A stretch of 64,000 nucleotides of DNA from a virus. The position numbers were made by a program, and so were the translations under genes. The notes under the pieces were generated by a model. It was not told the DNA's origin and searched no databases. It saw only the letters and a list, made by a program, of their open reading frames with translations. Below are positions 1 through 64,000 of this stretch, piece after piece (the first letter of the stretch is position 1; every line of letters begins with the position of its first letter). The stretch is taken from IMG/VR virus record IMGVR_UViG_3300025520_000001, positions 1-64,000 of that record. One strand, given 5' to 3'.

Positions 1-292
1 CCACTTCACTAAGCGGAATCAGCATGCCCTGCGACATCTGACCACGAATCTTGATCGAACGAATCCGACCCTTTTTGAGGGTGATCTTCGACCCAGGAGG
101 AAACAGGCGCTCCTCAAGTGAGTTAGGCAGAACGGAGTCGACCGGCACATAGAGAGCGAGTTCTCCAGGCTTGAAATTGCCCTTGCCTACGACGATTTGC
201 CAGCCTTGCACCGTCGCCAACTCGAGGCGATCTGCGTTGAGGTGACCGTTTATTGCCTGAATTTCAATGATTTCCACTCGATGTGTGCTCAT
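1..292 (-). CDS. RNA ligase-like protein, N-terminal OB-fold part (partial; gene runs off the left edge)
   Basis: ATG at 292-290, open to position 1. MSTHRVEIIEIQAINGHLNADRLELATVQGWQIVVGKGNFKPGELALYVPVDSVLP..IKIRGQMSQGMLIPL resembles N-termini of DRB0094-type phage RNA ligases (recollection only). Confidence 0.5.
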   Translation of the reverse strand, partial: MSTHRVEIIEIQAINGHLNADRLELATVQGWQIVVGKGNFKPGELALYVPVDSVLPNSLEERLFPPGSKITLKKGRIRSIKIRGQMSQGMLIPLSEV

Positions 293-449
293 GTCTTCTC
301 TTGTTCCTGTTGTGATGGAGTTTGGTTGCTAACCGCATTAATCTTAAATACAAATTAAATGGTAGTGGTTCACTAGCCAGCTTCAATTGGAGCATTATGC
401 TCAGGAATGACGCGACAGTTCGGTCGCTGATGAGGCGCTTGTGCTTCAT
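264..449 (-). CDS. small protein, LxLxS mini-protein family candidate
   Basis: ORF track 61 aa. FLSIMLQLKLASEPLPF fits the small-family motif. Overlaps the RNA-ligase start by 29 nt. Confidence 0.3.
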   Translation of the reverse strand: MKHKRLISDRTVASFLSIMLQLKLASEPLPFNLYLRLMRLATKLHHNRNKRRHEHTSSGNH

Positions 450-468
450 TGTGTCTTTGCGTCACGCC

Positions 469-960
469 CTACCGCGTTCGACCATCCAGTAGGGTATCGA
501 GGTGTCCCCACATGTCTTCCGCTTGCCCGGTCGTATACAGGGCCCGCTTGAAGTCCTCGTATTCCTTCTTGTACATGCCAACGAGATTGCCTCCCATCTC
601 AACGTTGGCAATACGGTCAGCCAGCTTAAGACGGATAGCATTCTCGCCACCCTCGCGAATCTTGGGGTACGTAAGCGCCGCTCGAGTCTTGCGATTCGGG
701 CCATCCTCATTAGTGACAGCATGTACCAGCCGCGCAACATCAGGACCAAACATCTCTTCAACTTCTTTCAACTTGGTCTCTGTGTCCTCGACGACATCAT
801 GAAGCCATGCTGCAGTAAGCATGGCTTCATCTGTGATGTTGAACCGTCGTAACACCTGCTCAACAGCAGCCAAATGGTGCGTATAAGCCAAACCAGAACC
901 GTAGTTCTGGCCTGTATGCTTCACTGCTGCAAAAAACTTAACGTGTCGAAGTGGGTCCAT
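469..960 (-). CDS. HD-domain (p)ppGpp pyrophosphohydrolase-like protein (RelA/SpoT HD_4 type)
   Basis: ORF 469..1026 starts at TTG; ATG at 960 preferred. Motifs THHLAAVEQVL and AAWLHDVVEDT. Confidence 0.7.
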   Translation of the reverse strand: MDPLRHVKFFAAVKHTGQNYGSGLAYTHHLAAVEQVLRRFNITDEAMLTAAWLHDVVEDTETKLKEVEEMFGPDVARLVHAVTNEDGPNRKTRAALTYPKIREGGENAIRLKLADRIANVEMGGNLVGMYKKEYEDFKRALYTTGQAEDMWGHLDTLLDGRTR

Positions 961-1073
961 TTTCTTTCTCGGAGTGCTGCTTGTCGTCATTAACTTCTTG
1001 CTGATTACGCTGATGTTCTTCGACAATTGTATCGAAGACCAGCTGGTTGCCCAGCATCTTCACTGGCTTTCCA

Positions 1074-1778
1074 TTAATTCTTAGTCTTCTTAGCAGGCGT
1101 TCCTTTGTCATCGACGTTTCCTCTCGGGCTGTGCGACAAAATGTACTGAACTGAAAGATTCTTCTGTAGCATGGGAATACCGATGTGGTCTACGAAGCCC
1201 AAGGACTTTGCCTGTTCAGCGTCTAGGTACAGATCCCTAGATTCGGTAAAGAGCTTCTTGAGTGCAGAAACTCCACCCTTAAGCTTGAGCTTCTTGGTGA
1301 GAAGCTTCATAATCTTCTCATTGAGCTTGGTTAGATTGGCGTGCTGAACATGAATGTCGTCAATGTGACCCGCAGCGCCAGAACTGATCTCATGAATCAT
1401 GACAGAGCTATATTCTGAAGCGAAACGCACATCTCCACACGCTAGGAGAATGGCTCCAGCACTCATCGCCTTACCGTGTGCACAGGTGATAATCTGGTTA
1501 GGAACCTGTTCCATTGCGCCAATCATGGTAAGGAGGGAATATGCGTCACCGCCGCCAGAGTCGATGTAGATGATAATCGGCTGATTGGGGTCTTGCTTGC
1601 TCTGATGCTGAATCTGCTTGACGAATGCTCTCGCCGTGTCCTCAGTGAACTTATTCACCCAAATCGGACCATCCTGGTCCATGATCTCAGGGATTTGCCC
1701 AACAACTGACACTGCTTCACCGTCCGCTTCATCTTCTTCGTGATCACAATCATTGCGCGTTTTCATGTTGAGCTTCAT
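1074..1778 (-). CDS. ClpP-family (S14) serine protease
   Basis: 234 aa. IIIYIDSGGGDAYS, HGKAMSAGAILLACGD (Ser), SSVMIHEISSG (His) match the ClpP/prohead-protease core. Confidence 0.8.
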   Translation of the reverse strand: MKLNMKTRNDCDHEEDEADGEAVSVVGQIPEIMDQDGPIWVNKFTEDTARAFVKQIQHQSKQDPNQPIIIYIDSGGGDAYSLLTMIGAMEQVPNQIITCAHGKAMSAGAILLACGDVRFASEYSSVMIHEISSGAAGHIDDIHVQHANLTKLNEKIMKLLTKKLKLKGGVSALKKLFTESRDLYLDAEQAKSLGFVDHIGIPMLQKNLSVQYILSHSPRGNVDDKGTPAKKTKN

Positions 1779-2081
1779 TTATTCTCCCAGTAAATCTTCT
1801 ATTGCTGCTTGTAATGTTTTACAATTTTTGCACGCCCCATGGTTAACGGGGTTTTCCACAAATTGAGTGCTGCATAACATGCACGGTCCACAAGCACAGT
1901 TGTCATGCAAACAGTATGTGCAGTCATAATGGTCGGCCCAAAGGTGACCACATGTTCCGCATGTATCAATCTGTGGGAGCGTCGTCACCGAGAGACCTTG
2001 GCCATTTCTTGTGCACCCTGTTTCCAACCTCGACCAGGAACATAGTTCCTGCATAGAATGCAAGCCCTGCCAAACCGGCAA
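1779..2081 (-). CDS. Cys-rich hypothetical protein
   Basis: 100 aa with many Cys/His (CGTCGHLWADHYDCTYCLHDNCACGPCMLC). Abuts the clpP-like start. Confidence 0.5.
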   Translation of the reverse strand: MPVWQGLHSMQELCSWSRLETGCTRNGQGLSVTTLPQIDTCGTCGHLWADHYDCTYCLHDNCACGPCMLCSTQFVENPVNHGACKNCKTLQAAIEDLLGE

Positions 2082-2098
2082 TCTTCGCTCGCAAAGAA

Positions 2099-2647
2099 TT
2101 AAACATCGCGGAAGATTCTCCCGCGGGCCTTCGCTTCTAAGAACCTGTCAACCTGACTCTTTTTGTCGTGTGAGATTTCGCGCTTCTTATCGTGTGCAAG
2201 CGCGAGGTCAAGGTCTTGATAGTCAGATTCTTCAACTCCGTCCTCAATCACCAAATGAACTGGACTGTGGCGAACACCATAGCCCGCTCGCTTTTTAGTG
2301 AGTCGCTTCATGAGCTGGCCAACACGGAATGTGAGGTGCTGATACACAAACGTACTTTCTTTAACCGACCGACCTTCCTTAGTACGATATTCGGGATTGA
2401 AGTTCTGAAGTGCGATACAGATTTCAGTGCGAAGATGTTGTCGAAGATCGGCCAGAGTATAGCCGGACGCGCCCAGCGGCATATCCGGGCCGCCTGTCTT
2501 GGCCTCGTTCCAGTTCTTCATACAGCTATCACGAATGAACTTCTCAACCATCGGCTCATATTTCACAACATCGTCATTAGTAAGCTTGCGACGCACAACA
2601 ACTTTCTCTTCAACTTCAGTCTCAACTTCATTGAACTCGTTTTCCAA
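2099..2647 (-). CDS. sigma-70 region-2-like / T4 gp55-like transcription factor (candidate)
   Basis: 182 aa. VVKYEPMVEKFIRD ... ICIALQNFNPEYR ... STFVYQHLTFRVGQLMKRLTKKR resembles sigma region 2.1-2.4 and gp55 (by eye). Confidence 0.45.
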   Translation of the reverse strand: MENEFNEVETEVEEKVVVRRKLTNDDVVKYEPMVEKFIRDSCMKNWNEAKTGGPDMPLGASGYTLADLRQHLRTEICIALQNFNPEYRTKEGRSVKESTFVYQHLTFRVGQLMKRLTKKRAGYGVRHSPVHLVIEDGVEESDYQDLDLALAHDKKREISHDKKSQVDRFLEAKARGRIFRDV

Positions 2648-3128
2648 AGGTTCTCCTCAGGGAATTAAATTGCTCAAGATACGTAGCTCGACCTTGGTCA
2701 TCGAGATCTAAGTAGTTTTTTGAAAACACGTGGATAAAGGCCTGCATAATAAACTCTGATAACAGCTTGTCATCAAGCTTAATTTTGCGGATAAAATCTA
2801 TAGTCTTGCGCTTTGTTGCCGCGCAACGACTACTATCCGTTTCATATTTGTGTACCAAACAATTCAACATATAATTCCACAGGCTTTCTGCGGAAGCGGT
2901 TACGGCAAACTTGTCTTGTGTGTCATCCCATCGCTCTTCGATTTGGGAACTCAACAAGTTATATAACTTCTTGTCTTCAAGAGTTTCAGTCAATTTAGAC
3001 GACTTGACAATCTCACATTGCAGTGTGATTTTGTCTGTGCGAGTTTCGCCGGGCAAACGCTTAAACTTCACGAGCGCTGGCTCTCTGGCATTTGCAATTT
3101 TAGTGAGACGTTCAAGCGGGGTCGACAT
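2628..3128 (-). CDS. hypothetical protein
   Basis: ORF track 166 aa; overlaps neighbours by 17-20 nt in a same-strand operon. Confidence 0.7.
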   Translation of the reverse strand: MSTPLERLTKIANAREPALVKFKRLPGETRTDKITLQCEIVKSSKLTETLEDKKLYNLLSSQIEERWDDTQDKFAVTASAESLWNYMLNCLVHKYETDSSRCAATKRKTIDFIRKIKLDDKLLSEFIMQAFIHVFSKNYLDLDDQGRATYLEQFNSLRRTFGKRVQ

Positions 3129-3852
3129 TAGTCACCTCATCAACAGAGTAGATAGGAAGGTCTTTGTCAACCATAATTTTCAACTTCAATAAGTTGATGA
3201 GGCCAATTTCAGCTCCACTCATGTAGCTATCAATCCACTTACCAACCTTCACGATTGTATCGGCGTTGCGAATCCGCCACTTATTATCGAGAATTAGTTC
3301 GGAAAGTAGTGCCTTTATTTCTGCCTCGGCTGAGTACTTGGTGGTACCGTTTACGTTTTGCAACCAGGCTGTACCTCGACCGGCCTGCATAGTGTTTAAT
3401 ACAGTAACAGCTCGTTCACGCATCCGCTTGCCCGACCAAACATAACTATTCATCTGGCGACTTGCACGGTCGACGGCAATTTCAAGCAGCTTCTTTTCCT
3501 CAATTTGAGGATTAATCTTTACGAGGTAAATACTGCCAACCATCGTTTTTTCAATGAAGTCAATCTCTAAATCATCAGAAACCTGCAACTGGAAGTGCGG
3601 CAATATATCAGCCATATACTGATATTCTTCCGAAGTGACAAGAGATCCCAACACAGCGCTCAGCGTTAACTCAAAAGACGTTTTTTGATACCACAACTTG
3701 TACTTTAGACGCTTAATGTCTTCTAGTTTAAGTTCTAACTTATCAGGCAGGCGTCCGAGCAATTCATTCTGCGGACTTACAACAATCTCCGTAAGTTGCG
3801 ACAAATAATCTAATTTTTCATAAGCTTCATCCCGAAGCGTACCCATTTGCAC
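3112..3852 (-). CDS. hypothetical protein
   Basis: ORF track 246 aa; GGAG 8 nt upstream of the ATG; CCGAA box at 3897. Confidence 0.75.
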   Translation of the reverse strand: MQMGTLRDEAYEKLDYLSQLTEIVVSPQNELLGRLPDKLELKLEDIKRLKYKLWYQKTSFELTLSAVLGSLVTSEEYQYMADILPHFQLQVSDDLEIDFIEKTMVGSIYLVKINPQIEEKKLLEIAVDRASRQMNSYVWSGKRMRERAVTVLNTMQAGRGTAWLQNVNGTTKYSAEAEIKALLSELILDNKWRIRNADTIVKVGKWIDSYMSGAEIGLINLLKLKIMVDKDLPIYSVDEVTNVDPA

Positions 3853-3922
3853 TCCAAAGGAACACGAATCAATATCCCTAGATGTCTAGGGATTGATTCG
3901 GATAAGAATACGGTTCTTACAA

Positions 3923-4330
3923 TTAATTGTCAGAGGGCGTCTTGATGGTGAACTCATCGGACGCCAACATCTGATTGACCAACTTGTCGAGATACCCCTC
4001 GTTCGGGTGCTGCTCCTGAACTTCCTTGAGGATCTCGGCGTATGTCGCGTGGGCCTTATCCTTGTCACGGATATTGATAGACAAGCAATATTCGCCCGTG
4101 TCATAGTTGTGAGCCTGGCCATTCGGCACAACCGGATTATAGGTGATGGTGATAGAGTATTCGTACTTCGGTTCCACCTTCTTGACAGGCGTCTTCTTAA
4201 CACCCTTCTTCTTGATGGCCTTCTTTAAAGCTTTCTGAGCTTCCGGATTGGCAAGAAATTCTTCAATTTTTACAGATAGCACTTTCTCGCAGGCCAGAAA
4301 AAACCTGCTAGTAACGATATGAATTGCCAT
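3923..4330 (-). CDS. hypothetical protein
   Basis: ORF track 135 aa; abuts 4332..4826. Confidence 0.7.
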   Translation of the reverse strand: MAIHIVTSRFFLACEKVLSVKIEEFLANPEAQKALKKAIKKKGVKKTPVKKVEPKYEYSITITYNPVVPNGQAHNYDTGEYCLSINIRDKDKAHATYAEILKEVQEQHPNEGYLDKLVNQMLASDEFTIKTPSDN

Positions 4331-4331
4331 A

Positions 4332-4826
4332 TTACGCGAGTCCTTTGGTGATTGATTGAATGTAGCTACTCAGCAACATTTCTTCTTCACCAGTGTTAAA
4401 GCGGATGGTGATCAGTGGATCGAATCCATCAGCGATGATGCTTTTTAGCACAGAGAGTTTCTCGAGCTCAAGCTCGTTGTGCTGCATAGCAAGCTCTGGC
4501 CCCAAGTTCTTATTGATTTTGGTCTGCAGTGCGGTAAGCTCAACTGCTCGACGAAGCCGTTCTTTGACGGAGGAGTCGTCGTCGATTGGATGTTGCTTTT
4601 GCGCACGCTTATGCAAGAGTTCTGCGAAAGTATTCTGAAGTGCTTCAGAGGCTTGTTTCTGCTGTTCGTATAACCCCTGCAAAGATGTTTCTACATCAGC
4701 TTTTGCCTTTTCGGCTACTTCTGCTCGCTCCTTCATAGAAAGATATCGAGCCCAAGCAATCAACGCTGCGATTATGGCAAATACACCAGACAAGAAGCAA
4801 AGCACATTGACAAGCAATTGCATCAC
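4332..4826 (-). CDS. membrane-anchored coiled-coil protein
   Basis: 164 aa; N-terminal hydrophobic helix LLVNVLCFLSGVFAIIAALIAWA followed by a charged helical region. Confidence 0.7.
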   Translation of the reverse strand: MMQLLVNVLCFLSGVFAIIAALIAWARYLSMKERAEVAEKAKADVETSLQGLYEQQKQASEALQNTFAELLHKRAQKQHPIDDDSSVKERLRRAVELTALQTKINKNLGPELAMQHNELELEKLSVLKSIIADGFDPLITIRFNTGEEEMLLSSYIQSITKGLA

Positions 4827-4859
4827 AACTCCTTTTATTTGTTGTTTATGATTTCTGAA

Positions 4860-5489
4860 TTATTCTACATCTAGATTATCGAGGAATGTTTCTGATTCAG
4901 TTGGAGACATTTCCTCGAGGGCCTTAATCAGTTCTTCAGAAGAACCAATCTCAGTCGCCTTTGACAAGACGTAGGTGTAAAATTCCTCGTCTGTGGTTTC
5001 AGTCTTCTTAAGCTTCTTTTTCCACGCCGCTAGCTTCTTCTTATCTACGTGATGGCGCCCGCGATTAAGTTCCGGTGGCACCATTCGAGTATTTGAAGCA
5101 GAGTATCCTTTCGAGTTGTCCTTCCGGTCCGGGGAAAGTACTTGTCCAGTTTTAGCTTCTGCAGCATGCGTCTGACGGATAATGGACTTGCGAGATCCAA
5201 GGCCAGAAGACTTCTTATGAGCGGTACCGTTTTTACCTTTTTGGCGTCTAAGGGCGTCGTCTGCCACTTTGTGCTCATGGAGATAGTGACCAACCTTTTT
5301 CTTATTAGAGGCTAGCTTCTTTAGACAAGAAGAGCAGCGCCCGCTAGGATTGCTCTTATTTTTCGAGGGCTTACCGCATCGAGGGCACGACTTAATCAAC
5401 TCTTCGATCTCTTCCTCGGCTGCAATGTCTCGCGCTGTCTTAAGTAACTGCTCTAACTTCTCTAGAACTGAAATGGTCTGGTCGGTCAT
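4860..5489 (-). CDS. Lys-rich zinc-ribbon protein, weak HNH_3-like C-terminal motif
   Basis: 209 aa. CPRCGKPSKNKSNPSGRCSSC; SPDRKDNSKGYSASNTRMVPPELN resembles D..DN...N..V...N of HNH_3 but lacks the first His. Confidence 0.55.
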   Translation of the reverse strand: MTDQTISVLEKLEQLLKTARDIAAEEEIEELIKSCPRCGKPSKNKSNPSGRCSSCLKKLASNKKKVGHYLHEHKVADDALRRQKGKNGTAHKKSSGLGSRKSIIRQTHAAEAKTGQVLSPDRKDNSKGYSASNTRMVPPELNRGRHHVDKKKLAAWKKKLKKTETTDEEFYTYVLSKATEIGSSEELIKALEEMSPTESETFLDNLDVE

Positions 5490-5505
5490 AGACCTTAATT
5501 ATACA

Positions 5506-5652
5506 CTATGGTGTATCCATATATCGGGCAATCACCATTTTAGCAACTCTATTTCGGTCTGTTGCAAACTTAAAAGCCAAAGAGCTGCATAAGCGCAGAG
5601 ACCGAAGGATGCCGAGTGCCCTGTATACTGAAAGTACTTCATCTGGAGGCAT
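5506..5652 (-). CDS. small protein, LxLxS mini-protein family candidate
   Basis: Internal ATG of ORF 5506..5706. MPPDEVLSVYRALGILRSLRLCSSLAFKFATDRNRV fits the family motif. Confidence 0.3.
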   Translation of the reverse strand: MPPDEVLSVYRALGILRSLRLCSSLAFKFATDRNRVAKMVIARYMDTP

Positions 5653-5702
5653 ACGATCCTTCGGTCTCTGCGCCCACTGCAAAACTTGACCCTTAGGCAC
5701 GT

Positions 5703-6125
5703 TCAATAGTTGATTGCGTCATCGATGTCGGCGAAGTAGTGAATGCCGGGAGCACACGCTTCGCTACTGAGCTCAAAAGTGCCCTTAGGCGTCACGATTT
5801 CGCCCGTTCGATAGACAAAAGAGTGATCATGACTACTATAACTGGGCTTGTAACACATGTCGCCTATGTATCGGCTAGCGTAGGAGTATGCGTAATTTAT
5901 ACCAAGGGAACGGTTCAGGTAGAACTGAGCCAGAACCAAAGCCTTTGAAGTCCTGCGCTTATTGGTTCGATCTATGCCGTCGAAAGCATTAACGTTGTAC
6001 TGTCCCATAATCTGGAGCATTACCAACACTTGACGAAGCTCACCTCGTTCGCTACGATACGTCTTCTTCCATCCAATGATGGGCTTCTTCAAGCCCATTC
6101 CAGCCGGCACTTGCTTAATCGTCAT
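5703..6125 (-). CDS. hypothetical protein
   Basis: ORF track 140 aa; C-terminal CAPGIHYFADIDDA motif seen in other phage proteins. Confidence 0.7.
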   Translation of the reverse strand: MTIKQVPAGMGLKKPIIGWKKTYRSERGELRQVLVMLQIMGQYNVNAFDGIDRTNKRRTSKALVLAQFYLNRSLGINYAYSYASRYIGDMCYKPSYSSHDHSFVYRTGEIVTPKGTFELSSEACAPGIHYFADIDDAINY

Positions 6126-6137
6126 AGCCTATCCTTA

Positions 6138-7541
6138 TTACTGCTTCTTGAAGGTGGCAGAATCGGGGATCTTGACGGTCTCGGAGCCGAACCGGCGAAG
6201 CGGGTGGTCAGACGTACCATCCTTGCTGATGACGAAGAGCGTCTGCGGGAACTTTTCGCCGGGCTTCATCCAGTCCTCGCAACGCACGTCACCGTAGCAG
6301 CCGTCGGTGACGATGATGGCCATGTCAGCCTTGTTAGTGAGGATTGACTTCATCACGGGTGTGAGGTCCGTACCACCGCTCTCGATGTCCTCACGCTTCA
6401 CCTTTGCACCCATCTTGTACTTGTCGAACTTGTAAAGCTGAGTGTGGAAGAAGCCGAGGTTGCACTTGCGTGAGCCGACTCGGAGGAACTGGTCAACGAC
6501 CTCGAGGAACCCGTTCAGCTCTTCGATGGAAATCGAGCCCGACGAGTCGAGGTAGATCTCGAGCTTCGGCAGCTCGCCGACCTTGGTGCCGCGGGCCTTG
6601 TTGCCGTAACGCTTGGACGGCCGCGTCCACGTAAAGTCACGGTCATGGCCACTCGCATGGCGCTTCATGGCCTGCATGATAAGTTGCTTGTAGTTGAGCT
6701 CAGCACGACGAGCCTTGATGTCTTCGAGCAGCTCCTTCACCGTGCCGGGCAGAGCATCGTAGTCAAGGCGAGCCTTAACCATCGCGCGCTTGGCCAACTC
6801 TTCAGTCGCATCGAGCATGTCCTTCTCTTCGACGGCGCCGTTGTCCCAGAGGTGCTCGTCGATGGTCTGCGGCAGGTCACCAGTGTCCGCGCCGCCGCCA
6901 GCATTGCCATCATCATGACCATTGCCGTCATCGGGGTCCTGGAAGCGCGTTAGGAGCTTTTCGTAGTAGTGCTCCATCGTCTGATTGGCCTTCCACGGGA
7001 TTCGCGCCTTGGTCTTGTCGTCGATATCGTAGAAGTCACGCAGGAAGATGCCGCGGCCTGGGCACATCTCGTTGGGGCACTTGACCGGGTGATCTGGGTC
7101 ATATGGCGTGCACTGCGGGCACCCATCGGGGATGTTCTTGATGAACTGGTTGATGGCCATGTCAGCGGCGATGTTCATCAGGATGCGCTTGCGGGGCGAA
7201 ATCTTGAGGAACGGCACGCGGAGGGGGTGCTTGTGCAGAATATGGCTCAGCTCGTGCAAGAGCACAGCCTTGCGCTGATCGCCGTTCAACTTCTTGCAGA
7301 AGAAGTACGGGTTGATGAGCATTTCCCAGTGCTTGGCATCCGTGTTGAACAGGATGCCGGCCGTGGGAATCTGATGGCTGTAGTTGATCGTGAGGCTCTG
7401 CAAGACAGCGCCCATGAACTGGTGCGTCTTGGTGCAGCACTCATAAATCACAGTAGCCAACGCCTGGCTCTTGAGCTCAACGCTCACGAACTCCTTATCG
7501 AGGAGGTCCTTTTCCAACTTGCCGCGAAGTCTTGATGACAT
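6138..7541 (-). CDS. VWA-domain protein with N-terminal zincin-like domain (DUF2201-type MoxR partner)
   Basis: 467 aa. HExxH LLHELSHILHKH; MIDAS-like IYLDSSGSIS. GC-rich gene with spurious antisense ORFs. Confidence 0.75.
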   Translation of the reverse strand: MSSRLRGKLEKDLLDKEFVSVELKSQALATVIYECCTKTHQFMGAVLQSLTINYSHQIPTAGILFNTDAKHWEMLINPYFFCKKLNGDQRKAVLLHELSHILHKHPLRVPFLKISPRKRILMNIAADMAINQFIKNIPDGCPQCTPYDPDHPVKCPNEMCPGRGIFLRDFYDIDDKTKARIPWKANQTMEHYYEKLLTRFQDPDDGNGHDDGNAGGGADTGDLPQTIDEHLWDNGAVEEKDMLDATEELAKRAMVKARLDYDALPGTVKELLEDIKARRAELNYKQLIMQAMKRHASGHDRDFTWTRPSKRYGNKARGTKVGELPKLEIYLDSSGSISIEELNGFLEVVDQFLRVGSRKCNLGFFHTQLYKFDKYKMGAKVKREDIESGGTDLTPVMKSILTNKADMAIIVTDGCYGDVRCEDWMKPGEKFPQTLFVISKDGTSDHPLRRFGSETVKIPDSATFKKQ

Positions 7542-7580
7542 TTAGTGTCCTTTGCTATGAAACATCTGGTGATACATCAC

Positions 7581-7592
7581 ATTATATTCGGA
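7581..7592 (-). promoter_or_regulatory. promoter-like box TCCGAATATAAT
   Basis: Minus-sense TTATCCGAATATAATGTG lies 40 nt upstream of the ATG at 7541 and contains a perfect TATAAT. Confidence 0.5.
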
Positions 7593-7599
7593 TAAGAAT

Positions 7600-8229
7600 T
7601 CAGCCTTCGTCATCATAGCTGCTGTCATTGTCGGGATCAGTTCCGAACAGCTTGACGCTTGCTTCCTTGATGAGTTGTTTCTGGTTCTTGGCGAGATGAT
7701 GCTTAATAGTCTCTTTCAAGAAGGTTTGGGCATGTTCATACACAGCAGTACGCATGCTTGACTGAAGCTCCCGCTTGAACATATCCCTTACTTCTTTAAG
7801 CAGGTTCTTCTTAGTATCCTTCAAGATGTCTGCTAATTCTTGCTGAGAAAGCAGCGTGTCCAGTTCTTGGGTGATCATAGCCTGGACTTTAGATGAAAGG
7901 TAGCTGGTCATCATCGACTGTCGACCGTTACAGTGGTCGATCTCCCAGCCATTACTCCATCGATTCTCGAAGCCAGCAATCTTCAGAACATTCGAGGCCA
8001 AAGTGCTCTTGAAGCCACGCGTGATTTCCTCGTAAGCCTCGTTTGCGAGACGATTCATGTCATTCTGAAGAAGTTTATCGACACCTTCTTCAAGAAGAGT
8101 GGCCTCTACGACAGCATCATCTTTGAGCTCGGTCGCGACCAATCCCTTCTTGGTCTTCTTGATTTCGATAAGTTTCTCATCGAGCTTAACAACAGTTCGA
8201 CTGTTAAGTGCTTTAGGCTTGTCGGTCAT
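7600..8229 (-). CDS. hypothetical protein
   Basis: ORF track 209 aa; lies between the MoxR and VWA genes. Confidence 0.75.
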   Translation of the reverse strand: MTDKPKALNSRTVVKLDEKLIEIKKTKKGLVATELKDDAVVEATLLEEGVDKLLQNDMNRLANEAYEEITRGFKSTLASNVLKIAGFENRWSNGWEIDHCNGRQSMMTSYLSSKVQAMITQELDTLLSQQELADILKDTKKNLLKEVRDMFKRELQSSMRTAVYEHAQTFLKETIKHHLAKNQKQLIKEASVKLFGTDPDNDSSYDDEG

Positions 8230-8256
8230 ACGTTTCCTTAGTTGGATTGCTAACTA

Positions 8257-8341
8257 CAAAACCCCACCAAGTGACCTGTGATTGCACAGTACGCTGTTTC
8301 TAATGACAGTCGTAGCAATCTTAAAAGGTCACTTGGTGGGG
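8257..8341 (-). terminator. long-arm hairpin with T-run (terminator-like)
   Basis: Perfect 15-bp arms 8262-8276 / 8327-8341 (ccccaccaagtgacc) with a 50-nt loop. Minus-sense GGGGTTTTG follows. Confidence 0.45.
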
Positions 8342-8430
8342 CTATTACAAGTGTAGAAGCGAAGCTGGTGATTGCCGTAACGGTGCGTCACTTAAGAGGC
8401 ATGTTAAAACAATCTTAAACAGCTTGCTTC

Positions 8431-9567
8431 TTACTTCTTGTCCACACCAGTCGCGCGGTTCACCTTGATGTTGCTCTTCATCACGGCGATGAGCTCGGGG
8501 TGATCCTTGACGAACTGGTTGAGGAAGTCCGACATGCGACCCTTCGCCACGGCGTAGCCGCAACCCTTGATGAGGTTGGCCGTCTGGTCGGCGGGGATAA
8601 TCTTCGCGACCTCGACCATCGTGTCCTCATCGATCTGGTCCGGCGTGCACTTCTCCTTCTTGCCGCCGTAAGCCTTGATGATGGAGTCGACGGTGACCGG
8701 AATCATGTCGCCACGGTACGTATCCTGAGCGCAGTGTTCCTTCAGGCGCTTGATCGCACCCTTGCGGTCCTTGAGGAGCTCCTGGGCGGTGACCGGCGCC
8801 TGATCGAAGCAGTACGAGTGGTACTCGTTGCCGATGTCCTTGCCGAGGATGCCGCACACCGTGATGCGGTGGAGCATGCGATTGTTCTGGCTGAGGCCGG
8901 CGCGTTCAGCAGCATTCACCTTGCTCCAGGTACGGGGCGAGATGTACTTGCCGTTCTGACCGAGCTCCTTGGGCGTCTTGTACACCCAGACACCGTTGCC
9001 GACGAAGCGCTGGATGTTGGCGTCCCAGTTCTTCTGCTCCATGAACTCCATGAACGTGAGCGCGTCGTACTCGACTTCGAATTCTTCGAAGCGGTCCTTA
9101 AGCGCCGCATCCATCGTGTTCACGTCGTACTCGGACGAGTCCGGGTTGACGCACGCAGCGATCATCCAGCCGGGCGGAAGGGTGTAGTTGTGAACCTTGC
9201 GGTCCGTGAGGAGCTGCATGAGGCAGTTCATGACGCCCGTCGTGCCGCGGTTCGGTTCCTCGAGGAGGATGAGACCGCTGCCGCTCGTCGGCCAGAACTC
9301 AGGGAGTCGGTGGCACGTGCGTTCGATGCCGTTGGCATCCTTGCTCGTCTCGGGGAACCCGATCAGGTCGGGAGCTTCGAGATACGCGATGCGGAGGTCG
9401 AGAAACCCGAACTTGGGGTCGATTTCACGCTGCTTGCCGACCCACTGCTGAACGATCTGCGACTTGCCGAGACCGGCGTCGCCCGTGAACATCGGGTTGA
9501 CGATTTCACCGATCTCGTTGGCCTTCTTTGCGAGATCGAGCACTGCATTGATATTAGATGGCTTCAT
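8431..9567 (-). CDS. MoxR-like AAA+ ATPase (AAA_5 type)
   Basis: 378 aa. Walker A FTGDAGLGKSQIV; Walker B LILLEEPNRG. Confidence 0.85.
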   Translation of the reverse strand: MKPSNINAVLDLAKKANEIGEIVNPMFTGDAGLGKSQIVQQWVGKQREIDPKFGFLDLRIAYLEAPDLIGFPETSKDANGIERTCHRLPEFWPTSGSGLILLEEPNRGTTGVMNCLMQLLTDRKVHNYTLPPGWMIAACVNPDSSEYDVNTMDAALKDRFEEFEVEYDALTFMEFMEQKNWDANIQRFVGNGVWVYKTPKELGQNGKYISPRTWSKVNAAERAGLSQNNRMLHRITVCGILGKDIGNEYHSYCFDQAPVTAQELLKDRKGAIKRLKEHCAQDTYRGDMIPVTVDSIIKAYGGKKEKCTPDQIDEDTMVEVAKIIPADQTANLIKGCGYAVAKGRMSDFLNQFVKDHPELIAVMKSNIKVNRATGVDKK

Positions 9568-9719
9568 TTATCTTGAGTTTCCTTACTGCGGGTTTGTACA
9601 ACGTGTTGTCATCGTTTCGGAAAAGAACTACGGTACAACTGCAACATACAAGGCCTTATAATATCTAGGCTTTGTGAACACGTCTTGCGTCTTATGCGTA
9701 ATCATCGTTTCGGAAAAGT

Positions 9720-10100
9720 ATGAGCATCACTCAATGTTTCATGGAGTACAATCAGACTATGAGCAAACTCACAATTACAGATGATCAAGAGATAATTGTT
9801 GCTGCGCTTGACACTGCTTTGCAGCAAGCACTTCTAGAGGGCGTGCAGGATGGTGGTGCTAACCCGGTACTCAGTGCTATGCAAGGCTACAACGATACAG
9901 CGATTCAACCTCAACAGGCTGCGATTAAGCTTCCCTTTAAGTCACTAGCGGCTGCTCTCATTGCTGTCATAAATCTGCGAAGAGCATTACCCACTGGAAT
10001 ATCTACCACTGTAGCTTTAGCAAAGCTCACTCCAATGGGGGTAGACGGTTCGCTTACATTTGTGGACGGTATACTCACCGCAAAGGTAGATCCTACTTAA
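9720..10100 (+). CDS. hypothetical protein (plus strand)
   Basis: ORF track 126 aa; alternative ATGs at 9741 and 9759 (GGAG upstream). Divergent from the MoxR gene. Confidence 0.5.
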   Translation: MSITQCFMEYNQTMSKLTITDDQEIIVAALDTALQQALLEGVQDGGANPVLSAMQGYNDTAIQPQQAAIKLPFKSLAAALIAVINLRRALPTGISTTVALAKLTPMGVDGSLTFVDGILTAKVDPT

Positions 10101-10357
10101 CTCTTAACCTTTGGTAGATATTTTAAGAGACTAGTCGGCAATACAGCAAAGTTAATAGTCTTTTCAGAGAGCTTCTTCTCTTTCTTCGCCTTAGATTCTG
10201 AATAATATAGAGCGCCTTCAGCCAAGGACATCATGGATGCTCCTGCTGTCTGAGTAGGATTGACCTTGTGCTCTTCCTCTACTGGTTCATTGGCAGGACA
10301 TTTAGTAATTTTGCCGCCTCTGGCTAAAAATTCTTCTACTGTTTCACGTTTTGACAT
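10097..10357 (-). CDS. hypothetical protein with GGKITKCP motif
   Basis: 86 aa. EEFLARGGKITKCPANEP is shared with 39260..39499. Confidence 0.6.
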   Translation of the reverse strand: MSKRETVEEFLARGGKITKCPANEPVEEEHKVNPTQTAGASMMSLAEGALYYSESKAKKEKKLSEKTINFAVLPTSLLKYLPKVKS

Positions 10358-10389
10358 TATCGCTCCTTATTTAATAATAACTTGAGATA

Positions 10390-10833
10390 TTAATACTGAC
10401 AATAAGGCGCGACGCCAAAGTCTTTCTCAAGTTTAAGCCACTTGGCATTTTCGCACATCTTACGATGCTGATTGCGACCACCGGTGCGCGTTTCAGTCAT
10501 GTATGCATGCAGAAGTTCATGAAAGATACTCTCAGGGACAGAGCTCTTGACACGAATTAAACGCTGTTGAGGCTCAATCTTCGCGCTGGCTCCAGTCACG
10601 TCAATTCCTCCCCAAGTGTACTCCACACGCCAGGAGTCATTTAGAGGACCAGCGGCTTGCTGCCACAGCAGTTCATATGCGCTGTTAGTTACGCGAAGCG
10701 CATCTTGACACGTAAGAACACTGTCGGCTTTTATGTTGACAGCCAATACATCTACATTGCCGCAGTAGACATAATCTGCATTCAAGGTAGCACAACCAGC
10801 GAATAGAAGAAGACTGCTCAACAATAGCTTCAC
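10390..10833 (-). CDS. lipoprotein zinc metallopeptidase (candidate)
   Basis: 147 aa. Lipobox LLLFAGCATL; HExxH IFHELLHAYM. Confidence 0.65.
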   Translation of the reverse strand: MKLLLSSLLLFAGCATLNADYVYCGNVDVLAVNIKADSVLTCQDALRVTNSAYELLWQQAAGPLNDSWRVEYTWGGIDVTGASAKIEPQQRLIRVKSSVPESIFHELLHAYMTETRTGGRNQHRKMCENAKWLKLEKDFGVAPYCQY

Positions 10834-11180
10834 TGGGGATCCTCAGCTTCGAGAATAAACTCATCAAGCTTATCAGGATCTTCTGCTAAGAAGAAATAGT
10901 CAATCTTGCGCTGTTCGTGCCACTCTTTGAACTCTTGCTGGATGCTACCCTGAATATAGTTCAGCTTGCCGTCTTTACTCTGCATGTACAAGTCGACGCG
11001 ACCCTTATAGTGGGGCGATTTAATCGCTTTGATGCGGCCATACTTTGTATTGCTGGAGTTGGTGCAACGAACCCACTCAGGTGAGAACCAGTAATTCACT
11101 CCACGCTTGGAGACGTGGTCGGGATCTCGCAGAGGCGGATTTGGAGGGGGAATACTTTTTCCTGTTTTCTTAGTTACCAT
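10830..11180 (-). CDS. hypothetical protein
   Basis: ORF track 116 aa; 4-nt overlap with 10390..10833. Confidence 0.7.
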   Translation of the reverse strand: MVTKKTGKSIPPPNPPLRDPDHVSKRGVNYWFSPEWVRCTNSSNTKYGRIKAIKSPHYKGRVDLYMQSKDGKLNYIQGSIQQEFKEWHEQRKIDYFFLAEDPDKLDEFILEAEDPQ

Positions 11181-11358
11181 GCTCGTCTCCTTTCTCTATA
11201 ATAGAATCTAATGCAACTGTGGTAGCTGCAACTCCATATTCAGCTACTAGAGCTTTAAGCTGTGACTCTAAACTGGATTTTGGAGGAGGCTTGTTTATTC
11301 TTTCTAGGCGTTCACTTAAGTTATCAAGACACGCTTGAATGAATTCGTCTCCAACCAT
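11170..11358 (-). CDS. hypothetical protein
   Basis: ORF track 62 aa; overlaps the next gene by 11 nt. Confidence 0.55.
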   Translation of the reverse strand: MVGDEFIQACLDNLSERLERINKPPPKSSLESQLKALVAEYGVAATTVALDSIIEKGDEHGN

Positions 11359-11500
11359 TGCGTCTCCTAAAGAATGAAGATAGCGGAAAAAGAACTATGG
11401 CCCCAGCGGAAGTGACCGAATACAACATTTGTACCGCGTGGTGCACAGGCTATGGTGGGAGCAAGTTTCTTTCTGCCCTTTGGGCAGCCGCTATCTTCAA

Positions 11501-11572
11501 AGCGGGCGGCGGGAATCGAACCCGCGACATTCTGCTTGGAAGGCAGAAGCTCTACCCCTGAGCTACGCCCGC
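11501..11572 (-). tRNA. tRNA-Gly: tRNA-Gly (anticodon UCC)
   Basis: Minus-sense GCGGGCGTAGCTCAGGGGTAGAGC..TCTGC-CTTCCAA-GCAGA..GCGGGTTCGATTCCCGC-CGCCCGC. Canonical cloverleaf folded by hand. Confidence 0.9.
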
Positions 11573-11893
11573 ATCTTCTTCGACCAGCTGATCAAATTCA
11601 GCGTCGACTTGATCCTCTTGAAGTTTAACCACTTTAGATTTCTTTTTAGACTTCTGCGTCTCTTCAACTGGAATAAAGATTTCCAACGGAAGGGCAACAA
11701 CACTACCATACTTACCAACGTTTAGAAGGATGTCCACGTAGATGCCATCATCGAGGTGATGAATTCGGGGCTGACCTGCATGGCAGAAGCCATCTTCTCC
11801 AAGGCCGTCTAGAATCGTCTCTATACCATTCTCGCGCATGCGAACCTTCACCTGTGGCAATCTATTCCAGCTGTCGTCTAATGAGTCTGACAA
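11552..11893 (-). CDS. hypothetical protein
   Basis: ORF track 113 aa; the last 21 nt overlap the 5' part of tRNA-Gly. Confidence 0.6.
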   Translation of the reverse strand: MSDSLDDSWNRLPQVKVRMRENGIETILDGLGEDGFCHAGQPRIHHLDDGIYVDILLNVGKYGSVVALPLEIFIPVEETQKSKKKSKVVKLQEDQVDAEFDQLVEEDAGVAQG

Positions 11894-12093
11894 GTTCTTG
11901 CTCCCTTCTTTTTCTATTTGAAAAATAATCTCTATTTAAAAATAATTCTTTTGCGTCCACGGACGTCTTGATTGTTATTAACCGAAGATTGGCCAGAAGC
12001 TGGAAAAGTAAATACGTGGCGTTATATGGCAAAACAGACTCGCCATGCGAGTGAAATAAGCGATCAAGTCGATCTTGCATTGGGCTACATTTA

Positions 12094-12447
12094 TTAGTCA
12101 CTATAGGATTCTTGGCCAAGAATATTCTCGCTTGTAGAGAAGTAGACAACCTTAATCTTCGTGGCTTTAATAGCAGCTTGACAGGACTTACATGGCTTGC
12201 TCATACCAAACTTCTGACTCTTGAGAATACGAACGACGATGAGTTCTTCAACGTCATCTCGAGCGTCGTGTGCCACTCGCTTAAGTGCGCGAACCTCAGC
12301 ATGCTGTCCACTGCCGTAGTGATTACAGGCCTTTGCAAGAATCCGGCCGCCATTGCCAATGACGATTGCGCCATGGCGATGCCTGCCTGTACTCTTGAGC
12401 GCCTCTTTATAGGCAGCTTCAACAAGCCTATCAATTCGCTTACTCAT
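12094..12447 (-). CDS. dCMP / cytidine deaminase-family zinc enzyme
   Basis: GQHAEVRAL (HAE) and SKPCKSCQAAI (PCxxC). ATG at 12447 overlaps the upstream stop (ATGA). Confidence 0.8.
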   Translation of the reverse strand: MSKRIDRLVEAAYKEALKSTGRHRHGAIVIGNGGRILAKACNHYGSGQHAEVRALKRVAHDARDDVEELIVVRILKSQKFGMSKPCKSCQAAIKATKIKVVYFSTSENILGQESYSD

Positions 12448-12722
12448 TCGCTGCTCGCATAGTCCATACAAGACACAGAACAGTAGCCGCATTCCTGCGC
12501 TGCCCGCTCATGTCTATCTCTAGTCGTATGGCCCTTATAGGGAAAGCTGCACTGCTTGCAAAGCGGCTCCTCTTCATCATCAGCTTCCACTTTGGTCCGT
12601 GAGGTGCGCTTGTTGGCCTCTTTCTTGAGGTCCTTCTCGACATAAGACTTGGTCGCGCCCTTGATAATGTTGACCATGTTGTAGTCACGGCCGGTGTAGG
12701 GCTTCTTGTTCTTTGGCTTCAT
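12444..12722 (-). CDS. hypothetical basic protein with C-terminal Cys cluster
   Basis: ORF track 92 aa. CKQCSF...CGYCSVSC. Confidence 0.6.
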   Translation of the reverse strand: MKPKNKKPYTGRDYNMVNIIKGATKSYVEKDLKKEANKRTSRTKVEADDEEEPLCKQCSFPYKGHTTRDRHERAAQECGYCSVSCMDYASSE

Positions 12723-13423
12723 AAATCCTTAGGGTTCCACTTGTGGACGCCAGCGCGGTAAGGCCAATACTTTCTTCTTAAAGCTTTAAGGTGCTGCTTC
12801 TTCTTGGCCGCGGAAAATTCACCTATGCGCTTGCAATGCTTGCACGGTTTGATAACTAGAATACGTTCGGTGGAGCGCATTTTAGCCATTAGCCGTTTAT
12901 TTTTGCTTCTAAAAACCTTGTGGCCGTTTCCTAAGCATTTAGGGCATTGATGGTCATCAGGTTTTGAGTTTATCCAGGCTTTTTCAAAGGCGTAGTTAAT
13001 TCGTTTAGCTTCCGCCCAGTCCTTATATACCTGATCCGTCTCTGGACAACTGTGCTTAACTCCTGCTGTGGAAACTAATCTGAAGCGCCCATTTTCGCGC
13101 ACCCACAGGAGGTTAGTCGCCTTACAGTACTTACACCTACCAGCACTTATGTCAGTTATATCTGTTTCGCCATTTTCAGTGCAGGTATGAGGCAAGCCGT
13201 ATTGCTCGACAAGCTGAAAATAATATCCGTGACGCACCAGATTCAGGTCGTTACGACCACATTTGAGGCACCAACCCGGGAAGATGTCCTCTTTTGTACT
13301 TTGACACTTGTGGTGTTGACCCGGCTTGTTTTTAAGGATTAAAACTGGCTTCTTCTCGAAGAAATCCCAGCTCCAATGCGCATCTGCGCCACAATGGCGA
13401 CAATTAGTAAGATTCATCTGCAT
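12719..13423 (-). CDS. multi zinc-ribbon repeat protein
   Basis: ORF 12719..13663 trimmed to the ATG at 13423 because the upstream part reads through tRNA-like sequences. Three CxxC-(27-30)-HxC repeats plus CPKC / CKHC. Confidence 0.65.
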   Translation of the reverse strand: MQMNLTNCRHCGADAHWSWDFFEKKPVLILKNKPGQHHKCQSTKEDIFPGWCLKCGRNDLNLVRHGYYFQLVEQYGLPHTCTENGETDITDISAGRCKYCKATNLLWVRENGRFRLVSTAGVKHSCPETDQVYKDWAEAKRINYAFEKAWINSKPDDHQCPKCLGNGHKVFRSKNKRLMAKMRSTERILVIKPCKHCKRIGEFSAAKKKQHLKALRRKYWPYRAGVHKWNPKDL

Positions 13424-13431
13424 CCTCTTTT

Positions 13432-13510
13432 GACTCTCGGCGGGAATCGAACCCGCAACCCTCGGCCAAGATATGGCCAGCGCTCTTCCAAACTTGAGAC
13501 GTACGAGAGG
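13432..13510 (-). tRNA. aberrant tRNA-like sequence (loop ATATCTT; identity unclear)
   Basis: Canonical T-arm GCGGGTTCGATTCCCGC. Acceptor CCTCTCG/CGAGAGT has a 1:72 mismatch. 79 nt, bulged D-stem, anticodon hairpin TGGCC-ATATCTT-GGCCG. Confidence 0.35.
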
Positions 13511-13517
13511 TACTCTA

Positions 13518-13595
13518 CGGATAGACAAGAGAATCGAACTCTTGCTAGAGGGTCCTAGTATGCTTCTAGGCGTTTCCGGAAATCCAGCTCTATCC
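13518..13595 (-). tRNA. aberrant tRNA-like sequence (loop AAGCATA; no canonical D-arm)
   Basis: Acceptor GGATAGA/TCTATCC; T-arm (C)AAGAG-TTCGATT-CTCTT(G), i.e. 6 bp or with an extra G; anticodon-like hairpin CCTAG-AAGCATA-CTAGG. Confidence 0.3.
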
Positions 13596-13598
13596 TGT

Positions 13599-14597
13599 TT
13601 AGCGGCCGAAGCCGACTTCACCTTTTTCTTCGAAGTTCTTCTTGAAGAGCTTCGAGTGGTCAATCATTTCCTGCACGACCTCAGCGTAGGACTTATCATG
13701 GAGCAGACTGCGAACGGCGATCTCTTCGAGGTGGGCAACAGAGAACTTCTCAGTTCCCTTCTTGCCAATGCAGGCCTTTTCTTCATCAGTAAGATCGCGC
13801 TTCGAGATGAAAGCCAAGAGGCGAATCTTCTCTTCATGCGAAGGCGGCTCAAGCTTGATGAGTCGGTCGAATCGACCAGGTCGGTCAGCCAGAGACTGCA
13901 AGAGGCTCTCAGGGTGGTTGGTCGTCGCCACAATGAACGTAGGGAGCTTGAACGTCAAGCCGATACCATCGAGGAGATTCAGCAAACCAGAATTGACGCC
14001 CTGGGCACCCCGGTATTCACCGGGCTCTCCTCCCCCAATATCCTCGAGGATGAGGATGACGCGGGTGCACTCGGCAGTATACTGCGCCTTATGGCTGAAG
14101 AAGTGAACAATGCTGTCCGCTTCAATTTCCGAAGTCGGCCAGAGCAGAACCACGGTGCCCGGATCTTCCGCCGCAAAATCAACGCAGAACTTCTCAATGG
14201 AGGAGGACTTGCCGAGTCCGGGCGCCGAGTACAGCAGCACGCCACGCTTCTTGGGACGATTGAGCTTCTCATAAACCGAGAGTTTATTGAAGAAGCCACG
14301 AGCTTCAGAAATGATCGCTTTCGTGCTGCTCACATCCTCGAGCAGATCACGCTTCTTAAACTCGACTCGAGAGGTCTGGAGACCAGTGGCCGTCTCCACG
14401 AGCGTGTGGAAGCCCGGCTTGATGTCAACCTTCTTCTCTTCCTGATTCGTCTGATGGGAGAGCTGGATGATGTCCGTTCCGTTCTGAAAACAGAGGTCGC
14501 TCTCCGCGAGTTCCTTAACCTTGCCCGAAATCAAGTCCTGAAACGATGTAATACTTTTAACTTCAAACTTTCCAGTGGCTTTAGTCACTTTACTCAT
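13599..14597 (-). CDS. classical-clade AAA ATPase (FtsH/Cdc48-like module)
   Basis: 332 aa. Walker A LLYSAPGLGKSS; Walker B VILILEDIGGG; second region of homology ATTNHPESLLQSLADRPGRFDRLIKLEPP. Confidence 0.85.
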   Translation of the reverse strand: MSKVTKATGKFEVKSITSFQDLISGKVKELAESDLCFQNGTDIIQLSHQTNQEEKKVDIKPGFHTLVETATGLQTSRVEFKKRDLLEDVSSTKAIISEARGFFNKLSVYEKLNRPKKRGVLLYSAPGLGKSSSIEKFCVDFAAEDPGTVVLLWPTSEIEADSIVHFFSHKAQYTAECTRVILILEDIGGGEPGEYRGAQGVNSGLLNLLDGIGLTFKLPTFIVATTNHPESLLQSLADRPGRFDRLIKLEPPSHEEKIRLLAFISKRDLTDEEKACIGKKGTEKFSVAHLEEIAVRSLLHDKSYAEVVQEMIDHSKLFKKNFEEKGEVGFGR

Positions 14598-14611
14598 GTC
14601 CTTTCTTGTTG

Positions 14612-14794
14612 TTAGATTTCAACAAACCGTTCCAAGCAATACCATCGTCTATTCACTTTAGCGAACTTTTCGGTCATATGGTCATGACGTTCACCGTCGA
14701 CCATATGACGATAATAATCGAGCGGCAGCTCATCCAGATATTTATCTGGATGCAAAGCACGTACTGTGATTTTCTTTGGGTCGTTAGTGTGCAT
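14612..14794 (-). CDS. hypothetical protein
   Basis: ORF track 60 aa; abuts 14795..15088. Confidence 0.5.
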   Translation of the reverse strand: MHTNDPKKITVRALHPDKYLDELPLDYYRHMVDGERHDHMTEKFAKVNRRWYCLERFVEI

Positions 14795-15088
14795 TCAGTT
14801 CTCAGCTAGAAACTCACGGTGTCCGTGATCAGTGACAATATTCAACTTGATGCGCTCAACGGGAAGAATTGCCCACTCGTATTCTAGCAATTGAATTCTT
14901 TGTTCGGATGAGAGAACTGCGAGCTTGGCTTGCAGCAAGCGTGCTTGTTCAGGAGACTGCCTCATCACCTTGATCTCTTCTGCTGTAATGAGCCTCTCTT
15001 GTACGAAAAAGCCGAGAAGCTCTTCGTACACAGGAGAGAGCTGTTCGAGCCGCTTAAGACACTCGATTTCACGCTTAGTGTTGCGCAT
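14795..15088 (-). CDS. hypothetical protein
   Basis: ORF track 97 aa. Confidence 0.6.
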   Translation of the reverse strand: MRNTKREIECLKRLEQLSPVYEELLGFFVQERLITAEEIKVMRQSPEQARLLQAKLAVLSSEQRIQLLEYEWAILPVERIKLNIVTDHGHREFLAEN

Positions 15089-15300
15089 TATAACCTCACT
15101 TTGAGTGGGATACTTTCGTCTTTGGTGAGATCATAGTCATACTTAACTGCTTCGGCCCCAAACTCCCAAGCATCGCGGCCGAGCTCTCTACCACTTGGTC
15201 CTTCTCCCACATATTGCTGCTTGTGATCCCACAACATGAAGACGTTCTTCTCAGGGTCGAACCTTACGGTGTACGTCTTCAGTGTATATTGTGGGATCAT
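15088..15300 (-). CDS. hypothetical protein
   Basis: ORF track 70 aa; 1-nt overlap with the next gene. Confidence 0.6.
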   Translation of the reverse strand: MIPQYTLKTYTVRFDPEKNVFMLWDHKQQYVGEGPSGRELGRDAWEFGAEAVKYDYDLTKDESIPLKVRL

Positions 15301-15320
15301 TTACCTATTATCCTTCGAAT

Positions 15321-15554
15321 TTAGATTCCGCATACTGCTTGTAGGCGAGCGCCGTGGTCTTTGTGCAACACAAGCGGATAAACGTATCGCTTGTGTCCTA
15401 CTTTAATACGACAAGTCAGATGTTCAGGCCCACTAACAAGCCAACTAACGAAGATAAGCAGGCCAAATAAGAGAATAGTAAGCCCTATTCCCGCCATGAT
15501 ATCTCGCCCTCTTATTTGACCTCTTAGGATAGCCTCGAAGAGAAAGGGATTCAT
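15321..15554 (-). CDS. small membrane protein
   Basis: ATG at 15554 inside ORF 15321..15587 (which starts at GTG). TM helix GIGLTILLFGLLIFVSWLV. Confidence 0.55.
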   Translation of the reverse strand: MNPFLFEAILRGQIRGRDIMAGIGLTILLFGLLIFVSWLVSGPEHLTCRIKVGHKRYVYPLVLHKDHGARLQAVCGI

Positions 15555-15558
15555 AGGA

Positions 15559-15840
15559 TCAATCGCACTTAATTGCGATGAACTCACTGATATAGTTAGT
15601 GAGCACCATGGCTTCCCAGTCTACGCCGTCTTCCTGCGCAATGAAGATTCGGCACTGGCCACTACTGGGCAGGGTACCAAACGTCTGTTCATAATTCCTG
15701 ATATCGTCAAAGTTAAGACCATCGAGTTCTAACGAGAACTGCTCTTCGTCCTCGAAGGAGAACTTCTCGCATTGCTTCCAGTGTGAATGACGAACACCAG
15801 AGAGACGCTCCAATTCCATCTTGATGCTATCGGAACCCAT
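15559..15840 (-). CDS. hypothetical protein
   Basis: ORF track 93 aa; 1-nt overlap with the ligase gene. Confidence 0.6.
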   Translation of the reverse strand: MGSDSIKMELERLSGVRHSHWKQCEKFSFEDEEQFSLELDGLNFDDIRNYEQTFGTLPSSGQCRIFIAQEDGVDWEAMVLTNYISEFIAIKCD

Positions 15841-16943
15841 TAGACATCCTCCCGAAAACGAAGGCCCACGGGGAACCGCGGGACGTTATTCTTGCCGGTA
15901 TAGCCCTGGAACTGGACTGTGAGCTGACGACCAACGGCCAGACTCGGCTTCTTCCAGAACTTCGACAGTTCTTCCTGATCGCCTTTCATCTTGGCTTTAA
16001 ACCGATCCCCATCAGCCGTGACACAAACAAAGATCGCTTTGCCAGCCAACTTGCCACGCCCTTCTTCCACATCCACGATCTTAAATTCTGCATCTTGAAA
16101 CTCCTTGATCTTGAGAAGGTCAGTGGAGCGCTTGTTGACGTACAAGCCGGCCGCATTGCGAACCATCGCGCCCTCGTACCCCTTCTTGAGACAAGCTTCG
16201 AAGAACTCAACTAGCTCGTCTTCATCAGCCATCTCCTTCGTCTCTACTCTCACAAGCGGATCGGAAAAATTCATGTTGGCGAGCTGTTTATTGCGCTGCT
16301 TGAAGCCACCCGAACCAGCTATATCGTAGATGTGGTATTCAACCACCTCATAGCCTTCCTTGGGCTCCGGATTCCGGATGAAGCTCGTAAGCTCTTCGAA
16401 CTTGCTTTTGTAGGCGTGATTGTAGAGCTCGCCGTCAAGGACGATGTCCTCCTTAAAATCGAGTTCCTCGATGGCCTTGTTGATGTGAGGAAGACCAGTG
16501 ATGGGTTTGCGAGTACGCGACCAGAGCGTGCACTTGCCATTCTTAACCACAGCAACACAGCGATGTCCATCGAACTTAGGCTGAGCGAACGCCGGGTACA
16601 CGATCTTATCGCCGTGCTCGTCAAACCGCTTAGCGAGCATAGGTTCGATACCACCAGTAATCAGGTCATCTACCTCTCGAGCTTCAGCCGCATCAAGCGA
16701 CTTGACATAGCCCTTCTTGAGCTTCTTCTCCCACTGGCTGGTGGCTTCAGCCTCAGCCTGCTGAGTGGGTGTAGTCGCATTGCTGCGACCTTGATTCTTG
16801 CCTTCCTTGATGACATCCTTCGTTTCTTGGATCTTGCCGCCAACCTGACCCCAACGGGTAATGATGACGTTGTCCTCTGTTGAGATCTCCCATTCCTGCT
16901 GGGCACTGGTAGAGGACAACTTGTATAGCTTAGGAAGCTTCAC
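15840..16943 (-). CDS. lig: ATP-dependent DNA ligase with N-terminal WGR-like domain
   Basis: 367 aa. Motif I AQPKFDGHRC, III LDGELY, IV EGAMVRN, V DLLKIKEF. N-terminus ITRWGQVGGKIQ...SQWEKKLKKGY looks like a WGR domain. Confidence 0.9.
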   Translation of the reverse strand: MKLPKLYKLSSTSAQQEWEISTEDNVIITRWGQVGGKIQETKDVIKEGKNQGRSNATTPTQQAEAEATSQWEKKLKKGYVKSLDAAEAREVDDLITGGIEPMLAKRFDEHGDKIVYPAFAQPKFDGHRCVAVVKNGKCTLWSRTRKPITGLPHINKAIEELDFKEDIVLDGELYNHAYKSKFEELTSFIRNPEPKEGYEVVEYHIYDIAGSGGFKQRNKQLANMNFSDPLVRVETKEMADEDELVEFFEACLKKGYEGAMVRNAAGLYVNKRSTDLLKIKEFQDAEFKIVDVEEGRGKLAGKAIFVCVTADGDRFKAKMKGDQEELSKFWKKPSLAVGRQLTVQFQGYTGKNNVPRFPVGLRFREDV

Positions 16944-17323
16944 TTAGATTTCTCCATGAGTTGATTCTCGATTGTCTTGATTGCATCGTCAATGACCTGA
17001 CGAGACCAATCGTCGAATGTCATGTTTTCAGGCTTTTGAAGCAGATAGGTGTTACCGTATTTGCCACCGTGTTTGCAGTAAAACTCGGTAACGCTAAAAT
17101 TCACACCTGCTGCTTCCATCAGCGATGTTACTCGCATCAACATGGTCTCGACAGAGACCGTATACATCTGAGGCGCCTTAGCTGTAGATGTAAGGAGCCT
17201 GATAACTAGAGGGGCTGAGTTGTTCATGTATAGATAAGAAAAGAGATCAGTTCTGATCTGATCTCGAGAGGGTAAAGGTATTGTACTTTGATGAGAAAAT
17301 ATTGGTGGCCTAACTAAGGCCAT
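16940..17323 (-). CDS. hypothetical protein
   Basis: ORF track 127 aa; 4-nt overlap with the ligase gene. Confidence 0.65.
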   Translation of the reverse strand: MALVRPPIFSHQSTIPLPSRDQIRTDLFSYLYMNNSAPLVIRLLTSTAKAPQMYTVSVETMLMRVTSLMEAAGVNFSVTEFYCKHGGKYGNTYLLQKPENMTFDDWSRQVIDDAIKTIENQLMEKSK

Positions 17324-17344
17324 TACTACCTAGAAGCGTCTTAG

Positions 17345-18124
17345 TTAAAGAGGAGGCGCTTCACCAATTCGCCGCAAGCAATCCTCAATGCCTACTACGA
17401 ATGTAAGGTTTGTATAGTCTCTATTGCCTCGTACCAGGAGACCAATTACCTTGCCGTTGTGGAACACGGGACCACCACTGTTTCCGCCGTAAGCAGGAGC
17501 GCTTGTGAGCAAGTATCCATCCATCAAGCCGCTCATGTAGCCTTCAGTGAGCATTGGCTTCTTAGCATAAAGCGCATAACCAACAACAGAGAGCTTTTCT
17601 CCCATCACAGGAACACTGTCGCCCAGTGCAGCAACTCTTCCTGCATCACAATCTGCTTCACCTACCGCTGTATCGTGTTCATCTGCAGAACCTAAAGCTA
17701 GAACCTTTAGATTACAGGTTCTGCCGTCTGCAGTTTGAATCTTGTAGCTTACGGCATCTGTACGCTTAGTTCCCTTGCTGAGGACAAGGCCTAGAAATTC
17801 AACGTTGTCTTCTTTTAGAGAACCAACTGCTGGTGTGTTTAGTACATGGAAAGCACTCAGAATTCTTGACCGTGCTGATTCCCCTTGACCAACCTTTGCA
17901 TAAACAACACCAGAACCACTCCAACTTTCCTGACCTTTTGTTGAAGTGGACTGATCTTCTTCTTCAGCGAAGCGCGTGTACTCAACTGTTACTTCGACAC
18001 GGACGGCGCTAGCCATCATTTCTAATGGAGAGACTTGAGTTCCCCGAGGAGCAGCAAAAGAAGTAGCTGCAACTAGAAGACTTACTATAGCTAATATTTT
18101 TTGAGTATTTTTTGACTTGAGCAT
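17345..18124 (-). CDS. secreted trypsin-like (S1) serine protease
   Basis: ATG at 18124 with GAGG upstream. Signal peptide LAIVSLLVAATSFAAP; active-site GGNSGGPVFHNGKVIGLL. Confidence 0.8.
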   Translation of the reverse strand: MLKSKNTQKILAIVSLLVAATSFAAPRGTQVSPLEMMASAVRVEVTVEYTRFAEEEDQSTSTKGQESWSGSGVVYAKVGQGESARSRILSAFHVLNTPAVGSLKEDNVEFLGLVLSKGTKRTDAVSYKIQTADGRTCNLKVLALGSADEHDTAVGEADCDAGRVAALGDSVPVMGEKLSVVGYALYAKKPMLTEGYMSGLMDGYLLTSAPAYGGNSGGPVFHNGKVIGLLVRGNRDYTNLTFVVGIEDCLRRIGEAPPL

Positions 18125-18189
18125 GTATACCTCGGGGTACAATGCTCTATTTTACTCATGACTACCACTTAGCCCAAGTGCTATTGGGA

Positions 18190-18648
18190 CTAATTATCGT
18201 CATCATTAGTGTTCGAAAGTATTTTTTCGCTGCGCTTATTTGGCCAAATCCCAAGTCTTTCACGTTCTTCGGGGGAAAGTCCGCCGTGTTCAACAACACG
18301 TGGAGCGTAAACCTGGCTAAGGATTTCGGCCAGTGATCTTGGTGGAGGTTTAGGCTTTGCGGCTGGTCTAGCGCCACCTCGTGACAAGGGTTTTGGCTGT
18401 TTAATTGCTTTGTCATTGTATTTAGCTAGCTTTCGCTCATAACCTTCTTCTTTCTTCTGGCGTTCCGAAGCGACGCTCTGCAAGAATTGCTCCAAGTCGC
18501 GAAAAGATAAGCCCTGAAGTTCATTGCACAAATCTTGCTTCCAACTATTACTGCTTAAGATTTGCTCTGCTCGCGCTTGCCGCTCTTCCCAATCGAGGTC
18601 AACTAAACCACACAGTTCTTCCATCTTCTTCTTGAGCTTTTTAGACAA
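18190..18648 (-). CDS. hypothetical protein
   Basis: ORF track 152 aa, charged. Confidence 0.65.
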   Translation of the reverse strand: MSKKLKKKMEELCGLVDLDWEERQARAEQILSSNSWKQDLCNELQGLSFRDLEQFLQSVASERQKKEEGYERKLAKYNDKAIKQPKPLSRGGARPAAKPKPPPRSLAEILSQVYAPRVVEHGGLSPEERERLGIWPNKRSEKILSNTNDDDN

Positions 18649-18779
18649 GAGTTAGATTGTACCGCGTTTTGAAAACGGAATATGCGGAAAAAGTTTTCTG
18701 TACACCATTATGAACGCATACGCTTGCCGAAGGTGGTGATACGCAATGGTGTGGTGCTTTGGGCTCATTTGACGCCTAT

Positions 18780-18855
18780 TGACATTTGGCGGGTTTACCT
18801 AGTACGTAACACTCTCCAGAGGACCGTGATAAACGTGTAAACCCGCCAAATGTCA
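18780..18855. repeat. perfect 19-bp inverted repeat with 38-nt spacer
   Basis: tgacatttggcgggtttac at 18780-18798; its exact reverse complement at 18837-18855. The plus strand continues gtcgttttta. Confidence 0.85.
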
Positions 18856-18891
18856 GTCGTTTTTACAACGAACCGCGGATGAAGCGACGGT

Positions 18892-19248
18892 TCACTGACC
18901 GGCGGGCTTTTCGTCGTCATCCGCGCGGCCCAGCTGAGCTTCGAGCTGACGCTCGAACACCAACTCATCGTTGGCCAGGGCATTTTCGGGCTTCACCTGC
19001 GCGAAGACCTCATCCTGGAACACCGGGTGAGTGCTGCGCATGATGATGTCAGAGAGCTGGAACTTCAGCTCCTGCTGGTTGGCCAGCGTGGGCTCCTTGA
19101 TGAAGCCATCGATGGCGCTCTGCAACTCCGTGGGAACCGGGATCTCGAAGAACTGAAAGAACTTCGCACACTCCTGGACGTCCTCAGGAGTGATGACGAC
19201 GAGGTTCTTGTTCTCCAGGTCATTGCCATTATTGCTATTCTTGCTCAT
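18892..19248 (-). CDS. acidic hypothetical protein
   Basis: ORF track 118 aa; GC-rich. Confidence 0.7.
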   Translation of the reverse strand: MSKNSNNGNDLENKNLVVITPEDVQECAKFFQFFEIPVPTELQSAIDGFIKEPTLANQQELKFQLSDIIMRSTHPVFQDEVFAQVKPENALANDELVFERQLEAQLGRADDDEKPAGQ

Positions 19249-19259
19249 TTTTGCCTTTC

Positions 19260-19287
19260 TTAGTGAGGGTATTACTTGTGTTACAAT
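19260..19287 (+). promoter_or_regulatory. sigma-70-like promoter (TTAGTG-16-TGtTACAAT)
   Basis: TTAGTG at 19260-19265, extended -10 TGTTACAAT at 19279-19287, 55 nt upstream of the plus-strand ATG at 19342. Confidence 0.4.
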
Positions 19288-19341
19288 GGACAGGTTGTAT
19301 TTGATTCGGAAAAATCGACTCTTACTGGGGTGTACTGCATT

Positions 19342-20187
19342 ATGGACAATTTAGATTTGCTTATTGAAAAGTTTAAGGAAGCCAAGACTGAGCTCCAGAA
19401 GGGGGAAGATCTTGAAAAGCAGCGTTCCCCGCTTCCGCGTGGTCGCCTAGATGTGCCAGCTCCACGGCCTTCAAGTACTGGACCTTCTCAGGCCGCTCAG
19501 ATGCAGAGCGCCGGAAATACACAACTTACACGACCTGGTGACCATGCACGTGCCAATATGTATCATGAGGCTATGGCAGGTGGCTTTCAGCCTCCTAAGC
19601 CTGGCAAGCTCACCGGCTTGGATCGAATCAGAGCGGCAAGCTCAGAACCACTTAAGCGCAGTGAGAAGCTTTCCGTGAATAAAGGTGGTCAGTGGAGCCT
19701 TGATAAGGGCGATGAGATGGACGTTAATACCGTTAGAAAGGATGACTACGACGACAAGACTAATCCCGGTGCCATCCCTATGACTGCCGACGGCGTTCCC
19801 GTGGCGACCGCGCGCACGCAGGCAGCTCAGCCTTGGCGTCCCGGCGATGCTTTTGCCGTTCAGGCACCCGAGACTAATCCGGCTGCCCCTCGTCACTTGC
19901 CTCCCCAGGAGGCCCGTGCTGTTGCTTCTCCGGCTGAAGTTGCTGGAACACACCAGGTAATGACTGAAGGAAAGGTAAAGGCGCCTGCTCTTGTTAAGCC
20001 GCCTACTCGCGCTGGTGTACCCAGCTGGCAGCCTTCAGGCGTGGCCACGCCCCTCAATGGAACTCCGACTCACATTCCTCCTGCCGATCCGAGCCCTAAA
20101 GTGAATGTTATGAAGGGCGAAGACAAGCCCAATAAGAGCTCAGAGAAGCTATCGTCGGGCAAGAATGGTCAGTGGAAACTCTGCTAA
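19342..20187 (+). CDS. Pro/Ala-rich hypothetical protein (plus strand)
   Basis: ATG at 19342 within ORF 19276..20187. Internal repeat SEKLSVNKGGQWSL / SEKLSSGKNGQWKL. Confidence 0.65.
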   Translation: MDNLDLLIEKFKEAKTELQKGEDLEKQRSPLPRGRLDVPAPRPSSTGPSQAAQMQSAGNTQLTRPGDHARANMYHEAMAGGFQPPKPGKLTGLDRIRAASSEPLKRSEKLSVNKGGQWSLDKGDEMDVNTVRKDDYDDKTNPGAIPMTADGVPVATARTQAAQPWRPGDAFAVQAPETNPAAPRHLPPQEARAVASPAEVAGTHQVMTEGKVKAPALVKPPTRAGVPSWQPSGVATPLNGTPTHIPPADPSPKVNVMKGEDKPNKSSEKLSSGKNGQWKLC

Positions 20188-20218
20188 CACTAATTAGCAG
20201 GTGAGTGACAACCATTTA

Positions 20219-20872
20219 TTACCAACCCGCAACAGCAGTAATCACAGGAAAGTGCGGTCTGAACACTTCCTCGATGATCGCTTTCGCGATGTCCGCGTGC
20301 TCCTTCTGCGTACCATTTGCGGAACGGAGCTTCAGATAAAAGAACCAGTCCCTGACGTTCCCCTTCATGTATAGGCGCGTTTTCGTGTTGAGGGGCAATA
20401 GGAATCGTGCCTGTTCTTTCGCGATGCCCATATTGAGAGCCTCTGTGTAGAGATCGTGTGAGGTGGACCACACCTTGATCTGTGCATCTCGGAACCAGCG
20501 CTTTTCGTCCTCTGTCATGTCATCTACTGAGTTCTGACGGTTCTTGAGGTCTTGCGAGCGAGCCTCATACTCCACGTATTCTGAAGCCTGAGCGTACCGT
20601 TGGCTGAATTCTTGGAAAGAGAAGCTCCAGTGACGCAGAATCTGCGCTGCGATTGCTCGTGATGTCTCGATTTCCACCGTAAAGTCAACCATTTCGAGCG
20701 GCGAAATGTGGTTGTTCTCGATGAGGTATTGCAGGAGCTTGAAGCTCGTGTTGTACTTTTCCTGACCTGCAGGGTTGCTAACCCGGGCTGTATACTCGAT
20801 GAGTTGTTCGGGTGACAGCGTCTTTCCCTCAACCTGAACTAGAGGCTGAGTCATGCTGATAAGCTTAATCAT
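20219..20872 (-). CDS. thyX: flavin-dependent thymidylate synthase ThyX
   Basis: 217 aa. ThyX signature RHWSFSFQEFSQRY (RHRxxSxxxxSxR type). Confidence 0.9.
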   Translation of the reverse strand: MIKLISMTQPLVQVEGKTLSPEQLIEYTARVSNPAGQEKYNTSFKLLQYLIENNHISPLEMVDFTVEIETSRAIAAQILRHWSFSFQEFSQRYAQASEYVEYEARSQDLKNRQNSVDDMTEDEKRWFRDAQIKVWSTSHDLYTEALNMGIAKEQARFLLPLNTKTRLYMKGNVRDWFFYLKLRSANGTQKEHADIAKAIIEEVFRPHFPVITAVAGW

Positions 20873-21183
20873 TTAGTCTCCGCGTTTATGATGTAACATT
20901 CCGTTGACAGGACGTAGTACATCACGGCTTTCTGCCGATAATGTTGTAAGGTGATGGCTACAATTTGCTTCATCACCTTCTCTTCACACATTATACGGAC
21001 TGGAATTACTCGCTCGATGTAGTCAACACCCTCGTGAACCCAAACACCTTTGCCGGGCGTAAGTATAGTAAGACCACCAGAGAGCTTTTTGACACGCTCG
21101 TCCCATTTCTTATGATGTTTTGTTCGGATAGGCTTCATGGTGTCCCCGTAGATTGTGGGAACCAAAATTTCATATAGTTTCAT
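20869..21183 (-). CDS. hypothetical protein
   Basis: ORF track 104 aa; 4-nt overlaps on both sides. Confidence 0.7.
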   Translation of the reverse strand: MKLYEILVPTIYGDTMKPIRTKHHKKWDERVKKLSGGLTILTPGKGVWVHEGVDYIERVIPVRIMCEEKVMKQIVAITLQHYRQKAVMYYVLSTECYIINAETK

Positions 21184-21398
21184 GGTAGATATTTGCTCTT
21201 GGTGTTTAAGACGAACTCATTAACTTCATAATAAGCAGCCGAACCGGGACACTGACACTGCTTCGCGGCGTTAAGTTCGACTTCTCTAGTCTCTGCTAGT
21301 TTCTTATCATCATAGATTTCGTATAGGACGCCCGAGAATTCATAGCCATCACTGTAGGTGATAGCCCACAACTTCTTCTTTTTCTTTTTGGTTACCAT
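21180..21398 (-). CDS. hypothetical protein
   Basis: ORF track 72 aa. Confidence 0.6.
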   Translation of the reverse strand: MVTKKKKKKLWAITYSDGYEFSGVLYEIYDDKKLAETREVELNAAKQCQCPGSAAYYEVNEFVLNTKSKYLP

Positions 21399-21586
21399 TC
21401 GCTTCTCTTTTGAGGGGGTTCCGGGAGTTCCACTTTAAGAGCTTTCGCTAGAAGCTGAAGGCTCTCTACAGTCCAGTCGCGCAGTTCATTTGCGTAGTTT
21501 AAAGCATTCTCCGCGTTGTAGGCTGCTCGACAACTATCACAGGTGTAGCTGTAATTACATTTACATTCACTCATATTGGTCCCCAC
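21392..21586 (-). CDS. hypothetical Cys-containing protein
   Basis: ORF track 64 aa. CKCNYSYTCDSC. Confidence 0.55.
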   Translation of the reverse strand: MGTNMSECKCNYSYTCDSCRAAYNAENALNYANELRDWTVESLQLLAKALKVELPEPPQKRSEW

Positions 21587-22023
21587 TTTCCTTCGCGGGC
21601 CGCTTTGGCCAGCTTGTCACAGTGCTCGTTGTGCTCATCGCCGTTGTGACCTCTGACCCAGCGTTGTCGTGCATCTACTCTGTTATATGCAGCCTGCAGA
21701 TCACGCTGCAACCCTCGTAGGTGTTCTGCCTTGCAGCGCCACTTTCCAGAGGCATAGCCAAGGACTAATTGTGAGTCTGCAACCAAAACAACTTGTGCAT
21801 TCTGCCAGCTATTTTGCTGAATAATTGCCTCAACACGCTTTAATCCTTCGACGGCGGCTGTCAACTCTGCCACATTGTTGGTTGCTTTAGGCAAGTATCC
21901 GCTACCGTCTTCTAGCGGAACTTTGTCGACTACAATGCGCCAGCCATACCCACCATCTGATTCCATGGTGTTACCGGAACCATCACTGAAAACTTCTATT
22001 AAAGTTGGTTTATTCATGTTCAT
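21571..22023 (-). CDS. rnhA: ribonuclease HI
   Basis: 150 aa. FSDGSGN (Asp), NNVAELTA (Glu), LVADSQLV (Asp), GHNGDEHNEHCDKLA. Confidence 0.85.
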   Translation of the reverse strand: MNMNKPTLIEVFSDGSGNTMESDGGYGWRIVVDKVPLEDGSGYLPKATNNVAELTAAVEGLKRVEAIIQQNSWQNAQVVLVADSQLVLGYASGKWRCKAEHLRGLQRDLQAAYNRVDARQRWVRGHNGDEHNEHCDKLAKAAREGKWGPI

Positions 22024-22029
22024 GAAATG

Positions 22030-22043
22030 ATTATACTTTTGGA
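22030..22043 (-). promoter_or_regulatory. promoter-like box TCCAAAAGTATAAT abutting the ATG (leaderless configuration)
   Basis: Minus-sense TTTTCCAAAAGTATAATCATTTCATG. TATAAT ends 6 nt before the rnhA ATG. Confidence 0.4.
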
Positions 22044-22152
22044 AAAAATCCCCTGGCTTCTAGCATTCATCGCAGGGTAGAATCTATGAACAATTTATGG
22101 GGAGATTCAAAGATTGTGGGTGTCCTCATATCCACATTAAAGGAATTTAAGA

Positions 22153-23934
22153 ATGTTCGAACCAACTGGTTTTTCTTTGCAAATTTTTAAGGAGCGCTAC
22201 GCGTTCACCGAGTCAGAAAGCTTCCATGATGCTTGCAAGCGAGTAGCTGAGCAGATGGCCCGTGCCGAACTCCCTGACAAGCAGAAGGCTCACAGCGATA
22301 AGTTCTTTGAGGTTCTGAGCGACAATCTCTTTGTGCCTGGGGGCAGAATCTGGTACAACTCAGGTCGCACTAACCCGCAGCTATTAAACTGCTTTGTCCT
22401 TAATCCTGATAAGGATTCAAGAGAGGGTTGGGGTCGTACAGCCTCTGATATGATCACTACGTCCATGACGGGCGGCGGCTGCGGCGACGATTTCTCAGAT
22501 GTGCGTCCTCGCGGATCTAACATTACAGGCCAGAAAGGTCAGGCGCCTGGCGCTGTTGAACTCATGCGTTTAGTCGATGCGTGTGCTCGACCCGTTAAGA
22601 ACGGTGGCCAGCGTCGCGTTGCGCTCATGTTCAGCCTCGACCTCGATCACCCGGATATTGAGGAATTCCTCAACGCCAAGCTACAGCAAGGGGAGTTGAG
22701 TCACGCAAACGTGAGCGTTCGTAGCAAGCGCACCAAGGAGTTTATTAAGGCCGTTAAGAACGATGCTGACTGGGAATTGTCTTGGAAAGGCAAGTATAAG
22801 CGTGAAGTTCGCGCTAAGGAACTTTGGAATACTATCGTGCAGAATGCCTACAACTCTGCCGAACCCGGGTTCCTGAACTGGGAACTTGTAGAGTCGGAAA
22901 GCAACATCTGGTACATTGAACCACTCGTTACGACTAACCCCTGTGGTGAAATCGCGCTAAGCGCTTATGATTGCTGCTGCCTAGGACACTTGGTATTGCC
23001 GCGCTTTATTAAGGACGGAGAGATTGACTATCACACGCTTGGCAATACTATTCGCACCGCAGTTCGCTTCTTAGACAATGTACTCACCGTCAACCACTAT
23101 CCAATTCCTGAGATGAAGGCAAAAAGTCACAACCTTCGTCGCATCGGACTCGGTACCACGGGACTTGCCGATGCGCTTGCGATGTTAGGCTATCGTTATG
23201 GTTCTGAGCAGGGAAATAAGTTTGTTGATAAACTGTATCGGTTCATCTCTAAGGCTGCGTACGAGAGCTCTGTTCTTCTTGCGGCTGAAAAGGGCGCATT
23301 CCCTCTTTGTCAACCGGAGAAGCACGTAGAGTCAGGCTTCATGAAGCGGATGCCGGAGAAGATTCGCGCGCTCGTTCGTGAAAACGGCATCCGCAACTGT
23401 GCTATCCTCACTCAGGCGCCGACCGGTACAGTCTCTATTCTCAGCGGCAATTGCAGCTCAGGTATTGAGCCTATGTTCGCACCTGCTTACGAGCGTCGCT
23501 ATTGGGCCGGAGACGAGCGCAAGATGGAACTCGTGTATCACCCGCTCTTCGCACAGTTCATGCGCGATGGCAAGAACGTAGATCACTTTGTCGGTAGCCA
23601 GTCATTAACCGTCCGTGATCATCTAGAGGTTCAGGCGATTGTGCAGAAGCACGTTGATAACGCCGTCTCAAAGACCGTTAATATCGCCGAGGATTGTCCC
23701 GTTGATGAGATGGAGGCCGCGTGGTTAGAATACCTACCCCGTCTCAAGGGAACCACTTTCTATCGCGAGAACACGCGCGGATTCGTCAATCCTAAGACAG
23801 GTTTGCTAGAGGAACCGCCGCTTAAGGCTCTCACCTTAGATGAAGCTACATTTAAGTTCTGGTCAGAAAACCACATTGAAGACACCGAGACGAACGATTG
23901 TGCCTCAGGTGCCTGCGAGATTAAGTTCAAGTAA
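22153..23934 (+). CDS. nrdJ: class II (adenosylcobalamin-dependent) ribonucleotide reductase
   Basis: 593 aa. TTNPCGEIALSAYDCCCLGHL active-site region, C-terminal Cys pair CASGACEIKFK. AAAGGA RBS. Confidence 0.9.
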   Translation: MFEPTGFSLQIFKERYAFTESESFHDACKRVAEQMARAELPDKQKAHSDKFFEVLSDNLFVPGGRIWYNSGRTNPQLLNCFVLNPDKDSREGWGRTASDMITTSMTGGGCGDDFSDVRPRGSNITGQKGQAPGAVELMRLVDACARPVKNGGQRRVALMFSLDLDHPDIEEFLNAKLQQGELSHANVSVRSKRTKEFIKAVKNDADWELSWKGKYKREVRAKELWNTIVQNAYNSAEPGFLNWELVESESNIWYIEPLVTTNPCGEIALSAYDCCCLGHLVLPRFIKDGEIDYHTLGNTIRTAVRFLDNVLTVNHYPIPEMKAKSHNLRRIGLGTTGLADALAMLGYRYGSEQGNKFVDKLYRFISKAAYESSVLLAAEKGAFPLCQPEKHVESGFMKRMPEKIRALVRENGIRNCAILTQAPTGTVSILSGNCSSGIEPMFAPAYERRYWAGDERKMELVYHPLFAQFMRDGKNVDHFVGSQSLTVRDHLEVQAIVQKHVDNAVSKTVNIAEDCPVDEMEAAWLEYLPRLKGTTFYRENTRGFVNPKTGLLEEPPLKALTLDEATFKFWSENHIEDTETNDCASGACEIKFK

Positions 23935-23982
23935 AGAATATTTGCCAGGGCTTGAAAAGCCCTAAGGCCTTAAATACTCTAA

Positions 23983-24050
23983 AAACCCCTAGATACGGAT
24001 TGCTATGGTTTGGTATTGCAATTACTACCATAGTCTGTATCCTGGGGTTT
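23983..24050. terminator. long imperfect hairpin between convergent genes (bidirectional terminator candidate)
   Basis: Arms aaacccc/ggggttt, gatac/gtatc, ctatggt/accatag. Minus-sense GGGGTTTTTAG follows. A second small hairpin lies at 23947-23963. Confidence 0.5.
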
Positions 24051-24206
24051 GTACTTATCCAAGTGCTTGCTCTCACATTAAATACCATGAGCCCATCAAT
24101 TGGAGTTTCTCTAACGTATTAAAGAAGCCGCGCGCAGGGTTATTGCTTGATCGGGTGAGCCAGATGCCCTTTATTGCTGGCCATGTGTGCGCATAAGGAA
24201 ATAATG

Positions 24207-24374
24207 TCATAGCTTCCAATCTCTTATCAAATCAAGCTTACACATGATTCGTATAAGTGGACGATAAGAATTATCGTAACTAGTCATTTTGATGATTGCT
24301 GCGGTCCGCTCAATATCCTTAATGGCTTTACTTAGCTCACTCAATGACTCTAGTATTTCGCTCGGAATTTTCAT
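24207..24374 (-). CDS. small hypothetical protein (55 aa)
   Basis: Hand-translated MKIPSEILESLSELSKAIKDIERTAAIIKMTSYDNSYRPLIRIMCKLDLIRDWKL. ATGA overlap with the upstream stop. Confidence 0.4.
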   Translation of the reverse strand: MKIPSEILESLSELSKAIKDIERTAAIIKMTSYDNSYRPLIRIMCKLDLIRDWKL

Positions 24375-24730
24375 AAAAAGCGGTTCCGCGCGCTTTCAAT
24401 TACTTGAAATGCTGTTCTGACGGCTTGTTCTTCCGCTGCTGCCGGATTGCCTACCCAGCGAGCGAACGAGAAGAATGGAGGTTTGATAGGCCGTCTAACT
24501 ACTTCATCGTGGTACGTATCTAGCGCCAGAAGCATTTGCTCTGGTTCCAGATCGTGATTCTTGACGATGGCCTGACATCGAGTGAAGGCATTGATGTATG
24601 CTTCTTGATCTGCCTTATTCTCGTGCCACGCTGCAGTCCATCGCTTGGTCCCTTCTAAGGACGCATAGATGGAGTCGCATACTGCCTCCATATACCATCG
24701 AGACTTAAGTGTTCTAGGAAGAAAGGGCAT
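24371..24730 (-). CDS. hypothetical protein
   Basis: ORF track 119 aa. Confidence 0.7.
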   Translation of the reverse strand: MPFLPRTLKSRWYMEAVCDSIYASLEGTKRWTAAWHENKADQEAYINAFTRCQAIVKNHDLEPEQMLLALDTYHDEVVRRPIKPPFFSFARWVGNPAAAEEQAVRTAFQVIESARNRFL

Positions 24731-24731
24731 A

Positions 24732-24962
24732 TTAGAGGAATTTCAGGTCTTCGGGCTTTCCGCCTAGCCTAGTAAAATCTTTAACGGCTGCCTGCAGCTT
24801 CATCTCAGCGGAGAGCTTCGCAAGGCCGGTGGTTTGCACCATTTCAATGGCATGCTTTACAATCTCTCGACTGTAATTTTGCAGGTACTTCCACCGATTT
24901 AAATGTTCATCTTCTTGTTGGGTGATGGGAGTACCGTGCAGCGTGGCGTGAATTTTACTCAT
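24732..24962 (-). CDS. hypothetical protein
   Basis: ORF track 76 aa. Confidence 0.6.
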   Translation of the reverse strand: MSKIHATLHGTPITQQEDEHLNRWKYLQNYSREIVKHAIEMVQTTGLAKLSAEMKLQAAVKDFTRLGGKPEDLKFL

Positions 24963-25222
24963 GGCTTAAGTGGACGATACATGCCGACAGCTGTCAGTAA
25001 ATTGACTGCGTACTTCGCTATCTCATTTGACGTTCTATTCGACCCTGCGAAGGCGGGCGCTAATGCAGCAACCATCCGGACAAGCTCATCACGCGTAAAG
25101 GATTCATTCGCAGCCGTCTCCAAATCCTTGAGACGTTTATTGGCGCGTTCAAGTTCGTCGCGCAGCCGCTGATTCTTTTGCTGCTCTCTCTCGACTAAAT
25201 CTCTCAACTCTCTATCAGACAT
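24959..25222 (-). CDS. coiled-coil hypothetical protein
   Basis: ORF track 87 aa. Confidence 0.6.
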   Translation of the reverse strand: MSDRELRDLVEREQQKNQRLRDELERANKRLKDLETAANESFTRDELVRMVAALAPAFAGSNRTSNEIAKYAVNLLTAVGMYRPLKP

Positions 25223-25307
25223 TTAGGCCTTTCGGGCTTAAAGCCAGAGTACGTATACTCTGTATCGGTAATAGAACCACGTCCAAAGAAGAAGGAATGC
25301 GACTAGA

Positions 25308-25487
25308 TTAGCTCTCGCTGCTCTTGTAGTGGTCATTGAAGCGCTTCATGTCTTCGTCAGAGAGACCTTCGCCCATCCAGTCTAGGATACCAAGCGACTT
25401 GTCAATATCCCACTGCACAGAGGCGGGGAGTTTAAAGTAGTTACTGGGACGCTGAAATGAGCGTTCAAACATTTGTCGTTCATTCAT
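25308..25487 (-). CDS. small hypothetical protein (59 aa)
   Basis: Hand-translated MNERQMFERSFQRPSNYFKLPASVQWDIDKSLGILDWMGEGLSDEDMKRFNDHYKSSES. Confidence 0.5.
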   Translation of the reverse strand: MNERQMFERSFQRPSNYFKLPASVQWDIDKSLGILDWMGEGLSDEDMKRFNDHYKSSES

Positions 25488-25674
25488 CAGCGGCCTTTGT
25501 AATATCGTCGAACGCCTTCTCGCCTTCCTTGACGCCCTTCTCCATCGCCTCAGTGACGCCGTCCGGGTCTAGCTGGACCGCCTTGGCCGTAGCACGCACT
25601 GCGGTCTTGGCAACAGCCGCTGTAAGCTTCACAGGAGCCAGTGCGGTCTCTACGAAGAAATCAAAGAGCCCCAT
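25480..25674 (-). CDS. small hypothetical protein
   Basis: ATG at 25674 (MGLFDFFVETAL...) within ORF 25480..25743; lies 2 nt after the upstream stop. Confidence 0.5.
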   Translation of the reverse strand: MGLFDFFVETALAPVKLTAAVAKTAVRATAKAVQLDPDGVTEAMEKGVKEGEKAFDDITKAADE

Positions 25675-25675
25675 G

Positions 25676-25870
25676 TTACTTGCCTCCCCTCTGGGCTTCC
25701 TTGCGGAGCTTGTCGGCGATCTTTGCGCGCTCGCGCTCAGCAACCAGGCCGACCTTGTTCAGCCAAGCGAGCTGTTCCTTGGTGGTGCGCTTGTTGGCCA
25801 ACTGAACGGCCTCAGCGCGGGCACGACGCTCACTGCGAATCTGCTGGGTACGAGGATACGAACCAATCAT
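25676..25870 (-). CDS. basic hypothetical protein
   Basis: ORF track 64 aa. Confidence 0.55.
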   Translation of the reverse strand: MIGSYPRTQQIRSERRARAEAVQLANKRTTKEQLAWLNKVGLVAERERAKIADKLRKEAQRGGK

Positions 25871-25873
25871 TGT

Positions 25874-26185
25874 TTACTTCTCCTTGAGAATTTTATCGAT
25901 TAACTGCGTGTTTAAATCGGGGTGAGTGCCAGAATCTACAACCTGCTTCATGACTTCCTGATAAGTCTCATACGCCTCATCGCGTGAAGCGCACTGAACA
26001 TTGCACGTGAACAAATCGAAGGCGTTAACCGAGTTGTTGTTTTCCAGGTGGCCAGTAATAACCACTTGCCAATTATCTCGGGAAACCGGTTTGTTTTCAA
26101 CGTAGTCAACGTTCTGAACTGATTGAACGTATATTGCGGTGCAATGCTTCAAATTGAGAAAGACATCTTTTGTAAAGATAATCAT
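25874..26185 (-). CDS. hypothetical protein
   Basis: ORF track 103 aa. Confidence 0.65.
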   Translation of the reverse strand: MIIFTKDVFLNLKHCTAIYVQSVQNVDYVENKPVSRDNWQVVITGHLENNNSVNAFDLFTCNVQCASRDEAYETYQEVMKQVVDSGTHPDLNTQLIDKILKEK

Positions 26186-26502
26186 GGACGGTTATGGAGC
26201 CTCATGTAAGGATATACGGCCTGCGTGTATGTGTGCTGGTTTACCAACTCCAGGCGCCGCACGACATAAATAAAATGTGTCATGTGCTGACGCCGCTCCA
26301 TACGACGACGATTCCGGATGAGCCCGATGTCGTCGTATATCTTAGAGATGGCGGCCACTGGCAACAGGATTGGCCAGAGAAACGTTATCGCTAGCGTCTC
26401 ATACCAATGCAGTCGTTCGTGCTCGGGCTGTTGGTCAGTTAAACACGCTGTCATTGCAATTGCCGACATTACAATGTAAACGACTGCTAGGTAAATATAC
26501 AT
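26182..26502 (-). CDS. membrane protein
   Basis: ORF track 106 aa, two hydrophobic helices. Confidence 0.6.
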   Translation of the reverse strand: MYIYLAVVYIVMSAIAMTACLTDQQPEHERLHWYETLAITFLWPILLPVAAISKIYDDIGLIRNRRRMERRQHMTHFIYVVRRLELVNQHTYTQAVYPYMRLHNRP

Positions 26503-26532
26503 GTCCGTTGTTCTAGAATCGTTTCGGATTGG

Positions 26533-26964
26533 TTACATTGTTACTAACGCAACCGCGTGTAACAATTTATTGAGGAAGCTAGCAATGGGATCAAACGCCA
26601 TTGCTAAGAGTAGCCAGTAAGGTGCGTACTTCAGGTTAATGAAGCCCATAGGAGTCCAATGGCTTACACCGTAATCCCAAGGAACTCTACCAATAATCAT
26701 CTTCAAAACCCAGGCACTCAGTGCTTCAGCGCCATAGATAATAGGGACATAGATGAAGGCCTTGAGATAGAAAGGCCACGTGATTGCGTCAGAGATTGTC
26801 TCTAGGATAAGAGCCGTGAACCCGTATACCAAACACATCCATAAATAGGTCTTAGCGGTCGCGTCCCAATGCTTTCTGATTAAGGAACCAATGCCAGTAA
26901 AGAAGACCTCAATGAGTAAACCTAAACACCCATAGATGATAGCCTTCTGCAATAAGATCAGCAT
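26533..26964 (-). CDS. polytopic membrane protein
   Basis: 143 aa, about 4 TM helices. ATG begins 2 nt after the tRNA-Met discriminator. Confidence 0.7.
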   Translation of the reverse strand: MLILLQKAIIYGCLGLLIEVFFTGIGSLIRKHWDATAKTYLWMCLVYGFTALILETISDAITWPFYLKAFIYVPIIYGAEALSAWVLKMIIGRVPWDYGVSHWTPMGFINLKYAPYWLLLAMAFDPIASFLNKLLHAVALVTM

Positions 26965-26965
26965 G

Positions 26966-27038
26966 TAGCGGACGTCGGAGTCGAACCGACTGTTCTCAGG
27001 TTATGAGCCTGCTGTGTAAACCGTTTCACTCGCCCGCT
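26966..27038 (-). tRNA. tRNA-Met: tRNA-Met/Ile2-type (anticodon CAU)
   Basis: Minus-sense AGCGGGC..GTG-AAACGGTTTA-CAC..GCAGG-CTCATAA-CCTGA..GTCGGTTCGACTCCGAC-GTCCGCT. 3-bp D-stem; one mismatch in the anticodon stem. Confidence 0.8.
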
Positions 27039-27055
27039 GCAACTATTCTACTAAG

Positions 27056-27334
27056 TTATCCGTCAATGCCCGGAATTCCGTCTAGGAGGGGAATGGCTCT
27101 GATGCCATAGTCAGTACAGTCCCCATCCATATACATGTCGGGGTCATAGAGATTCTTACGCTTAGGAGCAGCATAGCGACCGCCCTTCTCTTTAGCAATA
27201 GCCACAGAATCTTCCTTAGCAAGCCGTGCGTGGTCTAGAGCTCTATCTTTATCTTGATAGGCGCAAACCGCCCACTCTGCATAATCTTCATATTCGCCTG
27301 AAGACCCAAACACAACCCAAACATTGACGCTCAT
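27056..27334 (-). CDS. hypothetical protein
   Basis: ORF track 92 aa. Confidence 0.65.
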   Translation of the reverse strand: MSVNVWVVFGSSGEYEDYAEWAVCAYQDKDRALDHARLAKEDSVAIAKEKGGRYAAPKRKNLYDPDMYMDGDCTDYGIRAIPLLDGIPGIDG

Positions 27335-27483
27335 TACCCGTCCTCGTCTAGATCGTCGCTGCCCTCGTCCTCTTCATCCTCGGGCAGCCAGTCTTCTAAG
27401 TCAGACCTATCCTGAAGGCAATCAAAGCAGATACCCCCATCGTTGCAATGTCTGTAATCTCCACACTCTTCACACTTCTGCAT
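27334..27483 (-). CDS. small acidic Cys-rich protein (49 aa)
   Basis: Hand-translated MQKCEECGDYRHCNDGGICFDCLQDRSDLEDWLPEDEEDEGSDDLDEDG. ATGA and TAATG overlaps. Confidence 0.45.
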   Translation of the reverse strand: MQKCEECGDYRHCNDGGICFDCLQDRSDLEDWLPEDEEDEGSDDLDEDG

Positions 27484-27935
27484 CATGACTCGTTATTGTC
27501 CTCTAATACCGTAGACAGGGCCTTGTTTGCTTCGTATTGATCAGCAATCACCTGTATTCCTTCCATATCTACTTTTATACCATCATGCGGTCGGCTTGGA
27601 GCATGCGGCAACCACATACCATCAATCTGATTTTTTTCGTTATAGAAAAAAGAAATAGCTAGAGACACTCTCAGAGATGAGAGTTGCTCTACTGTTTCAG
27701 CCATCAGATTTTTGAGTTGCTCTTGCGTTCGCATCAAACCTAGCCGCGCACTTTCTATCTTGCGTTCGAGCTCGAACTCGGTCCATTTCTTATGTCTACC
27801 GCTGGCTAAGAGCTTTCGGTAATAGGATGCCTTCCATGCTGCACGATCGTTTACTTGATGTGCAGCTCTCCCTCGTAAAATCAGGACACAAAGCTTACCT
27901 AGCCTTTCCTGCCTATCGCTTTCATCATTGGTCAT
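27483..27935 (-). CDS. hypothetical protein
   Basis: ORF track 150 aa. Confidence 0.65.
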   Translation of the reverse strand: MTNDESDRQERLGKLCVLILRGRAAHQVNDRAAWKASYYRKLLASGRHKKWTEFELERKIESARLGLMRTQEQLKNLMAETVEQLSSLRVSLAISFFYNEKNQIDGMWLPHAPSRPHDGIKVDMEGIQVIADQYEANKALSTVLEDNNES

Positions 27936-28415
27936 TTAGACGTACCAGGCTGGCTGGCCCCTTCCCTTGGCCCAACGGGCAATCTTTCGCTTCTCTCCGC
28001 AGTAATAGGCGCGATAGGCGACCACCGGGTCAGCATTCTTGTACTGATCAGGCATGCACTGGGCAAACGGCGTCATTGGTCCGCTGGTAATCGGAGGAGG
28101 ATTAGCACTGAGCCAGTCAATAACTTCCTGGCATTTATGCACTTTTTTATATCGTTCGGTGTATTCAGTGCTCAAAGCTTGAGCGTGCTTTAAGAGCCAC
28201 TGCCAGTTTGCTGTAGATTCTCGAGTCCACTTAGCGCTTGGGTGATTATAGTGGGTACGCTTATATGGTGCTAGTCCGGGGTCGTACGGCGAGCACAACA
28301 GCTGTACACTTTCTAGTGTCATCTTAACTACATGCTTGTCGGATTGATACTGCGCCGCTAGCACAGGGTCAAGGTCTAGTACGAATATGTTCACAGACCT
28401 TTTGCCCCGCGCCAC
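27936..28415 (-). CDS. conserved hypothetical protein (possibly pyrimidine-dimer-glycosylase-like family, unverified)
   Basis: 159 aa. LDLDPVLAAQYQSDKHVVKMTLESVQLL...THYNHPSAKW...EYTERYKKVH recalls a widespread phage/giant-virus family. Confidence 0.55.
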   Translation of the reverse strand: MARGKRSVNIFVLDLDPVLAAQYQSDKHVVKMTLESVQLLCSPYDPGLAPYKRTHYNHPSAKWTRESTANWQWLLKHAQALSTEYTERYKKVHKCQEVIDWLSANPPPITSGPMTPFAQCMPDQYKNADPVVAYRAYYCGEKRKIARWAKGRGQPAWYV

Positions 28416-28534
28416 AAATTCTTGCTAGCGCGCTTGTATGCATCATAACTGATAAGCTTTAATGTCGTTATCACGACCAAGAACGGGTACACGCACAGCG
28501 GGTTAGTTGTAGACCTGGTTTTATCATGCGCCAT
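28391..28534 (-). CDS. LxLIS mini-protein family member
   Basis: ATG at 28534 in ORF 28391..28597. MAHDKTRSTTNPLCVYPFLVVITTLKLISYDAYKRASKNLW... Confidence 0.4.
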   Translation of the reverse strand: MAHDKTRSTTNPLCVYPFLVVITTLKLISYDAYKRASKNLWRGAKGL

Positions 28535-28838
28535 TGTTACTTTTTTGCTGACGATTCTTAAACAGCTCCCATGGCCCAATTTCATTAGGTTCGTCACTTA
28601 GACCGATGGCGTTTTTATCTGTATACGGAAGCGCGGAATTGTGCCAATAGGCTTCATCCTCTTCGCGATACACCTTGATTTCATACCATTCGCCATCTGC
28701 GGCAAACGCGGTGCAGTTGAGTTCCGTATCGTCAATGGCTGCTTGGATGGCGTTTCGTAGGTTCTCAAGTGCTTCCTTGTTGCCCACAATAAAGGCATGA
28801 TCGTGATTATAGACTTGTGCGTAGATATGAAGTTTCAT
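28524..28838 (-). CDS. hypothetical protein
   Basis: ORF track 104 aa. Confidence 0.65.
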   Translation of the reverse strand: MKLHIYAQVYNHDHAFIVGNKEALENLRNAIQAAIDDTELNCTAFAADGEWYEIKVYREEDEAYWHNSALPYTDKNAIGLSDEPNEIGPWELFKNRQQKSNNGA

Positions 28839-28850
28839 AGTTATTTTTCT

Positions 28851-28988
28851 TCATGAAGCGAGCCAGATAATCCTATGTGTGCCGGCGTAGGCAGAATGCG
28901 TGATGAGATTTAGGTTGTACAAGTGAAAGGCAAACATCATTGTTAATATTTTACCATCGCTTGTTGCTTTACCTTCAAAGTAAGTCAT
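28851..28988 (-). CDS. LxLIS mini-protein family member (45 aa)
   Basis: Hand-translated MTYFEGKATSDGKILTMMFAFHLYNLNLITHSAYAGTHRIIWLAS. ATGA overlap with the HNH stop. Confidence 0.4.
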   Translation of the reverse strand: MTYFEGKATSDGKILTMMFAFHLYNLNLITHSAYAGTHRIIWLAS

Positions 28989-29365
28989 AAGTACTTGAGT
29001 TGATTGCCCTTCTCAAAGTTATGCTTGTAACACATGGGCTGACGGTTCTCGATGCGATCACTACCGCCACGTGACTTAGGAAGCTTGTGATCGGATGTAA
29101 GCATAACCTCTTCGCCGTTCAGTTTGCAGTAAAGATTCAAGTGGTACTTGTCAAACGGACCACAAGTTCTTTCGATGGCAAAGTACTGCCCATGGACGGC
29201 ACAGTCAGGCACGCAACACTTCAGGCCATACACATGATAAGTGCGAAGACGATTGCCAACAGTGGAGCACTCAATGCCTTCGTACTCGAAAGGCTTGCCC
29301 TCTGCGATGGCCTTCATTACCTTGTCAACAGGAACAGTGCCAAGTCGCTCGTACATTTTTACCAC
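28985..29365 (-). CDS. HNH endonuclease
   Basis: 126 aa. TSDHKLPKSRGGSDRIENRQPMCYKHNFEKGN. Confidence 0.85.
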   Translation of the reverse strand: MVKMYERLGTVPVDKVMKAIAEGKPFEYEGIECSTVGNRLRTYHVYGLKCCVPDCAVHGQYFAIERTCGPFDKYHLNLYCKLNGEEVMLTSDHKLPKSRGGSDRIENRQPMCYKHNFEKGNQLKYL

Positions 29366-29760
29366 GACACCCTCAACTTCTCGTGATAATCCTTACCCAG
29401 AAAGTCATAGAAGTACTGGAGGATTTCCTTCTTCCAGAGTTCAGTGGAGTCACTGTTCATGTAATAGTCCCACTCAGGAAGGTGCAAGAAGCCACCGTTA
29501 CTGATCTGGTCATTGCAGTCGCAAATCCAGTGCCAAAAGTCCTGGTATGGAATACTGGGATCGAAGGGTTGCTTATGCCTGCCCGCGTAGTCCCGGAAGT
29601 CCTTGCCATGCAGCTTTTCGAGGTAGTCTGCGACTTCATTGTAGTCCCAGTACTCGATGACGTGCTTCATCGGCGGAGTCGGCGTGCTTGCAACGGTGGT
29701 ATTCACCTTCTTGCTCACTTTCTTGTTTGTCTTCTTAGAAATTACTCTCTTCTTCGCCAC
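29359..29760 (-). CDS. hypothetical protein
   Basis: ORF track 133 aa, basic N-terminus. Confidence 0.7.
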   Translation of the reverse strand: MAKKRVISKKTNKKVSKKVNTTVASTPTPPMKHVIEYWDYNEVADYLEKLHGKDFRDYAGRHKQPFDPSIPYQDFWHWICDCNDQISNGGFLHLPEWDYYMNSDSTELWKKEILQYFYDFLGKDYHEKLRVSW

Positions 29761-30011
29761 GGTCCCCTCGTATTGCTATCTGAATTCCTGCGTAACGCAT
29801 CTAAGTTGAAATTGTTCTGCATCTTAATGTAGTCGGCATCACCTTGGATTGGCCGCGACATCAGTGAACCTACAATCCAGAAATAGAACAACCAGCCTGT
29901 TGCCGAGAAGAAGATGATTAAGATCTTCGACACGTCGCAAGCATACATTATCGCCGCAACAACCGCATCGAGGATTGTACTGTAGACAAGTATTCGAACC
30001 ATAGAGTGCAC
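29742..30011 (-). CDS. small membrane protein
   Basis: ORF track 89 aa (GTG start; ATG at 30002). Two TM helices. Confidence 0.5.
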   Translation of the reverse strand: MHSMVRILVYSTILDAVVAAIMYACDVSKILIIFFSATGWLFYFWIVGSLMSRPIQGDADYIKMQNNFNLDALRRNSDSNTRGPWRRRE

Positions 30012-30026
30012 ACCCTTTCATACACT

Positions 30027-30038
30027 CTTATATTCGGA
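30027..30038 (-). promoter_or_regulatory. promoter-like box TCCGAATATAAG
   Basis: Minus-sense CCTTATCCGAATATAAGAGTG lies about 15-25 nt upstream of the 30011/30002 start. Confidence 0.45.
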
Positions 30039-30045
30039 TAAGGAA

Positions 30046-30288
30046 TTATCTGAAATCTTTGGGTTGCCAGGTTTGGAGTTCTTTAGTCTCAACCATCACA
30101 ACCACATACGGATCCACGGGCTCGTAGGTACCCAAGAGAAACGCATTATTCTCGAGCAAATTCTTCACGTTGCGCCGCTCAGTCCAAACGTCGCCCGTCA
30201 TCGACCATCCTCCGCCACTGTAGCTCTTCTTACGGAAGTATTCCCCAGTTAAAGTATTCTTAATCATGTAGCCGATCATAGCAACCAT
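30046..30288 (-). CDS. hypothetical protein
   Basis: ORF track 80 aa. Confidence 0.6.
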   Translation of the reverse strand: MVAMIGYMIKNTLTGEYFRKKSYSGGGWSMTGDVWTERRNVKNLLENNAFLLGTYEPVDPYVVVMVETKELQTWQPKDFR

Positions 30289-30448
30289 CCTTTAGAATTG
30301 GTTCGTTAATGACTTTACCGGGCAGAGTTTCTAACTCGCGTAAAAGAATAAGCGCTTCGCGGGGCGTGAGGCCTTCGCCTCGACGAACGCGCTTTTTAAT
30401 TTCTTCAAGACGTCTGGCCTTTGCTTGTGTTTTAGCTTGTTTGCTCAT
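30260..30448 (-). CDS. basic hypothetical protein
   Basis: ORF track 62 aa. ATG begins 2 nt after the tRNA-Leu(CAA) discriminator. Confidence 0.55.
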   Translation of the reverse strand: MSKQAKTQAKARRLEEIKKRVRRGEGLTPREALILLRELETLPGKVINEPILKDGCYDRLHD

Positions 30449-30449
30449 G

Positions 30450-30532
30450 TACCCATGGCCAGAGTCGAACTGGCACGTCCGTGAGAACAGCGGTTTTTGA
30501 GACCGCCGCGTTTACCATTCCGCCACATGGGC
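30450..30532 (-). tRNA. tRNA-Leu: tRNA-Leu (anticodon CAA), type II
   Basis: GCCCATG..GCGGAATGGTAAACGC..GCGGT-CTCAAAA-ACCGC, long variable arm, GCCAGTTCGACTCTGGC-CATGGGT. Confidence 0.9.
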
Positions 30533-30684
30533 AACTCCCCACTACATTTATCCGGGTTAGTGGGCAACCCGTGGAACACCGGAGCAGCTTGCCGTTATAG
30601 GACGTCACCCTGATTACTCAGGAACCTCCTAAGTACCGCTTGCACGAGGTTGCGCTCTCCATGGCGCAGGCCGGTGTGATTCTG

Positions 30685-30837
30685 TCAATCTGTATTTACG
30701 GTGGCTGTTTTACATCTACTGCATCTAGGCCACGCACCTTCAAACTTGTAATAATAAGGTGCTTGTTCTTTGTGGCCAATCTTCTGGCACAAATGAAACA
30801 TCAAGTCTCTGTAAAGCCATTTGATTTGGTTAATCAT
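30685..30837 (-). CDS. small hypothetical protein (50 aa)
   Basis: Hand-translated MINQIKWLYRDLMFHLCQKIGHKEQAPYYYKFEGAWPRCSRCKTATVNTD. ATGA overlap with the upstream stop. Confidence 0.4.
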   Translation of the reverse strand: MINQIKWLYRDLMFHLCQKIGHKEQAPYYYKFEGAWPRCSRCKTATVNTD

Positions 30838-31067
30838 AGTTTAGAGATTACATCTTTAATGCTCCAAGCCTTGCCGCGGATACATCTTCGTTCAGCATAG
30901 AGTACATTCGTATTGGGGTCACGAGTGACATTGCCAAACGCACTGATGTACTCTGTCCCGTCTCTTCGCCTGTAAATACAGCGGTTCTTCTCCAATCGAG
31001 TCTCGGAGTATACGCCGTTGATATACCAGCGGACCTCAACATCTTCGCGACGATTTGCTTTTGCCAT
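30834..31067 (-). CDS. hypothetical protein
   Basis: ORF track 77 aa. Confidence 0.6.
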   Translation of the reverse strand: MAKANRREDVEVRWYINGVYSETRLEKNRCIYRRRDGTEYISAFGNVTRDPNTNVLYAERRCIRGKAWSIKDVISKL

Positions 31068-31075
31068 GAGTTGCC

Positions 31076-31324
31076 TTACGGCCAGTACTTTGGAGGCCGT
31101 CTGTTCCTTCGCTCTCGACTTTCTCTTTTTCTCTTGACATTGATGCCATTGAAGGCGCTTTTGTACCGATCATCCTGCATCTCATATGCACTCGGGCATT
31201 GATCGCAAGTAGAACCATCTGGCAGAGTTCCGTACCCCGCGTTGCAGCAGTTGTTGCCACATTTGCCACAAACGACCATTATTACTTCGCAGTGGCTGCA
31301 TATTTCCCAATGATGATTGCTCAT
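31076..31324 (-). CDS. Cys-rich zinc-binding protein
   Basis: 82 aa. CSHCEVIMVVCGKCGNNCCN...CDQC. ATG begins 2 nt after the upstream tRNA. Confidence 0.6.
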   Translation of the reverse strand: MSNHHWEICSHCEVIMVVCGKCGNNCCNAGYGTLPDGSTCDQCPSAYEMQDDRYKSAFNGINVKRKRESRERRNRRPPKYWP

Positions 31325-31325
31325 G

Positions 31326-31411
31326 AGCCCGGAGTGAGATTCGAACTCACGATGTCCAGTAAAGGAGGCAGATTACAAATCTGCTGCTCTCGGCCACTAA
31401 GCGACCCGGGC
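31326..31411 (-). tRNA. type II tRNA with atypical anticodon loop UUUGUAA (UGU in the canonical register)
   Basis: GCCCGGG..GCTTAGTGGCCGAGAGC-A-GCAGA-TTTGTAA-TCTGC, 17-nt variable arm, GTGAGTTCGAATCTCAC-TCCGGGC-T. Anticodon stem identical to tRNA-Tyr at 43373. Confidence 0.65.
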
Positions 31412-31413
31412 AT

Positions 31414-31527
31414 TTACTTAATCAATAAGTTATAAAGTACACCGAGTTCGGCGTAGCTTCTTTTTCGAAGAAGCCCAATCTTCCAAAGTAGGCATAAGAA
31501 ATTCCACTTTTCAATTATGCTGCTCAT
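31414..31527 (-). CDS. LxL mini-protein family candidate (37 aa)
   Basis: Hand-translated MSSIIEKWNFLCLLWKIGLLRKRSYAELGVLYNLLIK. Stop lies 2 nt from the tRNA 5' end. Contains CTACGCCGAAC. Confidence 0.3.
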   Translation of the reverse strand: MSSIIEKWNFLCLLWKIGLLRKRSYAELGVLYNLLIK

Positions 31528-31547
31528 GGCTCTTTGTGCCATGCCTT

Positions 31548-31745
31548 TTAACTGACGTCCCAATCAACCACATATTCCAACATGATCATCTTGTTGGTGG
31601 TAGAGATCGGTTGATTAGAAATACGGCTAAATGACCCAACTTCCAGTACTTCTTCATTGCCGTTGGCCCATCGCATCTTCATCTTCTGTCCAATGCTCAC
31701 AGTCTTATTCCACTGTACATATATTAGTTTCTTTGCTGTGCTCAT
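31548..31745 (-). CDS. hypothetical protein
   Basis: ORF track 65 aa. Confidence 0.55.
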   Translation of the reverse strand: MSTAKKLIYVQWNKTVSIGQKMKMRWANGNEEVLEVGSFSRISNQPISTTNKMIMLEYVVDWDVS

Positions 31746-31897
31746 TAGCCCACTATATGCTTGTCATTCTTGTGTTCAGAAATCATTTGCCACATGAGCC
31801 GCAAGAAAGTACTTTCTATGTAGAGATACCCACTCCAATAAGCACACCAACAAGCCTCAGGACTAATCTCGGCTGGCCTGGATTTCCAAATTTTCAT
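31745..31897 (-). CDS. small hypothetical protein (50 aa)
   Basis: ATG at 31897 (MKIWKSRPAEI...) in ORF 31745..31975. Begins 2 nt after the tRNA-Ala discriminator. Confidence 0.3.
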   Translation of the reverse strand: MKIWKSRPAEISPEACWCAYWSGYLYIESTFLRLMWQMISEHKNDKHIVG

Positions 31898-31898
31898 A

Positions 31899-31971
31899 TG
31901 GAGCTTAAGGGGTTCGAACCCTTGACCTTCGGCTTGCAAAGCCGCTGCTCTCCCAACTGAGCTAAAGCCCC
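31899..31971 (-). tRNA. tRNA-Ala: tRNA-Ala (anticodon UGC)
   Basis: GGGGCTT-TA-GCTCAGTTGGGAGAGC-A-GCGGC-TTTGCAA-GCCGA-AGGTC-AAGGGTTCGAACCCCTT-AAGCTCC-A, with G3:U70. Confidence 0.92.
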
Positions 31972-32008
31972 TCACTGGTAATTATCTTACCAGTTTACTA
32001 CTTACAAC

Positions 32009-32353
32009 TTAGTCACCCTGCTCGCGTGAGCGACGGATGGCAGCCTGAAGAACCGCCTTGACAGCCTTGAACTTGATGTTCTTGCTCTTCGCGAAGGACT
32101 CGAAGCTCGTGTGACCGAGGCTGTTGCAGATCGCGAGCTTGGCCTTCGTCGTCGTGACACCGGCCTCCTTCGCAACCTTCTCGAGCATGCCAGCAAGGTT
32201 CGTACGGCCCTTGGCAGCAGCCGTGGTTCGCACGTTGAACTGCGGGCTCAACGGATCACTGTTCTTCCACGTCTTGCGATTAGGCGACGTGGTGTAGCTC
32301 TTGCCGTCATGGAACTTGTTCAACACCTTGCTGAGGAATGTACTTGTCTTCAT
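32009..32353 (-). CDS. basic hypothetical protein
   Basis: ATG at 32353 with GGAGAAAG upstream (ORF 32009..32362). Confidence 0.65.
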   Translation of the reverse strand: MKTSTFLSKVLNKFHDGKSYTTSPNRKTWKNSDPLSPQFNVRTTAAAKGRTNLAGMLEKVAKEAGVTTTKAKLAICNSLGHTSFESFAKSKNIKFKAVKAVLQAAIRRSREQGD

Positions 32354-32399
32354 GTTTATCACTTTCTCCGTTTCTTTTACTTCTGGGTTAGTGCTGCTG

Positions 32400-32819
32400 T
32401 TACGCCTTTACCGGCTCCACAACTATCTCTATGTGGACTTTTTCGCCGTTCTTAATTGCTTCCTTAATCTTCGCAAAGAGAGCTTCATAAGCAAGCTTGC
32501 TCTCTAGCACCTTATCTGTCTGGCGAACTCGGCCCGGAAGCAAGCAGCCTTCCGTGTCTGCTGCTGTGTTGCCGGGGTGGATGCGAATGCCCGTGTACTG
32601 CGGCACATTGCACACTAGCGGCATTTCTACCTTGAAGCGGTTTGACATGTTCACGATGACCTGATAACGACCAGTCGGGATCGCAGTCTTAGCCGGCGTC
32701 TTTACCCAAGGCGTCGGATAGTGATCCTCAATCATGAAGCATTCAAACTTACCGTCTACTGTCAACTCGCCGATTGTTGAGTTCGGCGTTAACCACTTTC
32801 TCGTCAGCTTCAATTCCAT
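32400..32819 (-). CDS. DUF5675-like / YkuD-fold cell-wall enzyme (candidate)
   Basis: 139 aa. STIGELTVDGKFECFMIED, TAIPTGRYQV, GIRIHPGNTAADTEGCLLPG (His...Cys as in L,D-transpeptidase-fold proteins). Confidence 0.55.
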   Translation of the reverse strand: MELKLTRKWLTPNSTIGELTVDGKFECFMIEDHYPTPWVKTPAKTAIPTGRYQVIVNMSNRFKVEMPLVCNVPQYTGIRIHPGNTAADTEGCLLPGRVRQTDKVLESKLAYEALFAKIKEAIKNGEKVHIEIVVEPVKA

Positions 32820-32866
32820 AACTAGCTCCTGTTAAAGAGCTAATTATACCTTAAACTTAAAACAGG

Positions 32867-32983
32867 TCAGCAGGCTCCGACTCCTGCACTTCCACGTTTT
32901 TCGGGTGCATGCAAGTCCCGCGTCCTTTAGCCCCGGAAGCTTATGGACAATGGCGTTCTTACCAGGTTGAACTATGACCCCAC
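32867..32983 (-). ncRNA. intergenic element with a tRNA 5'-half-like start (uncertain)
   Basis: Minus-sense GGGGTCA-TA-GTTC-AACCTGGTAA-GAAC (canonical acceptor and D-arm), then about 70 nt without an anticodon arm, ending GCAGG-AGTCGGAG-CCTGC-TGACC. Confidence 0.2.
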
Positions 32984-32986
32984 AAC

Positions 32987-33337
32987 TTATGACTCCTTAA
33001 TATCCATGATTTCAAAGTCTTCGTAGTCGATGTCGAAGTCCAGATCCCCGTCGGCGAGCTGCTGCTCGATCAGCTGGCATACCTCTTCTTGGGAGGGAAT
33101 TCCGCTGCTAGGAATGTCCATAGTGATGGTGGTCTCGAAGCGCAGCTTGACGTCAAACGTCTTCATCTCCTCACCGAGGAGCTTCACACGGACCTTATTC
33201 ACCCAGTCGCCATTACAAGCGTTTTCCTCTTCGAGGAACGTCTTGAGCTTCTTGACGAGTTCACTCTTCTTGATGACCAACATGTCATCTGCCTGCTGCT
33301 TTACTGTAACTTCTGACTTCTTCTTGCGTGATACCAA
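32987..33337 (-). CDS. acidic hypothetical protein
   Basis: ORF track 116 aa. TTG start preceded by AAGGAG at 7 nt. Confidence 0.65.
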   Translation of the reverse strand: MVSRKKKSEVTVKQQADDMLVIKKSELVKKLKTFLEEENACNGDWVNKVRVKLLGEEMKTFDVKLRFETTITMDIPSSGIPSQEEVCQLIEQQLADGDLDFDIDYEDFEIMDIKES

Positions 33338-33348
33338 AGGGATTCTCC

Positions 33349-33459
33349 TTACCAGAATTTCTGCACAAAATGTGCAACAGCGTAGACAATGCCAGCAAAC
33401 ATCATCAACCAGATGGCAAACGACAGCGCCATCATTGCAACAAGACTCTTTTCTTTCAT
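33349..33459 (-). CDS. small single-TM peptide (36 aa)
   Basis: Hand-translated MKEKSLVAMMALSFAIWLMMFAGIVYAVAHFVQKFW. Confidence 0.35.
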   Translation of the reverse strand: MKEKSLVAMMALSFAIWLMMFAGIVYAVAHFVQKFW

Positions 33460-33548
33460 TAGTCCTTGGGGAGCAGACGGTTAGTCCACAACAGCAATAA
33501 CGCTATCACGACTATTCCAAACAGAATCAGCAAAGCATCGGTAATCAT
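33459..33548 (-). CDS. small single-TM peptide (29 aa)
   Basis: Hand-translated MITDALLILFGIVVIALLLLWTNRLLPKD. TAATG overlap with the next ORF. Confidence 0.3.
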   Translation of the reverse strand: MITDALLILFGIVVIALLLLWTNRLLPKD

Positions 33549-33568
33549 TACAAATTCTTTATACCGAT

Positions 33569-33769
33569 TTATTTTTCGTTTTGGTTTTCTATCTTTTCCG
33601 CCAGCCAACGGATATCTCTAAGGTATTTAGAAGTTCGAAAGTAAGACCTTAAATTGGCGAGCTTTAAATCATTAACCACGTACATAAACCTGCTTAAGGA
33701 ACGAGTGAGGTCCCAAAGGTCAGGCTTAGATTTAAAAGGTGATAGCATGTTAAAAGTGCGTAAGCCCAA
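33569..33769 (-). CDS. small protein, LxL mini-protein family candidate
   Basis: ORF track 66 aa. LSRFMYVVNDLKLANLRSYF. Confidence 0.45.
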   Translation of the reverse strand: MGLRTFNMLSPFKSKPDLWDLTRSLSRFMYVVNDLKLANLRSYFRTSKYLRDIRWLAEKIENQNEK

Positions 33770-33978
33770 ACCGCGATGTTGAGCCCAATCCTACCAACAC
33801 GGTAGTGTTGGCCAATTACCCCAACAAACAAAATCAACACGTTAACCACGAGAAGCTTGATGAACAAGAAGTAGAGGATGCCTTTGGCCAAAGCGTGGGC
33901 CATGATGGCATTCATCTCTTCAGCACCGTTATCTAGTGCAACCAGGGTGCAATAGGCATCTACGCTATTGAATAGCAT
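33694..33978 (-). CDS. membrane protein (DUF5658-like, tentative)
   Basis: ATG at 33978 (MLFNSVDAYCTLVALDNGAEEMNAIM...) in ORF 33694..34056. Overlaps 33569..33769, so only one of the two may be real. Confidence 0.5.
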   Translation of the reverse strand: MLFNSVDAYCTLVALDNGAEEMNAIMAHALAKGILYFLFIKLLVVNVLILFVGVIGQHYRVGRIGLNIAVWAYALLTCYHLLNLSLTFGTSLVP

Positions 33979-34006
33979 TAGCAGCAAAGAATGAGCATGT
34001 CGCTTT

Positions 34007-34402
34007 TTACTTCTTGGCAAACTTAGCGCTGAGACGCTCAAATTCCTTGCGGTCATGGTCCTCTCGGGCTTTGGTTTGTTCTATCAACTCCCACAGACGA
34101 GCTTCATACTGCGCATCAGTCTCCAAGCCTTCGACTGTGCAATACAGTTTCGCGTACTGCGAACCATAATCATCCTCGAGTTCTGTGTCCATCTTCACAT
34201 CCTCGAGTGTTTTGCCCCACTGTTCGGCAAAAGCTTTTGCCTCTCCCACCAGATCAGTCACGCGACTGATGTAGGTGGCATCGTGCCGCTGCGTAATCTC
34301 TCTGCGGGGATTTTGCTCTTTAAGAGCTTCCTGTTCTGACTTTGACAGCCATCGAAACTTTTCCGCTTGAGTATTGTAGTAGTTTTCTGTTCTGTAATAC
34401 AT
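34007..34402 (-). CDS. hypothetical protein
   Basis: ORF track 131 aa; GAGGGA RBS. Confidence 0.7.
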   Translation of the reverse strand: MYYRTENYYNTQAEKFRWLSKSEQEALKEQNPRREITQRHDATYISRVTDLVGEAKAFAEQWGKTLEDVKMDTELEDDYGSQYAKLYCTVEGLETDAQYEARLWELIEQTKAREDHDRKEFERLSAKFAKK

Positions 34403-34423
34403 GTGTCCCTCGCTTCAGTATTG

Positions 34424-34497
34424 CGCGCCCAGCAGGATTCGAACCTGCGACCCCCGACTTAGAAGGTCGGTGCTCTGTCCGGCTGAGCTATGGGCGC
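34424..34497 (-). tRNA. tRNA-Arg: tRNA-Arg (anticodon UCU)
   Basis: GCGCCCA-TA-GCTCAGCCGGACAGAGC-A-CCGAC-CTTCTAA-GTCGG-GGGTC-GCAGGTTCGAATCCTGC-TGGGCGC-G. Confidence 0.92.
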
Positions 34498-34503
34498 AGA
34501 CCT

Positions 34504-34971
34504 TCAGTACGTCCCAGCGACCCGACGCACCTTGTAGCGGCTCGGCACCTTCACTGCCGCGAGCCGAGCATCCATGCCGCGGACGGTGTGGGGCGGAACG
34601 TTGTGTACGTTGCGAGTAGCACCCACAGCCGCCGGAGTATCGACCTGCACGATCTCAACATCGTAGTCGAACGCCTCACCCAGAGCGACGTACGGTGCCA
34701 TGTCTTCCAGGTTGATGTTGGTGTTGTCCACAATGATGAGGTCAGTGTTGTTTCGCACTTCACTAAGGAACCGCTTGAGGCAAAACTTGTGCGCCTCGCC
34801 CAGCTTCGTGACGTCGAACTTGTATTCGCCCTTGTCGTCCACGAAGAAGTCGTCGGCGGAAACAATAATCGAGCGAACGCCATTCTCCATAGCTTCAAGC
34901 TGCAGCTTCTTGGCCAGAGTCGACTTGCCAGCACCAGAGATACCGCGCATCACCTTCACTTGCTTGAGCAT
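34504..34971 (-). CDS. P-loop kinase, polynucleotide-kinase-like (AAA_33 type)
   Basis: 155 aa. MRGISGAGKSTLAKKL, IIVDNTNINLEDM, ATRNVHNVPPHTVRGM parallel the T4 Pnk kinase-domain motifs. Confidence 0.75.
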   Translation of the reverse strand: MLKQVKVMRGISGAGKSTLAKKLQLEAMENGVRSIIVSADDFFVDDKGEYKFDVTKLGEAHKFCLKRFLSEVRNNTDLIIVDNTNINLEDMAPYVALGEAFDYDVEIVQVDTPAAVGATRNVHNVPPHTVRGMDARLAAVKVPSRYKVRRVAGTY

Positions 34972-35126
34972 TGTTTACCTTTCTAAAAGAGACCCTACCC
35001 AATGGACCTGTTCAGGCTAGCACCTTATTAGGGACTTACTCCATGGATCCGCGTCCGTGACTTGTGTGTTGTCTCACGCTTAAAACACGGTGTTTGGGTC
35101 AGAACCATCGCATGTACGAATATCGT

Positions 35127-35164
35127 TTCGGATAAGGGCGTGGGCGCGCCCGAAGCAGTGTCAG
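35127..35164 (-). promoter_or_regulatory. regulatory cassette, variant copy (CTGACACTGCTTCGG + CCGAAA box)
   Basis: Minus-sense GGCTGACACTGCTTCGGGCGCGCCCACGCCCTTATCCGAAACGATATTCG, about 150 nt upstream of the kinase ATG. Confidence 0.45.
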
Positions 35165-35236
35165 CCGTTTCTTATGATCGCTTGTCGGTATGCTTTACCT
35201 GTGCACAATCCTAGCGACACCATAAAATACAATATT

Positions 35237-35256
35237 AAGCGAACCCTGCTTCGCTT
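35237..35256 (-). terminator. hairpin with T-rich tail
   Basis: Minus-sense AAGCGAA-GCAGGG-TTCGCTT then AATATTGTATTTTAT, just after the stop at 35272. Confidence 0.4.
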
Positions 35257-35271
35257 AGCGTTGGGGCTCAA

Positions 35272-35505
35272 CTAGCTGTCCCGCTTCACTGCAATAAAAG
35301 TACCAACAAGAGTTCCTAGCGCAGCGGGAACCATAATCCATCGGTCTTCTACAATCAGAAGAGTGAGAGAGGCGCCGATGAGATAGATGGCGACTGACCA
35401 CAAGGATGCAGGAACTGCCTTCTTGTTTGAGACACCTGAAATGTACTTAGCCCAACCATAGTCGAGCAGAATCATTAGAAAAAATGTTGCGATGTATTTG
35501 GTCAT
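35272..35505 (-). CDS. small membrane protein
   Basis: ORF track 77 aa, two or three TM helices. Confidence 0.6.
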   Translation of the reverse strand: MTKYIATFFLMILLDYGWAKYISGVSNKKAVPASLWSVAIYLIGASLTLLIVEDRWIMVPAALGTLVGTFIAVKRDS

Positions 35506-35629
35506 GAACTTTTTACCAGAAAAAGTCTATAGTGGGCTTCACGGTACGTTTGATATGAACAAAGACCTAGATAATACACTGCGATTAATAAGTCGCGCAC
35601 CGCCACCTGATAATGTATCGTGGGCATTA

Positions 35630-35872
35630 TCATATCTTGACATTAACAGCAATAATCGGAGTAGGAATTTCAAGTACTTCTTTAGTGGCTTCTACTGTAA
35701 CTGTGAACGAAAGTCTCTTGCCAATTTCCTTAACGAAGGAATCAGCTGTGCCGTTAAAAGAAGCTACGTAACGGCTTATGGCGTGATCAGCGTCAAGAGC
35801 ATAGAAAGATTTCGGGTGACGCCAGGAACCAACTACAGTATACATTCGTCTCAGCTCACATACGCGTTTCAT
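35630..35872 (-). CDS. hypothetical protein
   Basis: ORF track 80 aa. Confidence 0.6.
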   Translation of the reverse strand: MKRVCELRRMYTVVGSWRHPKSFYALDADHAISRYVASFNGTADSFVKEIGKRLSFTVTVEATKEVLEIPTPIIAVNVKI

Positions 35873-35970
35873 GGTTTTTTAAGAAGAGCTTGAAGGTAGG
35901 CTGCTCCCATAACTATTCTAGAGAAGAGTTTCAAGCGACAGCAAACATCCAAAAAGGGAGCAAATTGCAT
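35869..35970 (-). CDS. LxL mini-protein family candidate (33 aa)
   Basis: Hand-translated MQFAPFLDVCCRLKLFSRIVMGAAYLQALLKKP. ATGA overlap with the next gene. Confidence 0.3.
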   Translation of the reverse strand: MQFAPFLDVCCRLKLFSRIVMGAAYLQALLKKP

Positions 35971-35974
35971 GTAG

Positions 35975-36103
35975 CTAGTGCGCACCAGTAACCACCAAAA
36001 AATGAGCGTTAGCGTAACTTGTTTTACAACACAGCTTCAATCGGTAGATACAGTCTAAAATCGCAAACACAGACGTGCGTGCATCAAGGTCTTTTTGGTC
36101 CAT
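35975..36103 (-). CDS. LxL mini-protein family member (42 aa)
   Basis: Hand-translated MDQKDLDARTSVFAILDCIYRLKLCCKTSYANAHFLVVTGAH. GGGAGA 12 nt upstream. Confidence 0.4.
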   Translation of the reverse strand: MDQKDLDARTSVFAILDCIYRLKLCCKTSYANAHFLVVTGAH

Positions 36104-36122
36104 GTTTACTGTATCTCCCTAT

Positions 36123-36167
36123 ACAAAAATAGGTCAGGATAGGCCGCTAAGCACTATCCTGACCTAT
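36123..36167 (-). terminator. rho-independent terminator
   Basis: 14-bp stem ATAGGTCAGGATAG / CTATCCTGACCTAT with an 11-nt loop, followed by TTTTTG in minus sense; lies 33 nt after the 36200 stop. Confidence 0.65.
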
Positions 36168-36199
36168 ATGTTCCACCATATCGTGGCACCCTAAGCAGA

Positions 36200-36661
36200 T
36201 TACCCCTGCTGCGGAAGGAGGTGACGAAGGCTCTCGGGAATGGCGGCCACGTTCACCGTCTTCTTGGGCTTCAACTCGTTGATCCGCTTGTCGATCTCGA
36301 GCTGGATCTCCGACTTCGCCGTCTCATCGGTGGTGACCGAGAGGAGCGTGCGCATGGCCTTGAGCGTCTCGTCGCCCGAACCCGTGCGGGTACCCGGGTT
36401 CTTGGCCATGTAAGCCACATTGCCATTGAGCCGCTTGTCCTTGCGGAGCCAATTGCTCACGAGTCCGCTGACATACGCGGAGAGCTTGGCGCTGTCGGAC
36501 GCATCGCCCTGATAGACGATCTCTCCGGCCTGGAAACCCGCGATGAGCGCGGCCTGAACCTTGCCGCGCTCATCCTTGGTGAGCTCAACAGCTTCGCTGA
36601 ACTCAGTGGAACCACGAACATCACAAATCGCCTGAAAAACTGCATCCTTCTGCTTGGACAT
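36200..36661 (-). CDS. NWLRKDKR-family protein, paralog 1
   Basis: 153 aa. SNWLRKDKRLNGNVAYMAKNPGTRTGSGDETLKAM...LPESLRHLL aligns along its whole length with 58837..59292 and 62460..62924. Confidence 0.8.
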   Translation of the reverse strand: MSKQKDAVFQAICDVRGSTEFSEAVELTKDERGKVQAALIAGFQAGEIVYQGDASDSAKLSAYVSGLVSNWLRKDKRLNGNVAYMAKNPGTRTGSGDETLKAMRTLLSVTTDETAKSEIQLEIDKRINELKPKKTVNVAAIPESLRHLLPQQG

Positions 36662-36772
36662 ACATTCCTTTTACTTGTTTAAACTACGAGAAAACTGCCA
36701 CAGTAACAACTTCCCAACCCATTTGGGACACAAGATGTTTGTTTCGGATTCGTATCGTAAGACAACGAGTGG

Positions 36773-37294
36773 TTACCACTCCCACTCATTTACGTATTTG
36801 TCTCGCATGTTCGGCCAGATCCTGTAGCGAATAAGGGCCAACTGATTTTTGCGAGTGAAATAACTAAAACTACCAGTCCCCACGCAACAGCCGCACACAC
36901 CCATGCTATTCTTTGAGGGGTCAGAAGAGTATCCACTGCCCTTGCACACAGGACACGTGCCGTCAGGATGTTCGTTGATTCGCTTCTTCTCTGCCTCGTA
37001 CTTGTCTTTCTTATTTTGCTTTTCCTTGGCCATGAAGGCGATACGCTCGTCGCACGCGTGTGGTAACCCGTAACTCTCAGTGAGAACCATTTTCTTTCCT
37101 TTAGAAATGGGGTCAACCTCTTCAGCCCAATGGAGGTCACTGGATGTACAGTACTTGCACTTCACTGCCTTAAGTTCATTGTCAGCACAAAAGTGCTTCC
37201 TCGCAGTGTTCTCGTCGAATAGAGTCCACTTACCATTGATAGACTTTTCCCAGTAAACTTTCTCCGCGCCGCAGCGCTTGCACCTAGTACTCAT
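36773..37294 (-). CDS. zinc-ribbon repeat protein (paralog of 12719..13423)
   Basis: 173 aa. RCKRCGAEKVYW...KHFC and KCKYCTSSDLHW...PHAC repeats, plus CPVCKGSG...CGCCVGTG. Confidence 0.7.
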   Translation of the reverse strand: MSTRCKRCGAEKVYWEKSINGKWTLFDENTARKHFCADNELKAVKCKYCTSSDLHWAEEVDPISKGKKMVLTESYGLPHACDERIAFMAKEKQNKKDKYEAEKKRINEHPDGTCPVCKGSGYSSDPSKNSMGVCGCCVGTGSFSYFTRKNQLALIRYRIWPNMRDKYVNEWEW

Positions 37295-37460
37295 CTTCTT
37301 CCTCTATCTCAAGCAAGTTGGTGTCACAAGTAATAGCTCGGTCATATGTGCGCTGACTAATCATGTCCATCTTGACCATCATCCATATCACGGTTGTTAT
37401 GGAGCGATCTACTCGGAACATTTCACCCCTAGTCCAACACCACTTTGGCTGATTATTCAT
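37284..37460 (-). CDS. LxLIS mini-protein family member (58 aa)
   Basis: ATG at 37460 with GGAG 7 nt upstream. ...TTVIWMMVKMDMISQRTYDRAITC... Confidence 0.4.
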   Translation of the reverse strand: MNNQPKWCWTRGEMFRVDRSITTVIWMMVKMDMISQRTYDRAITCDTNLLEIEEEDEY

Positions 37461-37504
37461 AAGGTAGCTCCGTTCGCAAGAGTTACGCTCGGCATGAATA
37501 AGCC

Positions 37505-37810
37505 TTACCGAACTTTCCACTTTTCATTCTTGAGGTTCGCGATGCTCATGATCGCATCCTCTGCTTTTTGCCAGCGAGGACTGCATTCGCAAGGCTTGCT
37601 GCTTTCGATCCAATCTCCATTGTGGCCATTCTCGAAACTATCATCTATTTCACCGTAGCCGTGACAAATAGGACAGTTGGGCTTGGGATTCACCTTAATG
37701 GGTCGTCCACCGTCTTCACACACCCTGCGGATTTTAGCAAGCCGCGCCTTGACATCCTTTAACTCCGCACGAAGAGCTGAAAGCTCAGCTGAATTATGCG
37801 CGTTGCTCAT
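37505..37810 (-). CDS. hypothetical protein with CPICHGYG zinc motif
   Basis: ATG at 37810 (MSNAHNSAELSALRAEL...) in ORF 37505..37912. ATGA overlap with the upstream stop. Confidence 0.6.
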   Translation of the reverse strand: MSNAHNSAELSALRAELKDVKARLAKIRRVCEDGGRPIKVNPKPNCPICHGYGEIDDSFENGHNGDWIESSKPCECSPRWQKAEDAIMSIANLKNEKWKVR

Positions 37811-37995
37811 TCTAGCGCCTCCGAGATATCGTCGACCTTGCAGTAATAGAGGTACGGCTCTTCCCATTCCTTCTTTGCCTTTGCCATGGCCTTTTGAGCG
37901 TCTTCTGCCCACACCAGGCCATACCCGTATTTGTCAGGTCCACCTTCACCATAGGTTTGGGGGTAACGAAGGGTCGCAATGAATAGTTTCTTCAC
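37807..37995 (-). CDS. hypothetical protein
   Basis: ORF track 62 aa. Confidence 0.6.
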   Translation of the reverse strand: MKKLFIATLRYPQTYGEGGPDKYGYGLVWAEDAQKAMAKAKKEWEEPYLYYCKVDDISEALE

Positions 37996-38003
37996 GACTT
38001 TTC

Positions 38004-39197
38004 CTATAATGCAGCGATCGCGGCGTCCAATTCGTCCACAGAATCGCCAAGAAACACTATACCTTTCATCTTCTTTCCACTCACAGTCTTTCCGTCTTCA
38101 TATCTTCGCCCACGCTTCAAAGCAGTTAAGATAGCTCGGACTCGAGGATCTCTCGTGACGTGATCTGGACAATCACAGGGATCGTATGGACTACTGCAAA
38201 GAGAGCATTCCCATCCATCGCTATACAATTTTCGCTTTGCCATCATTCCACCACGTAGGTCCATGAGGTCTTCATTCGTGCTCGACCTCGACCGGGGTGC
38301 AAGTACAGCCCCAGCGTCATCGAGGTGCTCGTAGTCGTCCTCGCCACCGAACGTCGCGCTGCAGATGTTGCACGGGTCGCCGTCGCAGACGTGGCGCTGT
38401 GGCTCGACTAGAGAGCGTGCAGCTTTGGCGGCTTTCTCCCACACCTCGCGGTCCGGGACGGGTTCGACGTGCAGCAGCGTTACGGGCTCGCGCACCGAGG
38501 GCGCGGGAATCAGAGCGCGCTGCTTCGCGTCGAAGGCTCGGCAGTCGTCGCACTCACCGCAACCGACGTGACAAAATATTTCCGGCGTCGGCGCGGGGAC
38601 GGTGCCGGAGAGGGCGGCGTCGATTTCCGCCCATCGCGCCTGCGTGATGCCGCACCGCGAGCACCGGGGCGACGACTCGGCGGGCTGCCAGTCACAGCCG
38701 TTCCAGCCGCCACACTTCATGCGCTCGGCATCCAGCGCCTCCCGAAGCCGCTCGGCGTCGGATTTCACCTCATTCAACTCCTCGGCCAATGCGTCGCGCT
38801 CGGCCTCTCGCTGGCGAGCAACGAGCATCTGGTGCGCGGCGTCGGCCTCGGCCTTCAGCAGGTCGCCGGTCAACCCGTCGAGCGACTTGTCCGCCTCACG
38901 GAGTGCGGCTTCGGCCTTCTCGGCGCGCTCGCGCGTCACCTGCACCAGCTCTCGCGCCGTGTCGTTGAGGGACGCCATGCCCCGCGCCGTGGCGAGGTCG
39001 CGCCGGTACTCGATGTTACGGCCCGCCGATTCCGCGAGGTTCGCGTTCGCCGTGGCGAGGTCGCGCTCCAGTTCCGCGATGCGATTCACGGTCGCGCGGA
39101 TGCGCCGGTCTTCGCACTGGTCCGATGTGCACGGCTGCGCGCTCATGCAGCGGCGAGCCGGCAGGTCCGTCAACGTGTACGGCTTCGCGTCACCCAC
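38004..39197 (-). CDS. GC-rich coiled-coil / multi-Cys hypothetical protein
   Basis: 397 aa; Ala/Arg/Glu-rich coiled coil followed by several CxxC clusters. Strikingly GC-rich, with 6 spurious overlapping ORFs in the track. Confidence 0.75.
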   Translation of the reverse strand: MGDAKPYTLTDLPARRCMSAQPCTSDQCEDRRIRATVNRIAELERDLATANANLAESAGRNIEYRRDLATARGMASLNDTARELVQVTRERAEKAEAALREADKSLDGLTGDLLKAEADAAHQMLVARQREAERDALAEELNEVKSDAERLREALDAERMKCGGWNGCDWQPAESSPRCSRCGITQARWAEIDAALSGTVPAPTPEIFCHVGCGECDDCRAFDAKQRALIPAPSVREPVTLLHVEPVPDREVWEKAAKAARSLVEPQRHVCDGDPCNICSATFGGEDDYEHLDDAGAVLAPRSRSSTNEDLMDLRGGMMAKRKLYSDGWECSLCSSPYDPCDCPDHVTRDPRVRAILTALKRGRRYEDGKTVSGKKMKGIVFLGDSVDELDAAIAAL

Positions 39198-39259
39198 GGT
39201 CCACCCCCAGCAGCTTTTGCTCCGCAGTCACCTTAATGAGCTCTTGGCAACTGTACATA

Positions 39260-39499
39260 TTACCCACCGTTGACGAGTCTCAACGCTTCCTCGGCGGTGA
39301 AACCGGCTTTGAGAGCTGCAGCGAACTGATTGGCTTTCATCTTCAGTTCATCAGCCTTCGCCAACTTCTTCTCTTCTGCGCGAAGGAGGGTCCACACGCT
39401 CTTGGCCTCCCCGTTGCTCGGCGGGCACTTTGTAATCTTCGTACCTGCAGGAATAACAGTCTGCGTCTTGATGTGCACGTGTATCTCCTTGTGGATCAA
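39260..39499 (-). CDS. hypothetical protein with KITKCP motif
   Basis: 79 aa. IPAGTKITKCPPSNGEA, compare 10097..10357. Confidence 0.6.
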   Translation of the reverse strand: MIHKEIHVHIKTQTVIPAGTKITKCPPSNGEAKSVWTLLRAEEKKLAKADELKMKANQFAAALKAGFTAEEALRLVNGG

Positions 39500-39543
39500 T
39501 ATAGGTTCGGTTTGGCTTTTAGGTTGCGCAGTTGCCTGTTAAT

Positions 39544-40005
39544 TCAGTCAGGTTCATGCAGGTTTTTGAAAAGATCGTCAATCATTTTCTTGGCCTGCTT
39601 TTCCAACGTTTTCTCCGAAGGTTTTTTCTTCACCTTCTTGGGTTTGGTCGGCGCAGCCTTACTCTTTGCACGACCAAACCTCATCGGCTCTTCCTCCACT
39701 GGATCGAGCTCTCCGCGTGTCATAGAGCTCAAACCAAGCATACGGATCGGGTCGTGTTCCTTTACCAGACCATCTTCAATGCCGAGCTTAATGCTGTCAC
39801 CAAGCTCACCTTCCCACTCGTCAGTATCGAGGTCGCGCTGCAGCCAAACATAAGGCATGACAGCTTCGTCGGTTTTACCAACAGATACCACAATCATGTT
39901 GGTGGCATTGTCTTCCATTGCCGCAGCGACCTTCTCACCCAGTTCATCTAGGTCTGATGCTTCTTCGCGGCGCTCTCGTCTACCTAGAATCTGGATGAAG
40001 AACAC
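39544..40005 (-). CDS. hypothetical charged protein
   Basis: ORF track 153 aa. Confidence 0.7.
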   Translation of the reverse strand: MFFIQILGRRERREEASDLDELGEKVAAAMEDNATNMIVVSVGKTDEAVMPYVWLQRDLDTDEWEGELGDSIKLGIEDGLVKEHDPIRMLGLSSMTRGELDPVEEEPMRFGRAKSKAAPTKPKKVKKKPSEKTLEKQAKKMIDDLFKNLHEPD

Positions 40006-40006
40006 A

Positions 40007-40300
40007 TTACTCCTTGTTGAGAAGGAGAGCCTTCAGCGCCCGCGACAAGGCAAGCCGTTCGCCGCGCTTGGCATTCGGGGTGTCCCGCGGGTTGCGCTTG
40101 GCCTCGCCCACGAAGACCTTCTTCTCGTAGTTAATCATGGCAATTGTGAAGTTGCCGTGGGTGATGGTTGTGGTCTGCGCGTTGTTATTGAGGTCCTCCG
40201 TGTCCACACACATGGCCTCGTGGTTGGCGTTATCTTCCTTCAGGGCCGCGCGCATCACACCGGGAAGCATCTCGATCAGCACACTATTATCGACTCGCAT
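40007..40300 (-). CDS. hypothetical protein (DUF1876-like, tentative)
   Basis: 97 aa. GEAKRNPRDTPNAKRGERLALSRALKAL. Confidence 0.6.
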   Translation of the reverse strand: MRVDNSVLIEMLPGVMRAALKEDNANHEAMCVDTEDLNNNAQTTTITHGNFTIAMINYEKKVFVGEAKRNPRDTPNAKRGERLALSRALKALLLNKE

Positions 40301-40329
40301 CTGTTTTTCCTTATTAAGTACTGCGTTGA

Positions 40330-40506
40330 TTACTTCTTGGTTTCGACTTCATCATCGACCATGATGTCACGACCGACGTACTCACCATGCTTCTCGAGCT
40401 GAACACGTCCCATTTGCTGGACCTTCTGCAGCGCTTCAAGACTCGAAGTTGCATTCACTTCAACTACAAACGAATCGACAACTTCAACACTAATGCAGTA
40501 TTTCAT
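40330..40506 (-). CDS. small hypothetical protein (58 aa)
   Basis: Hand-translated MKYCISVEVVDSFVVEVNATSSLEALQKVQQMGRVQLEKHGEYVGRDIMVDDEVETKK. Confidence 0.45.
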   Translation of the reverse strand: MKYCISVEVVDSFVVEVNATSSLEALQKVQQMGRVQLEKHGEYVGRDIMVDDEVETKK

Positions 40507-40601
40507 ACCGTTCCTAAGGTGGCAATCTCGTCGAAGCCATCCCAGTCAGAGACTTCAAACATAGTTCCACACACAATTACCCAACGACCCCATGGCAACA
40601 T
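40503..40601 (-). CDS. very small ORF (32 aa)
   Basis: MLPWGRWVIVCGTMFEVSDWDGFDEIATLGTV; ATGA overlap with the next ORF. Confidence 0.25.
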   Translation of the reverse strand: MLPWGRWVIVCGTMFEVSDWDGFDEIATLGTV

Positions 40602-40617
40602 GCGAGAACTCCTAGTC

Positions 40618-40959
40618 TTAAGACGCCTTACCCTTATGGTTAGTAGGAGAGAACTCACTCACTGTTTCGAACTGAACAGCGGGCGTGGTAGACAAGTGTC
40701 CGCCGAGCTGGCATGACTTGCCCTTGTGGAGACCAGAGTTGTTCTTCCAGAACTCCATGTACTTTTCGCGGTCGCTATTGGATTTGAACTTGAGGATTGT
40801 GGCCTGCGACTGCTTGCCATCTGCACTTTGCAGACCTACATACTTGATGGCTGTTTCCTCTGCGCACTCATGGCACTCATTAATCTTGCCGCCAGCACGC
40901 AGCTTTTCGGGTGAACGGGCGTCGAACTCAATCTCACAATGTACACAGACTCTTTTCAC
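40618..40959 (-). CDS. zinc-ribbon hypothetical protein
   Basis: 113 aa, GTG start with AGGAG upstream. CVHCEIEF...CHEC. Confidence 0.6.
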   Translation of the reverse strand: MKRVCVHCEIEFDARSPEKLRAGGKINECHECAEETAIKYVGLQSADGKQSQATILKFKSNSDREKYMEFWKNNSGLHKGKSCQLGGHLSTTPAVQFETVSEFSPTNHKGKAS

Positions 40960-40976
40960 GTTTGTTATGCTCCTAA

Positions 40977-41049
40977 TAGGCCCACCAGGAGTCGAACCCG
41001 GAACCCGTCGCTTATATGGCGACCGCTCTGCCAGTTGAGCTATAGGCCC
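40977..41049 (-). tRNA. tRNA-Ile-like (anticodon UAU) with A at position 33
   Basis: GGGCCTA-TA-GCTCAACTGGCAGAGC-G-GTCGC-CATATAA-GCGAC-GGGTT-CCGGGTTCGACTCCTGG-TGGGCCT-A. Otherwise canonical. Confidence 0.7.
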
Positions 41050-41054
41050 GCTTG

Positions 41055-41297
41055 TTATTGTTTACTTCTCAACTCAAGTAGTTCTGCTCTCAGCAGCATC
41101 ACGCTACGCTCTAGGTGCTTCACTTCATCTTGATTGTTGTATGGCACCAACTCGCTTGGGTCCATAGCACTCTGGATATTAGTATTCAGTTTGAGATTCT
41201 TAAAGCACCTACATCCACCGTTGGTTCGCATGCAGCCGCGTGGTCTAATGCAAGCAAATGTGCAACTTTGATCCCCGCAACCCGGTTCTCGTTCCAT
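41055..41297 (-). CDS. Cys-rich hypothetical protein
   Basis: ATG at 41297 (MEREPGCGDQSCTFACIRPRGCMRTNGGCRCF...) in ORF 41055..41372. The promoter-like box abuts the ATG. Confidence 0.55.
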   Translation of the reverse strand: MEREPGCGDQSCTFACIRPRGCMRTNGGCRCFKNLKLNTNIQSAMDPSELVPYNNQDEVKHLERSVMLLRAELLELRSKQ

Positions 41298-41323
41298 GTG
41301 TTCTAATACGTTCGGAAATGTAT

Positions 41324-41977
41324 TTAGATGTCCAGAACCACCGGAAGACCGGGGTTTGCGGAGCTGTTCCAATGGTGGATAGGACCGACAGAGCAGTTGT
41401 GTAGGTTGGTCTGCCCGTTATTAACAGTCCATGTTCCGGTATCTTCGTGGATGTGGCCGTAGAAGACGTGCTTTGGCTTCTTCTGCTCGAGAGCGCGAAG
41501 CAGTTCACTACATCCAACTCGTTCGCCATGTACTGTCAAGTCACCATAGCCCAAAGGCGGCCCATGGACCAACAATACATCTAAGTCGTTTGGAATCTTA
41601 TTCCAGTGAACATGTAAGTTTCCACGGTGGACGTTGAAAGCCCAGTCGTGGAACCACGGCTGCCAAGGCGACCCGTAGAACTTCTTGCCTTCAATTTCGC
41701 AGCCAGAGTCCATGAGATAAGTACAGCCGGCATCCTGCAGAGCCTTTACTGCCTCTGGTACCAGAGCTCCATACTTGCTGTCTTTGTCCAGACAGAAATC
41801 GTGGTTGCCGGCGATGATGACCTTGTGCTTGTGCGACTGTGTTTTCAACCAGGCTGCAACCTGTTTGATTTGTGTCAAAGTGCCACTGCCCGTAAGATCT
41901 CCTGCAACAACCAGCACGTCACCGTCAGGAACATGAACCTGCTGATTATGCACGTCTGCAATCGCTATGATACGCAT
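41324..41977 (-). CDS. calcineurin-like metallophosphoesterase
   Basis: 217 aa. IIAIADVHN, VVAGDLTGSG, IIAGNHD, LLVHGPP, FYGHIHE. Confidence 0.85.
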   Translation of the reverse strand: MRIIAIADVHNQQVHVPDGDVLVVAGDLTGSGTLTQIKQVAAWLKTQSHKHKVIIAGNHDFCLDKDSKYGALVPEAVKALQDAGCTYLMDSGCEIEGKKFYGSPWQPWFHDWAFNVHRGNLHVHWNKIPNDLDVLLVHGPPLGYGDLTVHGERVGCSELLRALEQKKPKHVFYGHIHEDTGTWTVNNGQTNLHNCSVGPIHHWNSSANPGLPVVLDI

Positions 41978-41980
41978 GTA

Positions 41981-42286
41981 TTAGTCCTCGTCGTAGAAAG
42001 GATCGTCGTCATTATCGTACGACTGTTCCTCTTCAGAGCTAGCGAGCCACAGCTCGTCGCTCAATTCCTTCACTTCCTCGCTCGTAAGCGGAATGTCTCT
42101 TTGCTTGAACCCATCGTAGTAGAGCGCGCGAACGGCATCTACGCCACCGCTGCTCGGCGGTTCATTCCAGCTCATCTTGGTAGGCGGGTCAACAAGGCCA
42201 AACACCTCGACGTTGATTTCAGTTTCAGAGATACCTTCGCCACGAGTAAGCGTGGTCACTCGACAAACAGTACGATTTCGGTCCAT
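41981..42286 (-). CDS. acidic hypothetical protein
   Basis: ORF track 101 aa; GAGGAGA RBS. Confidence 0.65.
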   Translation of the reverse strand: MDRNRTVCRVTTLTRGEGISETEINVEVFGLVDPPTKMSWNEPPSSGGVDAVRALYYDGFKQRDIPLTSEEVKELSDELWLASSEEEQSYDNDDDPFYDED

Positions 42287-42308
42287 GGTTGTCTCCTCTT
42301 GATATTTG

Positions 42309-42360
42309 TGGGCCCACCAGGATTCGAACCTGGAACGAACCAGTTATGAGCTATAGGCCC
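42309..42360 (-). pseudogene. truncated tRNA (52 nt; D-arm 3' half and anticodon-stem 5' strand missing)
   Basis: GGGCCTA-TA-GCTCATAA-CTGGT-TCGTT-CCAGGTTCGAATCCTGG-TGGGCCC-A. The D-stem GCTC runs straight into a CTCATAA anticodon loop. Confidence 0.5.
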
Positions 42361-42362
42361 AG

Positions 42363-42527
42363 TCAACCTTCGGTGCAGCTACAGCAATCCATGCCAACGT
42401 GTGAGCAATACTTGGGGCGTACGGTGTAGTCAACTGCGTACATCTTGGACGACAGAGGATATGCAGTGTAGAAGTACACTACAGGAACAGGCCGCTTCGT
42501 CTGGAACTTGTATTCGTGGCTGGCCAT
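42363..42527 (-). CDS. small Cys-containing ORF (54 aa)
   Basis: Hand-translated MASHEYKFQTKRPVPVVYFYTAYPLSSKMYAVDYTVRPKYCSHVGMDCCSCTEG. Lies between two tRNA-like elements. Confidence 0.3.
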   Translation of the reverse strand: MASHEYKFQTKRPVPVVYFYTAYPLSSKMYAVDYTVRPKYCSHVGMDCCSCTEG

Positions 42528-42544
42528 GACCAATGCTTTCTTTG

Positions 42545-42644
42545 TGGAGAAGCCGGGACTCGAACCCGGTTCAATCGCCGCTAACTATGCCGTAACCCAG
42601 CATTGCCCTTTCTGCGAGGCGATTACAGCGCTGGGAGCTTCCCC
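42545..42644 (-). ncRNA. 100-nt tRNA-like RNA with G3:U70 acceptor and non-tRNA core
   Basis: GGGGAAG...CCGGGTTCGAGTCCCGG-CTTCTCC-A. Acceptor and T-arm are canonical. The 59-nt core has a 7-bp stem AATCGCC/GGCGATT and a possible pseudoknot CCCAGC/GCTGGG. Confidence 0.45.
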
Positions 42645-42652
42645 ATTACTAC

Positions 42653-42985
42653 TTACTTCTCGAACGGCAGACCACAACCGTATTCCTTCTCCTTCAGCCT
42701 GGTCAGTGTGTTCTGCACGACTGTCTTGTCGACTGGTGACAACTTCTTTTCATCGAGCATTGCGATGTTGTAGCAGAGCCCACGCAGCCTCGCGATGACC
42801 TTGAGATATTTCCTCTCAGTCTTTGACTTCGCCTTCTTCTTGGACTTTTTATGAGTCTTCGCTTCACATTTGCTACACACTTTACCGCTATTGCCAATGA
42901 AATACTTGGTCCCGACTTGTTTGCTACACACCGAGCAGTAGGGTGCTTCCCAGCCCTTGGTGTCAAAAACAGTTACTTTAATCAA
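42653..42985 (-). CDS. zinc-ribbon, Lys-rich hypothetical protein
   Basis: 110 aa. CSVCSKQ...CSKCEAK. Confidence 0.65.
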   Translation of the reverse strand: MIKVTVFDTKGWEAPYCSVCSKQVGTKYFIGNSGKVCSKCEAKTHKKSKKKAKSKTERKYLKVIARLRGLCYNIAMLDEKKLSPVDKTVVQNTLTRLKEKEYGCGLPFEK

Positions 42986-42999
42986 GTGTTACTCCTTGT

Positions 43000-43347
43000 T
43001 TACCAAATCACCTTCTGCTTGTGGAACTTCTTGTAAGCCACCATGCAAAGCAGCATTACCACGCAGAAGCTGAGGAAGTCGAAGAGATTACGTGCTGGGG
43101 TCGCAGTCGTTAAAACCATGACCTTCATTGACAGCAGCCGCATTAGCAAGCCAACGGCGATTACAAGCACACAGAACATGCTCCAAGGAGGGAAGCTCTC
43201 CAGCGTCGCGAGCAGGGCAATTGCCGTCGCCACCACACTCTTTGACGAGCCAACAGGGACCTTCACCAAAGTAGGTACCGCAGACTGGACACTTCGACAT
43301 TTGCGTTCCTCCACGTAGTCTTGCCACCGAATTTGCCGGTTGCGCAT
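43000..43347 (-). CDS. membrane protein ORF (alternative frame, overlaps 43088..43300)
   Basis: ORF 43000..43353. ATG at 43347 lies 5 nt after TAGAAT of a CCGAAC box (leaderless-type). Three hydrophobic segments. Confidence 0.35.
   Translation of the reverse strand: MRNRQIRWQDYVEERKCRSVQSAVPTLVKVPVGSSKSVVATAIALLATLESFPPWSMFCVLVIAVGLLMRLLSMKVMVLTTATPARNLFDFLSFCVVMLLCMVAYKKFHKQKVIW
43088..43300 (-). CDS. Cys-rich small protein (70 aa)
   Basis: ATG at 43300 preceded by GGAGGA at 6 nt. MSKCPVCGTYFGEGPCWLVKECGGDGNCP... Confidence 0.5.
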   Translation of the reverse strand: MSKCPVCGTYFGEGPCWLVKECGGDGNCPARDAGELPSLEHVLCACNRRWLANAAAVNEGHGFNDCDPST

Positions 43348-43372
43348 GTGCAATTCTATGTTCGGAAACGTG

Positions 43373-43458
43373 TGGGAGTGATAGGGATCGAACCTATTTG
43401 TGGCCTAAGCCACGGCAGATTTACAGTCTGCTGCACCGACCTTTAGTGCGTCACTCCC
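43373..43458 (-). tRNA. tRNA-Tyr: tRNA-Tyr (anticodon GUA), type II
   Basis: GGGAGTG..GCAGA-CTGTAAA-TCTGC, long variable arm CGTGGCTTAGGCCACAA, ATAGGTTCGATCCCTAT-CACTCCC-A. Confidence 0.92.
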
Positions 43459-43462
43459 GGAA

Positions 43463-43600
43463 TTACTTGCCGCAGTGCTTGACTAGCTTTCCTGAGAGCC
43501 TACACGTCATCACCGCACTGGACCCGTAGCGCTCAGTAAGCACTACAGGTTGGTTGCAACACATCTTGGGAAAGACTATCACTTCAACTTTATCGCCCAT
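43463..43600 (-). CDS. small Cys-containing ORF (45 aa)
   Basis: Hand-translated MGDKVEVIVFPKMCCNQPVVLTERYGSSAVMTCRLSGKLVKHCGK. Stop lies 4 nt from the tRNA-Tyr 5' end. Confidence 0.35.
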   Translation of the reverse strand: MGDKVEVIVFPKMCCNQPVVLTERYGSSAVMTCRLSGKLVKHCGK

Positions 43601-43602
43601 AG

Positions 43603-43893
43603 CTAATAGTTGTTGTAGCTATTTTCGCTGAAGTTTACCAACTTGCCTTCAGCATCGAACTCTACGTACTTCGTGTGGAGATCCATACCGTGGCCGAACT
43701 CGATACGCTCATTCTCTACACGCTTGCTGTTAACGACCTGTCGGCCATTGACAGTCTTGGTCTCGACTGTTTCAGTGTATGGTCGAACCACGTTTACGAA
43801 GCACTCGCCAGTGTAGCGACGCTGGAGAACGGCCATAATCAGCTCACGATCTGTATACTGCGAAAACTTGTTCTTGCTCATGTTATTCACCAT
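43603..43893 (-). CDS. hypothetical protein
   Basis: ORF track 96 aa. Confidence 0.65.
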   Translation of the reverse strand: MVNNMSKNKFSQYTDRELIMAVLQRRYTGECFVNVVRPYTETVETKTVNGRQVVNSKRVENERIEFGHGMDLHTKYVEFDAEGKLVNFSENSYNNY

Positions 43894-44114
43894 GTATTAT
43901 CGGGTAACTCATCCACTAACTGCTTAATTTTACCTACACGACTGGGCTCTTCGCCTTCAGAATAGCTATTAAAGGGGTTGTAAGGATTATCCTTAGGGTC
44001 TTGGTGGCGGTGCGTATGATACAGCAAGGCATCTGTGACTAATTCGAGCTTGCGCTCCAACTCTGCTACACGTGCTTCCAACTCTGCCGTATTACTCATC
44101 TGACCACCCAACAA
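43887..44114 (-). CDS. hypothetical protein
   Basis: ORF track 75 aa. Confidence 0.6.
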   Translation of the reverse strand: MLGGQMSNTAELEARVAELERKLELVTDALLYHTHRHQDPKDNPYNPFNSYSEGEEPSRVGKIKQLVDELPDNTW

Positions 44115-44358
44115 AGATATTCAGCTTTCCTACTCCCCATGCTAAGGTTTGCACCTTGCCGCCCAAACCTTCTGCACCAGAAGTGATACGGCGTTCCATG
44201 GGAACGCCAGCAGCCTTCAGCACATCGCTGGCTGCTTGCTTGCCGTGGACCTTATGCACTTCCCAGGCTTTCTCTGCTACCTCTTGGCTCACTGGAAAAC
44301 CCGCTTTAGCACAGTCCGCTACTATCTCTGCAACTTGAATCTCGTCTGGCGAACTCAT
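44092..44358 (-). CDS. hypothetical protein
   Basis: ATG at 44358 with AGGAG upstream. The longer ORF 44092..44484 reads through tRNA-Leu. Confidence 0.6.
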   Translation of the reverse strand: MSSPDEIQVAEIVADCAKAGFPVSQEVAEKAWEVHKVHGKQAASDVLKAAGVPMERRITSGAEGLGGKVQTLAWGVGKLNIFVGWSDE

Positions 44359-44369
44359 AATTACTCCTG

Positions 44370-44453
44370 TACACCGAGAGGGACTCGAACCCTCACAGAC
44401 CGAAGTCCCGCGGATTTTAAGTCCGCTGCGTCTACCGATTCCGCCATCAGTGC
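44370..44453 (-). tRNA. tRNA-Leu: tRNA-Leu (anticodon UAA), type II
   Basis: GCACTGA..GCGGAATCGGTAGACGC-A-GCGGA-CTTAAAA-TCCGC, long variable arm, GAGGGTTCGAGTCCCTC-TCGGTGT-A. Confidence 0.9.
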
Positions 44454-44459
44454 GTTGGC

Positions 44460-44651
44460 TTAAATATCCCGAGCGATCCCGCAAAGATCACGGATATCGT
44501 GGGTGGACATACCGATCTTCTCGATGGCGACGCCTTGGACCTTCTTCTTGCGCTTGTTACTCTTGGCAACACCAGGATTGCCAGTGAACTGGTTGGCGGG
44601 CTTGTTGGTGAGCGACATGACGGCCAGAAGCTTCAGAATTTCTTCGTGCAC
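44460..44651 (-). CDS. hypothetical protein
   Basis: ORF track 63 aa. Confidence 0.55.
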   Translation of the reverse strand: MHEEILKLLAVMSLTNKPANQFTGNPGVAKSNKRKKKVQGVAIEKIGMSTHDIRDLCGIARDI

Positions 44652-44661
44652 GGTATTTCCT

Positions 44662-45033
44662 TTAGCAGCCGGCTCGACGCTCAGCAGCGCACTCCATATG
44701 GTACTGTCGTTCGTCTTCCTGCAAATCTTGATATCGCTTCAACAGTTCCTCGTACTTCCCAGTGCAGGCTTCCACATCGAGGACCTGCGTGACCCGCAGC
44801 CCCTTGCACTCTTCGCAGCGAACGTCGTAGCAGCCACCACGCTTGAAGTACTCATCCTTCTCTTCATCGGTGGAGAAGCTCTCCTCGAACTCTTCCATGG
44901 AGTAAGCGTGCCCGCCGATGCTGGGAGCAAGGTGCGTGCCATGGCCTTCGCAACGGTCACACACAGCCATCTTGGACGGAAGTTCGTGCTCCGTCTCGTT
45001 GCCGTCATCGTCCATCGTAGTGAACTTGATCAT
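44662..45033 (-). CDS. Cys-rich (DnaJ CR-like) hypothetical protein
   Basis: ATG at 45033 (MIKFTTMDDDGNETEHELPSKMAVCDRCEGHGTH...CEECKG...) in ORF 44662..45207. Confidence 0.65.
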   Translation of the reverse strand: MIKFTTMDDDGNETEHELPSKMAVCDRCEGHGTHLAPSIGGHAYSMEEFEESFSTDEEKDEYFKRGGCYDVRCEECKGLRVTQVLDVEACTGKYEELLKRYQDLQEDERQYHMECAAERRAGC

Positions 45034-45041
45034 GACTTTTC

Positions 45042-45182
45042 TCAGAGCGAAACGGCGTACTTGTAGAGAAGGAAGAGAATGAAGGCGGGAATGGCGAACC
45101 GGATTACCATGTACATCAGCGATGCAAGCCCCAGTGCAAGCTTGAGGAAGCAGATTGAGAGATTTTCCAAGAACTTGATCAT
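45042..45182 (-). CDS. small membrane peptide (46 aa)
   Basis: Hand-translated MIKFLENLSICFLKLALGLASLMYMVIRFAIPAFILFLLYKYAVSL. Confidence 0.4.
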   Translation of the reverse strand: MIKFLENLSICFLKLALGLASLMYMVIRFAIPAFILFLLYKYAVSL

Positions 45183-45188
45183 TGTAGA

Positions 45189-45389
45189 TTACCGGGTGAA
45201 CCGCCAATAAGACGGGTTGGGGTTGAGCTCTAACGCAGTAAAGACTGCGTTCGCGCAGGTCTTCGGGCTCATGGTGCGAAGAACCTCATCGAGCACCACC
45301 TGCTGAACAAGCGGATGCTGATGCTGACGCAGAAAACCAACAACGCCGCGAAGAAGAGTGATGCGCTTCATGTGTATCTCCTTGTGCAA
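45189..45389 (-). CDS. hypothetical protein
   Basis: ORF track 66 aa. Confidence 0.5.
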   Translation of the reverse strand: MHKEIHMKRITLLRGVVGFLRQHQHPLVQQVVLDEVLRTMSPKTCANAVFTALELNPNPSYWRFTR

Positions 45390-45408
45390 GGATATGCGTT
45401 CGGAAATG

Positions 45409-45603
45409 TTACCAGTTGTTGGTAAGCCAATCTCGAAGCAGATACAGGCGCCAGTCTTCGTAGAAGGTATCTGCGTCAGTGCCAGTTACTTTGGTATACA
45501 GGTCGGCTCGCTGAGCGTATAACTCATTCATAAACAACTGCCCCATTCTCTGGTGCTTCTGCTGCTTAAATTTCTGCAGGGTTTGCTGCCAAAACTCTTC
45601 CAT
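45409..45603 (-). CDS. hypothetical protein
   Basis: ORF track 64 aa. Confidence 0.55.
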   Translation of the reverse strand: MEEFWQQTLQKFKQQKHQRMGQLFMNELYAQRADLYTKVTGTDADTFYEDWRLYLLRDWLTNNW

Positions 45604-45614
45604 AGTGACCTTAG

Positions 45615-45821
45615 TTACTGCTTGACGCAGGAGATGCCGTATCCACTGTAGATGTAGCAGATCACCCCAGCATCAGCGTCGACGTACTTAGCTACAGAAC
45701 TGCTGCGGAAACGGTCCACTTCAACGATGTTGCTAACCTGCTCCGAAGGCTGTACTGTCGCGGCCGATCCACAGGCGATCGGCAGGATAAACGCAGCAAT
45801 CAAGATGAAGTAAATTCGCAT
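45615..45821 (-). CDS. small lipoprotein
   Basis: ATG at 45821. MRIYFILIAAFILPIACGSAA contains a lipobox. Confidence 0.55.
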   Translation of the reverse strand: MRIYFILIAAFILPIACGSAATVQPSEQVSNIVEVDRFRSSSVAKYVDADAGVICYIYSGYGISCVKQ

Positions 45822-45832
45822 GTTTTCTCCAG

Positions 45833-46039
45833 TTATCGAGTTACACAGCGCTGGCACTCGTGCAAGGGGACATACCGCCACTTCTTGCAAACCCTATAGT
45901 TCGTGTACATCTCGATACACTCAGTGTAGTCGCCGCACTGATTGGTTTCCCACTTCTTGCAGGGCTGCCGCGAGTACCAGATACCAGCAGCCGACAAACA
46001 GATAAGCACTATAATACCAAAAGTAATCCAGGCGCGCAT
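45833..46039 (-). CDS. small TM plus Cys-rich protein
   Basis: ATG at 46039. MRAWITFGIIVLICLSAAGIWYSRQPCKKWETNQCGDYTEC... Confidence 0.5.
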   Translation of the reverse strand: MRAWITFGIIVLICLSAAGIWYSRQPCKKWETNQCGDYTECIEMYTNYRVCKKWRYVPLHECQRCVTR

Positions 46040-46040
46040 A

Positions 46041-46334
46041 TTAGTACAAGTTCTCCGAGTACAGAGTTCCGCCATTGGCCGAGTCTCCGCCGCAGCGACG
46101 GTGAATCTGATTGTTCTTCTCAGCGACCTGCCAAGCTTCAGTCCGCGTGTAGAACTTACCGAACTGGTCGATGAAACCTTGCTCTGCACAGCGCCAGCGA
46201 TTGGAATCACTGTCTTTAAGGTTCATGATGGTCTCACGCATGGTCTTGTCCATGTGACGAGGTCCTACTACAACCTGGCCGTCTTCGTCTCTGATAGCTG
46301 CGCAGACGATTCGTGGTTCAGCAAGGTTGCTCAC
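46041..46334 (-). CDS. hypothetical protein
   Basis: GTG at 46334 overlaps the upstream TGA. VSNLAEPRIVCAAIRDEDGQVVVGPRHMD...GFIDQFGKFYTRTEAW... Confidence 0.5.
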   Translation of the reverse strand: MSNLAEPRIVCAAIRDEDGQVVVGPRHMDKTMRETIMNLKDSDSNRWRCAEQGFIDQFGKFYTRTEAWQVAEKNNQIHRRCGGDSANGGTLYSENLY

Positions 46335-46549
46335 GACTTCTTTTCCTTGGCTAGTCGGATCTGGTTCTTCTTCTGCCACTCGAAAGCGCACATCAAAATT
46401 GAGTGCATCGAGGTGTGCAGACCTTTGCTGCCGCCCATGATGAAGGCCTCTGCACCCAACGTGGTACACCACTGCCGGAACTTGTTAAAGTCCCAGTCAG
46501 TTGCATCATCGCTATTATTGTTTGGCCACTCGGGTTTCTTTTCTGTCAT
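46331..46549 (-). CDS. hypothetical protein
   Basis: ORF track 72 aa. Confidence 0.55.
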   Translation of the reverse strand: MTEKKPEWPNNNSDDATDWDFNKFRQWCTTLGAEAFIMGGSKGLHTSMHSILMCAFEWQKKNQIRLAKEKKS

Positions 46550-46551
46550 TG

Positions 46552-46761
46552 TCAGACCTCGTCAAAGAGCAGGACCTGCTTCTGGTCCAGCGTAAGGGTT
46601 TTACCCTTAGTAAGATTACTGCCGCACATCATCCGCTGTGTGCGATGGTGGACCCAATATGCATCCCAGGCCGTCAAGCGCTTTCTGTGCCACCACAGGA
46701 AAAGTTTTAGAAGAACGACTGATCGCAGTCGCTTCACGCATTTAAGCGGCTCTAACCTCAT
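46552..46761 (-). CDS. hypothetical protein
   Basis: ORF track 69 aa. Confidence 0.5.
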   Translation of the reverse strand: MRLEPLKCVKRLRSVVLLKLFLWWHRKRLTAWDAYWVHHRTQRMMCGSNLTKGKTLTLDQKQVLLFDEV

Positions 46762-46994
46762 GAGAGCTTTTTAAAGTTATTGTAGTCGCACTCGAGAAGA
46801 GTGTTGCCATCACTGTCGATGACATCTAGACCACGCTCTCCAACGGCGATCACTGTAAACTGGTGACCAGCAGTGAAAGTACCCTTGATCACCTTGACAT
46901 CGTTCCAGAGTTGGACTTTGTCGCCCTTGCCAATAGTTGCAGGAATGAACACAATTGCTCCTTTGCTAGAATTAATCGGTGGGGCAGCGGCCAT
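46758..46994 (-). CDS. hypothetical protein
   Basis: ORF track 78 aa. Confidence 0.6.
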   Translation of the reverse strand: MAAAPPINSSKGAIVFIPATIGKGDKVQLWNDVKVIKGTFTAGHQFTVIAVGERGLDVIDSDGNTLLECDYNNFKKLS

Positions 46995-47123
46995 TCCCGC
47001 CTCAGTGTGCGTTCACAATATTCACACACGTTCTTTTCTGGACTTTCGTCCAGTTTTTTGGGGAGATACCCTCAGCACGTACTTGACCGGTACTTTCGGT
47101 GCCTACTCTTTCTCCAACCCCAG

Positions 47124-47196
47124 TGAGACCGGTGGGGATCGAACCCACACTCCTCGGCTTAAAAGGCCGGTGCTTTACCAATTAAGCTACGGTCTC
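47124..47196 (-). tRNA. tRNA-Lys: tRNA-Lys (anticodon UUU)
   Basis: GAGACCG-TA-GCTTAATTGGTAAAGC-A-CCGGC-CTTTTAA-GCCGA-GGAGT-GTGGGTTCGATCCCCAC-CGGTCTC-A. Confidence 0.92.
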
Positions 47197-47610
47197 AAAA
47201 ATCTTTTAAGATTGTTTCTGCCAAAAAGTCTTCCGCAAGGTTCACACCTTCAGTCTGATTATTCTTAGGCTTCTCAATTCTCAGAGTCAACCCTCCGTCA
47301 TACTTATCGATGAAAGATGACTTCACTAGATAAAGTTTATCGCTACTCAGATCAAGAACTGAAAAGTAATCTAGATCGCTGCTACTGTATTTGTGCCTGT
47401 ATCCTGGACCGGACTTCCAAAAGGGTAAGCGGATCGTCCCGTTGTTAGGCGAAAAGCCTTACACTGCACCTTATATAGTTTGCCGTCTTTCTCGACGATT
47501 AAGTCTATAGGAGACAAATCACCTACTTCCTTAAAGATAGCAAAACCGTTCTTTGCGAAGAACAAGGAAGCTGATAGCAGTCCTATATCCCCTTTAGTTT
47601 TAGAATGCAT
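47195..47610 (-). pseudogene. PD-(D/E)XK (PDDEXK_5-like) endonuclease gene interrupted by a 1-nt frameshift
   Basis: Frame A: MHSKTKGDIGLLSASLFFAKNGFAIFKEVGDLSPIDLIVEKDGKLYKVQCKAF... Frame B from about 47455: SPNNGTIRLPFWKSGPGYRHKYSSSDLDYFSVLDLSSDKLYLVK...ILKDF. The junction is the run aaaa at 47452-47455. Confidence 0.65.
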
Positions 47611-47659
47611 TAAACTATTGCACCTTCAGAAAATCTACCAGCTGAGCCACTATCTCGAC

Positions 47660-47866
47660 TTACTTAAGTACGTACCACAGGTTAAAGTGAGAAATGTTAT
47701 GAAGCTTAAATAAGCCCATCACTTGCAGTATGTAGTGCTTTAGACGCTTCCCCTCTTCTACTGCCTGCTGGTGAAGCTTATTATTTTGCTTTTCTACTTC
47801 TTGCTCTTGTTTCCGCTTTTTATGCTTCTGCTGATGTTTCCGAATACGCGGCTCTCGCTGGCCCAT
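47660..47866 (-). CDS. Lys-rich small protein with LxL-type C-terminal helix
   Basis: ORF track 68 aa. HYILQVMGLFKLHNISHFNLW. Confidence 0.5.
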   Translation of the reverse strand: MGQREPRIRKHQQKHKKRKQEQEVEKQNNKLHQQAVEEGKRLKHYILQVMGLFKLHNISHFNLWYVLK

Positions 47867-48202
47867 CTATCGCCTTGTAGCTTTCGTCTTAAGCTTTCGC
47901 TTCTCTACGTTGGAGGCAATGTAGAACAACGTTACTTGCCACAACTTGATTGGTTTCTTCCACGACTTGTATTGCAGATTCCACTTAAAATCAATCGTCT
48001 CGATGAGGTGAGCTCCTCGAAAGGAAACTGCCTGACGCTCATCCAGCCACTTCATCAGAAGTCCCCTGAAGACGGACTCTGGCATTCTTTGCCCTTCATT
48101 GTCCGAGTTCGCGTAAATCTCAATTTGCTTCCTACGGTTTCCAAAAATGTACAACCTTTCTGGATTCGACAGTGCTCGAATGTAGCTCATATATCGCCCC
48201 AC
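47867..48202 (-). CDS. hypothetical protein
   Basis: ORF track 111 aa. Confidence 0.65.
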   Translation of the reverse strand: MGRYMSYIRALSNPERLYIFGNRRKQIEIYANSDNEGQRMPESVFRGLLMKWLDERQAVSFRGAHLIETIDFKWNLQYKSWKKPIKLWQVTLFYIASNVEKRKLKTKATRR

Positions 48203-48372
48203 GGCTTAAAAGGGTAGCCGACCCGGTCACGATTCCAGCTAACTATTAGTCCTTCTTGCAGGAAGGTTTCTCGTCGTTGGTGGGCAGGACCTGCAAGTCC
48301 ATCCCAATCGGCCATAAAAGTCCTGTGCTTGGCGTTCACAGGTAAACACTCGAGCCGTTTTACATGCGTCAC
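48187..48372 (-). CDS. hypothetical protein
   Basis: ORF track 61 aa, GTG start. Confidence 0.45.
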   Translation of the reverse strand: MTHVKRLECLPVNAKHRTFMADWDGLAGPAHQRRETFLQEGLIVSWNRDRVGYPFKPWGDI

Positions 48373-48636
48373 GGCTTACGCGAGCTTATCGACGCACAGC
48401 TTAGCTCCTCGACGTGCAAGCAAATCCACGCCACGGGCGTTGCCACCGTTAGGACCGCCTTTCGCAAACCTCGTACTTCCACTTCTCCATGGCCGCAATA
48501 GAAGGCAACCACTTCCACGAAGTGCTGCAGGTTCACTTATGCCTCAGCCTAACCTACTGTAGTTGCTGTACTAGAGTCGTGTTCATACAGTAGGACTCTC
48601 GCAATCTGAGGTCTTCGTTCGACATGTGGGTATACG

Positions 48637-48684
48637 TTCGGATTAGTACTGTACTCGTGGGGTGCGCCGGCGTAGCAGTGTCAG
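48637..48684 (-). promoter_or_regulatory. regulatory cassette (CTGACACTGCTACGC + CCGAACGTATAC)
   Basis: gcgtagcagtgtcag at 48670-48684; ttcgga at 48637-48642. Immediately downstream (minus sense) of the 48701-48742 terminator. Confidence 0.55.
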
Positions 48685-48700
48685 TTGACATAGTCCCCTC

Positions 48701-48742
48701 AAAATAAAAAAGGCGGATAGGCCCAGTTGGCCTATCCGCCTT
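48701..48742 (-). terminator. rho-independent terminator
   Basis: Minus-sense AAGGCGGATAGGCC-AACTG-GGCCTATCCGCCTT followed by TTTTTATTTT, 18 nt after the stop of 48761..50578. Confidence 0.85.
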
Positions 48743-48760
48743 AATTAACTTAATTCTATT

Positions 48761-50578
48761 TTAGTACTGACAACCGGGCCAGGTAATAGGATACCAAGCG
48801 CCATTAAAATAGCAACCCTGGTCTACAACCTGTCCACGGTACATCAGATCAAAAACGACACCATTCTGACGATCCACCATACTGAGACCAAAGATAGCCT
48901 TAGGTGCATTGAGTGGATTACCGGGAGCTGGAGGAAGCTGAGACCAGCCAGAGTATGTCGTATTACCATAGCGACCATTGCTATATAGATCGTTTTGGTC
49001 GTTGAGGACATACATTCCGTTCACGTCACCATTAGATCGACCGTTGTTATTGGCAACTCCATTCGGCCAACCGTGAATACCTTCAATTGCGTTAGCTGAG
49101 ATTGCCCACGCTTTTCCAAAAGAACTATCATGTGGTGCAAACACGAGTTCGCGTGTCGTGCGGGAACGAGAACCATCGCTGTATATTAAGCTGCAGTAAT
49201 AGGTGTTGCCCCAACCACTGATATTGCGCATAGATCCACACGAGACCGCGCCAACGCGTCCAGTAAGGATTGACGCTGTTCCAGTGAAATCTCCCAATCT
49301 GCTAGGTGCGAGCAGTTGCTTGGTTATAGTCCAAGCTGACGCACTGTCAGGACCCCAAGACGAGCTTCCGCAGTTGAATGCAGCATACAGGGTGTTTCCA
49401 CAGCTAACATACACCGGCGTAACTCCCGCTGGAATAGTCGCGACAACAAGACTGGGAGTAACCGTAAATGCATCAATACCTACAGCAACAATCCGGTCGG
49501 AGATGGGATCATAAGTGGCTGTATGAATTGAAACTATGCCAGAATTGCTTGATAAAACTCTGCCACGAAAAGTCCAGTTCCTGCCATTATCATCAGAGGT
49601 GAACACCGCGTTGTACATGAACACCCACGTCTTATTCCTGACATGATCTCTAACGATCGCGGGAGTAGGAGTGTAGAGTTCACTCCCAGGGAGTGTAGCG
49701 TAGTTGCCAGTCTGCGGTGTATTGGGAGGCACGCGAGCGTCGAACCAGACGTTCGTAGGACTAGTGAACGTGTACTGAAAAGGAACCCAGATTTGGTTCT
49801 GCGTCTGAAGGTGCAGAATCGCGTAGCAGTTTGCGATATCGTAACCCTGACAGTCATACTGCATGGCAGCAGGTGACGATCTACTTGTACGCATGAAACG
49901 TAAGTTACCCACAGTATCTACGTCTACGCAGTCGATTGAATCCTTTACTGTGTTATCAGCGCAAGCAAAAGGAGTGTGACCTAAACTACGGTCAGGAAAT
50001 GCTGCGTGCCGTTGGGGCTCATACCAACCATACAAGTACTGCTTTCTGACAATAGGCCAAGAAGCAAGGCCACCTTGAGTAGCGTTCAGACGAGACGCGG
50101 GTGTGTTTAAGCTACCAGTGCCGGAACCAGTTCCGGTTAGCGCATTCATTGCAGAAGCGAAGATAGCGTGCACTGCATCATGCCCCGGAAGATCACCAGA
50201 GAACTGAGTCGATGTGCCGATGGATGCCTGGAAATTTCCATTAGCGCATGACGCATATCCTGTGCCAACGGTGATAACTGAAAAGGATGACTGGCAGGAC
50301 GTGGCGCTGGTCGTACCAGCGTAATAATAGCGATACTTAGAGCCAGAAGCTCTCAGCATTGAGAGTGCTTGGTTGACAATGCCAATGGGAACTGGAATGC
50401 CACCGGGTGGAGGAGGAATACCTGGAGGCCAAATAGTAGAAGGTACTGATGAATGGACATATACAGGAACGTCGATTACAGTTCCGTTAGGCCATGACGC
50501 ACTTGAAAGCTCCGAGAAAGCCTGAGCTTGAGCAACAACAGAGAACATGAGAATACATAAAAATAGAAACTTTTTCAT
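48761..50578 (-). CDS. secreted BNR/Asp-box-containing protein (beta-propeller-like; possible glycosidase or receptor-binding protein)
   Basis: 605 aa. Signal peptide MKKFLFLCILMFSVVAQAQA, Asp-box TSDDNGRNW, rich in G/S/T/N/Y/W. Confidence 0.75.
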   Translation of the reverse strand: MKKFLFLCILMFSVVAQAQAFSELSSASWPNGTVIDVPVYVHSSVPSTIWPPGIPPPPGGIPVPIGIVNQALSMLRASGSKYRYYYAGTTSATSCQSSFSVITVGTGYASCANGNFQASIGTSTQFSGDLPGHDAVHAIFASAMNALTGTGSGTGSLNTPASRLNATQGGLASWPIVRKQYLYGWYEPQRHAAFPDRSLGHTPFACADNTVKDSIDCVDVDTVGNLRFMRTSRSSPAAMQYDCQGYDIANCYAILHLQTQNQIWVPFQYTFTSPTNVWFDARVPPNTPQTGNYATLPGSELYTPTPAIVRDHVRNKTWVFMYNAVFTSDDNGRNWTFRGRVLSSNSGIVSIHTATYDPISDRIVAVGIDAFTVTPSLVVATIPAGVTPVYVSCGNTLYAAFNCGSSSWGPDSASAWTITKQLLAPSRLGDFTGTASILTGRVGAVSCGSMRNISGWGNTYYCSLIYSDGSRSRTTRELVFAPHDSSFGKAWAISANAIEGIHGWPNGVANNNGRSNGDVNGMYVLNDQNDLYSNGRYGNTTYSGWSQLPPAPGNPLNAPKAIFGLSMVDRQNGVVFDLMYRGQVVDQGCYFNGAWYPITWPGCQY

Positions 50579-50634
50579 TTCTTTCCTTTTGTTAGAAACG
50601 CACTACGACGACATCTTATTGATACTTCGAGTGT

Positions 50635-50862
50635 TTAAGGAGAAGCTTCCTGCTTAAGCAGCTGATCGACGATGAGCTTGCGGATAGGCTGGAATAGCAC
50701 AAAGTCTATTACGGCGATAAGAGTAATGAAGAGGCCCCAGAAGAGAATTTCATTCTGAGTAATAACTTCCACAAGTGCGACGCAGAGATACGCCACATAC
50801 ATTGTGAGTGTCATGTAAGGAATTGCATAAGCAATAAACTTCAGCAGTCGATTCTTGGTCAT
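50635..50862 (-). CDS. small membrane protein
   Basis: ORF track 75 aa, two TM helices. Confidence 0.6.
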   Translation of the reverse strand: MTKNRLLKFIAYAIPYMTLTMYVAYLCVALVEVITQNEILFWGLFITLIAVIDFVLFQPIRKLIVDQLLKQEASP

Positions 50863-50869
50863 TTTAGTT

Positions 50870-51322
50870 TCACTTAGTGTGTTTAGAGATTACGGCCGAG
50901 AGGTCTTTAAGAAGCTCAGTTCGCTTGGCATCTGAATCTACAGCTCTATTGTAGAGATCCTTATTATTAGCGATGATACTGTTCCAGTTTTTCTCGTAAT
51001 ATTCGCGCTGAGCCATTTCTTCTCCGCAGGCTTTTGCGTGTGCAGAGACTTCTGCTTGCAATTCCTTGTTTCGCTTACGAAGCTCGGCTAGCCTAGTACG
51101 CATGGTATCCATGGCGTCTCTGACAGCAGCAGGAACCGCGGTTACATCTGCGGTTCGCGGCTCGTCGCACGCACCGACGCTGAACTCGTCTAGATATGAG
51201 TCTACGCTACGAAGAGCAGCCTCATACTCATCTCGCTTATCAAAAACAGAATTGAGGCCAGGCTGACAACGCCTGCACCAACAGTGGTCGTCATACTGGT
51301 CATGCTCAAAATGTTCTTTCAC
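50870..51322 (-). CDS. hypothetical protein
   Basis: ORF track 150 aa. Confidence 0.7.
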   Translation of the reverse strand: MKEHFEHDQYDDHCWCRRCQPGLNSVFDKRDEYEAALRSVDSYLDEFSVGACDEPRTADVTAVPAAVRDAMDTMRTRLAELRKRNKELQAEVSAHAKACGEEMAQREYYEKNWNSIIANNKDLYNRAVDSDAKRTELLKDLSAVISKHTK

Positions 51323-51326
51323 TTGT

Positions 51327-51881
51327 TTACCTTATTCTTCCCGGATGCCACGGACGGACAACTATCATCCTGCGGCGAACTATTTGTTCCGGTACCGGAA
51401 CATCATCTTCATCTTCATAGCAGAACCAAGCCTTGAGGAAGGCTTTGTGCGTTACTGCTGTGTACTTTCCAAGTACAGGCTCCATCATGTAAATATAGTT
51501 GTGGTCCATACCACATACAACTGAGTAATGTCCGCCGCCATCGTAGTCCCACAGGACGATTACTGGACCATTGCGTAGTTCGGCTTTCAACTTTGAGAGA
51601 GAAGCGCCATCTTCCATGGTAGCGAAGAAGCCTGCTCTGCGGCTCGCAAGCACTAATCCTTCACTCCAGGTCCCGTACTTGCGAGATGCACCAGACCACT
51701 CGGCTACACGCTTTTCAGTAACTCTGAGTCCATAGAATCGCATGATACTGGTGAGCGAAGCAGGACCACAGTAATTCGTGGTCTGCAGTACTAACGGAAC
51801 CTTATGTTTCCTAAGTCGCTTGGTGGCCACGTGACCCTCTCGGGGTCTATTATACCTGTGGCATGGCCTCCCAACGACCAT
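51327..51881 (-). CDS. C39-like (papain-fold) cysteine peptidase
   Basis: 184 aa. TTNYCGPASLTSIMRFYG (Cys) and GGGHYSVVCGMD (His). Confidence 0.75.
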   Translation of the reverse strand: MVVGRPCHRYNRPREGHVATKRLRKHKVPLVLQTTNYCGPASLTSIMRFYGLRVTEKRVAEWSGASRKYGTWSEGLVLASRRAGFFATMEDGASLSKLKAELRNGPVIVLWDYDGGGHYSVVCGMDHNYIYMMEPVLGKYTAVTHKAFLKAWFCYEDEDDVPVPEQIVRRRMIVVRPWHPGRIR

Positions 51882-51900
51882 AGTGGGTCAACTTAGACCC

Positions 51901-52080
51901 TCACTTATTTTCTGAGAGACCTTTGAGCCATTCTTTGAATGCAGGCCGTGGGTCCACTTCGGCTTCAGCAGCGACCTTAACTGCTTCTCTAAGTCCAATG
52001 CGGCGACCTCGCTCCCGTCCCCACATGTAGCCAGTATAGTGGGCAAGTGCCCACCCAATTAACAAAAACACAGTTCCCAT
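51901..52080 (-). CDS. small TM protein (59 aa)
   Basis: Hand-translated MGTVFLLIGWALAHYTGYMWGRERGRRIGLREAVKVAAEAEVDPRPAFKEWLKGLSENK. Confidence 0.45.
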   Translation of the reverse strand: MGTVFLLIGWALAHYTGYMWGRERGRRIGLREAVKVAAEAEVDPRPAFKEWLKGLSENK

Positions 52081-52251
52081 TTACTTATCTCTCTTTGACT
52101 GCTTTGACAGCACTTCTGCGATTGCCCACTCAATGAGTCCGGAGCATTCGCTGGGAAGTACTTGTCCCCAGTGCTTGCAGGTCTTCTTGTGGTGGTCGCC
52201 ACATTTCTCACCACAGGTAGCACACAACGTCATCGGGTCTGGGATGTCCAT
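52081..52251 (-). CDS. small Cys-containing protein
   Basis: ATG at 52251 (MDIPDPMTLCATCGEKCGDHHKKTCKHW...) in ORF 52081..52326. Confidence 0.5.
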   Translation of the reverse strand: MDIPDPMTLCATCGEKCGDHHKKTCKHWGQVLPSECSGLIEWAIAEVLSKQSKRDK

Positions 52252-52252
52252 T

Positions 52253-52696
52253 TCATTCCTCTTCACTGCGGTCTGGGTCGAAGTAGTCTTCGGCTTCGGT
52301 CTTGTACTCTTCCTTCGCTTCTCCATCGACGAGAATTTGAGCGAGTCGCTTCACCTGATGCCATGAGAGACGAATTCCGGCGGCTTCAGTTCTGTGAGCA
52401 AAGAAGTAGCTGAAGCAGATCTGCTTGATCTGAAATCTGAGGTCTTCAGGGTTCTTCTTGTAGCCATCCGGGTCGTCGAGCCACTTGCGAAAGCGGACAA
52501 GACCTTCCTCGAAGACTCGCTGGTCTTGCTTCAGACGAGTGTTCACCTCATCTTCAATCCAGACCCAAAGACCTCGCTTACGGCCATCCTTGGTGACAAA
52601 CAGCTTGGTGAAAAACAAGCTGTCAGGGTAGCGAAAGCCACCGAGAGTTCTGTTTCCCTCGCGGGGAGAGTGATACACCATCTTGTCATCGCTCAT
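52253..52696 (-). CDS. hypothetical protein
   Basis: ORF track 147 aa. Confidence 0.7.
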   Translation of the reverse strand: MSDDKMVYHSPREGNRTLGGFRYPDSLFFTKLFVTKDGRKRGLWVWIEDEVNTRLKQDQRVFEEGLVRFRKWLDDPDGYKKNPEDLRFQIKQICFSYFFAHRTEAAGIRLSWHQVKRLAQILVDGEAKEEYKTEAEDYFDPDRSEEE

Positions 52697-52920
52697 GGCA
52701 TCTTTCTTTGGTGGAGCTTATCCCACTCCACTAAGCAGTGGGTACAGGTAGCAAGAACAACATGAGGCGTGAACTCTTCGTAGATGTCGCCTGGTATGAG
52801 CACGAACTGTGTATCGCAGAATCCAAAAGCCACTGGATATGCAGCGCGTTTCTCGATACGCTGATTACACCAGTAACCCTCATCCAGCGAGAGAGTCTCT
52901 ATGCTTTTGAGCAGATGCAT
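52693..52920 (-). CDS. hypothetical protein
   Basis: ORF track 75 aa. Confidence 0.55.
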   Translation of the reverse strand: MHLLKSIETLSLDEGYWCNQRIEKRAAYPVAFGFCDTQFVLIPGDIYEEFTPHVVLATCTHCLVEWDKLHQRKMP

Positions 52921-53543
52921 TACGGGTTTCTCTTCAACAGCTGCTCCAGTTGCTCGATAGCCCGCGGAGTATTCACGGCCAACTTGAGTTCTTCAGACTT
53001 GCCATCACGCTCAGCTTCGAGCCACTCCTTGAAATCTACCACGGCTTTGCGGAGCTCTTGACTTCGAGCCATGAGAGCATTTCGCTCGGCGACAATCAAG
53101 GTGACTCCTTCTACGAGAGTCATGTGGTAAACCTCGGGAGGAAGAGCATCGGCAATAGCCTGTCTCACGGAGCCCAGCTTCTTCAGCGTCTCGTCGCGCT
53201 CCTTAAGCGCATGCTTGAGCGTGCTGATGGTCTGCTCGAGCGTCTTGCGTGGTGGCGTGTTCGCCCAACCGAGCATGGCAGCGATGGAGTCAATGGTCTG
53301 CTGCGCCTCTTTGAGAGCACGCTGCGTTTCTTGGAGCGGACTCGTATTGTCAGCCATCCGGCCTTCCAGCAGACGCTTGGTATCGTCCGAAAGGAAGTTG
53401 AGCTGCTGAGCCCTTGTCACCATGGAGGGATTGCTGCCGTGCAGCAACTTCTCGTTCACCACGTCGTTGACGAACTCGACCGCCGCATCACGCTGGCGAA
53501 CCACGCGAGCCAGCTCATCTCGAACCATCTTCAGTTCATCCAT
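52920..53543 (-). CDS. coiled-coil hypothetical protein
   Basis: ORF track 207 aa. Confidence 0.7.
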   Translation of the reverse strand: MDELKMVRDELARVVRQRDAAVEFVNDVVNEKLLHGSNPSMVTRAQQLNFLSDDTKRLLEGRMADNTSPLQETQRALKEAQQTIDSIAAMLGWANTPPRKTLEQTISTLKHALKERDETLKKLGSVRQAIADALPPEVYHMTLVEGVTLIVAERNALMARSQELRKAVVDFKEWLEAERDGKSEELKLAVNTPRAIEQLEQLLKRNP

Positions 53544-53567
53544 GGTGTTATTTCTTTCCGTTCTTGA

Positions 53568-53966
53568 TTACTTTGTTCGCCGCGACTTCGTGGCTTCGTT
53601 GTACACAGTCAAGTCTCCGATGAGAGACTCGAACATCTGGCGCATGTTCGGGTTGTTCTCGAACATGCGATGTCCGCTGTTAAGCTTCGACCGAGCCTCT
53701 CCAACGAAGGTTTCAGCGGCCCAGTGTTCCACGCCGGTCAAGCGCTTGACAATCCGAAGGGCATCGCTAATACGCTCGTCGTTGAGAGCAGACAAGAGAT
53801 CAGCGATGTCTTCGGCATCGAGTTCTCGAGGCGGAGGAGGAAACATCTGGTCGAGCTTCTTCTTGAGCTCACGAAGCTCTTGCTCCTCAACGTCTGCGTG
53901 AATCTTGTCCTTGTTGACATCAACGATGGTGATGCTGTAAGTCTTCTTCTCGGCGATGGTGACCAT
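53568..53966 (-). CDS. paralog of 55525..55959 (diverged bL12-CTD-like segment)
   Basis: 132 aa. MVTIAEKKTYSITIV... and ISDALRIVKRLTGVEHWAAETFVGEA align with [12 protein letters not shown]... and [30 protein letters not shown]. Confidence 0.65.
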   Translation of the reverse strand: MVTIAEKKTYSITIVDVNKDKIHADVEEQELRELKKKLDQMFPPPPRELDAEDIADLLSALNDERISDALRIVKRLTGVEHWAAETFVGEARSKLNSGHRMFENNPNMRQMFESLIGDLTVYNEATKSRRTK

Positions 53967-54014
53967 GCCAAAACTCCTTTCTTTATCCAGCGTACATGTG
54001 AATGTACGTTCGGA

Positions 54015-54200
54015 TTAGTCTGCGCTTTCCCGGAAGTACTCGTCAATGCGTTTATTGTTTTGCTCAATAAACTTGTCAAGTACTTTATCCCTACTGTCTT
54101 TAGACCACAAAGATAGTAGGTGGCCGTTGCAGATTAGACAAGCAACAAGTCGCTCTTTTGTTAGGAGATCCGTGTAGGAGACTGGCTTTGCAATGCTCAC
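54015..54200 (-). CDS. LxLxS mini-protein family member
   Basis: ORF track 61 aa. RLVACLICNGHLLSLWSKDSRDKVLDKF. Confidence 0.5.
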   Translation of the reverse strand: MSIAKPVSYTDLLTKERLVACLICNGHLLSLWSKDSRDKVLDKFIEQNNKRIDEYFRESAD

Positions 54201-54201
54201 A

Positions 54202-54399
54202 CTATCTCCCGTTTAAGTGATTAATCCGAGCTTGCTCGAGGATCTCGTCAATGCCCTGCCTTTGACGAGAGTATAGGTCTTCGAGCTCTTTTCTTATTGT
54301 CCACAGACTCAAGCGATACCCGAGCAACACAAACTTAGCGAGGCATAGGTATTGCTCTGATAAGTGTGCTACAGTTGGACTTTTTTTAAGCAAGCTCAA
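54202..54399 (-). CDS. LxLxS mini-protein family member
   Basis: ORF track 65 aa. QYLCLAKFVLLGYRLSLWTIRKELEDLY. Confidence 0.5.
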   Translation of the reverse strand: MSLLKKSPTVAHLSEQYLCLAKFVLLGYRLSLWTIRKELEDLYSRQRQGIDEILEQARINHLNGR

Positions 54400-54739
54400 T
54401 TTCTACAGCCACCTTCATGCGAGGAGAGATGGACGAAAGAACATGAGAGACGCGGATGTTCTCAATTGGAGTTGGAGTGTACTTCTGGCCGACTAAGTAT
54501 TCCACGTATTCTACCGCTGCCGCTTGTGTGGGAAATGAGAAATACTGTATGGTCTCGATGTGCTCGGTATGCTCAGGATAGCCATGACCAGGCGCAACTC
54601 GAGAGCGCTCATCGCCTGGAACCCAGATGCTATCGGTTTTGTGGACAATTACTGCCCAATGTTCAGCAGTCGGAATGTCTTTGAGCGACCTTGCCGGCGT
54701 CACTGCGTACAGTTCGCGATCTCGTTGGTTGCTTACCAT
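54386..54739 (-). CDS. hypothetical protein
   Basis: ORF track 117 aa. Confidence 0.65.
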   Translation of the reverse strand: MVSNQRDRELYAVTPARSLKDIPTAEHWAVIVHKTDSIWVPGDERSRVAPGHGYPEHTEHIETIQYFSFPTQAAAVEYVEYLVGQKYTPTPIENIRVSHVLSSISPRMKVAVEIELA

Positions 54740-54921
54740 ATGCTGTGTTTCCTTGCTGCCTCTTTGAGGCGTGCTGCTGTTATATCCACCATTGCCTTTG
54801 TCAAGGCACTTTCGCTGAACAGTTTTAGTTTACAGCATTTCTTTAAGAAAAAGCGCACAAGGAAATAGCCTCGCACGAGACTATCTGGTGAATATTTGCG
54901 GCCTACGCTCGCACTGTGCAT
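54733..54921 (-). CDS. LxLxS mini-protein family member
   Basis: ORF track 62 aa. GYFLVRFFLKKCCKLKLFSESALTKAMVDI. Confidence 0.5.
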   Translation of the reverse strand: MHSASVGRKYSPDSLVRGYFLVRFFLKKCCKLKLFSESALTKAMVDITAARLKEAARKHSIW

Positions 54922-54922
54922 A

Positions 54923-55150
54923 TTAAAACTGCAGCTGAGGCACGAGCTCGAGAAAATCGTAGCTGTTCTGCACGATGTTCTCGTTGTCCACTACGAAGAC
55001 TGACAGCACATCGACCCATGCCAAACTAAGGTCTTGCGCCTGTTCAGGTTCAGTGGCTCCGCCATCGCGCCACGCGGTCACTTCAAACACCGTACCAGCC
55101 TTATATTCTTGACCGCGAGTTCCGGCTGCGACAGCATACACTTTCGGCAC
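54923..55150 (-). CDS. hypothetical protein
   Basis: ORF track 75 aa. Confidence 0.6.
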   Translation of the reverse strand: MPKVYAVAAGTRGQEYKAGTVFEVTAWRDGGATEPEQAQDLSLAWVDVLSVFVVDNENIVQNSYDFLELVPQLQF

Positions 55151-55243
55151 TTGAGACTCCCTCTTCCAAAGTTGTTTGTTGCACTAAAAGAACCATGCGT
55201 GGCTCTCGTTGAGAGTCTAGAACACCTGTGCCGCGCATGGTTG

Positions 55244-55357
55244 TTATACGTTCGGATACGCGCCAGTGTACCACCTAAACTTTTCATACCACGCTTCCTG
55301 TGCTATCTCTCTTTCAGTTTTACGAGAAATAAGTTCAAGCTTGCGAAGCACCGCCAT
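55244..55357 (-). CDS. LxLIS mini-protein family member, N-terminally short (37 aa)
   Basis: MAVLRKLELISRKTEREIAQEAWYEKFRWYTGAYPNV. The family-like sequence YDAVIDL continues upstream without a start codon. A CCGAAC box lies in its last codons. Confidence 0.25.
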   Translation of the reverse strand: MAVLRKLELISRKTEREIAQEAWYEKFRWYTGAYPNV

Positions 55358-55373
55358 CAAGTCTATGACGGCG

Positions 55374-55514
55374 TCATAATTTAGCGCGCGAAATCAGCAG
55401 GTCCCAGTATGCAACGCATACTTGCTTGTAGGTCTCAGGCTGCACAATATGTAGCTTCTTAAGCACTATCAAGAAGTATATAACTGTGCTCGGATGGTCG
55501 CGTAGTTGCAACAT
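55374..55514 (-). CDS. LxL mini-protein family member (46 aa)
   Basis: Hand-translated MLQLRDHPSTVIYFLIVLKKLHIVQPETYKQVCVAYWDLLISRAKL. Confidence 0.4.
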   Translation of the reverse strand: MLQLRDHPSTVIYFLIVLKKLHIVQPETYKQVCVAYWDLLISRAKL

Positions 55515-55524
55515 GAATCTTTAA

Positions 55525-55959
55525 TTAGTCGTTCAAGAAGTTCTTGACGGTGTTGAGGTACAGCCGGCGGTTGAAGAAGAGCTCCCTCACCGCCTCAACC
55601 CGAGGGTTGTCGAACAGAGACGTGTAGTTGCGACCGGAATTGGTATTCTTGAGGTGACCCACGAAGTACTCCACGAGGTCCTTGGCCTCCTTGAGGCCGA
55701 TGCGGTTGTCTCCGTTGATGGTGGCACCGCCAATCTCGCGGATCACCTTGATGCAGTCGATGTGGCTGGGGTTGTCGCTACCCAACATCGAGATGAGCTG
55801 ATCCAGCTTGACCTCGAGGTTGCGCTGCTCAACCGTGATCACGTTGGTCTGAGCAAACTCGTTCTGCAGCTGACGGAGGAGATCCAGCGCCTCAGCTTCG
55901 GCGAGTCGAAGTTCATGAGCGTTGAGGATGAGGGTGTACGAGCGCTTGAGCGTGACCAT
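55525..55959 (-). CDS. protein with ribosomal bL12 (L7/L12) C-terminal-domain-like segment
   Basis: 144 aa. [30 protein letters not shown] versus E. coli bL12 [21 protein letters not shown], with 10 identical consecutive residues ([10 protein letters not shown]). Confidence 0.7.
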   Translation of the reverse strand: [144 protein letters not shown]

Positions 55960-55988
55960 GATGGTTGCCTTTCAAGTGTAAGTCGTTT

Positions 55989-56010
55989 AAGAAAACAGAG
56001 GTCGCCTCTG
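55989..56010 (-). terminator. terminator-like hairpin inside a 5' leader (attenuator candidate)
   Basis: Minus-sense CAGAGG-CGA-CCTCTG followed by TTTTCTT. Lies between the CCGAAC box (56040) and the ATG at 55959. Confidence 0.45.
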
Positions 56011-56064
56011 TACTCTTCTGGTTGACATGCGATTGTATGTTCGGTTTAGTAACCTAAATTAGCC

Positions 56065-56205
56065 CTAGAACAGTCTGTGTCTAAGTCGAGTCATCACTAT
56101 TATTCCTGTGTCGACTTTTATGATTCCGAGATTTACCATCATGCGCAGCACATCGTGATAGTGGTTGTACTCGTCTCTAGAAATCATTGTTATGACTGAG
56201 TCCAT
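56065..56205 (-). CDS. LxLIS mini-protein family member (array III-5, 46 aa)
   Basis: MDSVITMISRDEYNHYHDVLRMMVNLGIIKVDTGIIVMTRLRHRLF. Confidence 0.45.
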   Translation of the reverse strand: MDSVITMISRDEYNHYHDVLRMMVNLGIIKVDTGIIVMTRLRHRLF

Positions 56206-56339
56206 GGTTTCTTTGCCATAGTTTTCGTGGCTTCCACTCTGCTATCTTCGGCGATTAGACCCAAATCCTTTAACAGCCAAAAGAAAAAGTATAGTCGCCT
56301 GCGCTGCGGCTGGCTTAGTTTTAGATCACTTTCTTCCAT
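56190..56339 (-). CDS. LxLIS mini-protein family member (array III-4, 49 aa)
   Basis: MEESDLKLSQPQRRRLYFFFWLLKDLGLIAEDSRVEATKTMAKKPWTQS. Confidence 0.45.
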   Translation of the reverse strand: MEESDLKLSQPQRRRLYFFFWLLKDLGLIAEDSRVEATKTMAKKPWTQS

Positions 56340-56452
56340 ATCAATCTTGAAACTTCAAATCTTGTCTGCTCTGAGACAAGTTTTAGGTCCAACATCAGCC
56401 ACACTAATCCGTATAGCTGTTCTGCACGCTCAACAGTTATTTGTTTAAGCAT
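56321..56452 (-). CDS. LxLIS mini-protein family member (array III-3, 43 aa)
   Basis: MLKQITVERAEQLYGLVWLMLDLKLVSEQTRFEVSRLIWKKVI. Confidence 0.45.
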   Translation of the reverse strand: MLKQITVERAEQLYGLVWLMLDLKLVSEQTRFEVSRLIWKKVI

Positions 56453-56478
56453 TAATGCTCATTGCTCACGCAGTTGCT

Positions 56479-56610
56479 TTACTTAAGCATCTTTGGGAGA
56501 CGCGCTGCAGCGAGCCTTGTCGCTATTTGTCTAGTATTCATTCCGATAAGCTTTAGGTCCACCATCATCCAGAGGAAATGATAGAGCGCATAGTATTTAC
56601 TTGGTTGCAT
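56479..56610 (-). CDS. LxLIS mini-protein family member (array III-2, 43 aa)
   Basis: MQPSKYYALYHFLWMMVDLKLIGMNTRQIATRLAAARLPKMLK. Confidence 0.45.
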   Translation of the reverse strand: MQPSKYYALYHFLWMMVDLKLIGMNTRQIATRLAAARLPKMLK

Positions 56611-56734
56611 TATACTTCTTCCTCAAGAATTTGCAGATCTTGCTCCTAGATTCCTTGCCGATAAGGCCAGCAAAGGACAGAACCCATATAAAATTGTTGT
56701 ACCTGTAGAATTCTGGCGGATTAAACAGAATCAT
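56597..56734 (-). CDS. LxLIS mini-protein family member (array III-1, 45 aa)
   Basis: MILFNPPEFYRYNNFIWVLSFAGLIGKESRSKICKFLRKKYNATK. Confidence 0.45.
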   Translation of the reverse strand: MILFNPPEFYRYNNFIWVLSFAGLIGKESRSKICKFLRKKYNATK

Positions 56735-56745
56735 CTAGTGTCTGC

Positions 56746-57081
56746 TCACGATGCAGAAAAAACAGAGAGACCGCAGTATGTACTGCCATTAGTCCCATCG
56801 TAGTTGAAGAGTGGATGCCCCATCTCGCCCAAAGCCTGAGTAAATGCGTGTAGGTCTTCAATGAAGAATCGGAGCATAAAGGGGCTTAGTCCGTCAGTGC
56901 AGAAGTCGAAGCTCACCAAGATGCAGTCAGGAGTCGGGGAAAACTGGAAAGCTTGAGTCTCAAGAAACTTCGAATGCGTAGCGCGCTTCACATACTCACC
57001 CCATGTGATTACTTCGGCCTTGCCCAGCTTTGGCCACATGTGATTGAGGAGCGCAACTGCATTCTTGAGTTCTGCAAGCAT
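56746..57081 (-). CDS. hypothetical protein
   Basis: ORF track 111 aa; AAGGGGA RBS. First gene after cassette c. Confidence 0.7.
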   Translation of the reverse strand: MLAELKNAVALLNHMWPKLGKAEVITWGEYVKRATHSKFLETQAFQFSPTPDCILVSFDFCTDGLSPFMLRFFIEDLHAFTQALGEMGHPLFNYDGTNGSTYCGLSVFSAS

Positions 57082-57117
57082 GCTGTCCCCTTAGTTGGTT
57101 GTGTAAGCAAATATCTA

Positions 57118-57177
57118 TTCGGAATAGCAAATAGCAGTATAGCGCCGGCGTAGCAGTGTCAGCGGCTATAGCCGCTG
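57118..57177 (-). promoter_or_regulatory. regulatory cassette (hairpin + CTGACACTGCTACGC + CCGAAT box)
   Basis: Hairpin cagcggc-tata-gccgctg at 57160-57177; 15-mer at 57148-57162; ttcgga at 57118-57123. Confidence 0.55.
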
Positions 57178-57281
57178 CGCACCGCCAACCAGGTGTATGA
57201 AGATGACGTAGTCGGAGGGAGCGCAGTATGCATTATCAAGAAGAACGGCCGAACTACGGGGGGTTAGTCCGCCACGTCATC

Positions 57282-57662
57282 TCACTTCTTTTCGTTAAGG
57301 AGCTCGAAGAACTGCTTTGCTCCGTCTTCCTTCGAGATGATGCCTGCGTCGACCGCCAGCTTGATGAGCTGGAACTTGTCGTTGGGCGTCCCGCTCGAGG
57401 CCGGCGCCTTCTGCTTGGGGTTCACCCACGACTCGATGAGGCACGTCGGCTGCCGGCCGACGATGTAGTTGAGCGGATTGCTGAACGCGCGGGTTCCCGG
57501 GCGGATGCTCCAACGACCCTGCTGGAGCCAACCCATCATGATCTCGCCCACCTTCTTGCGCTGCTCATCGGTGATGACGAGGTTGCCGCGCACAGGCGCG
57601 TGGCCGAGGACCTGCTGAAGGGCGGTGCGGAGAGCGTCCTGCTGCGAATTGAACTTGTCCAT
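57282..57662 (-). CDS. diverged NW[LV]RKDKR-family paralog
   Basis: ATG at 57662 with AAAGGA upstream. VITDEQRKKVGEIMMGWLQQG and LNYIVGRQPTCLIESWVNPKQK parallel the family blocks. Confidence 0.65.
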   Translation of the reverse strand: MDKFNSQQDALRTALQQVLGHAPVRGNLVITDEQRKKVGEIMMGWLQQGRWSIRPGTRAFSNPLNYIVGRQPTCLIESWVNPKQKAPASSGTPNDKFQLIKLAVDAGIISKEDGAKQFFELLNEKK

Positions 57663-57876
57663 GGTAGTTTCCTTTTTTGTCAACTTTAAGTGGGAACCAA
57701 TTTCCCATCTCGTATCGACAGGTGAATATATGTTCGGATTAGTTCTTCACCTGTAGTTCGACAGCATTATCACTTCTTGTACTTATTCAACAGTACGGCA
57801 CGTGTTTAGTTCCTGATAATGGCGGGACTGGCGAGAGCAAAGAGAGCGGTGAAGGAGCCGATGAGATAGAAGGCGA

Positions 57877-58005
57877 TCACAGCTTCACCTTCTTGCTGGT
57901 CTGCTGGAGATTCACCTTCAGGAGCTGAACCACGAGCTTTCTGAGCTCGCGAACCTTGGCCTGCAGCTTACGGATCTTCTTGTGGTTGTGTGGCTTACGC
58001 TTCAT
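57877..58005 (-). CDS. highly basic small protein (42 aa)
   Basis: Hand-translated MKRKPHNHKKIRKLQAKVRELRKLVVQLLKVNLQQTSKKVKL. GAAAGGA RBS. Confidence 0.45.
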   Translation of the reverse strand: MKRKPHNHKKIRKLQAKVRELRKLVVQLLKVNLQQTSKKVKL

Positions 58006-58018
58006 GGCTTGTGTCCTT

Positions 58019-58222
58019 TCACGTCTGCTTGTAGAAGTTCGTGGTCAATACCGACATGCGGTAGTTCTCAGTCTCGTCCAGCGTTTCGACTTCCATGGTG
58101 AGACCGTGGTCTTCTATGACCCGAACGCGGACTTCAGAGCCATCTTGGTAGCGGATCACACCAACTTGACCCACAGTCTCGTTTCGTCTCTTCAACTCTT
58201 CCTGTCGCTGTTCTTCGGTCAT
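58019..58222 (-). CDS. hypothetical protein
   Basis: ORF track 67 aa. Confidence 0.6.
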   Translation of the reverse strand: MTEEQRQEELKRRNETVGQVGVIRYQDGSEVRVRVIEDHGLTMEVETLDETENYRMSVLTTNFYKQT

Positions 58223-58225
58223 GGC

Positions 58226-58459
58226 TCACACCTTCGGAAGGAGTTCTTCCATTGTTTCGAGGATGAACTGCTTGAGTTTAAGCTCAAACTGTTCCCAGAG
58301 TACAGCAGCTCCAAGCGGGTCTACCTGCTCGTGTGGAGCATCGTGAAGGACGTAGCCAATCATAGTCGCAGCATCAGCTGGACTAATGGTGCCATTGAGC
58401 AGCTGATTCCTGATGGAGAGCAGCTCAATGTACGTCCGCCTCACCTTGATATGGGCCAC
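58226..58459 (-). CDS. hypothetical protein
   Basis: ORF track 77 aa. Confidence 0.6.
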   Translation of the reverse strand: MAHIKVRRTYIELLSIRNQLLNGTISPADAATMIGYVLHDAPHEQVDPLGAAVLWEQFELKLKQFILETMEELLPKV

Positions 58460-58467
58460 AAGTACTC

Positions 58468-58701
58468 CTAACAGCCTGCGTGACGTGCTTTGTCGCGGGC
58501 CATGATGATAGCCTCATCGCGGCCGGTCCACCCCTCTTGGTTGAGGTATTGCTCCCATTCCATCTGGAAGTCTTCGGTCTTTCCCCCGAGTTCTTCTGCG
58601 AACGAAGCGAGAAACTCCTTCTTCTCCTCGACACGCTCTTCTTTGGTGAGCTCGTTCCACAGGAGCTTGTTGCGGTCACGCAAAGTCGTGTTCCTTTCCA
58701 T
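58468..58701 (-). CDS. hypothetical protein
   Basis: ORF track 77 aa. Confidence 0.6.
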   Translation of the reverse strand: MERNTTLRDRNKLLWNELTKEERVEEKKEFLASFAEELGGKTEDFQMEWEQYLNQEGWTGRDEAIIMARDKARHAGC

Positions 58702-58728
58702 GCTTTGTTGGGGACAAGCGTATTTATG

Positions 58729-58807
58729 TTCGGTTTAGTACCGAGCCTCAGCGTAGCAGTGTCAGCGCAAACAGTTCCACCCCATCCCCTGTACGAGCGG
58801 GATGGGG
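58729..58807 (-). promoter_or_regulatory. regulatory cassette (hairpin + CTGACACTGCTACGC + CCGAAC box)
   Basis: Hairpin ccccatccc / gggatgggg at 58780-58807; 15-mer at 58751-58765; ttcggt at 58729-58734. Confidence 0.55.
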
Positions 58808-58836
58808 CGGGAACCTGATGGCCTGTGACCTCGAGG

Positions 58837-59292
58837 TTACTTCGTCTGTACGAGGTGGCGGAGGCTCGGCGGGAGCGCTTCCACGTTGACCTCGACGCGC
58901 GGCCTGAGCTCCGCCTGGCGAGCCTCGATGGCCTTCTGGATCTCCTGCTTGGCCGCCGGGTCGGTGGTGATGGCCAGGAGGCTCTTCATCGCCTTGATGC
59001 TCTCGTCGCCGCTGCCGCTCCGCGAGCCCGGGTTCTTGGCGACGTACTGCGTGCCGCCGTTGAGCCGCTTGTCCTTGCGGAGCCAGTTGTTGACCAGGCC
59101 CGGCACGTACTTGCGGATGGCCACCTCGTCCGCGTTCTTGCTGTGCTGCGTGACGCCGAGCAGGAACATCTGCACCACCATATCGTGGATCTGCGTGAGC
59201 TGCTGCTTGGTCGGCTGGTACGCCTCGCCGTTGCTCTCGCCCATGACCTGCGTCACCGCCTGGAAGACCGCTTCACCCTGAGTGATCGACAT
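58837..59292 (-). CDS. NWLRKDKR-family protein, paralog 2
   Basis: 151 aa. VNNWLRKDKRLNGGTQYVAKNPGSRSGSGDESIKAM...LPPSLRHLV. Confidence 0.8.
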   Translation of the reverse strand: MSITQGEAVFQAVTQVMGESNGEAYQPTKQQLTQIHDMVVQMFLLGVTQHSKNADEVAIRKYVPGLVNNWLRKDKRLNGGTQYVAKNPGSRSGSGDESIKAMKSLLAITTDPAAKQEIQKAIEARQAELRPRVEVNVEALPPSLRHLVQTK

Positions 59293-59508
59293 ACTGTTTA
59301 CCTTTCAACTGCATGCTACGTGGTTAGTGTTACGACTACGTTTACGGTTTTAGCTAAGCTTTATTGCTCGCGTTATAACCGTGTTGGGTTGTACTTCATG
59401 GTTGAACTACGACTACGCTTCTTACGACTATGATAGACTTTATTGTCCATCATCATCGTGAATGTTTTTAGGTTCGGAAACGTGAGGTAAGGTGCGGAAC
59501 TAATTACA

Positions 59509-59631
59509 CTAATTAGCTCGACGAGCGAAAAGGTTATTTGCTATAGCCTTATGGGTGGCTTTCGACATGAGTCTAAAGCACTTTATCATGTAGCAAAAAT
59601 TCAGCACCACAATAATCTGTCGGTAGGACAT
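59509..59631 (-). CDS. LxL mini-protein family candidate (40 aa)
   Basis: MSYRQIIVVLNFCYMIKCFRLMSKATHKAIANNLFARRAN. Confidence 0.35.
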   Translation of the reverse strand: MSYRQIIVVLNFCYMIKCFRLMSKATHKAIANNLFARRAN

Positions 59632-59639
59632 ATTTTCTA

Positions 59640-59939
59640 TCACATGGTGTCCAATCGCTCGTCCCAGATATATTCAGTGAGCACCGAGTCAGTAGAGGCA
59701 CTGATGAGTTTTAAGTCTCGCAGAGTCGCGAGAAAGTCAAATACTACCCACACTACCTCTCTGTTTAACTTCCCCATGGTCCTTATTTCAGGTGTCCTGG
59801 TCACGTACACGCACCAACTCCTCTTGCGCGTCGCTACGCGCCCACATAAAGTCCATGACTTTTCTATCCGTCTCTGCCGAGATGATTCCAAGTAGTCGAA
59901 GTCCCCAAAGCAGATGTCTGACCCTGTAAACACCGCCAT
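59640..59939 (-). CDS. two-unit LxLIS family protein (99 aa)
   Basis: ORF track. Unit 1 ICFGDFDYLESSRQRRIEKSW; unit 2 VVWVVFDFLATLRDLKLISASTDSVLTEYIW. Confidence 0.5.
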   Translation of the reverse strand: MAVFTGSDICFGDFDYLESSRQRRIEKSWTLCGRVATRKRSWCVYVTRTPEIRTMGKLNREVVWVVFDFLATLRDLKLISASTDSVLTEYIWDERLDTM

Positions 59940-60133
59940 CAGATACCTTTATCATACCTCAACCTATATATGAGGATGCTCATTGCGTGGCTATCTGTCT
60001 TCCCGCTGATTAGCCCCATCAATCGGAGCAATAGTAGAAACAAGCCAATTCTGTTCGTGGCGGTGTGTTGCCACTCCCCACTCCCACCGCCACCGCCACC
60101 GTTAATTATGCTTGATCCCATTGGAGTATTCAT
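59939..60133 (-). CDS. LxLIS mini-protein family member (64 aa)
   Basis: ORF track. RIGLFLLLLRLMGLISGKTDSHAMSILIYRL, with a Gly6 run near the N-terminus. Confidence 0.5.
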   Translation of the reverse strand: MNTPMGSSIINGGGGGGSGEWQHTATNRIGLFLLLLRLMGLISGKTDSHAMSILIYRLRYDKGI

Positions 60134-60245
60134 GTGTGAACTTCAACATCACTTCGTGATCTGTCTTCCAGCTGACAAGGCCCAACTCTCGCATCAGGAA
60201 TAGCAGACGAGAGGTGCGGGTGAGTGTGATCCAGTCGCCCTGCAT
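60102..60245 (-). CDS. LxLIS mini-protein family member (47 aa)
   Basis: MQGDWITLTRTSRLLFLMRELGLVSWKTDHEVMLKFTHEYSNGIKHN. GAGGA 8 nt upstream. Confidence 0.45.
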   Translation of the reverse strand: MQGDWITLTRTSRLLFLMRELGLVSWKTDHEVMLKFTHEYSNGIKHN

Positions 60246-60299
60246 ACGAATAGTCCTCACGAGCTTTTACACCCTCCCGTAATTCCCATTAAGTTCGGA

Positions 60300-60650
60300 A
60301 TAGCTACTACACCTCTCTACACACCTACACTAAAATCGACTTACCAACGACTATCCTATATACTCTCCCTTACAGCTATACTAATACTCTGTAATACACA
60401 CTCTATCCCTATCCTCAATACTGTCTATAGGGGAAGGGAGGAATACTCCATATCAGTACTACTCTGTATCCCTAGAGGAGGGAGAAACTAGCCACTTCAA
60501 GCCTGTAACCTGCAGTATTTATTAGGAGAGGTGTGAAGAAAAGTCCAGTGTGGCCGCAGTCACTGCAAGGCCACCTGACTTATCAAGGGCTTACGCTTGG
60601 CCCCATGTGCGCCATCATGCTACATCCCTGTCCCCCTGCATGCCCATATA
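60300..60650 (-). pseudogene. decayed copies of the LxLIS mini-protein family (ORF-free stretch)
   Basis: Minus-sense MQGDRDVA*WRTWGQA*ALDKSGGLAVTAATLDFSSHLS* (compare 60102..60245) and ..VLRIGIECVLQSISIAVRESI*DSRW*. The family motif is interrupted by stops. Confidence 0.35.
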
Positions 60651-60654
60651 TCTG

Positions 60655-60680
60655 TTCGGAGCCCGGCGTAGCAGTGTCAA
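60655..60680 (-). promoter_or_regulatory. regulatory cassette, compact copy (TTGACACTGCTACGC-6 nt-CCGAAC)
   Basis: gcgtagcagtgtcaa at 60666-60680; ttcgga at 60655-60660. Preceded by a polypurine/polypyrimidine imperfect palindrome at 60684-60716. Confidence 0.5.
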
Positions 60681-60723
60681 CACCCTCTTCCTCCCTCCTC
60701 TATAGGGAGAAGGGAGAGAAACA

Positions 60724-60873
60724 CTAGGGAGAAAAGGGGAAGGATTGCCAGTCGTAATAGATCTTTCTCTTAGTATCTAGAGAGATTAGATGTAAGCGAT
60801 AGAGGACGTCGGCCAATCTATATAGCTTTATTCGAGATCCATGCAGCCCGATTCGAGATTGATTACTCTTCAT
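60724..60873 (-). CDS. LxLIS mini-protein family member (array I-h, 49 aa)
   Basis: MKSNQSRIGLHGSRIKLYRLADVLYRLHLISLDTKRKIYYDWQSFPFSP. Confidence 0.45.
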   Translation of the reverse strand: MKSNQSRIGLHGSRIKLYRLADVLYRLHLISLDTKRKIYYDWQSFPFSP

Positions 60874-61012
60874 AGTTAGGCGGAGCCTTGGCCCACTCCC
60901 TCCAGGTCATTACTATCACTTGCTCTCTGGTACTAAAGGAGATGAGATTTAGGCGATAGAGGACCTCATAGAGACTATAGAGGAAGTTGCGTTTAGTTAT
61001 GTTGAGCTTCAA
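60863..61012 (-). CDS. LxLIS mini-protein family member (array I-g, 49 aa, TTG start)
   Basis: (M)KLNITKRNFLYSLYEVLYRLNLISFSTREQVIVMTWREWAKAPPNYEE. Confidence 0.4.
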   Translation of the reverse strand: MKLNITKRNFLYSLYEVLYRLNLISFSTREQVIVMTWREWAKAPPNYEE

Positions 61013-61013
61013 T

Positions 61014-61151
61014 TCATTCTCTATCCCAGAATTGGGTCAGAAGATTGAGGCGAGTCTCATTAGAGATTAGGCCCAGGAGATAGAGGATCCAAGTGAAGTA
61101 GCGGATCTCTTCATATTTGCTTGCACTTATTTTTTGGTTCGGAGGAGGCAT
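61014..61151 (-). CDS. LxLIS mini-protein family member (array I-f, 45 aa)
   Basis: MPPPNQKISASKYEEIRYFTWILYLLGLISNETRLNLLTQFWDRE. TAATG overlap with I-e. Confidence 0.45.
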   Translation of the reverse strand: MPPPNQKISASKYEEIRYFTWILYLLGLISNETRLNLLTQFWDRE

Positions 61152-61285
61152 TAGTGTCTCCTAGTCCAGAGACTATTTATGTTCCTCATGCGGGTCTGGT
61201 AAGAGATGATCTGTATCCTATAGAGGAATATAGAGATCTTGTGGATGTGTAGGTAGGCTTCGTGGTTGAGAGTGTTGAGGTTCAT
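61151..61285 (-). CDS. LxLIS mini-protein family member (array I-e, 44 aa)
   Basis: MNLNTLNHEAYLHIHKISIFLYRIQIISYQTRMRNINSLWTRRH. TGATG overlap with I-d. Confidence 0.45.
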   Translation of the reverse strand: MNLNTLNHEAYLHIHKISIFLYRIQIISYQTRMRNINSLWTRRH

Positions 61286-61422
61286 CAGTATCTCCTGTCC
61301 CACAGTATGTCTAGGGTACGCATGCGGGTCTTACGGGAGATAAGCTGCAGTGTGTACAGCATGTAGCTTACATTGATGAGGTGTATGTACTGTTTGTGGT
61401 CTATGCGTTGAGCTATTACCAC
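61285..61422 (-). CDS. LxLIS mini-protein family member (array I-d, 45 aa, GTG start)
   Basis: (M)VIAQRIDHKQYIHLINVSYMLYTLQLISRKTRMRTLDILWDRRY. Confidence 0.4.
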   Translation of the reverse strand: MVIAQRIDHKQYIHLINVSYMLYTLQLISRKTRMRTLDILWDRRY

Positions 61423-61583
61423 AGCGGCATCTCGTCCAGGATGGAGTCATTAGCACTGCGCCTGGTCACCTCAGAAATGAGTCCCAGCTGCATCAGCACG
61501 TATATGAAGTCAGCTATCTTATAACCCTGCTGACGAGAGTACTTGAAATGGGGTTTCCGCTCCCCTTTGTAATTAAAGGTCAT
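61416..61583 (-). CDS. LxLIS mini-protein family member (array I-c, 55 aa)
   Basis: MTFNYKGERKPHFKYSRQQGYKIADFIYVLMQLGLISEVTRRSANDSILDEMPLW. ATG immediately follows the I-b stop. Confidence 0.45.
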   Translation of the reverse strand: MTFNYKGERKPHFKYSRQQGYKIADFIYVLMQLGLISEVTRRSANDSILDEMPLW

Positions 61584-61733
61584 TCAGTAATGGAGGTAGA
61601 TGGCATTGATAGCACGAACTCTAGTCGCCTCAGAGATGAGGCCTAGGATAGAGAGTACGGCCAGGAAGTCGGCCTGGCAGTAATACTCGTCCCAAGTAGA
61701 GTTGTAATTAGCGGTTGAAGTCGACACGGGCAT
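61584..61733 (-). CDS. LxLIS mini-protein family member (array I-b, 49 aa)
   Basis: MPVSTSTANYNSTWDEYYCQADFLAVLSILGLISEATRVRAINAIYLHY. Confidence 0.45.
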   Translation of the reverse strand: MPVSTSTANYNSTWDEYYCQADFLAVLSILGLISEATRVRAINAIYLHY

Positions 61734-61866
61734 AAGAGTTTAAAAGGGCTTTCGTGCGGCTTTCAGCGCCGCAGAGCCTCAGGAAGTACATGGTCCACAG
61801 GATGTAACTGATGGAGGTGCGCTCTAAGAAGGTGAAAGAGCGCCCGCGAGGTTCCTGCGCCTCCAT
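61708..61866 (-). CDS. LxL mini-protein family member (array I-a, 52 aa)
   Basis: MEAQEPRGRSFTFLERTSISYILWTMYFLRLCGAESRTKALLNSYARVDFNR. ATGA overlap with the stop of 61866..62255. Confidence 0.45.
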   Translation of the reverse strand: MEAQEPRGRSFTFLERTSISYILWTMYFLRLCGAESRTKALLNSYARVDFNR

Positions 61867-62255
61867 CAGTGAGAGTCGATGAAGGCCTGGAGCTCTTTCA
61901 CCTTCTCGCTGTAGAGGTGGATGCTGCTGCCGTACTTGTGGAGGTACTCGACGAGTCCCTTGGCGTACTCCTTGGCCTCATTGCCCTGGAGCGTCTCTGC
62001 CTGGCTGATGAGCTTGTCTCCCTCCACATCGCAGACGTGGTAGAGCTTGCCTTCGTGCTCGGAGAGCCAGCTGTTGGTGAAGTCTTCCCACTCTTCCAGC
62101 TCGCTGGACTCCTCGAGGAGCTCGGTCTCAGCAGTGACCATGAGCTCATGGTCGATGTAGCTGTAGCACCAGCCGCCATCCCAGGCATACTTGACGTGGC
62201 TCTCATTCACCTGCTCAGTGAACTGCTGCTTCAGCTGCTCGAGCTTGTCGCTCAT
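61866..62255 (-). CDS. acidic hypothetical protein
   Basis: ATG at 62255 (MSDKLEQLKQQF...) with GCAAGGAGCAAAGCC upstream. ORF 61866..62306. Confidence 0.75.
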   Translation of the reverse strand: MSDKLEQLKQQFTEQVNESHVKYAWDGGWCYSYIDHELMVTAETELLEESSELEEWEDFTNSWLSEHEGKLYHVCDVEGDKLISQAETLQGNEAKEYAKGLVEYLHKYGSSIHLYSEKVKELQAFIDSH

Positions 62256-62293
62256 GGCTTTGCTCCTTGCTAGGGCGTGTGAGCACTTATACG

Positions 62294-62356
62294 TTCGGCG
62301 AAGCAACTGCCCCTAGGCGTAGCAGTGTCAGCCGGCTCTGTACTAGCAGCCGGCTG
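62294..62356 (-). promoter_or_regulatory. regulatory cassette (hairpin + CTGACACTGCTACGC + CCGAACGTATAAG)
   Basis: Hairpin cagccggc...gccggctg at 62329-62356; 15-mer at 62317-62331; ttcggc at 62294-62299. Confidence 0.55.
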
Positions 62357-62459
62357 CACCACTCTGAGCCAAGTCATCTCCGGAGCAGGGAGCACGCTCA
62401 GACTGGAGGGAGTGCCGTCCCTCGTTTCCTAGACTCGCCTCTACGCTCGCTCCTACTAC

Positions 62460-62924
62460 TTACTTCACGAAGGCCCGCAGGTGCTCGGGCAGCTTGCTGA
62501 TGTCGAGCTGGACCTTCGGCTTGAGCTCTTCGAGGCGCTTGTCGATCTCCGCCTGCACGGCCAGCTTGGCCTCGGGGTCGGTCACCACGGAAAGCAGGAC
62601 CTTGAGGTTCTTGAGCTGTTCGTCACCGCTGCCGGTGCGGGAACCGGGATTCTTCGGGGCGTAGGTGACGCCACCGTTCATCCGCTTGTCCTTCCGCACC
62701 CAGTTGTTGGTGAGGCCGGGGATGTACTTCTTCAGCGAGATCTCGTCGTTGCCGCCCGAGTTCTTCTGCACCTCGCCGTTGAGGAAGCCGAGGAGGATGC
62801 GCTCGTGGACCTTTTCCGTCTGGTCCTTGGTCCACTGCGTGGTCGACGGCACCGGGCCATCGAGCTTGCCATCGTTGCCGAAGACGGAGAGAACCGCGAG
62901 GTACACCAATTCGCCCTGAGTCAT
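62460..62924 (-). CDS. NWVRKDKR-family protein, paralog 3
   Basis: ATG at 62924 (MTQGELVYLAV...) with CAAGGAGCAATACC upstream. TNNWVRKDKRMNGGVTYAPKNPGSRTGSGDEQLKNL...LPEHLRAFV. Confidence 0.8.
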   Translation of the reverse strand: MTQGELVYLAVLSVFGNDGKLDGPVPSTTQWTKDQTEKVHERILLGFLNGEVQKNSGGNDEISLKKYIPGLTNNWVRKDKRMNGGVTYAPKNPGSRTGSGDEQLKNLKVLLSVVTDPEAKLAVQAEIDKRLEELKPKVQLDISKLPEHLRAFVK

Positions 62925-63008
62925 GGTATTGCTCCTTGCTTGGACTACGTTCGAGTTGGACTGCACTATGATGAACTCTATGCTTCGTTCATCGTGACCT
63001 AATATAGG

Positions 63009-63063
63009 TTCGGATGAGTCGGAGCGGGTGCGTAGCAGTGTCAGCGGGCATGGTGACCCGCTG
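63009..63063 (-). promoter_or_regulatory. regulatory cassette (hairpin + CTGACACTGCTACGC + CCGAACCTATATT)
   Basis: Hairpin cagcggg-catggtga-cccgctg at 63042-63063; 15-mer at 63030-63044; ttcgga at 63009-63014. Confidence 0.55.
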
Positions 63064-63090
63064 CATAGCTTACTTCGTGGGAGTAGTGAG

Positions 63091-63309
63091 TTAGGCTGCG
63101 CGGCGGGTGTTCTGGTCGAGGTCCAGCGCCTTGATGCCCTTGCCGTTGAGGAAGCCGAGCATCACCGGGTCAGAGACCTGGACAGCGTCGTCGAACCACG
63201 AGGCGAGCGGCTTGTCGCTCTCCACCTCGTCGAACTCAGCACGCTGGAAGAAGGGGTCGAAGGAGCCGAGCAGGACGCTGAGAGAGTTGGGGTACGAGAT
63301 GAAGTGCAT
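63091..63309 (-). CDS. short protein related to the N-terminal domain of the NW[LV]RKDKR family
   Basis: 72 aa. DPVMLGFLNGKGI compares with HERILLGFLNGEV of 62460..62924. CCAAGGAGAGCAACC upstream. Confidence 0.6.
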   Translation of the reverse strand: MHFISYPNSLSVLLGSFDPFFQRAEFDEVESDKPLASWFDDAVQVSDPVMLGFLNGKGIKALDLDQNTRRAA

Positions 63310-63387
63310 GGTTGCTCTCCTTGGGTTGATATGTTGATGTGTGTTCGGTTCAGCGAGCAGGGATATAGAGTCCCCGCTCTTAGCTAC

Positions 63388-63687
63388 TTAGTTAAGGCAC
63401 CACTTGCCGCCGTGCCTGTGGTACTTGTCAGTGCCACTCGCAGTTACTCCGCCTTCTTTGAACAGCTCGATGAGTTCTTTGTCAGCGCCTTTCTTCTTCA
63501 GCCACTCAGCGCCTTTCTCGACCGCCGCCTCATCATCAGCGGCTTCAGCAACCTCGAGATCGCACTCCCAGTAGACCTCAAAGTCTTCCTGAGAATCGTC
63601 CTCAAAGGTGAGAGTGAGCATGGTGAGCTGCTTGGGGTCATCCAAGTTCGGCTCGAAACCAACCATGAGGTGTTTGATAGTCTTCAA
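63388..63687 (-). CDS. acidic hypothetical protein
   Basis: ORF track 99 aa. TTG start with AAAGG upstream (alternative ATG at 63666). Confidence 0.6.
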   Translation of the reverse strand: MKTIKHLMVGFEPNLDDPKQLTMLTLTFEDDSQEDFEVYWECDLEVAEAADDEAAVEKGAEWLKKKGADKELIELFKEGGVTASGTDKYHRHGGKWCLN

Positions 63688-63740
63688 TCAGTTGCCTTTC
63701 AGTCAGTGGGCTTTATTACCTTATGACTTAATAATATAAG

Positions 63741-63784
63741 TTCGGTGTAGTGCGTAGCAGTGTCAGTGGGCACCTGGCCCACTG
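63741..63784 (-). promoter_or_regulatory. regulatory cassette (hairpin + CTGACACTGCTACGC-6 nt-CCGAACTTATATT)
   Basis: Hairpin cagtgggc-acct-ggcccactg at 63764-63784; 15-mer at 63752-63766; ttcggt at 63741-63746. Confidence 0.55.
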
Positions 63785-63873
63785 AACTGTCTGACTGGTA
63801 TTACTTCATGGCCTTGTGCCAGGCCGTCATGAAGACACCGAGGAACAACCCGTATCCGATGAGCCAGTACATC

Positions 63874-64000
63874 TTAGTACCAGCTCGCCATCGGCATCGA
63901 GTCGCTCGCCATGATCGGGTGCGGAGCGTGGATCATCTCGTAGCGGGTGAAGGGGTCATGGTTGATGAGCTCGGTCTGGAGCGTGGTCTTCGTCTTCACG
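63874..64000 (-). CDS. hypothetical protein, C-terminal end (partial; gene starts beyond the right edge)
   Basis: Open frame from 63999 to TAA at 63876-63874. ...VKTKTTLQTELINHDPFTRYEMIHAPHPIMASDSMPMASWY. Confidence 0.45.
   Translation of the reverse strand, partial: VKTKTTLQTELINHDPFTRYEMIHAPHPIMASDSMPMASWY

Follow-up and report, generated by a model that had tools for sequence, protein, structure and literature searches.

The interval 60724-61866 on the minus strand of the window, which is the whole 64,000-nt stretch analysed (positions 1 to 64,000 of IMG/VR record IMGVR_UViG_3300025520_000001), contains eight back-to-back tiny open reading frames (ORFs) that are real genes of a family unannotated until now. 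They encode soluble miniproteins of ~45-55 aa each and form the distal part of one operon, which consists of a promoter-like cassette, a 129-aa gene and the eight translationally coupled genes. The best explanation, to which about an even chance is assigned, is that the eight genes of this operon are members of an amplified and selected family of predicted two-helix miniproteins, which serves as a set of diversified small binders for host takeover or anti-defence. The binder, host-takeover or anti-defence role within this explanation is a best guess.

A sequence-only reading of this DNA had placed eight minus-strand ORFs in a region left blank by an ORF track with a 60-aa minimum. All eight were found at the expected coordinates (Table 1), and the interval holds 0 ORFs of ≥60 aa. 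Arranged end to end and 44-55 aa in length, they belong to a minus strand on which ORFs of ≥44 aa span 99.9% of the 1143 nt; in first-order Markov simulations (n = 2000), such ORFs covered a mean of 26% and a maximum of 80%, and a cover of ≥95% was reached in 0 of 2000. The stop codon of the 129-aa gene overlaps the start of ORF1 as TGATG. Further along, ORF1 and ORF2 overlap by 26 nt, ORF2 directly abuts ORF3 (TGA-ATG), ORF3 and ORF4 overlap by 7 nt, TGATG is common to ORF4 and ORF5 and TAATG to ORF5 and ORF6, a 1-nt gap separates ORF6 from ORF7, and ORF7 and ORF8 overlap by 11 nt. The Shine-Dalgarno sequences of members 5 (GGAG) and 6 (AGGAG) sit within the final codons of members 4 and 5, respectively. 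The GTG start of ORF4 and the TTG start of ORF7 are less certain. The earlier description of the ORFs as paralogous and tightly coupled is borne out by the HMM and by the reading of the junctions, where the predicted TGATG, TAATG and out-of-frame overlaps were recovered but no literal ATGA was seen. Similarly, the motif L-x-L-I-S-x-x-T-R/K, thought to be shared by all eight, is present in seven, with ORF1 carrying the variant LRLCGAESR. Since three independent assemblies are 100% identical, the frame changes between ORFs are not sequencing errors. JGI, ENA and Logan already list several family members among their predicted proteins. Source samples of the phage are IMG 3300001796, SRR6212578 and ERZ27300254.

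Table 1. Operon elements and family members in the window.
Feature	Coordinates	Strand	Remarks
Cassette, upstream half (TGACACTGCTACGCC)	62316..62330	-	Opens the operon
Cassette, downstream half (CCGAACGTATAA), -10-like TATAA box	62287..62298	-	~32 nt upstream of the ATG at 62255
First operon gene, 129-aa acidic protein	61866..62255	-	AAGGAG Shine-Dalgarno; called as 129 aa in public assemblies
Member 1 (ORF1)	61708..61866	-	52 aa, ATG; variant motif FLRLCGAESRT; in public protein sets as P0003
Member 2 (ORF2)	61584..61733	-	49 aa, ATG; ILGLISEATR; AlphaFold-modelled
Member 3 (ORF3)	61416..61583	-	55 aa, ATG; QLGLISEVTR; P0008
Member 4 (ORF4)	61285..61422	-	45 aa, GTG start; LQLISRKTR
Member 5 (ORF5)	61151..61285	-	44 aa, ATG; IQIISYQTR; P0009
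Member 6 (ORF6)	61014..61151	-	45 aa, ATG; LLGLISNETR; P0007
Member 7 (ORF7)	60863..61012	-	49 aa, TTG start; LNLISFSTR
Member 8 (ORF8)	60724..60873	-	49 aa, ATG; LHLISLDTK; last operon gene
Next cassette (15-mer + CCGAACAGATAT)	60648..60679	-	45 nt beyond member 8; ends this operon, starts the next
Second array, four overlapping members	59640..60260	-	'T-D' signature (LGLVSWKTD, MGLISGKTD, LGIISAETD, LKLISASTD)
Third array, five overlapping members	56065..56734	-	After a 111-aa gene and a cassette at 57161
Member in third array	56479-56610	-	Second AlphaFold-modelled member
Pair of members	55244..55514	-	LHIVQPETY, LELISRKTE
Two dispersed members	35161..35642	-	35502-35627, 35161-35271
Dispersed member	28391..28534	-	LKLISYDAYK

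The cassette recurs along this arm of the genome, with a spacing of 0.7-2 kb throughout 55-64 kb. Its upstream half has 11 copies in the window at ≤3 mismatches (1.45 expected), CCGAAYNNATAW occurs 9 times and only on the minus strand (0.32 expected), and an exact copy of the cassette 14-mer stands in 63 of 79 related loci, on the gene strand every time. The cassette is unlike sigma-70 promoters, and predicted sigma-70 promoters and terminators were not above chance. The 440-nt leader after the array is no more structured than its shuffles (z = +0.56), and an Rfam search returned tRNAs only. For the 129-aa protein, no match was obtained in Pfam, PHROGs or NCBIfam.

The family extends well beyond this operon. 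With an HMM built from the eight ORFs, a search of 1218 six-frame ORFs identified 21-22 clear copies in the window (E ≤ 4e-6) and ~10 borderline ones, every one of them on the minus strand, which is the coding strand; the earlier estimate of dozens of paralogues was about right. Further copies are present beyond the window on the 172.5-kb contig of this uncultivated phage, whose genome probably holds at least 40. Identity is 24.9% within clusters against 20.2% between them (permutation p < 2e-4), and the family is tandemly amplified locally.

Selection was proposed earlier to act on the protein rather than on a DNA repeat, and three measures agree with this. Pairwise identity at codon positions 1, 2 and 3 is 0.33, 0.51 and 0.28, i.e., the second position is conserved and the third is near random, and in 19 of 22 copies codon usage is better in the annotated frame than in any of the other five. 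In addition, 14 orthologous pairs (694 codons) yield a dN/dS of about 0.29 in frame against 1.1-1.3 in shifted frames, a comparison that draws on relatives and the left arm of this phage, leaves out the eight ORFs and slightly favours the annotated frame through its protein-level alignment. No diverged orthologue of the eight ORFs was found among the relatives examined, other assemblies of this phage being identical. At the DNA level, similarity is confined to a 35-nt core with 60-74% identity, and no tandem DNA repeat was found in the interval. Purifying selection acts on the family.

The family alignment contains no conserved 7-mer, and related loci were gathered through a multicopy neighbour-gene family of ~150 aa (148-170 aa), for which 3594 unannotated homologues exist. 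Related uncultivated phages of ~160-178 kb carry similar arrays; complete contigs in this size range include JAWVGZ010000127.1, ERZ724522 NODE-7 and JACCDT010153396.1. Separate genes also occur in diverged relatives, in which gene callers annotate genes of 57-66 aa, and in one relative (L032) two units are fused in one ORF. Array copy number and position turn over fast between related phages. Homologous family arrays were recovered in these phages but not the exact synteny of the eight-ORF operon, whose 129-aa leader gene has no homologue among the relatives examined; what is conserved between phages is the family, not this particular array. When 50,697 phage records were searched, neither megablast of the 55-64 kb region nor tblastn of a 605-aa and a 168-aa protein gave a match. 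The ribonucleotide reductase is only ~39% identical to those of N4-like roseophages, which is uninformative. Because the metagenome-assembled genome (MAG) bins carrying the relatives are taxonomically scattered, no host could be assigned.

Structure prediction with AlphaFold gave a consistent fold for two members that share 32% identity, both of which were modelled as helix-linker-helix. Helices are predicted at residues 14-30 and 35-48 of member 2 (pLDDT 81.8) and at residues 5-18 and 24-41 of the 56479-56610 member (pLDDT 85.3), with linkers of 4-5 residues (G-L-I-S and L-K-L-I-G). Each protein is predicted to be a helical hairpin, with an aromatic, very hydrophobic helix 1, a linker x-L-I/C-S and a helix 2 capped by S-x-x-T. 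In a column profile of 55 members, positions -11, -10, -8, -7, -4, -2, -1 and +11 are 73-100% hydrophobic, position +7 is about half hydrophobic (mostly A/I/V), the capping residues are S in 84% and T/S in 88%, and no position has a conserved charged residue. Conserved positions are nearly all hydrophobic or helix-capping, while the others, which would face outward if the helices are as predicted, vary freely. The N- and C-terminal tails around the conserved hydrophobic module vary as well. Small membrane proteins (holins, type I toxins, hli-like) were considered and rejected, given a maximum 19-residue Kyte-Doolittle mean of 0.59-1.59 across all 22 members.

As stated in the sequence-only reading, no described system is known to match. 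Searches of Pfam, PHROGs and NCBIfam with members and neighbours produced nothing usable, PDB profile searches returned 0 matches, and Foldseek searches against PDB and BFVD produced best E-values of 2.3 and 0.86 to generic helical hairpins, which are uninformative. A profile search of 1.84 billion proteins found no known family, and both this search and a word-indexed search of 5.8 billion proteins recovered little beyond the phage's own proteins and spurious eukaryotic repeat proteins, a domain of this length being too short to reach significance across a whole database. Three weak extra matches came from the 5.8-billion-protein search, one of them on a 159.9-kb relative contig.

The motif had been likened to the turn and recognition-helix start of helix-turn-helix (HTH) proteins, and it is possible, if doubtful, that the miniproteins are minimal HTH-like or helix-extension-helix (HeH)-like modules binding phage or host DNA or RNA, e.g., as transcription or nucleoid modulators. 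A classical HTH comprises a tri-helical core (three or more helices) whose helices 2 and 3 form the motif and are linked by a tight turn of three residues, the first of them a conserved Gly. Like HTH domains of the Cro/Xis/LuxR/Fis type, the family has two successive helices, a short junction that can contain Gly (G-L-I-S-x-x-T-R), a Ser/Thr-capped helix 2 and many basic members: pI exceeds 8 in 17 of 22 copies, R/K is the commonest class just after the capping Thr, and basic residues are enriched at helix 2 positions +4, +6, +10 and +14. However, both models contain only two helices, with no third helix for a core, the linker of 4-5 residues is one or two longer than the canonical turn, and the 'turn' Gly (position -3) is unconserved, occurring in 31% of the 55 members. 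Five of the 22 copies are not basic, some members are acidic with a pI of 4.5-4.7, and in one entire cluster the Thr is followed by Asp instead of Arg. Pfam scans of 10 and then 48 members detected no recurrent HTH, SAP or Rho_N family, the one HTH_SB match being sub-threshold (E 0.044), and hhalign comparisons with Fis, the SAF-A SAP domain and Rho-N, three sequences entered by hand, gave 0.1% probability each; the HTH resemblance is left unsupported. HeH motifs (SAP, LEM and the Rho N-terminal domain) come closer in size, being two-helix modules of ~35 residues whose extended hydrophobic linker includes G-L, found as small stand-alone or terminal units, and the secondary structure of the two models is compatible with such a SAP/HeH/Rho_N layout, with no significant Foldseek match. 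In the present family, however, an aromatic helix 1 of much greater length is predicted, neither linker nor spacing follows the SAP consensus (L..L...GL...G.K..L..RL), and the Pfam scan of 48 members returned no SAP or Rho_N match.

Three further explanations receive less credence. It is unlikely that the two-helix module acts as a tag for targeting or assembly, docking variable tails onto a common phage partner (virion, scaffold or replication compartment), or that the paralogues co-assemble into a hetero-oligomer. The conserved module between varying tails would suit such a tag, products expressed together from a single operon would be made in matched amounts, and longer borderline members hold the module at the C-terminus; on the other hand, structural genes are absent nearby, and no candidate common partner was found, the ~150-aa neighbour family being an association only. 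A fixed-assembly role is further disfavoured because copy number and identity change freely between relatives, which is unusual for such parts. Far less probable is a set of RiPP- or bacteriocin-like precursors with a conserved leader processed by a C39-type cysteine peptidase. Small paralogues in tandem that share a conserved motif but differ in their tails do recall multi-precursor RiPP loci, and a stand-alone Peptidase_C39 domain protein is encoded in the window at 51327-51881, ~9 kb from the array. This reading was nevertheless rejected: the alignment contains no double-glycine or other common cleavage motif, Cys makes up 0.7% of residues with no Cys/Ser/Thr-rich core, the conserved motif is central and lies in the predicted folded core, and no modification enzyme or transporter adjoins any array. 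Finally, directly adjacent units in all three frames, a weak but detectable 35-nt DNA repeat family and the fused ORF of L032 could suggest decayed, frameshifted remains of a larger repeat-protein gene, or a by-product of a repeated DNA element. Such an origin is the least credible of all and, as a pseudogene reading, was rejected as already largely refuted by the contrast between in-frame and out-of-frame dN/dS; moreover, the codon-position pattern and the identity of the assemblies speak against it, all units begin with a start codon of their own that lies at, or overlaps, the stop before it (two with a Shine-Dalgarno), and the split architecture persists in diverged relatives.

Under the preferred explanation, that of diversified small binders, helix 1 would be too hydrophobic for a monomeric two-helix hairpin, and the proteins therefore probably pair, with themselves, each other or a target, into helical bundles. 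Each paralogue would then present a different surface on one scaffold, and the set would be expressed jointly under a class of promoters specific to the phage, in the genome arm that holds small accessory genes, with the miniproteins binding or inhibiting host proteins during host takeover or anti-defence. The setting is that of such modules, with small accessory genes clustered in a promoter-dense, fast-evolving region. These modules form a functional class rather than a sequence family, and would further be marked by early expression and by products that bind or inhibit host factors. A bolder version, rated as rather improbable, holds that the phage clade keeps a germline 'library' of dozens of two-helix miniprotein binders, tandem-duplicated and surface-diversified, which would neutralise shifting host defence or housekeeping proteins; if true, the family would belong to a new class of multicopy proteins by which phages counter defences or take over the host, and would offer a minimal scaffold for binders that occurs in nature.

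To our knowledge, multigene families of dozens of copies are seldom found in phages, whose genome size is limited by packaging. Maintenance of a scaffold of 45 residues in 20-40 or more selected copies implies a strong copy- or diversity-dependent benefit, and if the copies are target-specific binders, they would constitute a new anti-host strategy as well as a natural scaffold for compact binders. Standard annotation does not reveal the family, many copies being uncalled and none named, which shows how much of the coding content of large uncultivated phages goes undetected. Furthermore, the exactly conserved cassette and the ~150-aa neighbour family mark a widespread clade of ~170-kb phages, whose expression programme is now open to study.

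Among known systems, Rop and Sda are dimeric helical-hairpin miniproteins that are single-copy and not known to be amplified in phages. They resemble the family as two-helix hairpins of ~45-65 aa in which pairing is expected to bury a hydrophobic face, but no sequence similarity or significant Foldseek similarity to them was found. The genes of the phage SPO1 host-takeover module are, as far as we know, not paralogues of each other, whereas here one scaffold is amplified dozens of times. Large lytic phages have host-takeover modules, of which the 26-gene SPO1 module is an example (bioRxiv 10.1101/569657), and the present arrays resemble it as dense small genes of unknown fold that lie in a promoter-rich accessory region, would be co-transcribed and are dispensable or variable between relatives. 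Catalogues that collect small proteins of phages and microbes (Fremin et al. 2022, as cited in PMC11364881; GMSC, PMC11364881) likewise comprise unannotated phage ORFs of <60 aa that can be detected by comparative signals alone. No named family was found for this motif, and what is distinctive here is the within-genome copy number together with the tandem coupling.

The eight back-to-back minus-strand ORFs described in the sequence-only reading were all recovered, with the same boundaries, in an ORF listing with a 25-aa cut-off, and they are almost certainly real genes. Of the 1143 nt of this array, 99.9% lie within minus-strand ORFs of at least 44 aa, compared with a mean of 26% and a maximum of 80% in 2000 Markov simulations (0/2000 at ≥95%). 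The genes are co-oriented and translationally coupled. As read from the sequence, the stop codon of the 129-aa gene that opens the operon overlaps the ATG of member 1 as TGATG, and the junctions from member 1 to member 8 are, in order, a 26-nt overlap, a TGA-ATG abutment, a 7-nt overlap (GTG start), TGATG, TAATG, a 1-nt gap (TTG start, member 7) and an 11-nt overlap (members 7/8). For members 5 and 6, a Shine-Dalgarno sequence (GGAG or AGGAG) lies within the W-(D/T)-R-R codons of the preceding member, so that the duplicated unit brings its own ribosome-binding site. Five of the eight ORFs already appear in public gene calls as unnamed proteins, and one is called in the Logan annotation.

An HMM seeded on these ORFs and iterated over all six-frame stop-to-stop ORFs of the window that reach 30 aa (1218 in total) converges at 22 members, every one on the minus strand. 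A broader HMM yields 21 matches at E≤4e-6 in the window and then a gap, below which 11 more minus-strand matches (E 0.08-0.76) precede the first plus-strand match. Identity between members is higher within clusters (24.9%) than between them (20.2%; permutation p<2e-4), indicating old local duplications. Three data sets yielded independent assemblies, 100% identical to one another, of the 172.5-kb contig holding the window, and the family continues into the flanks of the same phage on both sides. To the left, isolated copies lie amid nucleotide-metabolism genes, while to the right (L004:3600-6500, minus strand) a divergently transcribed arm carries about 10-12 consecutive small genes of 57-98 aa with the same hydrophobic helix, F-L-x-x-L-x-x-L-x-L, the I-S-x-x-T part often missing. 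A similar small-gene arm sharing this helix is found in a related locus (L080:6000-9500). Judged by sequence, the small genes of the two arms suggest a superfamily wider than the HMM captures.

Features of the miniprotein family, its neighbours and the promoter-like cassette
Feature	Coordinates (strand)	Details
Family members	60724-61866 (-)	n=8
Family members	59640-60260 (-)	n=4
Family members	56065-56734 (-)	n=5
Family members	55244-55514 (-)	n=2
Family members	35161-35642 (-)	n=2
Family member	28391-28534 (-)	n=1
Modelled member	61584-61733 (-)	pLDDT mean 81.8; helix 1 residues 14-30; linker G-L-I-S; helix 2 residues 35-48
Modelled member	56479-56610 (-)	pLDDT mean 85.3; helix 1 residues 5-18; linker L-K-L-I-G; helix 2 residues 24-41
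~150-aa family paralogues	62460-62966, 58837-59292, 57282-57683, 36200-36661 (all -); L004:6553-7017	
Arrays in relatives	L008/L009	10-12 copies
Array in relative	L011	9 copies
Further arrays in relatives	L010/L019, L007, L032, L080, L081, L083	
First-half motif starts	63765, 63043, 62330, 60679, 58764, 57161, 48683, 35163 (-)	
CCGAAY-NN-ATAW, further sites	57737, 55255, 45403, 39510 (-)	

The proposal that the repeated unit is conserved as protein and not as a DNA repeat is borne out. Pairwise nucleotide identity among the 22 paralogues is 0.33, 0.51 and 0.28 at codon positions 1, 2 and 3; a search for a tandem DNA repeat across the eight ORFs found none, and only a 35-nt core is detectable among them at the DNA level (60-74% identity). 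The annotated frame outscores the other five in 19/22 members under a codon model that had been trained on 16 long genes from the window. Since no diverged orthologue was found for the eight ORFs, selection was measured on orthologous family members elsewhere (L008 vs L011, and the L004 arm of the source phage vs L080). Across 14 orthologous pairs (694 codons), in-frame pN/pS is 0.50 (bootstrap interval 0.45-0.56) and dN/dS 0.29, compared with 1.1-1.3 in the other two frames of the same alignments, which were made at protein level and slightly favour the annotated frame; in the pairs from the L004 and L080 arms, dS is saturated and dN is 0.26-0.72. The small proteins are thus under purifying selection. 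Codon-usage scores of the members are lower than those of longer control genes, and the GC content of the four arrays between 55244 and 61866 is 42-50% vs 57-65% in neighbours. Given the purifying selection, it is highly improbable that the ORFs represent a decayed repeat gene or non-coding sequence.

Interleaved with the arrays are at least five paralogues of a ~150-aa protein family with the motifs NNW-RKDKR-NGG and KNPGSR-G-GDE. Public data contain 3594 homologues of this family, each annotated as 'hypothetical'; the longest contigs bearing them measure 125-178 kb, and searches of Pfam, PHROGs, NCBIfam and the PDB gave no match. The family marks a widely distributed clade of uncultivated phages some 160-178 kb in length. 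With this family as bait, miniprotein homologues were found as arrays in several relatives. These arrays differ in content and position between relatives, and the 129-aa gene has no homologue in the relatives that carry them. The miniprotein family is locally amplified and variable between genomes: what is conserved is the family, while individual arrays turn over.

AlphaFold2 models built with paralogue alignments for two members, 32% identical to each other, consistently give a helix-linker-helix fold. In a column profile of 55 members from the source phage and its relatives, with the conserved Ser as position 0 (Ser in 84%), hydrophobic residues occupy helix 1 positions -14, -11, -10, -8, -7 and -4 in 78-100% of members; Leu occurs at -2 in 89%, Ile, Cys or Val at -1 in 96% and Thr or Ser at +3 in 88%. 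Hydrophobic residues make up 73% at +11 and about half to 59% at +7 (A/I/V), +8 and +12 (Trp frequent), and none of the columns shows a conserved charge. What is conserved is therefore a hydrophobic core with helix capping, and the other, would-be outward positions vary around this shared two-helix scaffold.

A bipartite promoter-like cassette, TGACACTGCTACGCC followed after 5-27 nt by CCGAAC-NN-ATA(T/A), stands on the gene strand ahead of gene groups. In the window, its first half occurs 11 times vs 1.45 expected and its second half nine times vs 0.32 expected, 9/9 on the minus strand. One copy (62287-62330) stands ahead of the 129-aa gene that leads into the eight ORFs, and the next (60648-60679) follows 45 nt after member 8, which places the eight ORFs in the distal portion of a single transcription unit. 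In 63/79 related loci, whose neighbouring proteins are only ~40% identical to those of the window, the cassette's 14-mer is exact and always on the gene strand. The cassette does not fit a sigma-70 promoter; a polymerase, sigma factor or regulator encoded by the phage may recognise it. The four-member array is separated from the cassette at 60679 by an ORF-free leader of ~440 nt (60261-60723, minus strand), rich in TATAG/GAGTA, with a second CCGAAC box near 60293 and a piece (60471-60531) 78% identical to locus L006; its predicted structure is not above that of shuffled sequence (z = +0.56). Two other short non-coding stretches are 80-85% identical to relatives (43147-43242 vs L007:9840-9935; 62365-62438 vs L008:5988-6057) in phages whose proteins are far more diverged, and may be regulatory or RNA elements.

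Several other genes were also noted. A 144-aa protein (55525-55959, minus strand), possibly the phage's L12-like protein, matches the C-terminal domain of ribosomal protein L7/L12 below the Pfam threshold (E 0.0022; 18.7 bits vs a cut-off of 25.9) and contains the string GLKEAKDLVE, an L7/L12 signature. At 51327-51881 (minus strand) lies the gene for a cysteine peptidase of the Peptidase_C39 type (Pfam E 8.6e-12), which stands alone, with no ABC transporter fused to it. Ten tRNA genes predicted by ARAGORN are scattered over 11-47 kb on the gene strand, all but tRNA-Met at 26965-27038 confirmed by Rfam (9/10), whereas a 149-nt ARAGORN 'tmRNA' at 42544-42692 (minus strand; tag ASQKGQCWVTA) has no Rfam tmRNA match at gathering thresholds and is probably a false positive. 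A ClpP-family protease gene (1074-1778, minus strand) is followed beyond the window start (L090:10819-15658) by genes for an HD-domain protein, RNA ligase, RlaP, 5'-nucleotidase and thymidylate synthase, a nucleotide and RNA-repair block in the same long transcription arm.

The miniproteins are striking in copy number and conservation; their mode of action is what we infer. Because helix 1 is largely hydrophobic (seven positions at 78-100%) and a lone hairpin cannot bury it, the proteins would probably pair into bundles, with themselves, a paralogue or a target as partner. The combination of a conserved core with freely varying surfaces, many copies and fast turnover is what one would expect of a family of diversified binders, which might act on host factors; this protein-binder reading is tentative, at even chances or somewhat less. 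Nucleic-acid binding is a less probable alternative. Basic members predominate (17/22), a few being clearly acidic, and the helix-turn-helix likeness suggested from sequence alone is not borne out by the predicted structures: canonical helix-turn-helix proteins have three helices and a shorter turn, whereas the miniproteins are predicted to have two helices and a longer linker, and their Gly is not conserved. Comparison by hhalign with Fis, a SAP domain and Rho-N gave a probability of 0.1%; there may be a looser likeness to helix-extension-helix motifs, though nothing supports it. A role as an assembly or targeting tag is unlikely, and RiPP-like precursors are very unlikely; a transmembrane-grade hydrophobic stretch is absent from all 22 members.

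No match to a described family was found. Pfam searches with 10 and then 48 members returned isolated, non-recurrent sub-threshold matches alone; PHROGs and PDB sequence profiles gave no significant match for the family, nor did Foldseek against PDB and BFVD for the modelled members, and a profile search run against all 1.84 billion representative proteins retrieved only the source phage's own ORFs and spurious repeat proteins. The arrays thus represent a lineage-specific, unannotated miniprotein family with a copy number exceptional for a phage, belonging to no described family yet falling within the broad known category of small accessory phage genes. As a possible functional analogue, we propose the host-takeover module of SPO1 (bioRxiv 10.1101/569657).
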